A stretch of 27,435 nucleotides of DNA from Moniliella sp. 'wahieum'. Its lineage: Eukaryota. Below are positions 1-27,435 of this stretch, in pieces. The stretch covers positions 186,001-213,435 of the forward strand of contig RSEE01000107.1 of assembly GCA_003971905.1 (NCBI GenBank), written 5' to 3'. A model generated the notes under the pieces. That model ran no database searches. It saw only the letters and a list, made by a program, of their open reading frames with translations, and was not told the DNA's origin. A program made the position numbers and the translations under genes. Every line of letters starts with the position of its first letter. The stretch's first letter is position 1.

Positions 1-743
1 CCCCAACGCGAACGCGCTGGCCGGGTTGCTGTTGGGACACTAGTGCGGGTGTGTCAAGGGCATAGCCGGACTCGCGCTCCCAGCCCCTTCCATCCATCGG
101 CCAGCTCCGCTAGTTCCGCGCGGGCGGAAGTGTGGCTGTCCGACATGCCTCCTTCTACAAGCCTGGCAGTCGTAGCTCACAGTCTTCTCTCTCTTCCACT
201 CCCTCCTCCTCCTCCCTCTCCGCTACTCTCTACTATCGCTCACACAAGCAATCAATCCCTCTCTCGTCTATTGAATATTGTGACCCCCCAGTTCTTGCTT
301 GCTGTCTCGCTTGGCATCGGGATCCGGTCACATCACTGTGTTAGAGGGGAGTGCTAGGGTTCTCCTGCGCGGCCCTCAATGGATCGGTGACGCTCGCAGG
401 CCGCGCACGCCCTGCGCGCTCCCTCCCTTCTCTCTCTCCTTTCTCCTTCCCATCAGACGTTGCTTGAAGACTTGTGGCTCACCACTTTGCCTTCACGCCT
501 TGTCTGAAGGCTGCTTTGCAGCTGATCCATAGGATCGCGAGTGCTCCCAAGTCGCACTCTAGCACACTGCTCCATATTTCAACAGCAACAACCAAAGGGT
601 GACCGGTGACTGGTGATGCCCAGTGCGTGGCTGCGACCAGCGGTGATGCAGGTGATGCTTAGGTCATCCCCGCACCCGCGTATAGGTAGGTCCACCCACG
701 ATCCACTGAGCCAGTCCCATTGCCGAGTCCAACCACCGCCGCC

Positions 744-2846
744 ATGGCCGACGCGCTGGCCCAGGCCGCGAGCCACGTAGCGAGCACCGCTGGGACAACG
801 CAGGGCTGCGCGTGCTTATGTCCGCGCACCAGCATGTCCTAGGCGCCCTCAACAGCGGGGCGTCCCCCAGTTCTGCGGATGAGGAGGCGTGCGCATGTGT
901 GCGGGCGGCCGGGCTGATGCCTGCAGTACTCGCAACGGCCCATGCGGCACTCCCTCTGCGGGTCGGGGCGCTGGCTAATGAGTGGACGGGGAATGTGCAG
1001 GCCACATTACAGTCTTTGGAGGGGCTTTTGAGGAACGACCAGCTTTGGCTTGCTGCCGTGGGTGCTGGCCCAGCGCAGCTAGCCCGGTACGCGGATCGCT
1101 TCGTGACGTCCTTGGGTGACCATCCGGCTTCTCTCCTCTTACGAGCGCCGCCGAGACGTTGTTGGAGCACAGCTTTTCTGTGTGGGTCACTTCGGACGCG
1201 CCTCCTACGTGGTCTGCCACCCTGCCTGGATCCGCATTTGTTGCCCATGCCGCCGCGCTGGGGTTGAGCCCTGCTCTGGACCGCACACTGGACATGGTCA
1301 CGCTCTCTTACATTGATCGACTGGCCAAGAAGGCCTGCGCCGACGATGGGGACCGCACAGCGCCCCAGTTGGCGTCAATCGTTGATTCAGTTCGGACTGG
1401 GGGGCTTCTTCGCATATCGCCCTCGTCCGAGCGCGGGTTCGGTCTCAGCTGGCGTGTTCTTCCGACGATGACGCTTCCCTTGTCTCTGCTGAAAAGAGTA
1501 CGGTGGACCAAATAGTGGTGCATGCGATTCTGTCTGCACGACTGGTTCAGTTTCGCTCCCTTGCTCGCGTTTCCTGCCTCTTCCCCGCGTTGAGGGACAT
1601 CCAGACGTGCCTTGATGCCTTGGCATCGTATCCTTCAAAGGGCGATTCCGACATTATCGCCCAGATGGCGCGCACTCTTCTTGCTTCCTGGCGCACATCC
1701 ATTCTCCTCCCCGCCACGCCTACCGATGCGCTGGTGGAATTCTTTGTACTACTGGTCCATGCTTGTCGCGCCACGCTTTCTGAGGGTGGACAGGTCCTGC
1801 TCTCCCATCTCGTCCCCCCTTTACGCGCTACGCTCCGCAGCCGAAGCGATACGATCGACGTGGTGGTGTCGGCACTGCTGGGAAAGGGGGCGGCATGCCA
1901 ACTACTTCGTCCTGCTTTCAAGCGGGTGTCAAACGGGCATGACCTTGATGGAGCAGACGGTCCTAGCGCGCTTGAACCTGATGACCCCGCCGACGAGGAT
2001 GATTCGGACGATGAGGCGGCGGTGCAGGACAGAGCATGGAAACCACGCCCGCGACATGCGGGGCCAGCTTATCGCCGCACGGGCCAGTCAGACGTGGTTG
2101 GATTGCTCGTCTCCATCTTTACCGATCGCCAAGGGTTCGTGAATGCTCTTGAGCGCGCGTTCGCTACCCAGCTCCTCCATTGCGAGGGTATGATGCGAGC
2201 GATCAGGTACGTCCCCCTAGCTCCTGCTCCTCCCTGCTTTGCGGTAGCCCATGCTGACGATACAATAGGCCCACCGCTCCAAAGCTTTGAGAGACCGGTT
2301 TGGAACGACAGCCCTGTCAAGTATCGACATGATGCTCCTCGACCTGGAGCGATCCTAGAGTGTCTCAGACAAAAACCAGAACGAGATGCAGGTGGAGCCC
2401 GTAATTGTGTCGCGACAATGCTGGCCCGACCTGACGGGGGAAACGCTATTTGGGCCTGAGACGCGCTTGCGCATCCCCGGATGGGATCTGCCATCGACGT
2501 TGCGATTACCGGAACGATGGGAGAAGGCGTGGGCTGATTGGAACCATACCTGGTCCCAGGTAGCCAGGGGCAGTGTGTTGCCCCATTGGCGGCTGGGTAC
2601 CGCTGATGTGACACTGACCATGGACGATGGGCGAGTACGCAAGTTCGAGGGACTAGATGCGGCGCAGGTGGGTGTGTTGGACCTGGCAGCTGAGCAAACT
2701 AACGTGGGTGAACTCTCTGTCTCGTTGGTTATGGAGCGTCTGGGGCTGGATCGTACCTCCGCTCGGAGGGCTATGTTCTTCTGGTCTGCGCAGGTGTGCT
2801 GAGCGAGGAAGGAGGAGATGTGTTTGTCATTGTCGAGCATGCATGA
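744..2846 (+). CDS. APC2: Anaphase-promoting complex subunit 2 (cullin-like), divergent; stitched across several frameshifts, one intron and one in-frame TAG
   Basis: Start gccgccATGG at 744. APC2-like segments: PALRDIQTCL, SILLPATPTDALVEFF, LRATLRSRSDTIDVVVSALL, WKPRPRHAG..R..SDVVGLLVSIF, LRDRFG..LSSIDMMLLDL, IVSRQCWPDL, FW..QGVLSE..VFVIVE then TGA 2844-2846. Intron 2207-2268 (GTACGT..CTGAC..TAG). Start and frameshift positions are inferred. Confidence 0.85.
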
Positions 2847-2849
2847 GCG

Positions 2850-5095
2850 CACGCGCATCAGAGCCAACTGGTTCACCTGCGGACCGTAGTTAGATGCGCC
2901 GCAGTAGCCCCAACCCGTAGAGCCACCATTGGTCGCCCCATAAAGTCCTACCACCGCTTCTTTGCCTGCGAACGAGAGGGTGCGCTGCCCGCCCCCGGCT
3001 CCGCCATACAGTCGCTCTTGCGTCCACTGGTTAGCTCGAGCTGGACCGCATCGAGCCATGCCCCGCTCCGCACGTGGATGGCAGCGAGTGTTCGCCGGGA
3101 CGAACGTCGAAGCGGTAGGCGGTGCCCCCTCCACCTGAGAGTTCACCCCAACGTGTGCCATCTGAGTAGGACCTCGATGCCATCCACAAACGCGCCCGCG
3201 CGAACGACAAAAGCAGTCAGTTGAACAGGCGAGTAACTGTCTTTAAATACATGCAACCGCTCAGGGCCGGCGAGTTGACCTGCGAGGAAGCCCTTGGCCA
3301 ATCCAAAGGGCACCCCGGGCAGACGGATGGGCACAACAAAGGCCTGCGTACGATAGTCCTCCACTACCGTCTGCCGCAGGTTGCATCCCACAATGTTGAG
3401 ACGCACCATGCGCGACGAAGGTGCAAGCACATCGTACCCGACCAGCGAGGACATCCACTTGGGATCGAGCAACAGAGAAGAGGGAGGAGCATGCCCGCCC
3501 TGCAACCCGGTAAACTCCACATGGGTAATCAGGTCACCGTCTCCCCCCTGGCCTTGGGGCTTGGTATAGACCTCAACAGCACCGATTCCACACGCAGCAC
3601 GGACTTCCAGGCCATTGACCCCGGGCTCATAGATGGGCTCAGCGGCACCACACGCGATACGCCTCGGGCCCGCCCTGAGGGTTGTAGAAGGGAAGAGGCG
3701 GGTCGGTAGGCAGGGCCTGGGATGGATGCCAGCGTCCCCGCACCGCCTGTAGACGGTGAAGGTAGTTCATGCCACTATCGTTGGCTGGAGTGATGGGGTT
3801 CACGTTCTCCTCGCCTGGGGCATGTCGTTGAGTGCGAGCGCCTTCGCGCGTCATGAAGGCCCGGTTCCACTCAACGTACCCCGGAGCATGATGCCTCCCG
3901 GCCAATGGGGGTTATTGAACGCATGGCCCACCTCGTGCACAAACGCACCCGAACCAATATTGAGCGTCTCGAATGCGTACCCGCACTCGCCTAGGTCGTT
4001 GACGCAGAATCGCTCGTCCGTCCGCTCGTGGTTTTGCATTGCCTCCGTCACCTCCCAGACCACTCGGAGCGGCCCAGATCCAGTGGCTGCCCATCACGCC
4101 AAACGAAAGCCCCCCCGGATCGGCGGAGCCGACCGCGGCATGTCCGCGTAGGAGAGGGATAGAAGGGTCCCAGTGCGTGTCGAGCACAAGGACAGCAATG
4201 GGGCCTTGGCGGGCCTGCTTGATGGCCTGGGGACACTGGGGCGAAGAGAGGGCTTCGTTGGCGAAGCTGTGCATTGCGCCACCATTCTTGGCTTTGGGGT
4301 TTTGCTGGGCATTGTCGGGGTCGAGAAACTCGCGCACCGTGTGGTCCGAGACGAGGATGTGCACAGTAGGGTATTCGCTCACCTCCCGCCGCCGGTTGGC
4401 ACAAGTAGGTTCGTCGTCCCCTGCACTGTCATCAAGGCAAAGGTCCGCCGACCCAGACCTTGGCGGTGCATCTGTTCCCCATGGAACGCTTGCCACAGGT
4501 ATGCCTGCAGAGCAAAGCGGCGCTTCACTTCGCTCAAGGAACGCAGGCGCTGAGCCTGTTCCCCAGGAGGGGCATCGACCAAGGCACGTGGAGATGCGCC
4601 TGAGCTGGTATGGTCGGCGATCTTGCGTCCCCACTGAGTCAACAGACCCGAATGGGATGAGGTGGGAGGCCCATCCGGGGCACGGAGAGCAGGACTGTCC
4701 TTGGCTACCAGGATGGCAAGGTGAAGCGGCGGAGTTCCTCGGTCCCGCTGGTACCAGATGCTGTAAGGGAGCTGGACGAGGCTGGGCTCGCGCTGCTGCC
4801 ACGCGCGGTCGTCATACAGCAAAATCTGGGAAGCATGTGTGTAATCGTGCTCGAACAGCTGGAGCGTCAGCTCGTTGGGGCCAGGAGAGAGCGGGACGAG
4901 GGCTTTAAACTGGCCGTGGTTGACTTGCCAGACGAGCGGGTCGTACTTGCCGTCGCGAGAGGTGACGAGAGCGTGCCTTGCGGCGCCGCATAGTTTTCCA
5001 CCACGCCTTGAAGGATGAGCACGCGCTGGTACACCGTCTCGCCGGTTGGCCACGTTCTGCACCACGATCTGGGGCACGCCCTTGGAACCAAGCAT
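2850..5095 (-). CDS. Putative zinc metallopeptidase (Metallopep/YIL108W-like) with C-terminal jacalin-like beta-prism domain; frameshifted
   Basis: ATG 5095. FKALVPLSPGPNEL, PPLHLAILVAKDSP, AYLWQAFHGEQM..GLGRRTF, LDTHWD, GHAAVG, HEVGHAFNNPH (HExxH at 3923-3937) followed by GIM Met-turn, jacalin-like VRAGAFVDGI / VRSGAWLDAVQ / GGAGGG / VVGLYG. The 3' end is approximate because the stop depends on the frame. Confidence 0.85.
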
Positions 5096-5283
5096 GGGTG
5101 GTGTCGGCTGTCGCAGCGCAGTCGGCGGAGGAGCGGCGGCAGCTCAGCAAAGCTCAGCCGAAGCGAACCAGCCCTGCGGTGGCGCCCGGCCCCTGGGTTT
5201 CAAATTGCACTTCCGGCGCACAGACGACTCTCGCTGCGTGCATAACCCTCTCTCTCGCTTAAATACAAAAGCAAACACCCAAT

Positions 5284-6937
5284 ATGATGGCAGCAGCGCC
5301 AACACCACACCATCTCCCTGTCCTCTGCCCTACACCTCGAGACGACCACCCGCCACACCCCCATTCTCACCTCCCCCATCGCCTCCTTCAGTGCGACAAC
5401 CAACTACATGCAGCCAGGACTGACGTCTGCCCGTCTGGAACGACTCGGAAAGGCCCACTCCTTCACCCGTGACTTCGTCGATGCGCAGCGACTCCGTCAA
5501 CACTCCCAGGTGCTCTCCGCCCGGTACCTCCTGTGATGCGCACAGACTGGATCCAAATCCACACACACTGTCTGAAAGCACGAAACCCGACCTCCAGCAC
5601 ATGAGCGGCGACGCACGGCCAAGTACGAACATGACCCCAGCACGCTCAAACGTGAGTTCTCCATTTTTCATCTTCCTCCTCTCTCCTCTGATTCGCACTA
5701 ACACCGATCGACATTGTAGGGATGAACGAGCGCCGGGACAGGCGAAGGGGCGAGCTCATCTCAACAAGCGCCTTTCTGGTGCTTTTGGCCGGGCCGGCAG
5801 AGTTCCGCCAGATCATGGGTCCGCCCACAAAGCGCAAAGCACCTACTGGGAAAGCAAAACAGCAGCGCCTAACGGTACGCACCATCTTTAGACTATTATA
5901 GGCCTGTGATTTCAGCACTGACAAGGAAAACAAGTTGGGCGTTCCCAATGGCCCAACCACGCGTCCAAAGGGTTTCATCAGCATTCTTCGAACCGAGTGG
6001 ACCATTCGATTCCACTTCTTTGTCCTCAGAGACCACGCTCGAGGAATCCTATTCGATCATCCTCTCTTCACATCTTCATATGAAGAAGAAGAGCAGGATC
6101 GCCTATTCGCTCCTTAAGAAATCCCAGTGATCATTCAGCGTACTCCAACGTACTCCACCAGCGAATACCAGAGGGTTGTAAGACGGACGGTTCCCCTCCC
6201 TCATCTGGTCCCTTTCCCCTCATTCGCACAGTCCTTCCAATCCTACTATCGATACTATCGGCAATTCTGATGAGTGCCAGAATCATGGTGAGGCAGATTC
6301 TTCTCCACCACCTGCACCATTCGCTCAGCGCCAAAGTCGTACTTCAGTGGTAACTATTTTACTGCTAACTACACGGTTCCGAATGCTTGGGAACGAGTCG
6401 AGACCCGCGTGTCACGCTTGGAACTTGAGCGCAGCCGCCGCCATCAGTTTCACCGAGGGCTCACAAAGAAGAAGGAGGTCGACTTCATGACGAGCACAAG
6501 GAGGCCAAGTACCAAGCCGAGAAGATCAATTGTACAGGTTCAACGCATTCTCTGACCATGCAACAAGCTGTGAAAGGGGCGCGGTCTTTCGCGAAAAATG
6601 GTACGAAAGATATCCTGCTCTGTTGTACTGGCTCCTAACTAACTCCCTATTATCCCCTCCTTGAAGCCCAGTGAGGGGCTGTCCACCGGTCCAGCCAGGT
6701 ATCAAGGAGCCTATGCCTACGTTGCCTTGCCCACAGCAGACACTGGATTTGAGTACTTCACAGGGTGACTTTATCCAGTTCCTTCCACCTTCGGAAGTTC
6801 CTCCCAACCTGATTGACAGTTGCCTTCCTCCGACGAGCAAGGGCAAAAATGTTGAACGGGTGCCCCTGGCCACTAGAACAAACCTCCGCGGGCGCCTATC
6901 AGTTTTAGCACGACCTCTCCCATGCTCCGGGCAATGA
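5284..6937 (+). CDS. Hypothetical spliced protein-coding gene, unknown function, frameshifted
   Basis: Canonical intron 5652-5719 (GTGAGT..CTAAC..TAG), which joins KYEHDPSTLK|RMNERRDRRRGEL. Possible second donor GTACGC at 5875. Patchy ORFs continue to 6937. Boundaries uncertain; no family recognised. Confidence 0.4.
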
Positions 6938-8166
6938 CGCTACTTGAAGCGCGGGAGTTGCTGGCAGGGGGGGGTTGAGGAAGGTTAATATCGTGTTTGC
7001 ACACGCCATGTGTACATCATGCAGGTAGCACATACTGTACCATTAATTAAAGGAATGTAGTTCTCTCTCTATGCGAGTCCTTCGGACACGAAGAAAATCT
7101 TCATCTTTGCTGTTATTTGATTCGTTTGCAGTCATCGGAGAGTGCACCGTGGTCATCACTACTTCACTTGCTGCGACTGGGGATAGCGACGTGGCCTTGG
7201 ACCACTAGCCACTGGCCACTCTCCGGCTTTAAGCGCTGTACTAATTAGGCATTCCACTATGGCGCGCTACTGTGGCGCGGGAAGAGCGAATGGCAATAGT
7301 CAATAGCAACTGGACAACTGCTTGCGATAAGCGCTACGCCCGAGCTCCATAACGTCCCCTTTCGAGACACTCCTCTCCGCCCATCAAGCATCAAGCTCAT
7401 CAAGCTTCAAGCTAGGTACGCCCTGGAGAGAGCGTGCCGAGCTACAATAATGAGCTAGTGAAAAAAGCGGTGCGGTGGGGGTGCGGGTGTGTGGGGTGCG
7501 GGGGTGGCGCGCGCTGGCGATCGCCGAAAAGACCAATAGATCGTTGGGCGTTATTGGGAGGCGTTGGGCGCGCATGGAATCCCTGCGAAAACAGTTCGCA
7601 CCGGCGAAGGGATGATTGATTGATGACACCGTGCTACTCTGCCGTGCTCTACCCTACTCAGCCACACAGGAGTCGCCGGCCGCCGTGCTCGCCCCATTGC
7701 GTATCGCCATGCGTTCGATGAGTCGTGAGAGATCGATGAGGGTCCGATCGGTGGTCACCGGTCACCGGTCGGCCAGCCAGGTTGGTCTGTGCTGTAGCTG
7801 CGTTCCACCGGTTTCCACCGTGTGGATTCTGGCGCCAGGCCGATGGGGGCCAGGAGGGGGCTCCGTGCCGGCGGCCATGCAGCGTGCTGAGAGGGACGCT
7901 GGTGCTGGGGCCTCCTGGGGCGCGCGGGGCGCGGCGCTGGCGAGCATGGCCCCCTCCCGCCCTCGGCGCGCGTGGCCAGCACAGCTGCCCCCGCAGCGGC
8001 GGCACCGTGTCTCTCCATTGCCCGCCAGCCCAGCGGGATGCACGGACCATGTGTTTTGCACCGGGCCTCCGCCGAGATATATTCCGGCCAGAAACCGCCA
8101 GCTGTAGCCTGCGCACGACATCCCCCCCTCCCGCTCTCTCTTACTCTGCACGTCCTGACTTCCACC

Positions 8167-9389
8167 ATGCCCCTCAACAACAACTCTATCCCCGTCCCGG
8201 TTGCGGACGGCAACAAGTCGCTTGTCCTCGCCAAGGTCGACACCATCTACTATGAGCAGCGCCCCGTCAAGCCCCCGGCCCCAACGAGGTCCAGGTCAAC
8301 ATCCGCCAGACTGGTGCGTCTTGCCCTTGCCCTCTGCCCCTCTTCGCTTCAGCACTGACCTTCGGCTCCTACCCAGGCATTTGCGGTAGCGATGTGCACT
8401 ACTGGAAGCACGGCTCCATCGGCGAGTTTGTTCTCACCGCGCCCATGGTCCTGGGCCACGAGTCGGCAGGCATTGTGACGTCGGTGGGCGCCAACGTGGA
8501 CAACCTCAAGGTCGGAGACCGCGTAGCGCTGGAGCCTGGTGTTCCGTGCTTCAAGTGCGAAAACTGCTTGGGCGGACAGTACAACCAGTGCCCCAAGATG
8601 ATCTTTGCTGCTACGCCGCCGTACGATGGTACGCTGGCCACGTACTACAACCTCCACTCGTCTTTTGCCCACAAGGTGCCGGACCACATGTCGCTCGAGG
8701 AGGCGTCCCTGATGGAGCCCCTGTCTGTGGCTGTGTACGCAACAGTCAACCGAGGTAAGGTGGCCCCACTGCAAAACGTGCTGGTTATTGGGGCTGGCCC
8801 GATCGGCTTGGGGTGTGGCGTGGCCCGCGGTTGGGGTGCGGCGGCCGTGACGGTGGTGGACCTGATTGACGACAAACTTACATTTGCCAAGGAGTTTGCC
8901 GCCACGCACACCTACAAGTCCTCCCGCCCGCTCGAGGGCGAGACACCTGCGCAGGCAGCCTTGCGCAACGCCAAGGCTGCTGTGAAGGTGTCGGGCGAGG
9001 AGGTGGTTGCGAATGGCGGGTTTGATTTGGTATTGGAGTGCACGGGTGCTCCCCTGTGTGGCGATGGGGATCAATGCCACCCGGCCAAAGGGCCGGTATG
9101 TCCAGGTAGGCATGGGCGTGGACAATGTGACGGTGCCGCTGGCCTATGTCAATGTGCGGGAGGTGGGTGGAGATTACGGGTTCGTTCCGATACGGGGCGG
9201 GGACGTACCGTACGGCCATTGACTTGGTCGCTTCGGGGAAGCTGCCGATCTCTAAGATTGTCACCCACCGCTTTACATTCGATGAGGCCATCAAGGCCTT
9301 CGAGACGACGGCCGCGGGTAAAGGTCCAGATGGCCGCGTCGGTCAAGGTGCAGATCAGCCAAGGCCCTGCTGATCCCAAGTTCGCTTAA
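8167..9389 (+). CDS. Zn-dependent sorbitol/xylitol dehydrogenase (medium-chain dehydrogenase), NAD-type; about 4 apparent frameshifts
   Basis: ATG 8167. Intron 8314-8376 joins TG|ICGSDVH. MVLGHESAG, GDRVALEPG, structural Zn CxxCxxC..C (CFKCENCLGGQYNQC), GAGPIG, Asp in VDL, ECTGA, GSFRY. TAA 9387-9389. Confidence 0.93.
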
Positions 9390-9859
9390 CCGCCAACTCA
9401 CTTCTCTTTCCTTTCTGTCTGGTGGCTTTGTGTACCCTTAAATTGTCACCCCCTTCATGTGCTTGCTAGTGCAAGCCCCTCATACCATGTTCCCCGCTGG
9501 CGAGGCTCGAGGGTCAGATGAAGCCCTACGTTGCAGTTTTTGCGAGCGAAACCCGTACCAGCCGAAACTGATCAGGGATGTCCTAGTCGTGTACACGTCA
9601 ATGCGGAATAGTTTCCACGCTCGGATTTCGCATGAGATGTGAGAGCGCATCAGCCTTTTTGACAGCCAAGCGGGCATGGTCAAAGTGGATCGCTCAGGGA
9701 CGATTTTGAATCCACTCAGTCAGTACTCACCTTGGTTGCTTGGTCCTGGCGTCGACAGCAGTGGGAGCTACTAAACCCTAGCCTTTAGGTACGCGGGACT
9801 CACTGCAAGATTGGTAATTGGTAATTGGTTATGCGAGAATGAGAGGGATGATGTGGCCC

Positions 9860-11667
9860 TTAAGCTCGTTGTAGTATGCAAATGCTCTCGGCATGGCTGT
9901 ATTAGACTGGTTAGTCGAATTCATCGATTGTGGAAGAGGAGGGACGTACCGGGTCTGCGGGAACAAGTCAGCTGCACGCAGGGAAAAGAAGGTGTAGCTG
10001 GGTCGTGGCTGAGGAGGTAGCCAACGTCCCGAGCTTGGGCATGAATGCTGGACGACACATAGATGACCAGTCTGGGGCGTAGCTTGAGCAGCCCTTCGAG
10101 GAAATCGTCATCGCACCCACGCCATGGGGGGGTAATCACTACCGTCGTCGAGTCGGGCTTAAAACTGTCGATGCGGGGCGAATAGAAAATCTCCTGAGCC
10201 GGGCCCACGTGGAAACTCACTTCGCCCAAGTCGTTAGCCATTGCGCTATGCACTGCGCATTTGACGGCTCTGGGCGAAAATTCTACCCCCACCACTTGCT
10301 TGAACATGGAGGCTAACGACAATGCAAACAGTCCCGAGCCACAGTAAGCGTCAATCAGGTACTGTGGCTGGGCTCGCTGGTCCGCAGGAAGAGTGGAACG
10401 CCAACGCACAATCTCGTGGCGTAGGTACTCGACAAAGGGGAGCAACATGGAACGATTGGCCGGGAAAGAGTCATAGGCTGGGCCATGGACCCAGATGCTT
10501 CCGACTTTCTCGTACGTGATATCATTCTTCAAGTCGGTCAGCACTTGGGACCCAATCGGTTCTTCTTGCGAAAGCGATTTGAATCTTGGGGGGTCAACGA
10601 ATCGCGAAGTATTAACGGCTTTCCGGTGAGACGGAGATGGACAGTTTGCCGAGCCTCTTCGCGTACGATTGCCAAACGGTTGTTGATCGCGTCAGTGGCA
10701 ACAGGACAAGCATCGATATCCAATAGTTGGCCGTCATCCCCATTGAATCCAATGGGGCAGGGGTCAGGATCGGGTGGGGGGATCACAGGTTTCGATAGGT
10801 CCAAAGGTGTGGGTCAACTTGGCATGGAGTTTTTCCTCTTTCTGCCACTCCGCACCACGGCAGGAACGACAAAGTGAACCTCCAGTTTGGTGCGATAGCC
10901 ATATTGCTTTGGAGAAGGTAGCGTTTCGGCCGCGGGCGGGACAAGCGCAGGGTTCAACCCACTATAATTAGCGAATGCCGTGTCGACAGCATGGCGTTTC
11001 AGTTCGAGTTGTTGTGGATAGGACAGCATCTGGTACTGACATCCACCGCAGGAGTGAAAGACCTCACAAGGAGGTGTCTGGGTCCGCATCTTGGATGGTA
11101 CCAAGATTTGCTCGATGATAGCCACAGAGTGCATCTCCAAATTAAAGGCGACCCGCACCATACCTCGTCCTCGGGCAACGATTTAGGAACTAGGATGGCC
11201 CAATCATCATGCCCCGGATCGCGCGCCAAGCCCATGCCGATGGTGGTGATTCTTTCGACTTTTACCCGAAGGATACTTCCGATGGGGTACACAAACTCAG
11301 TAGTTGTGCCCTTGGCCTTGCGTCGTTCCACCGCCTCTGGCCCCAAAAACTGATGCACCTCCAATACGCTTGGGTCCACACCAAAGGCCTTGGCCCTCTT
11401 AACCGAGGCCTGTAATGCGGGTCGGCTACTAGGTTCCGGAGGAGTCAAAGGGGGCAAAGGGATGTCTTTGCGAGGAGTACCTGTGGGAACACCCACAAGT
11501 TGCATGGCGTCCAGACGATGCCCAGAGAAGGGCGAGTGGGTTTGGCGGCCCGGTTGGCGCCGGAGCACACGGGAGGCTAATTTGCTCTTATCGGGGAGCG
11601 GATGCGCTGAAGAAAGGGATGAGGAGGAAGAGGAGGAGGAGGGAAGGAGGAAGATGATGACGAGCAT
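9860..11667 (-). CDS. TRM2: Trm2/TrmA/RumA-family RNA m5U methyltransferase homolog with degenerate catalytic motifs; frameshifted
   Basis: TRAM-like VKVERITTIGMGLAR..VPKSLP, CEVFHSCGGCQYQ, YGYRTKL, PIGF, LDIDACPVAT, LIDAYCGSGLFAL, VGVE, HAQARDVG, DLFPQT|RHAES. Intron 9897-9949. TAA 9860-9862. Start uncertain (11505, 11667 or about 11875). Confidence 0.88.
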
Positions 11668-12344
11668 AATGCGCGGGCTTGACCCACCATGGGACTGGAA
11701 GGGCAGCCAATGCGCGACCGCTCGTCATTCCCAAAGATGTTGGCGTGGAGAACAGCGAAGAGGCTCCACTCCACTCCAGACAGGAAAAGGGTCTAACTCC
11801 GCCCCTGAGCGGAATCACTATTTATCCCACGTTGGTCGTGGAGGAGGCTCAGCCTGAGCCTCAGCCAGAGAGCATTAGCGTATTTTTTGGTGCACGTTTT
11901 TTGTAACACCCATGTGGATCCGCTAACAACCTACTTGGCGGCGTTCACGGGGGGGGGTTGGCGGAACCGCACGCGATGACGTCTCAGTCTGTGGCGAAAG
12001 TGGTATGAGTAGTAGGGCCGCCGAACCAGGGGAGCTAGGTTTCTTTCTCGGCATCTGGTTCATCCACCTGCAACGAAGCTGGCGGGGCGTTGGTGTCATC
12101 ACGGACTACCATTGGGCACATCGACGTCGTAAGGGATAACTTCATTGCCTTGTGGCTTCCAATCCTGAAAAGGGTTACACCCAGTCATACACTCTTCCCT
12201 CCATGTACACGGGGTGGATAAGGATAGCTGCAGTGAGATTACCCGTCTATTCGCTCAGCTTCCGATGCTGCCCACTTTAGACCATTTTAAACACCTGGTA
12301 GAAGGGCAGGAACAATTCATTCACTCATTGCCGGCTTACGGTTG

Positions 12345-14048
12345 TCACTGGGACGGAGGAAGAGGCGGGAAACCGGCGGCCGACTGGGTGCGTTGAATCG
12401 CATCACGAATCGCTTCATTGACCGAGGCGGCGGCTTGGATACCCAATGCATGGCCTCCATTCTCAACCCAAACAGGGGTGGCATGGCGCATGACCGAAAG
12501 GAGGTGGCGAGAGTTGTTTGCGTTGACCATATGGTCCCAAGTCCCGCTGATGACCGTTAGCCGCGAAACGCCGCCGGACGACAACGACTCGTCAATAGCT
12601 TGAAGGACCGAGGTCTTGACCTGGTGAGTCTGCGTCGATGAGATTGCCGCAATAGCCGCTACAGCATCAGGGCTTGGCTGAAGCCGAGCCATCACGGCGG
12701 CCCGCCAGAGCGACACAGCATTCCAGTATGTCCAATTGGAAGTACTCTCCTCTCCTTCGGGGCCGTGCCAAAGATCTTCCTCTCTCACACCCTTTTGACG
12801 GAGCACCTTATTGTTTGCGATTAGTGTTTCAGAGGGAGTACGGTTTAACCACTCGGGCGGGTACAGCACCTTGTTTGCGCGCTCTACCCGACTCATGGGC
12901 GTGTCACGTCCCAAAATTGACTGGACGATCGAAATGGCCACCATCGCAACCCCCTTAAGAGGAGGCAATCCGGTAGTAAGCTTCTTCACTGCATGGCTGG
13001 GATCCACAACAGCAGGCAAAAGTTCAACTGCTTGCACATCTGCCGCATATAGCGCGTGGCCCGAAGTCGTAGAGATCAGGCATGCGGACGCTGCGACTGT
13101 TGATTCTCCCTGTACCAGGGTAATCCGGAGCAGTTCCAAGAGGATCATGCCCCCCATGGAGACTCCGGCGAAATGGACCTTTTGGGAGGCGGGGGAAAAG
13201 CTGAAAGATTCGCTGGCAGGGGCAGGAGGGAGCCAGCCAACCTCCTTCGAAGAAAGTAGCAGCAGCACGTCTTGCGCCATGAGGGTCGTCCTAGACCATG
13301 TCAGTCTGATGCAAAGTAAAAAGGAATATGGAGAAAACATACGTATACCGCCCTCCTGGAGCCTCGGAATTGCCCCAGCCACGGTTGTCAAAGACGAGGA
13401 CCGAGTACGTTTCTGGATAGCGCATGAAAAACTCGACTGAGGATGTCTGTCAGATACGATGCATGAGGTCTCAAGGGGAAAGATAACGCACTCTGAGGAA
13501 GCCATGCCACATGGCTTATATTCATTCCCATAATAAGGCAGATGTGCACGGGTCCATGGCCATGAATCTCATAGTAAAAGCCCACCGTCTCGCCCGTATT
13601 GATCTGTTTCGCCCCCCACAAAAAGGAGGACCAAGGCGTGATGTAAAGCGGGATGCGTGCAACCCCACGGGCGGTCCGGGTTGCCGGATTCAACAGCGAA
13701 GGAAGCACGGTCCACTCGCCTTTGCCACCGGCAGGCGTGGGGGGCAGCTCCTGGGCCCCCTCAGGGCGAGGCAGGGGCAGACCCATGACCGGAGCCGTGA
13801 ATGACGATTGGCGCAGGACAGGCTGGCTGTCCCACATGTCACGGAGGATATCGTCGTAGCTGGCGCCTAGGTAGGCTGCGCCAGGCGGCGTCGGCCCGTT
13901 GAGCACGTCCGTCGTCCAGTCGGCCATAGTGAGGAGGATGGGTGGTGGTACGAAACGGCGTTGTGTGAAAGCGCCAGGACTCCGAAACGCTGAAGATTGA
14001 ATGATCGATGGTCAATGGTCGGGGGTCGGTGATATCTTCCGGTGCCAT
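12345..14048 (-). CDS. Alpha/beta hydrolase (Abhydrolase_1-like) with N-terminal extension
   Basis: YYEIHGHGP..IMGMN..W, VLVFDNRGWGNS, nucleophile GVSMGG, acid GTWD, His GGHAL. Introns 13437-13491 and 13291-13342 restore WLPQ|IEFF and GRYT|TTLMAQD. TGA 12345-12347. Start 14048 is inferred across a frameshift. Confidence 0.88.
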
Positions 14049-14412
14049 TGTGACATGTGATAGCTGGCTGCAGCTGCGCTTTGATACTGAACCAACTGCT
14101 ACGATCTTGTCTCTCGTCGGCGTTCCCCGTTCTCCGCCCTCAGGCATGCTCGGCATTCCCTGGCTTTCCCCGCTCTCTCAACATGGTTGAGATGGTGGAG
14201 ATATCGGAGCTGCGAGGGTGGCCACACTGCATAACGTCCAACAGACTCAACGTTGAGTTCAACGTCTTCCCACATGGGAACCGATGTGCAAGGGTACACC
14301 TACGGTGGAAGCTGTTGGGTGTTGGGCGATGCCCCAATCACGCCATCCTGCGTGATAGTCATCACCCCTCTTATCCGCCCGGAAGCTTCCTCAGCTCCGC
14401 GATACTCTCGTC

Positions 14413-14420
14413 TATATAAG
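14413..14420 (+). promoter_or_regulatory. TATA-box-like element (TATATAAG)
   Basis: Exact TATATAAG followed by a pyrimidine-rich tract. No annotated + strand gene lies downstream. Confidence 0.35.
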
Positions 14421-14525
14421 GCCCTACCCTTCTCATAGCCTCCTGTACCTCTCCTCAGAACCACATCCTCCATTCCACTCCTCCTTCAGCATTGGGCAGT
14501 ATAATTACCGCACGTCTTCTGGGTC

Positions 14526-14674
14526 GCGCTGCTTGCATGTCCGCGCTGGCTGCCATGCAGCAGCGCTCAGGCCGAGCCCGATACTCCTACTCCATATTAT
14601 ACCACCTGCAGAGCTGCGGACTCGGGAGTTGCGCGCTACTGTACTAGTAGCAGCACTCCCGAGTCCGCTCTGCA
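14526..14674. repeat. Two adjacent long inverted repeats (hairpins)
   Basis: GCGCTGCTTGCATG (14526-14539) pairs with CATGCAGCAGCGC (14554-14566). TGCAGA-GCGGACTCGGGAG-TGC-GCTACT pairs with AGTAGC-GCA-CTCCCGAGTCCGC-TCTGCA (14607-14674). Confidence 0.85.
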
Positions 14675-14835
14675 AAACTAAGCTAACCGTAACCGTTTGT
14701 TCTCCGCGCTGGAAACTATCCATATGCTGGGCTACACAGCGCAAGTACAAGAAACGTGCATTGAGGTGGGAATGGGTGAGGATGCCATCAAGACCAGACG
14801 TGTGTATCCCTCTAGTCAGGCGTCCGGCACAAGTT

Positions 14836-16131
<1,296 letters not shown>

Positions 16132-16385
16132 AACGTACAATGGGGACAGGGGTGGTAAGGGCGGTGGGCGGGGTAGGAAGGGCGGAGGACGGCCAGAGTC
16201 AATCGAAATGGGCGTCATTTTTTTCGCCCAACGGGACTCTAATAGCGTAGCAGCGTAGTTTATTAGTTACCTCAGCTGCTGCCTCCTCGTGGCCATTCCG
16301 CCCGCACGGCTTCCGCCCCTGCGCCGCACCAGGCCAACGGCAGCAGCACAGCGGACAGGCCGCCTGGCTTCGCTTGGGCGCACCA

Positions 16386-17717
16386 ATGGCCGAGTGGGAC
16401 GCTGCCCCAGCCGAGCCCGGTAGCCGCCACACCTACCCTCCCGCCACCCCCGCCCGTCCGCGCCCAAGGCCCCCTCGGCTGGAGCGCATAATCATGGCTG
16501 CCGTGCGCCTCCTGGGCCTGCTAGCCTGGATTGTGCCCCTCAACCTCCTCCCCCGTCTCTCGTTCCTCCTCCCCGGCACATTACAGGATGTTGCCACGCC
16601 GGACGATGCTGCCTCGGAGTACCGCCATCACCTCGAACAGTTCTGCCGCGCTTACAACCCCTCCGACCACATTGACTCCCAGCCCTCGTCGTCGGCGTCT
16701 CTGGAAGAAGAGGGGCTCCTCCGGGCCCCGCGTCTTGCTCCGAGGAACGTACGACGAGGCCATTAGTCGCGCCAAGCACGATGCCAAGATCCTTATGGTT
16801 GTGCTTGAGTCTGAAGTGCATCAACACACACCCCGCTTCCGCACTGAGACGCTTCTGAACCCCCACCTAGACAGGCTGCTGGCTCAAGACGACATCTTGC
16901 TATGGGCCGCGGATGTAGGCGGACGTGATGGAGCCCAAGGTACGTGTGATCAGCCGCGAAGATAAATGCTCTGACATGCATATTTTTCTAGTCTCTCAAC
17001 TTCTTCAGGCTACAATGTACCCTTTTGTCGCCTTCATTTCCACCCAACCCAAGCCCAGTCCCACCTCGGGTGTACGAACGCACGGCTGTCCTCTCGGCAC
17101 GAAGGGCTGGCCGGGGTGGGGCTTGCAACCCTTTCGGAGCATATCCGCACCGTCCTTGTTCCCAGGGTCGGGGGCTATTTATCTCGCCTTCAACGAGAGC
17201 AAGCCTGCGCCAAAATCGGCGCTTCCCTCCTCGCGGACAGCCTTCTGAGCGAGCACCCCAGTATGACTCTAGCAAGAAGGCGTACCTTGCCTGGCGGCGC
17301 TGGGCGCTATCCCAGAAGGACGATGCAAGGCTACCCAAAGAGGTCGATCGAAGCGATGCTGATACGATCACATTTGTGGTGCGCTACGCCTCGGGACACA
17401 GTAGCGTGATCTACCTCCCACAATCTGCCCCAGTCGAAGCACTATTTGCTGCTGTTGAACTGGACGCTCTGCCAACTTTTGCTGTGGGCGAGCCTGTGGA
17501 AGTTGGAGAAGAGAACCCCCCCTGGCCGAAGTACAACTTTCTGTTCACTTTAACCAGTAGTCATCCCTCCCGCACCTTTACTCCTGACGAGGAGACGCTA
17601 AGCCAGCTTATCGGTACATCGGGCCTGTTAGTACAGGACGATGATGCGTCCAGTCACAATCGCGCCACCTTACTGGTGGAAGGCGCTCCGGGTTGGCACG
17701 TCGCATCGTACCCATGA
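16386..17717 (+). CDS. UAS (thioredoxin-like) plus UBX domain protein of the Ubx2/FAF2 type, with a hydrophobic hairpin segment; frameshifted
   Basis: Hydrophobic AAVRLLGLLAWIVPLNLL. GTYDEAISRAKHDAKILMVVLES..H, LLWAADV, SQLLQATMYPFVAFI (UAS). WRRW. UBX-like TITFVVRYASG...LFAAVE...FTLTSSHPSRTF...ATLLVE. Intron 16940-16991. TGA 17715-17717. Confidence 0.8.
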
Positions 17718-18189
17718 CAATCGCATTAGTAGTTACATGTTACCCATGATTCTGAACGATATGAGTGCTGCTGAAAGGGGGAATTACAATCAATGCAAAG
17801 CGGACAATTATCAGGACGGGTTCATTTGGCGATCCCAGAGCCGTAATCGAGATAGAGATGATGACGGGTACGCAAAAATGTGCCTCTTGGCCGAATCGAA
17901 CGACCGATCTTCTCATGTCCCAGTATTTCTACTAGTGAGATGCTTTACCACTGAGCCAAAGAGGCTTGATGCTTGGTGCCATTCATGATGAAAATGCATA
18001 ACACCTTACATAAACTTTCAAACCCCCCAGTGAGGCTGCATTTGCGCTGCGGCAGTGCCAAATATTTATTGCGCCATCGTAACCCTATCCTAGCTTTTGC
18101 GACGACCGCTCCTGGCCCCCTTCTCCCGACAGCCGAGTCGTGGGAAGATAGCCTTGCCTCCCTGTCGTTGCCTCCCAACAGTCGTCAAT

Positions 18190-18785
18190 ATGTCCCTTGT
18201 GCCTATGGATGCGTCCCAGAGCTTTGCGCACATTCTGCGCTTGCTCAACACCAACGTGGACGGCAGGGTCAAGATCATGTACGCTCTGACCCAAATTAAG
18301 GGTGTGGGTCGTCGCTTTGCCAACATGGTATGCAAGAAGGCCGACATTGATCTCAACAAGCGGTATGTGGTTACACCTTCTGCCCCTACTCATTCCCCTG
18401 GACGTAGCAGGCGATGTATTTTTCCGCCTCCTCCGTTCCCGCCTCCCGAGTCCCTACCTCAGTTGTTGTGAACATGGGCCTTTTGACTCTCAGTGCTGGT
18501 GAGCTCAATTCCGACGAGCTGGAGCGTGTGGTCAACATCCTCCAGAACCCGCAGGAGTTCAAGATTCCTGACTGGTTCCTCAACCGGCAACGGGACGTAA
18601 CGACGGGCAAGTCGTCTCAGCTTGTGTCGAACAACATTGACTCGGCGCTGCGCGAGGACATTGAGCGTCTGAAGAAGATTCGTGCTCACCGTGGTATTCG
18701 CCACTACCTCCAGCTCCGTGTGCGCGGGCAACACACCAAGACGACCGGTCGTCGTGGTCGCGCCATTGCTGGCAAGAAAAAGTAA
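18190..18785 (+). CDS. RPS18: 40S ribosomal protein S18 (uS13), 2 exons, 154 aa, intact
   Basis: Exons 18190-18362 and 18494-18785. Intron 18363-18493 (GTATGT..CAG) joins [59 protein letters not shown]. Confidence 0.98.
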
Positions 18786-19259
18786 CTTTCCTTACTTTCT
18801 TACGCTTCAACGGGCTTCTGCTGTATTATTCGCATTTCCCTCGTCGAGTCACGGCTTGGTTTGGCCCTCCTATCTCGCCCACGCTGCTACGCCCATCTCC
18901 GATACTCCCGACCTCTGTACCCTCACACTGCAAAATGGCACATACCTCGAGAGCCCTGAGCCTGTGTCCCCTATAGATGGCTGAGCCTCAGCCCTGACCA
19001 TTGTTTTATGGCTACGGCACTCTTGGGTCATCGGTCATCCTGCATTGGGCTGAGTTCATCGAGTTCATCTCAAATCAGTGCTCATACCGCACCATTGGAA
19101 GGGGACGTAATCTTCCCTTGCGTTGCACCCCCACCGGCCTTTTTTCGCCACCAACATCAAAGTCTCTACTTTTTGCAAATGGGATACTGTAACGGATTTG
19201 TATACTGTCGAAGTAATAGCGACGAAGAAACTAAAATAGTTGATGCTACGTTACAACGA

Positions 19260-20216
19260 TTATCCTTCTGGCGGTAGACTCTAAAGTCGATACCCAGCTC
19301 CATCCTAGCTGCATCAACTGCATCAACGTCATCAAAGTCAGTGTAGATGAGTCGCACACAGGGAAGATCGAGATCTTGTGTCGCGCGTCAGCGCGTCAGC
19401 ATCGACCGTCATCGAAATGGTACTGTCACGCTGAGTCTCAGCGCTGGCGCAGGGACGCATCCACCACGCCAACTCTTTTATATACACGAGTTGAAAATGT
19501 GCCGAAATAGCCCCCCTTCCCCTCTTTTATCGATTATCGGATTATCGCTCTGCCACCATCGGCGGCATAACCAAACGGCCCACATACACCTCTGTTGGAG
19601 GAACCTCCGATAACTATCTCCAACAATCCATATTCGATACCCTGGTACAACCGGCGACATTCTCTAACTATGGTACACGTGTGCAGTGGCGAACCACCTG
19701 ATCCGGGGGTTTCGCTCCCAGCGCTATACCCTCGCATTGGCTCCGAAAATGGGTGGGGGTTAAAAACATGTATAGCGCCGTACCCAAGAGGGTAGGCCGC
19801 ACCCATTCGCAGACGACCTCAGTCAGTTGGATCTCTCACGCAACGGTCCATTGGTCACTCGAAATACCCGTACGGTAGGCGACCGTTCACCGTGAACGTT
19901 AAACGTTGAACTTCGAGCTTCAACGTTGAACGAGAGGAACACAAATGATAAATGCACAGGCCGGGGCAGCTGGGCAAGCTGGGGCCTCAGCCTGAGGCAG
20001 CAGAGGGGCTGTGGAGTCGAGAAGGGTCTCCGCGGTGACGGGCGCAACGACTTACTCTAAGGAGAGTCCCCCTGAGCTGGGGTCGTGCTGATAAAGTGCC
20101 GATAATGTGTTCTTTTCAGCCGATTTGCCGACAGCTGCTCGCTCCCCTCTCAGTAGGCTTATCTGGGCTTAGCGTTACAGCGCTGACACACGCGCCCTGG
20201 GGATGATACTGGATAA
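19260..20216. promoter_or_regulatory. Cluster of GATA-factor (AreA/Nit2-type) sites upstream of the amino-acid transporter
   Basis: GATAA/TTATC at 19260, 19527, 19534, 19542, 19609, 19947, 20090, 20101, 20159 and 20212. Confidence 0.5.
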
Positions 20217-20860
20217 TACTCCGCAGTTACACCGCGAGAGCGAGAAGGAACCAAATCGTCTTTGTCGCACTGGATCGTTGTTTGTAACGCGGTGTAGGTC
20301 GGCGGTGCCGCTGGCGCTGTGGCGCTGATGCAGCGGATGGTACCCACAGAAGAGAGACTCAGTGGCCCACACAAAATCCTGCTGAAAAGGCTCAGCGCGC
20401 TCGGCCAAGGTCTATAGGGGGTCTCTCCCTGAGCGCCTGAGAGCCCTGAGGCCGGCGGTGACTAGTGACTAGTGACTTGGTTGCTATCCGCACTGTACAG
20501 GGGGCTACAACGGAAGGATGCATGTCCAACCGCCCTGATTCTGTAGCCGACGTAATTTCGTCGCTCTGTTGCAACAAAACCGATGCTGCTGTGTGGCTAC
20601 CGAGACACGTGAGATACAGGGGAGGAGTCAAGCTATCAAGGGCTACCATACCTGCTTCTTTGAATGACATGTGACACTGCCGCAGGACTAATCATACACT
20701 ACATACGCCCAGTTTATGGGGGCTGGGGGCAATATAACCCCCACGGCCTGTGGCGACACAATGGGGATGGAGGTACTTCCCGCCGAATTGAGCTGCACTA
20801 TCCATCCGCACCCACCCACCCACCACTTGCTCTTTTTCACCATCAAATCACTGCAGCCTC

Positions 20861-22565
20861 ATGTCTGCATCCACGATCGAAGAGGCCAAACCCCTTTCCC
20901 TCAGCAAGTTGGAGAAGGAGGATGGATGAAAAGCAATATGAGGGTGAGGGGAGCGGGCCCAAGTGGCGGTGTACGAATTGAGCATCCTACTCACGAAGGG
21001 GACGCGGATGAGCTGGGAGGTGAAAAGACGGAGCTGCGCCGGATGAATTGGAAAGAAGGCGCGTGGTTGCTGCCAAAGCCCAGATCGGAAGTACGTCTTC
21101 CCCTCCCCCGTTTCCCACCCTTTTTCTCGCCGTATTCGTTCTGTTCTGTGGAGTGGGGGAGAGACTGACTAACAGGTGTACTTGTCTTGTTGGTATAGTT
21201 GGAATCCTCGGTATCCCTGCCACGTTTGGTACGTTGGGGTTTGTGCCGGGCCTGATCTCCCTGCTCTCTTGTGTGCCATCACGACGCTCTCGTCGTGGTA
21301 CATTGCCAAGATTCGGATGCGGTATCCGCACATTCATTCTGGCGACTTTGGGCAGATGATCTGGGGTCGTGTGGGGGGAGAAGTCTTTGGCTGGAGCTAC
21401 TGCATCGTCTTTATCCTCATTTCTGGTTCGGCAATCGAGTAAGTCACCTTTCCTCTCTCCACTGTTTGGCACTCTATTTCTAAGTTGGCCACATGCAAAC
21501 GAACATCGATCAGATACCCTCTGACACAAAGCATTGTATTGGCAGGACCTTGACAATCGCGTTTAATGCGATCACGCTCCATGGGCTTGTACGCTAGCCT
21601 TCGCCGGTATCGTAAACCGGGTTTCTCTGTATTGTCGGCTCGATTCTGCACGATGGAGCGAGTTGCGATCCTGTCGTATGTTGGTGATTTGTGTGATCGT
21701 ATCGGTGTGGGTGCAGACGATCGCGCTGCTGTCAGGGCAAGGGAGAAAGTCGGCCTGCCGGGGCGGGGAACGAGGTGGAGGCAGCGGTACGCTATCCTCT
21801 CTACAAGGCGATGAACGCCGTGTCGACGCAACTGTTTGCGTTGATGGGCACCACAGGTTTCTTCTCCATTTCGGCCGAGATGGAAAAGCCGTCGGATTTT
21901 CTCAAGTCAGTCTATGTCGGCCAAGGCTTTGTGTGCAGCACCTATGTTGTGATTGCCTGTCTGGTCTATGGGCGGGCAGGCAAGTGGCTTTCTTCCCCGT
22001 TCTCGCCACGGCAGGGCCGACCCTCAAAATTGTGTGTTATGGCATTGCCTTGTTTGGCTTGTTTGTCAGTGCCCTCTCCTCTCCCACATTGGGGCCAAGT
22101 ACATCTTCGTTCGTGCGCTGCGCGGGACACGGCATCTCAACCACGCTACCCCGGTACATTGGCTGGTCTGGTCAGGCTCCTTTTGCACCGTGCTGGTGAT
22201 CGGGTTTGTATAGCATGCGCGGTGCCTGTGTTTGATGACTTGCTCTCCCTCATTGGCGCGTTGACGGGGGGGTTCCTGGTGGTTGGCTGACAGGCCTGAT
22301 GGGCTTGTACATGCTTTCGCTGAGTTTGAACATCCCAATATGGGTACGGTGGTTTCGCCCTGCGGGAAAACCTGGATCAACGCGCTTGGAACCGCGCGTT
22401 CCACGACGGATCCAAAAAGGACAAGTTAATTTTTTGCGTCAGCGTCGCGCTCGTGGGAGCAGGGTGCTTTGTGACTGGGTGCGGGACGTATGCGGCGGCG
22501 GTGGCATGGCCAAAGACTCATCTACCTCTGGCCAACCCTTCTCGTGCAGGGACAACAGCGTTTGA
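20861..22565 (+). CDS. Amino-acid/auxin permease (Aa_trans; fungal Mtr-like neutral amino-acid transporter); frameshifted
   Basis: MNWK..AWLL.KAQIG|IGILGIPATFGTLGFVPG, RYPHIHS.D, AFNAITLHG.CT, FFSISAEMEKPSDFLKS, ACAVPVFDDLLSLIGAL, PFSCRDNSV*. Introns 21091-21198 and 21439-21545. Start 20861 (or 20922) is inferred. Confidence 0.9.
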
Positions 22566-23531
22566 ACACCTCGTTCCCCTTTCGTCGTTTGGTTCGAGAA
22601 GGGCAGGGGAGCGCTTGAACTTCCTCTCTTAATTCGATCCTGTGTGTGTGAATAACAATACTCTGGCAAAAGGACCCAGCAAAGAAGACAAGACTTGGAG
22701 AGGCTGCCGCTTTGCTTCACTCCCCCGCCACTACTAATACCTGATATCGGGTTCCATCGCAGTCTCCCACAATGACAAAAGTACTGTGCAAAATAGATAG
22801 GAATATAGGGAAGCTTGGCTCCAAAGTTTGGCTCTAAAGCTTGGCTGCACCGCTCACACACGCTTCCATTGATGCACAGCAACGTCTTTGGACCGTCAGG
22901 CACTCCCCAACCACATTTTCTGTTTCTCTCTTCTCTGGGGCGCCCCCGATACTTAGTACATCTTCTCTGAGGCCTGAGGCACGATGTTTCTATATTTGCC
23001 TAGCTCATCTGTTCCACTTCTTTTTGATCCATCATGCATCCGGCCATTTTCATGCCGAGGATCGGAATAGGTACCTACCTAGAACCACAGCCGCCCAAAT
23101 CCACAACAGCAGTTTCACAGGACTCAGGTCTCAGTAGATTGAGAAGGTCCGGACGGAGTGTGCTGCACCGGGCACATTGCTCTCATTTCTTCATTGGGGT
23201 CAATAATGATTGAATGATTAGGGGGTCGCGGGCATCATCGACATATCAGCCCGGTTACCCCCCGGCCTAAACGTAACGTGCACTACTGCAACCCCAAAAG
23301 CCTATGACGCGTACAGTATGATGCACCTTAGGGTAACCAAGACTGGCGTCTCGCCACTAATTCTCCAGTGGTGAACTATACGCGGAACGGACGCTAAAAG
23401 GACATGAGACAGGCATACCATTGTGGCTTGGGAGGTTGACAATACAAATAGGAGCCTGATCGGGGGCCTGAGGCAGGGAGAAGAACGGGTTTGCCGAATG
23501 AAAATGGGGACGTATAGCCTTGGGCCACGGA

Positions 23532-23614
23532 TCGTGGGTCGTGGGTCGTGGCTGTGGGTCGTGGGCTGTGGGTCGTGGGCTGTGGGTCGTGGGCTGTGGG
23601 TCGTGGGCTGTGGG
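23532..23614 (+). repeat. G-rich minisatellite of about 12 heptamers (TCGTGGG/CTGTGGG, 14-bp higher-order unit)
   Basis: Read directly: TCGTGGG x2, TCGTGG, then alternating CTGTGGG/TCGTGGG. Confidence 0.95.
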
Positions 23615-23689
23615 TCTTGGACCCATCGGACAAAAAGGAAAAGATGTAACTGACGTTCTGCAAAACACACAACACACAAAACACCGCAC

Positions 23690-26600
23690 CTACTGGGGCC
23701 CAGATGAGGCAGAGGAGGGGAGGGGAAAGAGTGGATCAGGTGAGACCCACGCTTTTTCTTGATACTCAAGCGTCTCAGCCGAGCCCCAAATCCACTTCCC
23801 TGCCTTCTTCTCCCCGTCGTCATGAGGATGGTGCGACCCACCCGGAACGGCGCGCCGCTCGCACCAGCCACCGAACTCGAGGTCGAGGTCGAGGTGCCCG
23901 TCCCCTTTCCCGACTGTGACTGTGACTGGGACTGTGGGTGTGGGTGTGACTGGGACTGGGACTGATGGTACATCCTTGGTCTCGCGGGTAGGGAAAGACA
24001 TGCGAGGGAAGGTTTGGTGGTGGGAGCCGGAGCGGCGCGGGACCAAATTGGGCTTGGTTGGGGTCGGGTCGGCCAAGGAGGCGATGGAAGTGAGGATGAC
24101 GGATGGATGGGTCGTAGTGAGGAGGAGAGGTGGAGGAAGAAGAGGGAAGGGCGGGACCGCCATGGCGCTCCATCGATGCCCTCTTGGTCTTGGGAGCTGG
24201 GGCGGGATGAGTGTGAGCGGCATCCTTAGGAAGCAGAGGCGGAAGCGGAGGTGGGGGCGCATCCGTACTGGAACTCGTCTTTTGTGGAACAGGTTCGACG
24301 CGCGGCGGGAGAGGGACTGACGACGCTTAGTAGGCGCAGCAGGCTTCTCCTCCTCGGTAGCAGCCAGCTTGTTCTCGGCTTCGTGACGGTGCGGCTGAAG
24401 AACTTCGAAGAGCGGGAACGAAGGGCGAGGGGTGGCGGTACTGCCCGTGTGCGCGTCCGATCCCACACGGTTGTGAATGGGAGAGGGTGTGGTACGAGGG
24501 GAAGAAACAGGAGGGGCATGGAAAGACGATTGCCTTTGCCTACTGATCCTGGTGTCCGCTCAGGCGGAGGCATGGAAACCGTGCCTTGCGCTTCGACAAG
24601 TCTGCTTCCTCACGTGACGCACGCGGGATCTTGGATGCCGGCGAGAGCGAGGACGACGGGGCGAGGGCGAGGCGAGGGCTCCCAGCGTTTCGTGTACGAA
24701 TCGTGTCGCTCTCCGGCGGGGATTGGGAGGCGTGGTGGGGATTCTGCTTGGCATGGCAGCTTGCTTCTCCGTCTCAGTCCCAGCCACGGGACGGCAAGGT
24801 GATCCTCCGCCACTTGGAGAGAAGGGAGCTTTCGCCGTGGGGGTAGACGGTACCGCAGGAAGCTCCTTTGCCAGTACAGATTCAACCGTTGGAGCGTGCT
24901 GAGAGTCACCAGCCAAAGACGCAGGAGGAAGCCGCTCAGGTGCAGGCTGAATGGAAGGCGAGGCAGTAGGAGGGGTGGTGTACCCGGTGCTCGTGCGACG
25001 GAGACGATCGACTGAGCTTCCGATGCGTCAAAAGGATCCGTTGTGGGTTTGACGGAAGAGCGGATACCTGCCGCTGTGGTAAAGCTTCCCGCGGACGAGG
25101 GAGACGAAGGAGACGAAGGTACATCCTTAGTAGCGATGGGGGTCAAGCTAGGCTCTTGTTCAACGCCAGAGAGATCGCTTGCCTTGTGATCAGGTTCACC
25201 GATTTCCAAGGCCGGTGCAGGTTAGTTTCCACGGGCCCTTGGACTTCCAAATCAGGCGTCAAGACTGTGCGGAAGTCGGTACATGTAGGATGTGGGCGTA
25301 TCCGGATGAGAGGCCACACTGTCAACGAAACCAGTTTGGGTGCTTGTCTGTTGTCCATGGGGCTCCGAGTCGGTGCTAGTTTTAGGAACGATTGGGTCAA
25401 GGTCACTCGAAGTAACGGCCGGCACCTCCGGGTCTCGATCTTTTCCTGAATATGACTCTGGCTGTCCTCCTTGGGAAGTTCGGGTGCAGACTGGGTAGGC
25501 GGCTGGGAATCCTCCTTGGGTAGTTCCGGCAGACTCAACGGGCGTCTGGATTTCGTCCTTGGGGATCTCGTGGGTCTCGTGAGTCTCGGGATCTCGGGGA
25601 TCTCGGGGATCTCGCGTGTAACTGAACAGGCGATTGGGCTTCCTTCGTGGGGGGCTCTACGCTGGGCAGGGCATGAACCTCATCAGCCTCCTTATGAACA
25701 TCATGTTGAGTAGGCTGAATGGGAGGGTGGGAATCCTCCTTGTGATCGGGCGTGGTCTGGATGGGAGCCTGGATATCCTTCTTGGGCTCGGCGTGGGCTG
25801 CAGTGGGGCGGTGCGAGAGCAACATGATCCGTAAGAGGAGACGACTCGTGAGTTCGAAGTGAATCCTTGTGTTCCAGGGAAGGAAGTGCCCCGTTCTTCA
25901 CTCCGGGACTCGTTTGAGGAAGCGGAGGTGGAGGAAGCAATGTGCTGGTATGTGTAGGTGTGCTTGCCAGCGTGGTACACATCATCCGTTTTGTTTACCC
26001 CTTCTTGTTCTTTTCGCTGAGTGCCTCCTTGGGTATGTGCTCCGTCTTTGGCGAAGGCTGGGAAGTCTTACTGGAAAGGGAGCTGCTGCCGGTGAGAGAA
26101 CGTGCCCTGCCACCCGGAGGTACGGGCGGGGGAGGGGGCCAAGAAGGCGGGGCCTGGGTCACTGCGCCGAAGTAGCCGATCCGAAAGGCGTAGCAGGTGA
26201 GGTAGGGGTTGCCATCAAGATCTTTGTACTCTTCCTGCGCGCGTGACCAGGGGCGTGCTTCGTCTCATTCACCTCGGGTGACTTTGCCCGACTGGCGGAA
26301 CGATGCTCTCCTTGTCCAGCACGTTGGGTTCCGGTTGAATGATTTGCGGTGCCGTTTTGACTTGTAGGGGCAGCGGTTCAAATTGATCGAAGGGGAAAGA
26401 GGCTTCACTGGCTTTTCCTCCACCAGGGCATCCTCCTCAGATGGGTTTTCCTCTTGCACGGGGACAGCAGCAACCTTCTCGTCAGGATTGGACACTGTGC
26501 TACCGATCCGGCCAATTTCTCTTCCGAGTCCGAGTTGGGAAACGACGGGGAAGTTCGGAGGCGGAGTGGCAGCTTTGGGTTCCTCCTCCGGAGGCAGGGG

Positions 26601-27198
26601 TTTTGATCGTCCACGAGGGCTCCGGGGGCATATCTTGAACATCGGACGTGGCCTCAGCTTGCACCTCAGGTTTCAACGCCGGTTGCTTTGAGACTTGGGC
26701 CCCTTGAATACCTCGCGGCGACTCGGGTGTTGCCGCGGGTTGGGGGAGTTGCGTTGTGGGCTGCGGTTGATGGGGCTTACTCTCTACAGCGAACGGGAGA
26801 TGTTTAGGAACGACAGCAGGGATGACATGGGTGGGTTCAAACCGTTGGTGGTAAGCGTGAATTCGGTTCTGGATAGGGTCAGGGCTGGTCAGTGACGAAC
26901 CTGGCACAAAGAGTGAAACGTACTCGTTGGCGGGGGGATCGCGGGTATTCTGCGTCTGTAACGGGAGCGGCAGGAGCGTGGTTGACAGGCTCTTGCTCGT
27001 CCTGGTGCTTTGTTCCTGGGTTGATCGGTCTCGGGGCAAGCTTAAGGAAAGCACTGCGCTTGGGGGCTTGCCTTCTGCTCATGTCGGCTTCTTGGGGGCC
27101 GGGGGCAAGCGGGAGGTGCGCCAGAGCATAGCCCACAGCCAGGGTGGAGACGCCGGCAACGAGGGTGAAGGCGAGCAGCGGCTTGTCCTGGCCAGCAT
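23690..27198 (-). CDS. Long Pro/Ser/Glu/Thr-rich, probably disordered protein with N-terminal hydrophobic anchor; many frameshifts
   Basis: Chain of overlapping low-complexity minus-strand ORFs. Canonical intron 26869-26923 (GTACGT..CTGAC..CAG). ATG 27198 is followed by KPLLAFTLVAGVSTLAVGYAL. Internal peptide repeats. Both ends uncertain. Confidence 0.55.
23912..23964 (-). repeat. Degenerate hexamer repeat (GACTGT/GACTGG/GGGTGT) within the long gene
   Basis: Encodes a dipeptide run (SQSQSHPHPQSQSQSQS, or VPVPVTPTPTVPVTVTV, depending on frame). Confidence 0.85.
25460..25614 (-). repeat. Coding tandem repeats: 42-bp unit (PELPKEDSQ...) and 9-bp unit (GAGATCCCC/GAGACCCAC, EIP/ETH)
   Basis: Two PELPKEDSQ copies at 25460-25535. 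Six 9-bp units at 25561-25614, one of them 1 nt short. Confidence 0.8.
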
Positions 27199-27435
27199 TG
27201 TGGGCAAGGACGGGAGGGGGGGGGTGGATGGAGGGACGGAGGGCGGGTGAAGGGCAGGGCGGGGTGGGTGCAGGTGTCCACGTGCGGAGGGTGACGGAGA
27301 GGAGGGGCCTGGGGCCAGCTGGGCGCTGTGCTCAGCGTTGGTCAGCGCACCCGACCGGCGGCAAGGCATGGCCAGGTAGCACCCCCCACGCGGTGCTTCC
27401 GGCGCATAGGCTAGCCTGCATGCACATTGGACTCC

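Follow-up and report, generated by a model that had tools for sequence, protein, structure and literature searches.

A Trm2/RumA-type gene with replaced catalytic motifs in Moniliella: a candidate m5U methyltransferase pseudoenzyme

TrmA and Trm2 are thought to be both methyltransferases and catalysis-independent tRNA chaperones, an idea that rests on engineered point mutants (PMC7641329, PMC8051267). In the window analysed here, a 27,435-nt stretch of a Moniliella sp. 'wahieum' contig, a gene of this type has altered catalytic motifs and a reading frame broken five times, raising the question of whether it encodes a kept, inactive protein or is a gene in decay. If the gene is open and constrained in spite of having lost 5/6 catalytic residues, it would be a natural separation-of-function experiment, in which the non-catalytic role alone suffices to keep the gene, and, barring a second enzyme, the organism would be expected to have no m5U54. 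If the gene is decaying instead, one lineage would simply have lost a tRNA modification that is dispensable, which is nothing unusual. An index-level literature search returned neither a natural COG2265 member reported to lack the nucleophilic Cys nor a natural inactive m5U methyltransferase.

The gene model contained a putative ATG at 11667 (assigned by eye), a TAA stop at 9860-9862, one 3' intron and five frame breaks of 1 nt within 1.76 kb (Table 1). Judged by tblastn, segment 1 was 43% identical to residues 13-162 of the homologue P0001 and segment 2 was 52% identical to the same protein; segment 3, read in frame -2, aligned its AEWQKEEKLHAKL...PIETCDP with ANWRRDEARHAKI...PIDTHNP of P0001. 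The ORF calls for P0001 and P0002, neither of them spliced, read on into the same intron position after FFPQT. The corresponding DLFPQT lies at 9952-9969, and R-H-A-E joins when the 53-nt intron is removed. The host fungus is smut-related.

Table 1. Coordinates of the Trm2/RumA-type gene and its features within the window.
Feature	Position	Strand	Remarks
Whole Trm2/RumA-type gene	9860..11667	minus	three-frame translation; tblastn with P0001, P0002, P0003, P0005
Segment 1, 169 aa	11161..11667	minus	N-terminal region and TRAM-like barrel; LPEDEV at end
Segment 2, 102 aa	10853..11158	minus	Fe-S motif C-x5-C-G-G-C (11039-11068) and QYGYRTK block
Segment 3, 26 aa, third frame	10776..10853	minus	between frame breaks 2 and 3
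Segment 4, 76 aa	10550..10777	minus	PIGFNGDDG; fourth cluster Cys (DACPVA 10697-10714); LILRDS
Segment 5, 184 aa	9999..10550	minus	SAM-methyltransferase domain with all three altered motifs
Spliceosomal intron, 53 nt	9897..9949	minus	GTACGT, ACTAAC branch site, CAG
Last exon, (R)HAESICILQRA	9863..9896	minus	motif VIII HAE at 9887-9895
Motif X, DSFPAN	10455..10472	minus	family xFFQNN; CCG at 10461-10463
Motif IV, TPPWRG	10116..10133	minus	family DPPR(K/R)G; TPPW 10122-10133
Motif VI, YVSSS	10047..10061	minus	family YVSC(N/D); TCC 10050-10052, AGC 10047-10049
Frame break 1	11156..11163	minus	like a 1-nt deletion; no homopolymer
Frame break 2	~10853	minus	border of segments 2/3
Frame break 3	10776-10781	minus	C6 run; border of segments 3/4
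Frame break 4	10545..10553	minus	like a 1-nt deletion at TTGGGTCCC
Frame break 5	9996..10004	minus	like a 1-nt deletion in a C run (GACCCAGC)

By profile match and a class I SAM fold, the predicted protein is a member of the COG2265/PF05958 RNA (uracil-C5)-methyltransferases. On segment 5, Pfam PF05958 scored 29.1 bits (cut-off 23), a match confined to positions 201-260 of the 357 in the profile, and TIGR00479 rumA matched two pieces with 72.2 bits and, on segment 2, 51.6 bits, both under its equivalog cut-off of 183.55. One source (JGI names) labels the fungal homologues 'tRNA (uracil-5-)-methyltransferase'. An AF2 model of segment 5 had a mean pLDDT of 94.3, and its best Foldseek matches in the PDB were RlmCD, RumA, PabTrmU54 and TrmA; the model was built on an alignment of active homologues and is therefore insensitive to the substitutions, so that AF2 and Foldseek confirm the fold only.

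Much of the family signature was retained. The SAM-binding motif I, LIDAYCGSGLF (10326-10358, minus strand), was identical in 15/108 homologues, and LVDAYCGSGLF was present in 81/108. All four Fe-S-type Cys were present in the sequence, the general-base Glu of motif VIII (RumA E424) was kept within HAE, its column being absent from the 13 conserved columns at which the gene deviates, and no new Cys was seen by eye in the methyltransferase domain. The first-pass annotation had listed LIDAYCGSGLF, CX5CGGC..C and DLFPQT.H.E as retained, and each was found in place. It had also listed a TRAM-like domain: this segment aligned with the N-terminal region of the orthologues, and its Pfam TRAM match was weak (E=0.076; 13.3 bits, under the cut-off of 21).

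The three catalytic motifs themselves were altered, and the earlier readings of them were all reproduced on the minus strand. In RumA numbering, F263 is replaced by S and Q265 by P in motif X, together with an N to A change; D363 is replaced by T and R366 by W in motif IV, in which only two Pro are left. In motif VI the nucleophilic Cys (RumA C389, TrmA C324) is Ser, encoded by TCC, and the adjacent Asn is Ser, encoded by AGC. An alignment to the solved RlmCD placed 'itppwrg' opposite 'vdpprkg' and 'yvsssi' opposite 'yiscnv'. Five of the six residues defined by mutagenesis in RumA/TrmA were thus replaced, with the motif VIII Glu as the sole survivor, and two flanking Asn were replaced besides these five. 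The number of replaced catalytic residues, first given as three, is therefore corrected to five (F to S, Q to P, D to T, R to W and C to S). As initially described, the replacements are in-frame, a different sort of change from the indels; by eye, clusters of 3-5 nucleotide changes fall exactly at the three motifs.

According to PMC1904294, RumA F263, Q265, D363, R366, C389 and E424 correspond to TrmA F188, Q190, D299, R302, C324 and E358. The same source reports that m5U54 was undetectable with TrmA C324A, almost absent with D299A and at 14% with Q190A, and that RumA D363 and Q265 also contact SAH/SAM. The mutagenesis data on C324A and D299A in this source back the original proposal that the protein is catalytically dead. 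From the published mutants, no covalent adduct between Cys and C6 would be expected to form, and since this adduct would be impossible, m5U could not be made.

To place these replacements within the family, we compared 108 word-index homologues (94 from a 'longer' search, best 57%; 14 from a 'near' fragment search, best 42%) and a further 145 representatives of 50% clusters, obtained by an exhaustive HMMER search of 1.84 billion representatives with 6029 matches; the homologue search covered proteins of at least 113 aa. FFQNN, the D of motif IV and the Cys of motif VI were present in 108/108 word-index homologues, and the R in 106/108. Among the further representatives, the Cys was found in 141/141 aligned, the D in 144/145, the Q in 134/136, the F in 135/136 and the R in 139/145. 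No homologue without the nucleophilic Cys occurred among the 249 aligned. Chance falls far short of explaining how much the fungal gene departs from this pattern. The closest homologue was P0001 (57% identical), and the exhaustive HMMER search gave none closer; P0001 and P0002 both had canonical motifs. The gene was sister to P0001 with 100% bootstrap, and where P0001 reads through at its 3' end, 18/20 and 9/11 aa match the dehydrogenase next to the gene, read antisense. P0001 is its syntenic sister orthologue. Because this orthologue is canonical, the loss is specific to the lineage, and there is no conserved "dead" clade. Conservation of the altered motifs among orthologues, raised in the first-pass annotation as something to look for, did not emerge: the SFPAN/TPPW/YVSSS pattern was present in 0/253 homologues, the syntenic sister included, and the comparison therefore cannot demonstrate purifying selection on the dead state.

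The homologues also clarified the frame breaks. Break 1 lies between LPEDEV and VRVAFN, too tight for an intron. Across break 4, RLG/SQVLTDLK (the slash marks the break) aligned with TLGSQVVTDMK of P0001, and across break 5, HDP/SYTFFSLRAADLFPQT aligned with HAPQYSIFSLRGADFFPQT of P0001. A TGA at 10814-10816 was considered as a true premature stop and rejected, since the orthologue fits another frame over 10776-10853 with two flanking breaks; a GT...AG intron removing this TGA was also rejected, since by eye the first downstream AG lies past the conserved PIGFNGDDG block.

Neighbouring genes were used to judge the accuracy of the assembly. The Metallopep gene (3642-5143) lay in four frames whose profile coordinates abut, giving at least three breaks in ~1.4 kb, and the neighbouring xylitol/sorbitol dehydrogenase had three +1 shifts in ~1.0 kb with its conserved blocks kept. 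A relaxed-threshold Pfam search of 24 further ORFs for frame breaks in more neighbours gave nothing usable. RPS18, in the same window, was intact at 154 aa and kept 46/46 invariant columns. A stretch of RPS18 that deviates from the RHFWGLRVRG of solved ribosomes was suspected to be substitution noise, and this was dismissed: in Ustilaginomycotina YL(N/H/G/Q/D)L is usual there, with an exact match to this stretch in one named species (15 aligned of 120 matches listed). Breaks thus occur in the neighbours about as densely as in the Trm2-type gene, yet the neighbours' conserved residues and RPS18 are normal, which makes the substitutions look real and the breaks look like indels of the assembly. 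On this comparison, indel errors in the assembly are the most likely source of all five 1-nt breaks, and an intact ORF of ~585 codons probably underlies them.

We then considered the rate and pattern of change. Among columns conserved at 95% or more, 73/86 were kept; the 13/86 changed compare with 0-6 in ten controls, and the 8 of them that lie outside the active site are likewise set against 0-6 per control. Replacements affected 5/6 catalytic residues vs 8/80 other such columns (Fisher p=2e-4), so that constraint did not appear evenly relaxed over the sequence; counted by motif columns, 6/14 were replaced vs 7/72 others (p=0.006). The terminal branch was 0.61 vs 0.27 for the sister, and 0.58 vs 0.29 without 20 motif columns. 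Tajima relative-rate tests gave 69 vs 36 changes with P0002 as outgroup (p=0.0013) and p = 0.0009, 0.088, 0.0007 and 0.017 with four other outgroups; without motif columns, the five outgroups gave p = 0.008, 0.007, 0.31, 0.011 and 0.10. Many changes unique to the gene were radical, for example Y349R, A334R and T354P. The earlier description of the protein as structurally conserved accordingly holds for the 73 columns, the four Fe-S Cys, motif I and the open frame, and does not extend to the branch of about twice the sister's length with its radical replacements.

The 585 frame-corrected codons contained 0 stops. In simulations, the probability of this outcome was 0.006, 0.0005 and 0.20 at neutral divergences of 0.10, 0.15 and 0.03 per site, respectively. 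A neutral terminal phase behind the whole twofold branch was rejected, as it needs ~0.13-0.15 substitutions/site, at which P(0 stops) is ~0.001. Neutral replacement of 5/6 catalytic residues would need a divergence far above 0.10-0.15 per site. A brief neutral phase would account for the excess of ~33 residues, and ~0.03 per site could plausibly give a few real indels.

We put at about an even chance that the gene is an orthologue of the basidiomycete Trm2/RumA-type methyltransferase whose active site was lost in this lineage only and which was long kept as a pseudoenzyme. A prolonged phase as a selected protein without catalysis seems to account for its pattern of change better than neutral decay alone. 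The distribution of substitutions suggests that, after catalysis was lost, the active-site residues may have drifted freely while purifying selection, though weaker, long continued to act on the remaining protein, as it would on a functioning pseudoenzyme. Against this stands the fact that the only available sequence has its reading frame broken five times. The gene may instead be a unitary pseudogene in which some or all of the five breaks are real and the altered motifs reflect decay, perhaps after a pseudoenzyme phase, which we regard as possible and rather doubtful. The five breaks, the dead pattern as a singleton among 253 homologues, the doubled terminal branch with radical replacements and the 13 changed conserved columns would all suit a dead gene, and a neutral divergence of ~0.03 per site gives a residue excess of ~6.7% at P(0 stops)=0.20. 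TRM2 and m5U54 are described as non-essential in yeast (PMC8051267), and since m5U54 is dispensable there, outright gene loss would be tolerable. Yet the Metallopep and dehydrogenase genes are broken at a similar density, so the breaks say nothing specific about the Trm2-type gene; no premature stop was found, uniform decay leaves the excess at catalytic columns unexplained, as it does the nucleotide clusters exactly on three motifs, and the four cluster Cys and motif I are intact.

The replacements could also reflect a changed function. A repurposed enzyme, whose remodelled pocket (Ser for Cys, Pro-Ala for Gln-Asn, Thr-Trp for Asp-Arg) serves a different reaction or substrate, seems improbable: the gene keeps its cluster ligands together with motif I and the motif VIII Glu, its replacements concentrate in the substrate pocket, and adaptive change could produce such an accelerated branch, but 0/253 relatives have the new residues, which therefore give no hint that a new pocket became conserved, by eye the domain has gained no Cys, and cofactor binding is probably weakened, since D363 and Q265 contact SAH/SAM in RumA (PMC1904294). 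A related and similarly improbable proposal is that the protein is neither dead nor a mere chaperone, and would act as an RNA-binding enzyme that depends on SAM and the cluster and has a new substrate or chemistry, or as a SAM-sensing tRNA-binding regulator, with cytosolic tRNAs lacking m5U54. It is very unlikely that the indel-prone assembly produced the substitutions as consensus errors and that a normal, active methyltransferase gene lies behind them. Single-base indels are indeed many in the window, and by eye the D to T change lies at the edge of a C7 run, where an indel pair could mimic it; yet at least nine nucleotide differences, by eye mostly away from homopolymers, separate the three motifs from any canonical coding (TCC AGC for TGC AAC; TCT TTC CCG GCC for TTC TTC CAG AAC), random errors would not land on three catalytic motifs, and RPS18 and the dehydrogenase are free of comparable anomalies.

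The proposed pseudoenzyme was compared with known systems. E. coli RlmD (RumA), which makes m5U1939 in 23S rRNA (PDB 1UWV/2BH2), shares its predicted architecture of an N-terminal TRAM-like barrel, a central domain with a [4Fe-4S]-type C-x5-C-G-G-C...C motif and a C-terminal class I SAM domain. The likeness includes the partial TIGR00479 matches on two pieces, a Foldseek TM of ~0.76 over 175 columns, motif I and the motif VIII Glu; the fungal gene differs in being eukaryotic with a spliceosomal intron, in a TIGR00479 score well under 183.55, and in having S, P, T, W and S at the positions of F263, Q265, D363, R366 and C389. Streptococcus pneumoniae RlmCD (PDB 5XJ1, 5ZQ0) was the best solved structure by both sequence (E=6e-9) and fold (E=1.6e-10), and it has DPPRKG and YISCN where the fungal gene has TPPWRG and YVSSS. 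Yeast Trm2 and human TRMT2A (tRNA m5U54) belong to the same COG2265 family, with likeness at the family level; both are active, unlike the predicted fungal protein. Inactive RNA-methyltransferase partners of the METTL14 type keep the fold for RNA binding or scaffolding without catalysis. The fungal protein would resemble them in keeping a methyltransferase fold without catalysis, whereas they are ancient, widely conserved paralogues with an active partner and the fungal gene is one lineage's orthologue and has no known partner.

Laboratory mutants suggest, by analogy, what the protein may do. TrmA C324A folds tRNA like the wild type (PMC7641329), a catalysis-independent role of yeast Trm2 in tRNA maturation is reported in PMC8051267, and inactive yeast Trm2 stabilises a mutant tRNA-Ser(CGA) (PMC8051267, citing Johansson and Bystrom 2002). 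In these mutants the nucleophile is gone and tRNA binding and folding or stabilisation are kept, which is the behaviour proposed for the fungal protein; its most plausible role would be catalysis-independent tRNA binding or folding. The engineered mutants differ in being single laboratory substitutions with an intact uracil pocket, whereas the fungal protein also lacks F, Q, D and R. At one of these positions, the Q190A substitution in TrmA weakens tRNA binding, with a Kd of 0.28 vs 0.02 µM without SAM, as reported in PMC7641329.

The largest in-frame piece of the minus-strand methyltransferase gene matched the tRNA U5-methyltransferase family PF05958 (Pfam; 29.1 bits, cut-off 23), and the rumA/RlmD models (NCBIfam) matched two gene pieces partially, with 72.2 and 51.6 bits, far under the equivalog cut-off of 183.55. 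The gene is eukaryotic, and its nearest named relatives were from basidiomycetes (Tilletia, 45%); together with the RPS18 identities given below, this makes the source a Ustilaginomycotina-type fungus that lacks any close annotated relative. By descent the gene belongs to the COG2265 m5U methyltransferase family, as an orthologue of the canonical basidiomycete genes. Three of the family's catalytic signatures were absent from it, and annotation as a catalytically active m5U methyltransferase of tRNA or rRNA would therefore be inappropriate.

Positions of the methyltransferase gene, its altered motifs and neighbouring features in the window
Feature	Position	Strand	Details
Trm2/RumA-type gene	ATG 11667 to TAA 9860-9862	minus	
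Motif VI, YVSSS	10047-10061	minus	TCC at 10050-10052
Motif IV, TPPW	10122-10133	minus	
Motif X, DSFPAN	10455-10472	minus	CCG at 10461-10463
3' intron	9897-9949	minus	GTACGT...ACTAAC...CAG, 53 nt; last 11 codons then follow
PF12044 metallopeptidase gene	3642-5143	minus	four frames; profile coordinates abut (278/281, 339/339)
Xylitol/sorbitol dehydrogenase	8256-9386	plus	three +1 shifts: C4 run, G runs, near 9335
RPS18 (uS13) gene	18190-18785	plus	two exons, one intron; intact, no break in 462 nt
tRNA gene	17880-17965	minus	ARAGORN: tRNA-Ser(AGA)
ANAPC2-like TPR repeat	1386-2456	plus	weak match, E=9e-4, under cut-off

The codons of the three altered motifs lay exactly where the first-pass annotation had placed them, and the elements it had described as retained were present: motif I (LIDAYCGSGLF), C-x5-C-G-G-C with a fourth Cys, and DLFPQT-R-H-A-E, which spans the intron. 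In a sequence alignment with the solved RlmCD, TPPWRG aligned on DPPRKG and YVSSSI on YISCNV. The sections of PMC1904294 used here list F263, Q265, D363, R366, C389 and E424 of RumA as catalytically relevant, equivalent to F188, Q190, D299, R302, C324 and E358 of TrmA; they report that, relative to wild-type m5U54 formation, TrmA C324A gave none, D299A almost none, Q190A 14%, F188A 22% and R302A 87%. Five of these six residues were replaced in the window protein (by S, P, T, W and S), and the Glu alone was kept. All three motifs are thus altered as first described, but the original count of three replaced residues was too low.

When orthologues were followed through the DNA, five frame changes were found, near 11160, 10853, 10776-10781 (a C6 run), 10550 and 10000. 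A single nucleotide seemed to be lost at four of them and gained at the remaining one. A TGA at 10814-10816 was rejected as an in-frame stop; it lies within 26 codons that are properly read in another frame, as AEWQKEEKLHAKL...PIETCDP in the window and ANWRRDEARHAKI...PIDTHNP in P0001, the 57% identical syntenic sister. With the frames followed, the 585 codons contained no premature stop. Because the metallopeptidase and dehydrogenase genes carry damage of the same kind, the frame breaks appear to characterise the assembly, or the entire region, and not this gene in particular; the abutting profile coordinates of the metallopeptidase gene leave no space for introns between its frames. The window resembles an unpolished long-read assembly, with genes along its length split by single-base frameshifts. 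The neighbours were normal in their substitutions: RPS18 retained 46/46 invariant columns and was 83% identical to its counterparts in Ustilago and Kalmanozyma (two further records reached 91%), and the dehydrogenase retained the conserved blocks of its solved homologues. Because of this, and because chance consensus errors would not produce nine or more nucleotide changes within three catalytic motifs, the motif substitutions are probably real and the 1-nt indels probably artefacts.

Two word-index searches, covering proteins of at least 113 aa, showed FFQNN, the motif IV Asp and the motif VI Cys in 108/108 homologues, and the motif IV R in 106/108. Exhaustive HMMER over 1.84 billion 50%-cluster representatives returned 6029 relatives, none closer than P0001 (57%) or a second homologue, P0002 (55%). 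Among the best 150 of the 6029, 145 sequences were new; they carried the Cys in 141/141 aligned, D in 144/145, Q in 134/136, F in 135/136 and R in 139/145, and none of these 145 representatives lacked more than two of the five catalytic residues. No natural COG2265 member without the nucleophilic Cys was found among the literature records listed or among the 249 aligned homologues; the window pattern stands alone and comes from an assembly prone to errors.

In a tree of the window protein and 16 of the 94 hits from the first word-index search, P0001 and the window protein formed a sister pair (100% bootstrap). P0001 is an unspliced 824-aa ORF call, and its 3' read-through aligned at window positions 9277-9376, in two different window frames, where 18/20 and 9/11 residues agreed with the dehydrogenase gene read in antisense. 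This match indicates conserved gene order and one further window indel near 9336-9344. P0001 is the orthologue of the window gene. With 15 of the 94 hits aligned, P0001 and P0002 were canonical at motifs VI, IV and X. Given these two and the intact motifs of the homologues, active-site loss is confined to the window's lineage; the idea that orthologues share the SSS/TPPW pattern was not borne out, and there is no conserved 'dead' clade.

A frame-corrected composite (591 positions, X at six joins) was aligned with the same 94 hits. It deviated at 13 of the 86 columns that were at least 95% conserved, and ten control sequences deviated at 0-6 of them (P0001 at 6 and P0002 at 4, each including two intron read-through artefacts). 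The deviations were not evenly spread: 5/6 catalytic residues were replaced versus 8/80 other conserved columns (Fisher p=2e-4), or 6/14 versus 7/72 by motif columns (p=0.006). Window-only changes at conserved positions away from the active site, located at 10853-11667 and 10550-10777 on the minus strand, included LPGE to LPED, KLTPHF to KLEVHF, GATLLLR to GKPLILR, NAxxN to SAxxN and FLxQL to FLEGL.

The ML terminal branch was 0.61 for the window versus 0.27 for P0001, and 0.58 versus 0.29 after removal of 20 motif columns. Tajima tests with P0002 as outgroup gave 69 window-unique sites versus 36 (p=0.0013), and 61 versus 35 with the motif columns out (p=0.008); with other homologues as outgroup, p was 0.0009 for P0003 (motif columns out, 0.007), 0.088 for P0005 (0.31), 0.0007 for P0007 (0.011) and 0.017 for P0013 (0.10). 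Eight of the 69 sites, versus 2/36 for P0001, lay no more than six residues from a frame join, which makes them possible artefacts; many of the remaining window-unique sites were radical replacements. The longer branch and the relative-rate results therefore indicated relaxed constraint across the whole protein, roughly 1.5-2-fold, besides the active-site loss. The proposed structurally conserved dead protein agreed with the absence of stops and the 73/86 columns kept, but not with this relaxation and the radical changes.

Taken as a neutral phase, the excess window branch length equals a divergence of about 0.13-0.15 per site. Neutral-decay simulations on the composite coding sequence changed 6.4% of residues at 0.03 per site, 19% at 0.10 and 27% at 0.15, with probabilities of zero stops of 0.20, 0.006 and 0.0005, respectively; neutral replacement of five out of six given residues would need far more than 0.13-0.15. 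Neutral decay was thus rejected as the source of the excess branch or of the five replacements, being incompatible with the lack of stops and the conserved columns kept. A short and recent neutral phase, of no more than about 0.03 per site, may have occurred; it could explain a few real indels but cannot explain the active-site replacements. The most economical reading is a pseudoenzyme phase, in which catalysis would have been lost early on the window's branch, the active-site residues would then have drifted, and the remaining protein would have been under weaker purifying selection. The present-day life of the gene depends on whether the five frame breaks are real.

Without the Cys, the covalent C6 adduct would be impossible; with Q, D, R and the first Phe gone, the flipped uracil would no longer be held, and loss of D and Q would remove their SAM contacts (residue roles from the same sections of PMC1904294). 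The N-terminal barrel, cluster domain, motif I and overall fold would remain. An AF2 model of the residues encoded by 9999-10541 (pLDDT 94.3) matched RlmCD, RumA, PabTrmU54 and TrmA best; the model draws on homologues that are active and does not count as functional evidence. Because the family has documented catalysis-independent activity, our best guess is a role in tRNA binding or folding. In the portions of the reports cited, TrmA C324A is inactive yet equals the wild type in tRNA folding, a process that depends on binding of the tRNA via the RNA-binding domain (PMC7641329), and yeast Trm2 without catalytic activity makes a mutant tRNA-Ser(CGA) stable again (PMC8051267). C324A loses the nucleophile only, whereas the window protein also loses pocket residues; these further losses may make RNA binding weaker, as TrmA Q190A has a Kd of 0.28 versus 0.02 µM (PMC7641329, same portions). 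The window gene is plausibly a natural separation-of-function allele.

Elsewhere in the 27 kb, the longest ORF had at most 407 codons, and an M24 peptidase, an amino-acid transporter and a UBX protein were represented by partial domains only. Plus-strand ORFs in other frames downstream of the ANAPC2-like segment had no Pfam match. RPS18 reads YLQL in a 10-residue stretch where solved eukaryotic ribosomes have RHFWGLRVRG; a sequence error was rejected, YL-x-L being common to other Ustilaginomycotina and identical in one named species, and the comparison identifies it as a lineage trait. By eye, a better fold for the tRNA gene is that of a tRNA-Thr (anticodon AGT) interrupted by an intron of about 13 nt, with a 5-bp anticodon stem (26-30/51-55). 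Its T-loop is the canonical TTCGATT, so this tRNA gene of the organism has the U54 target base.
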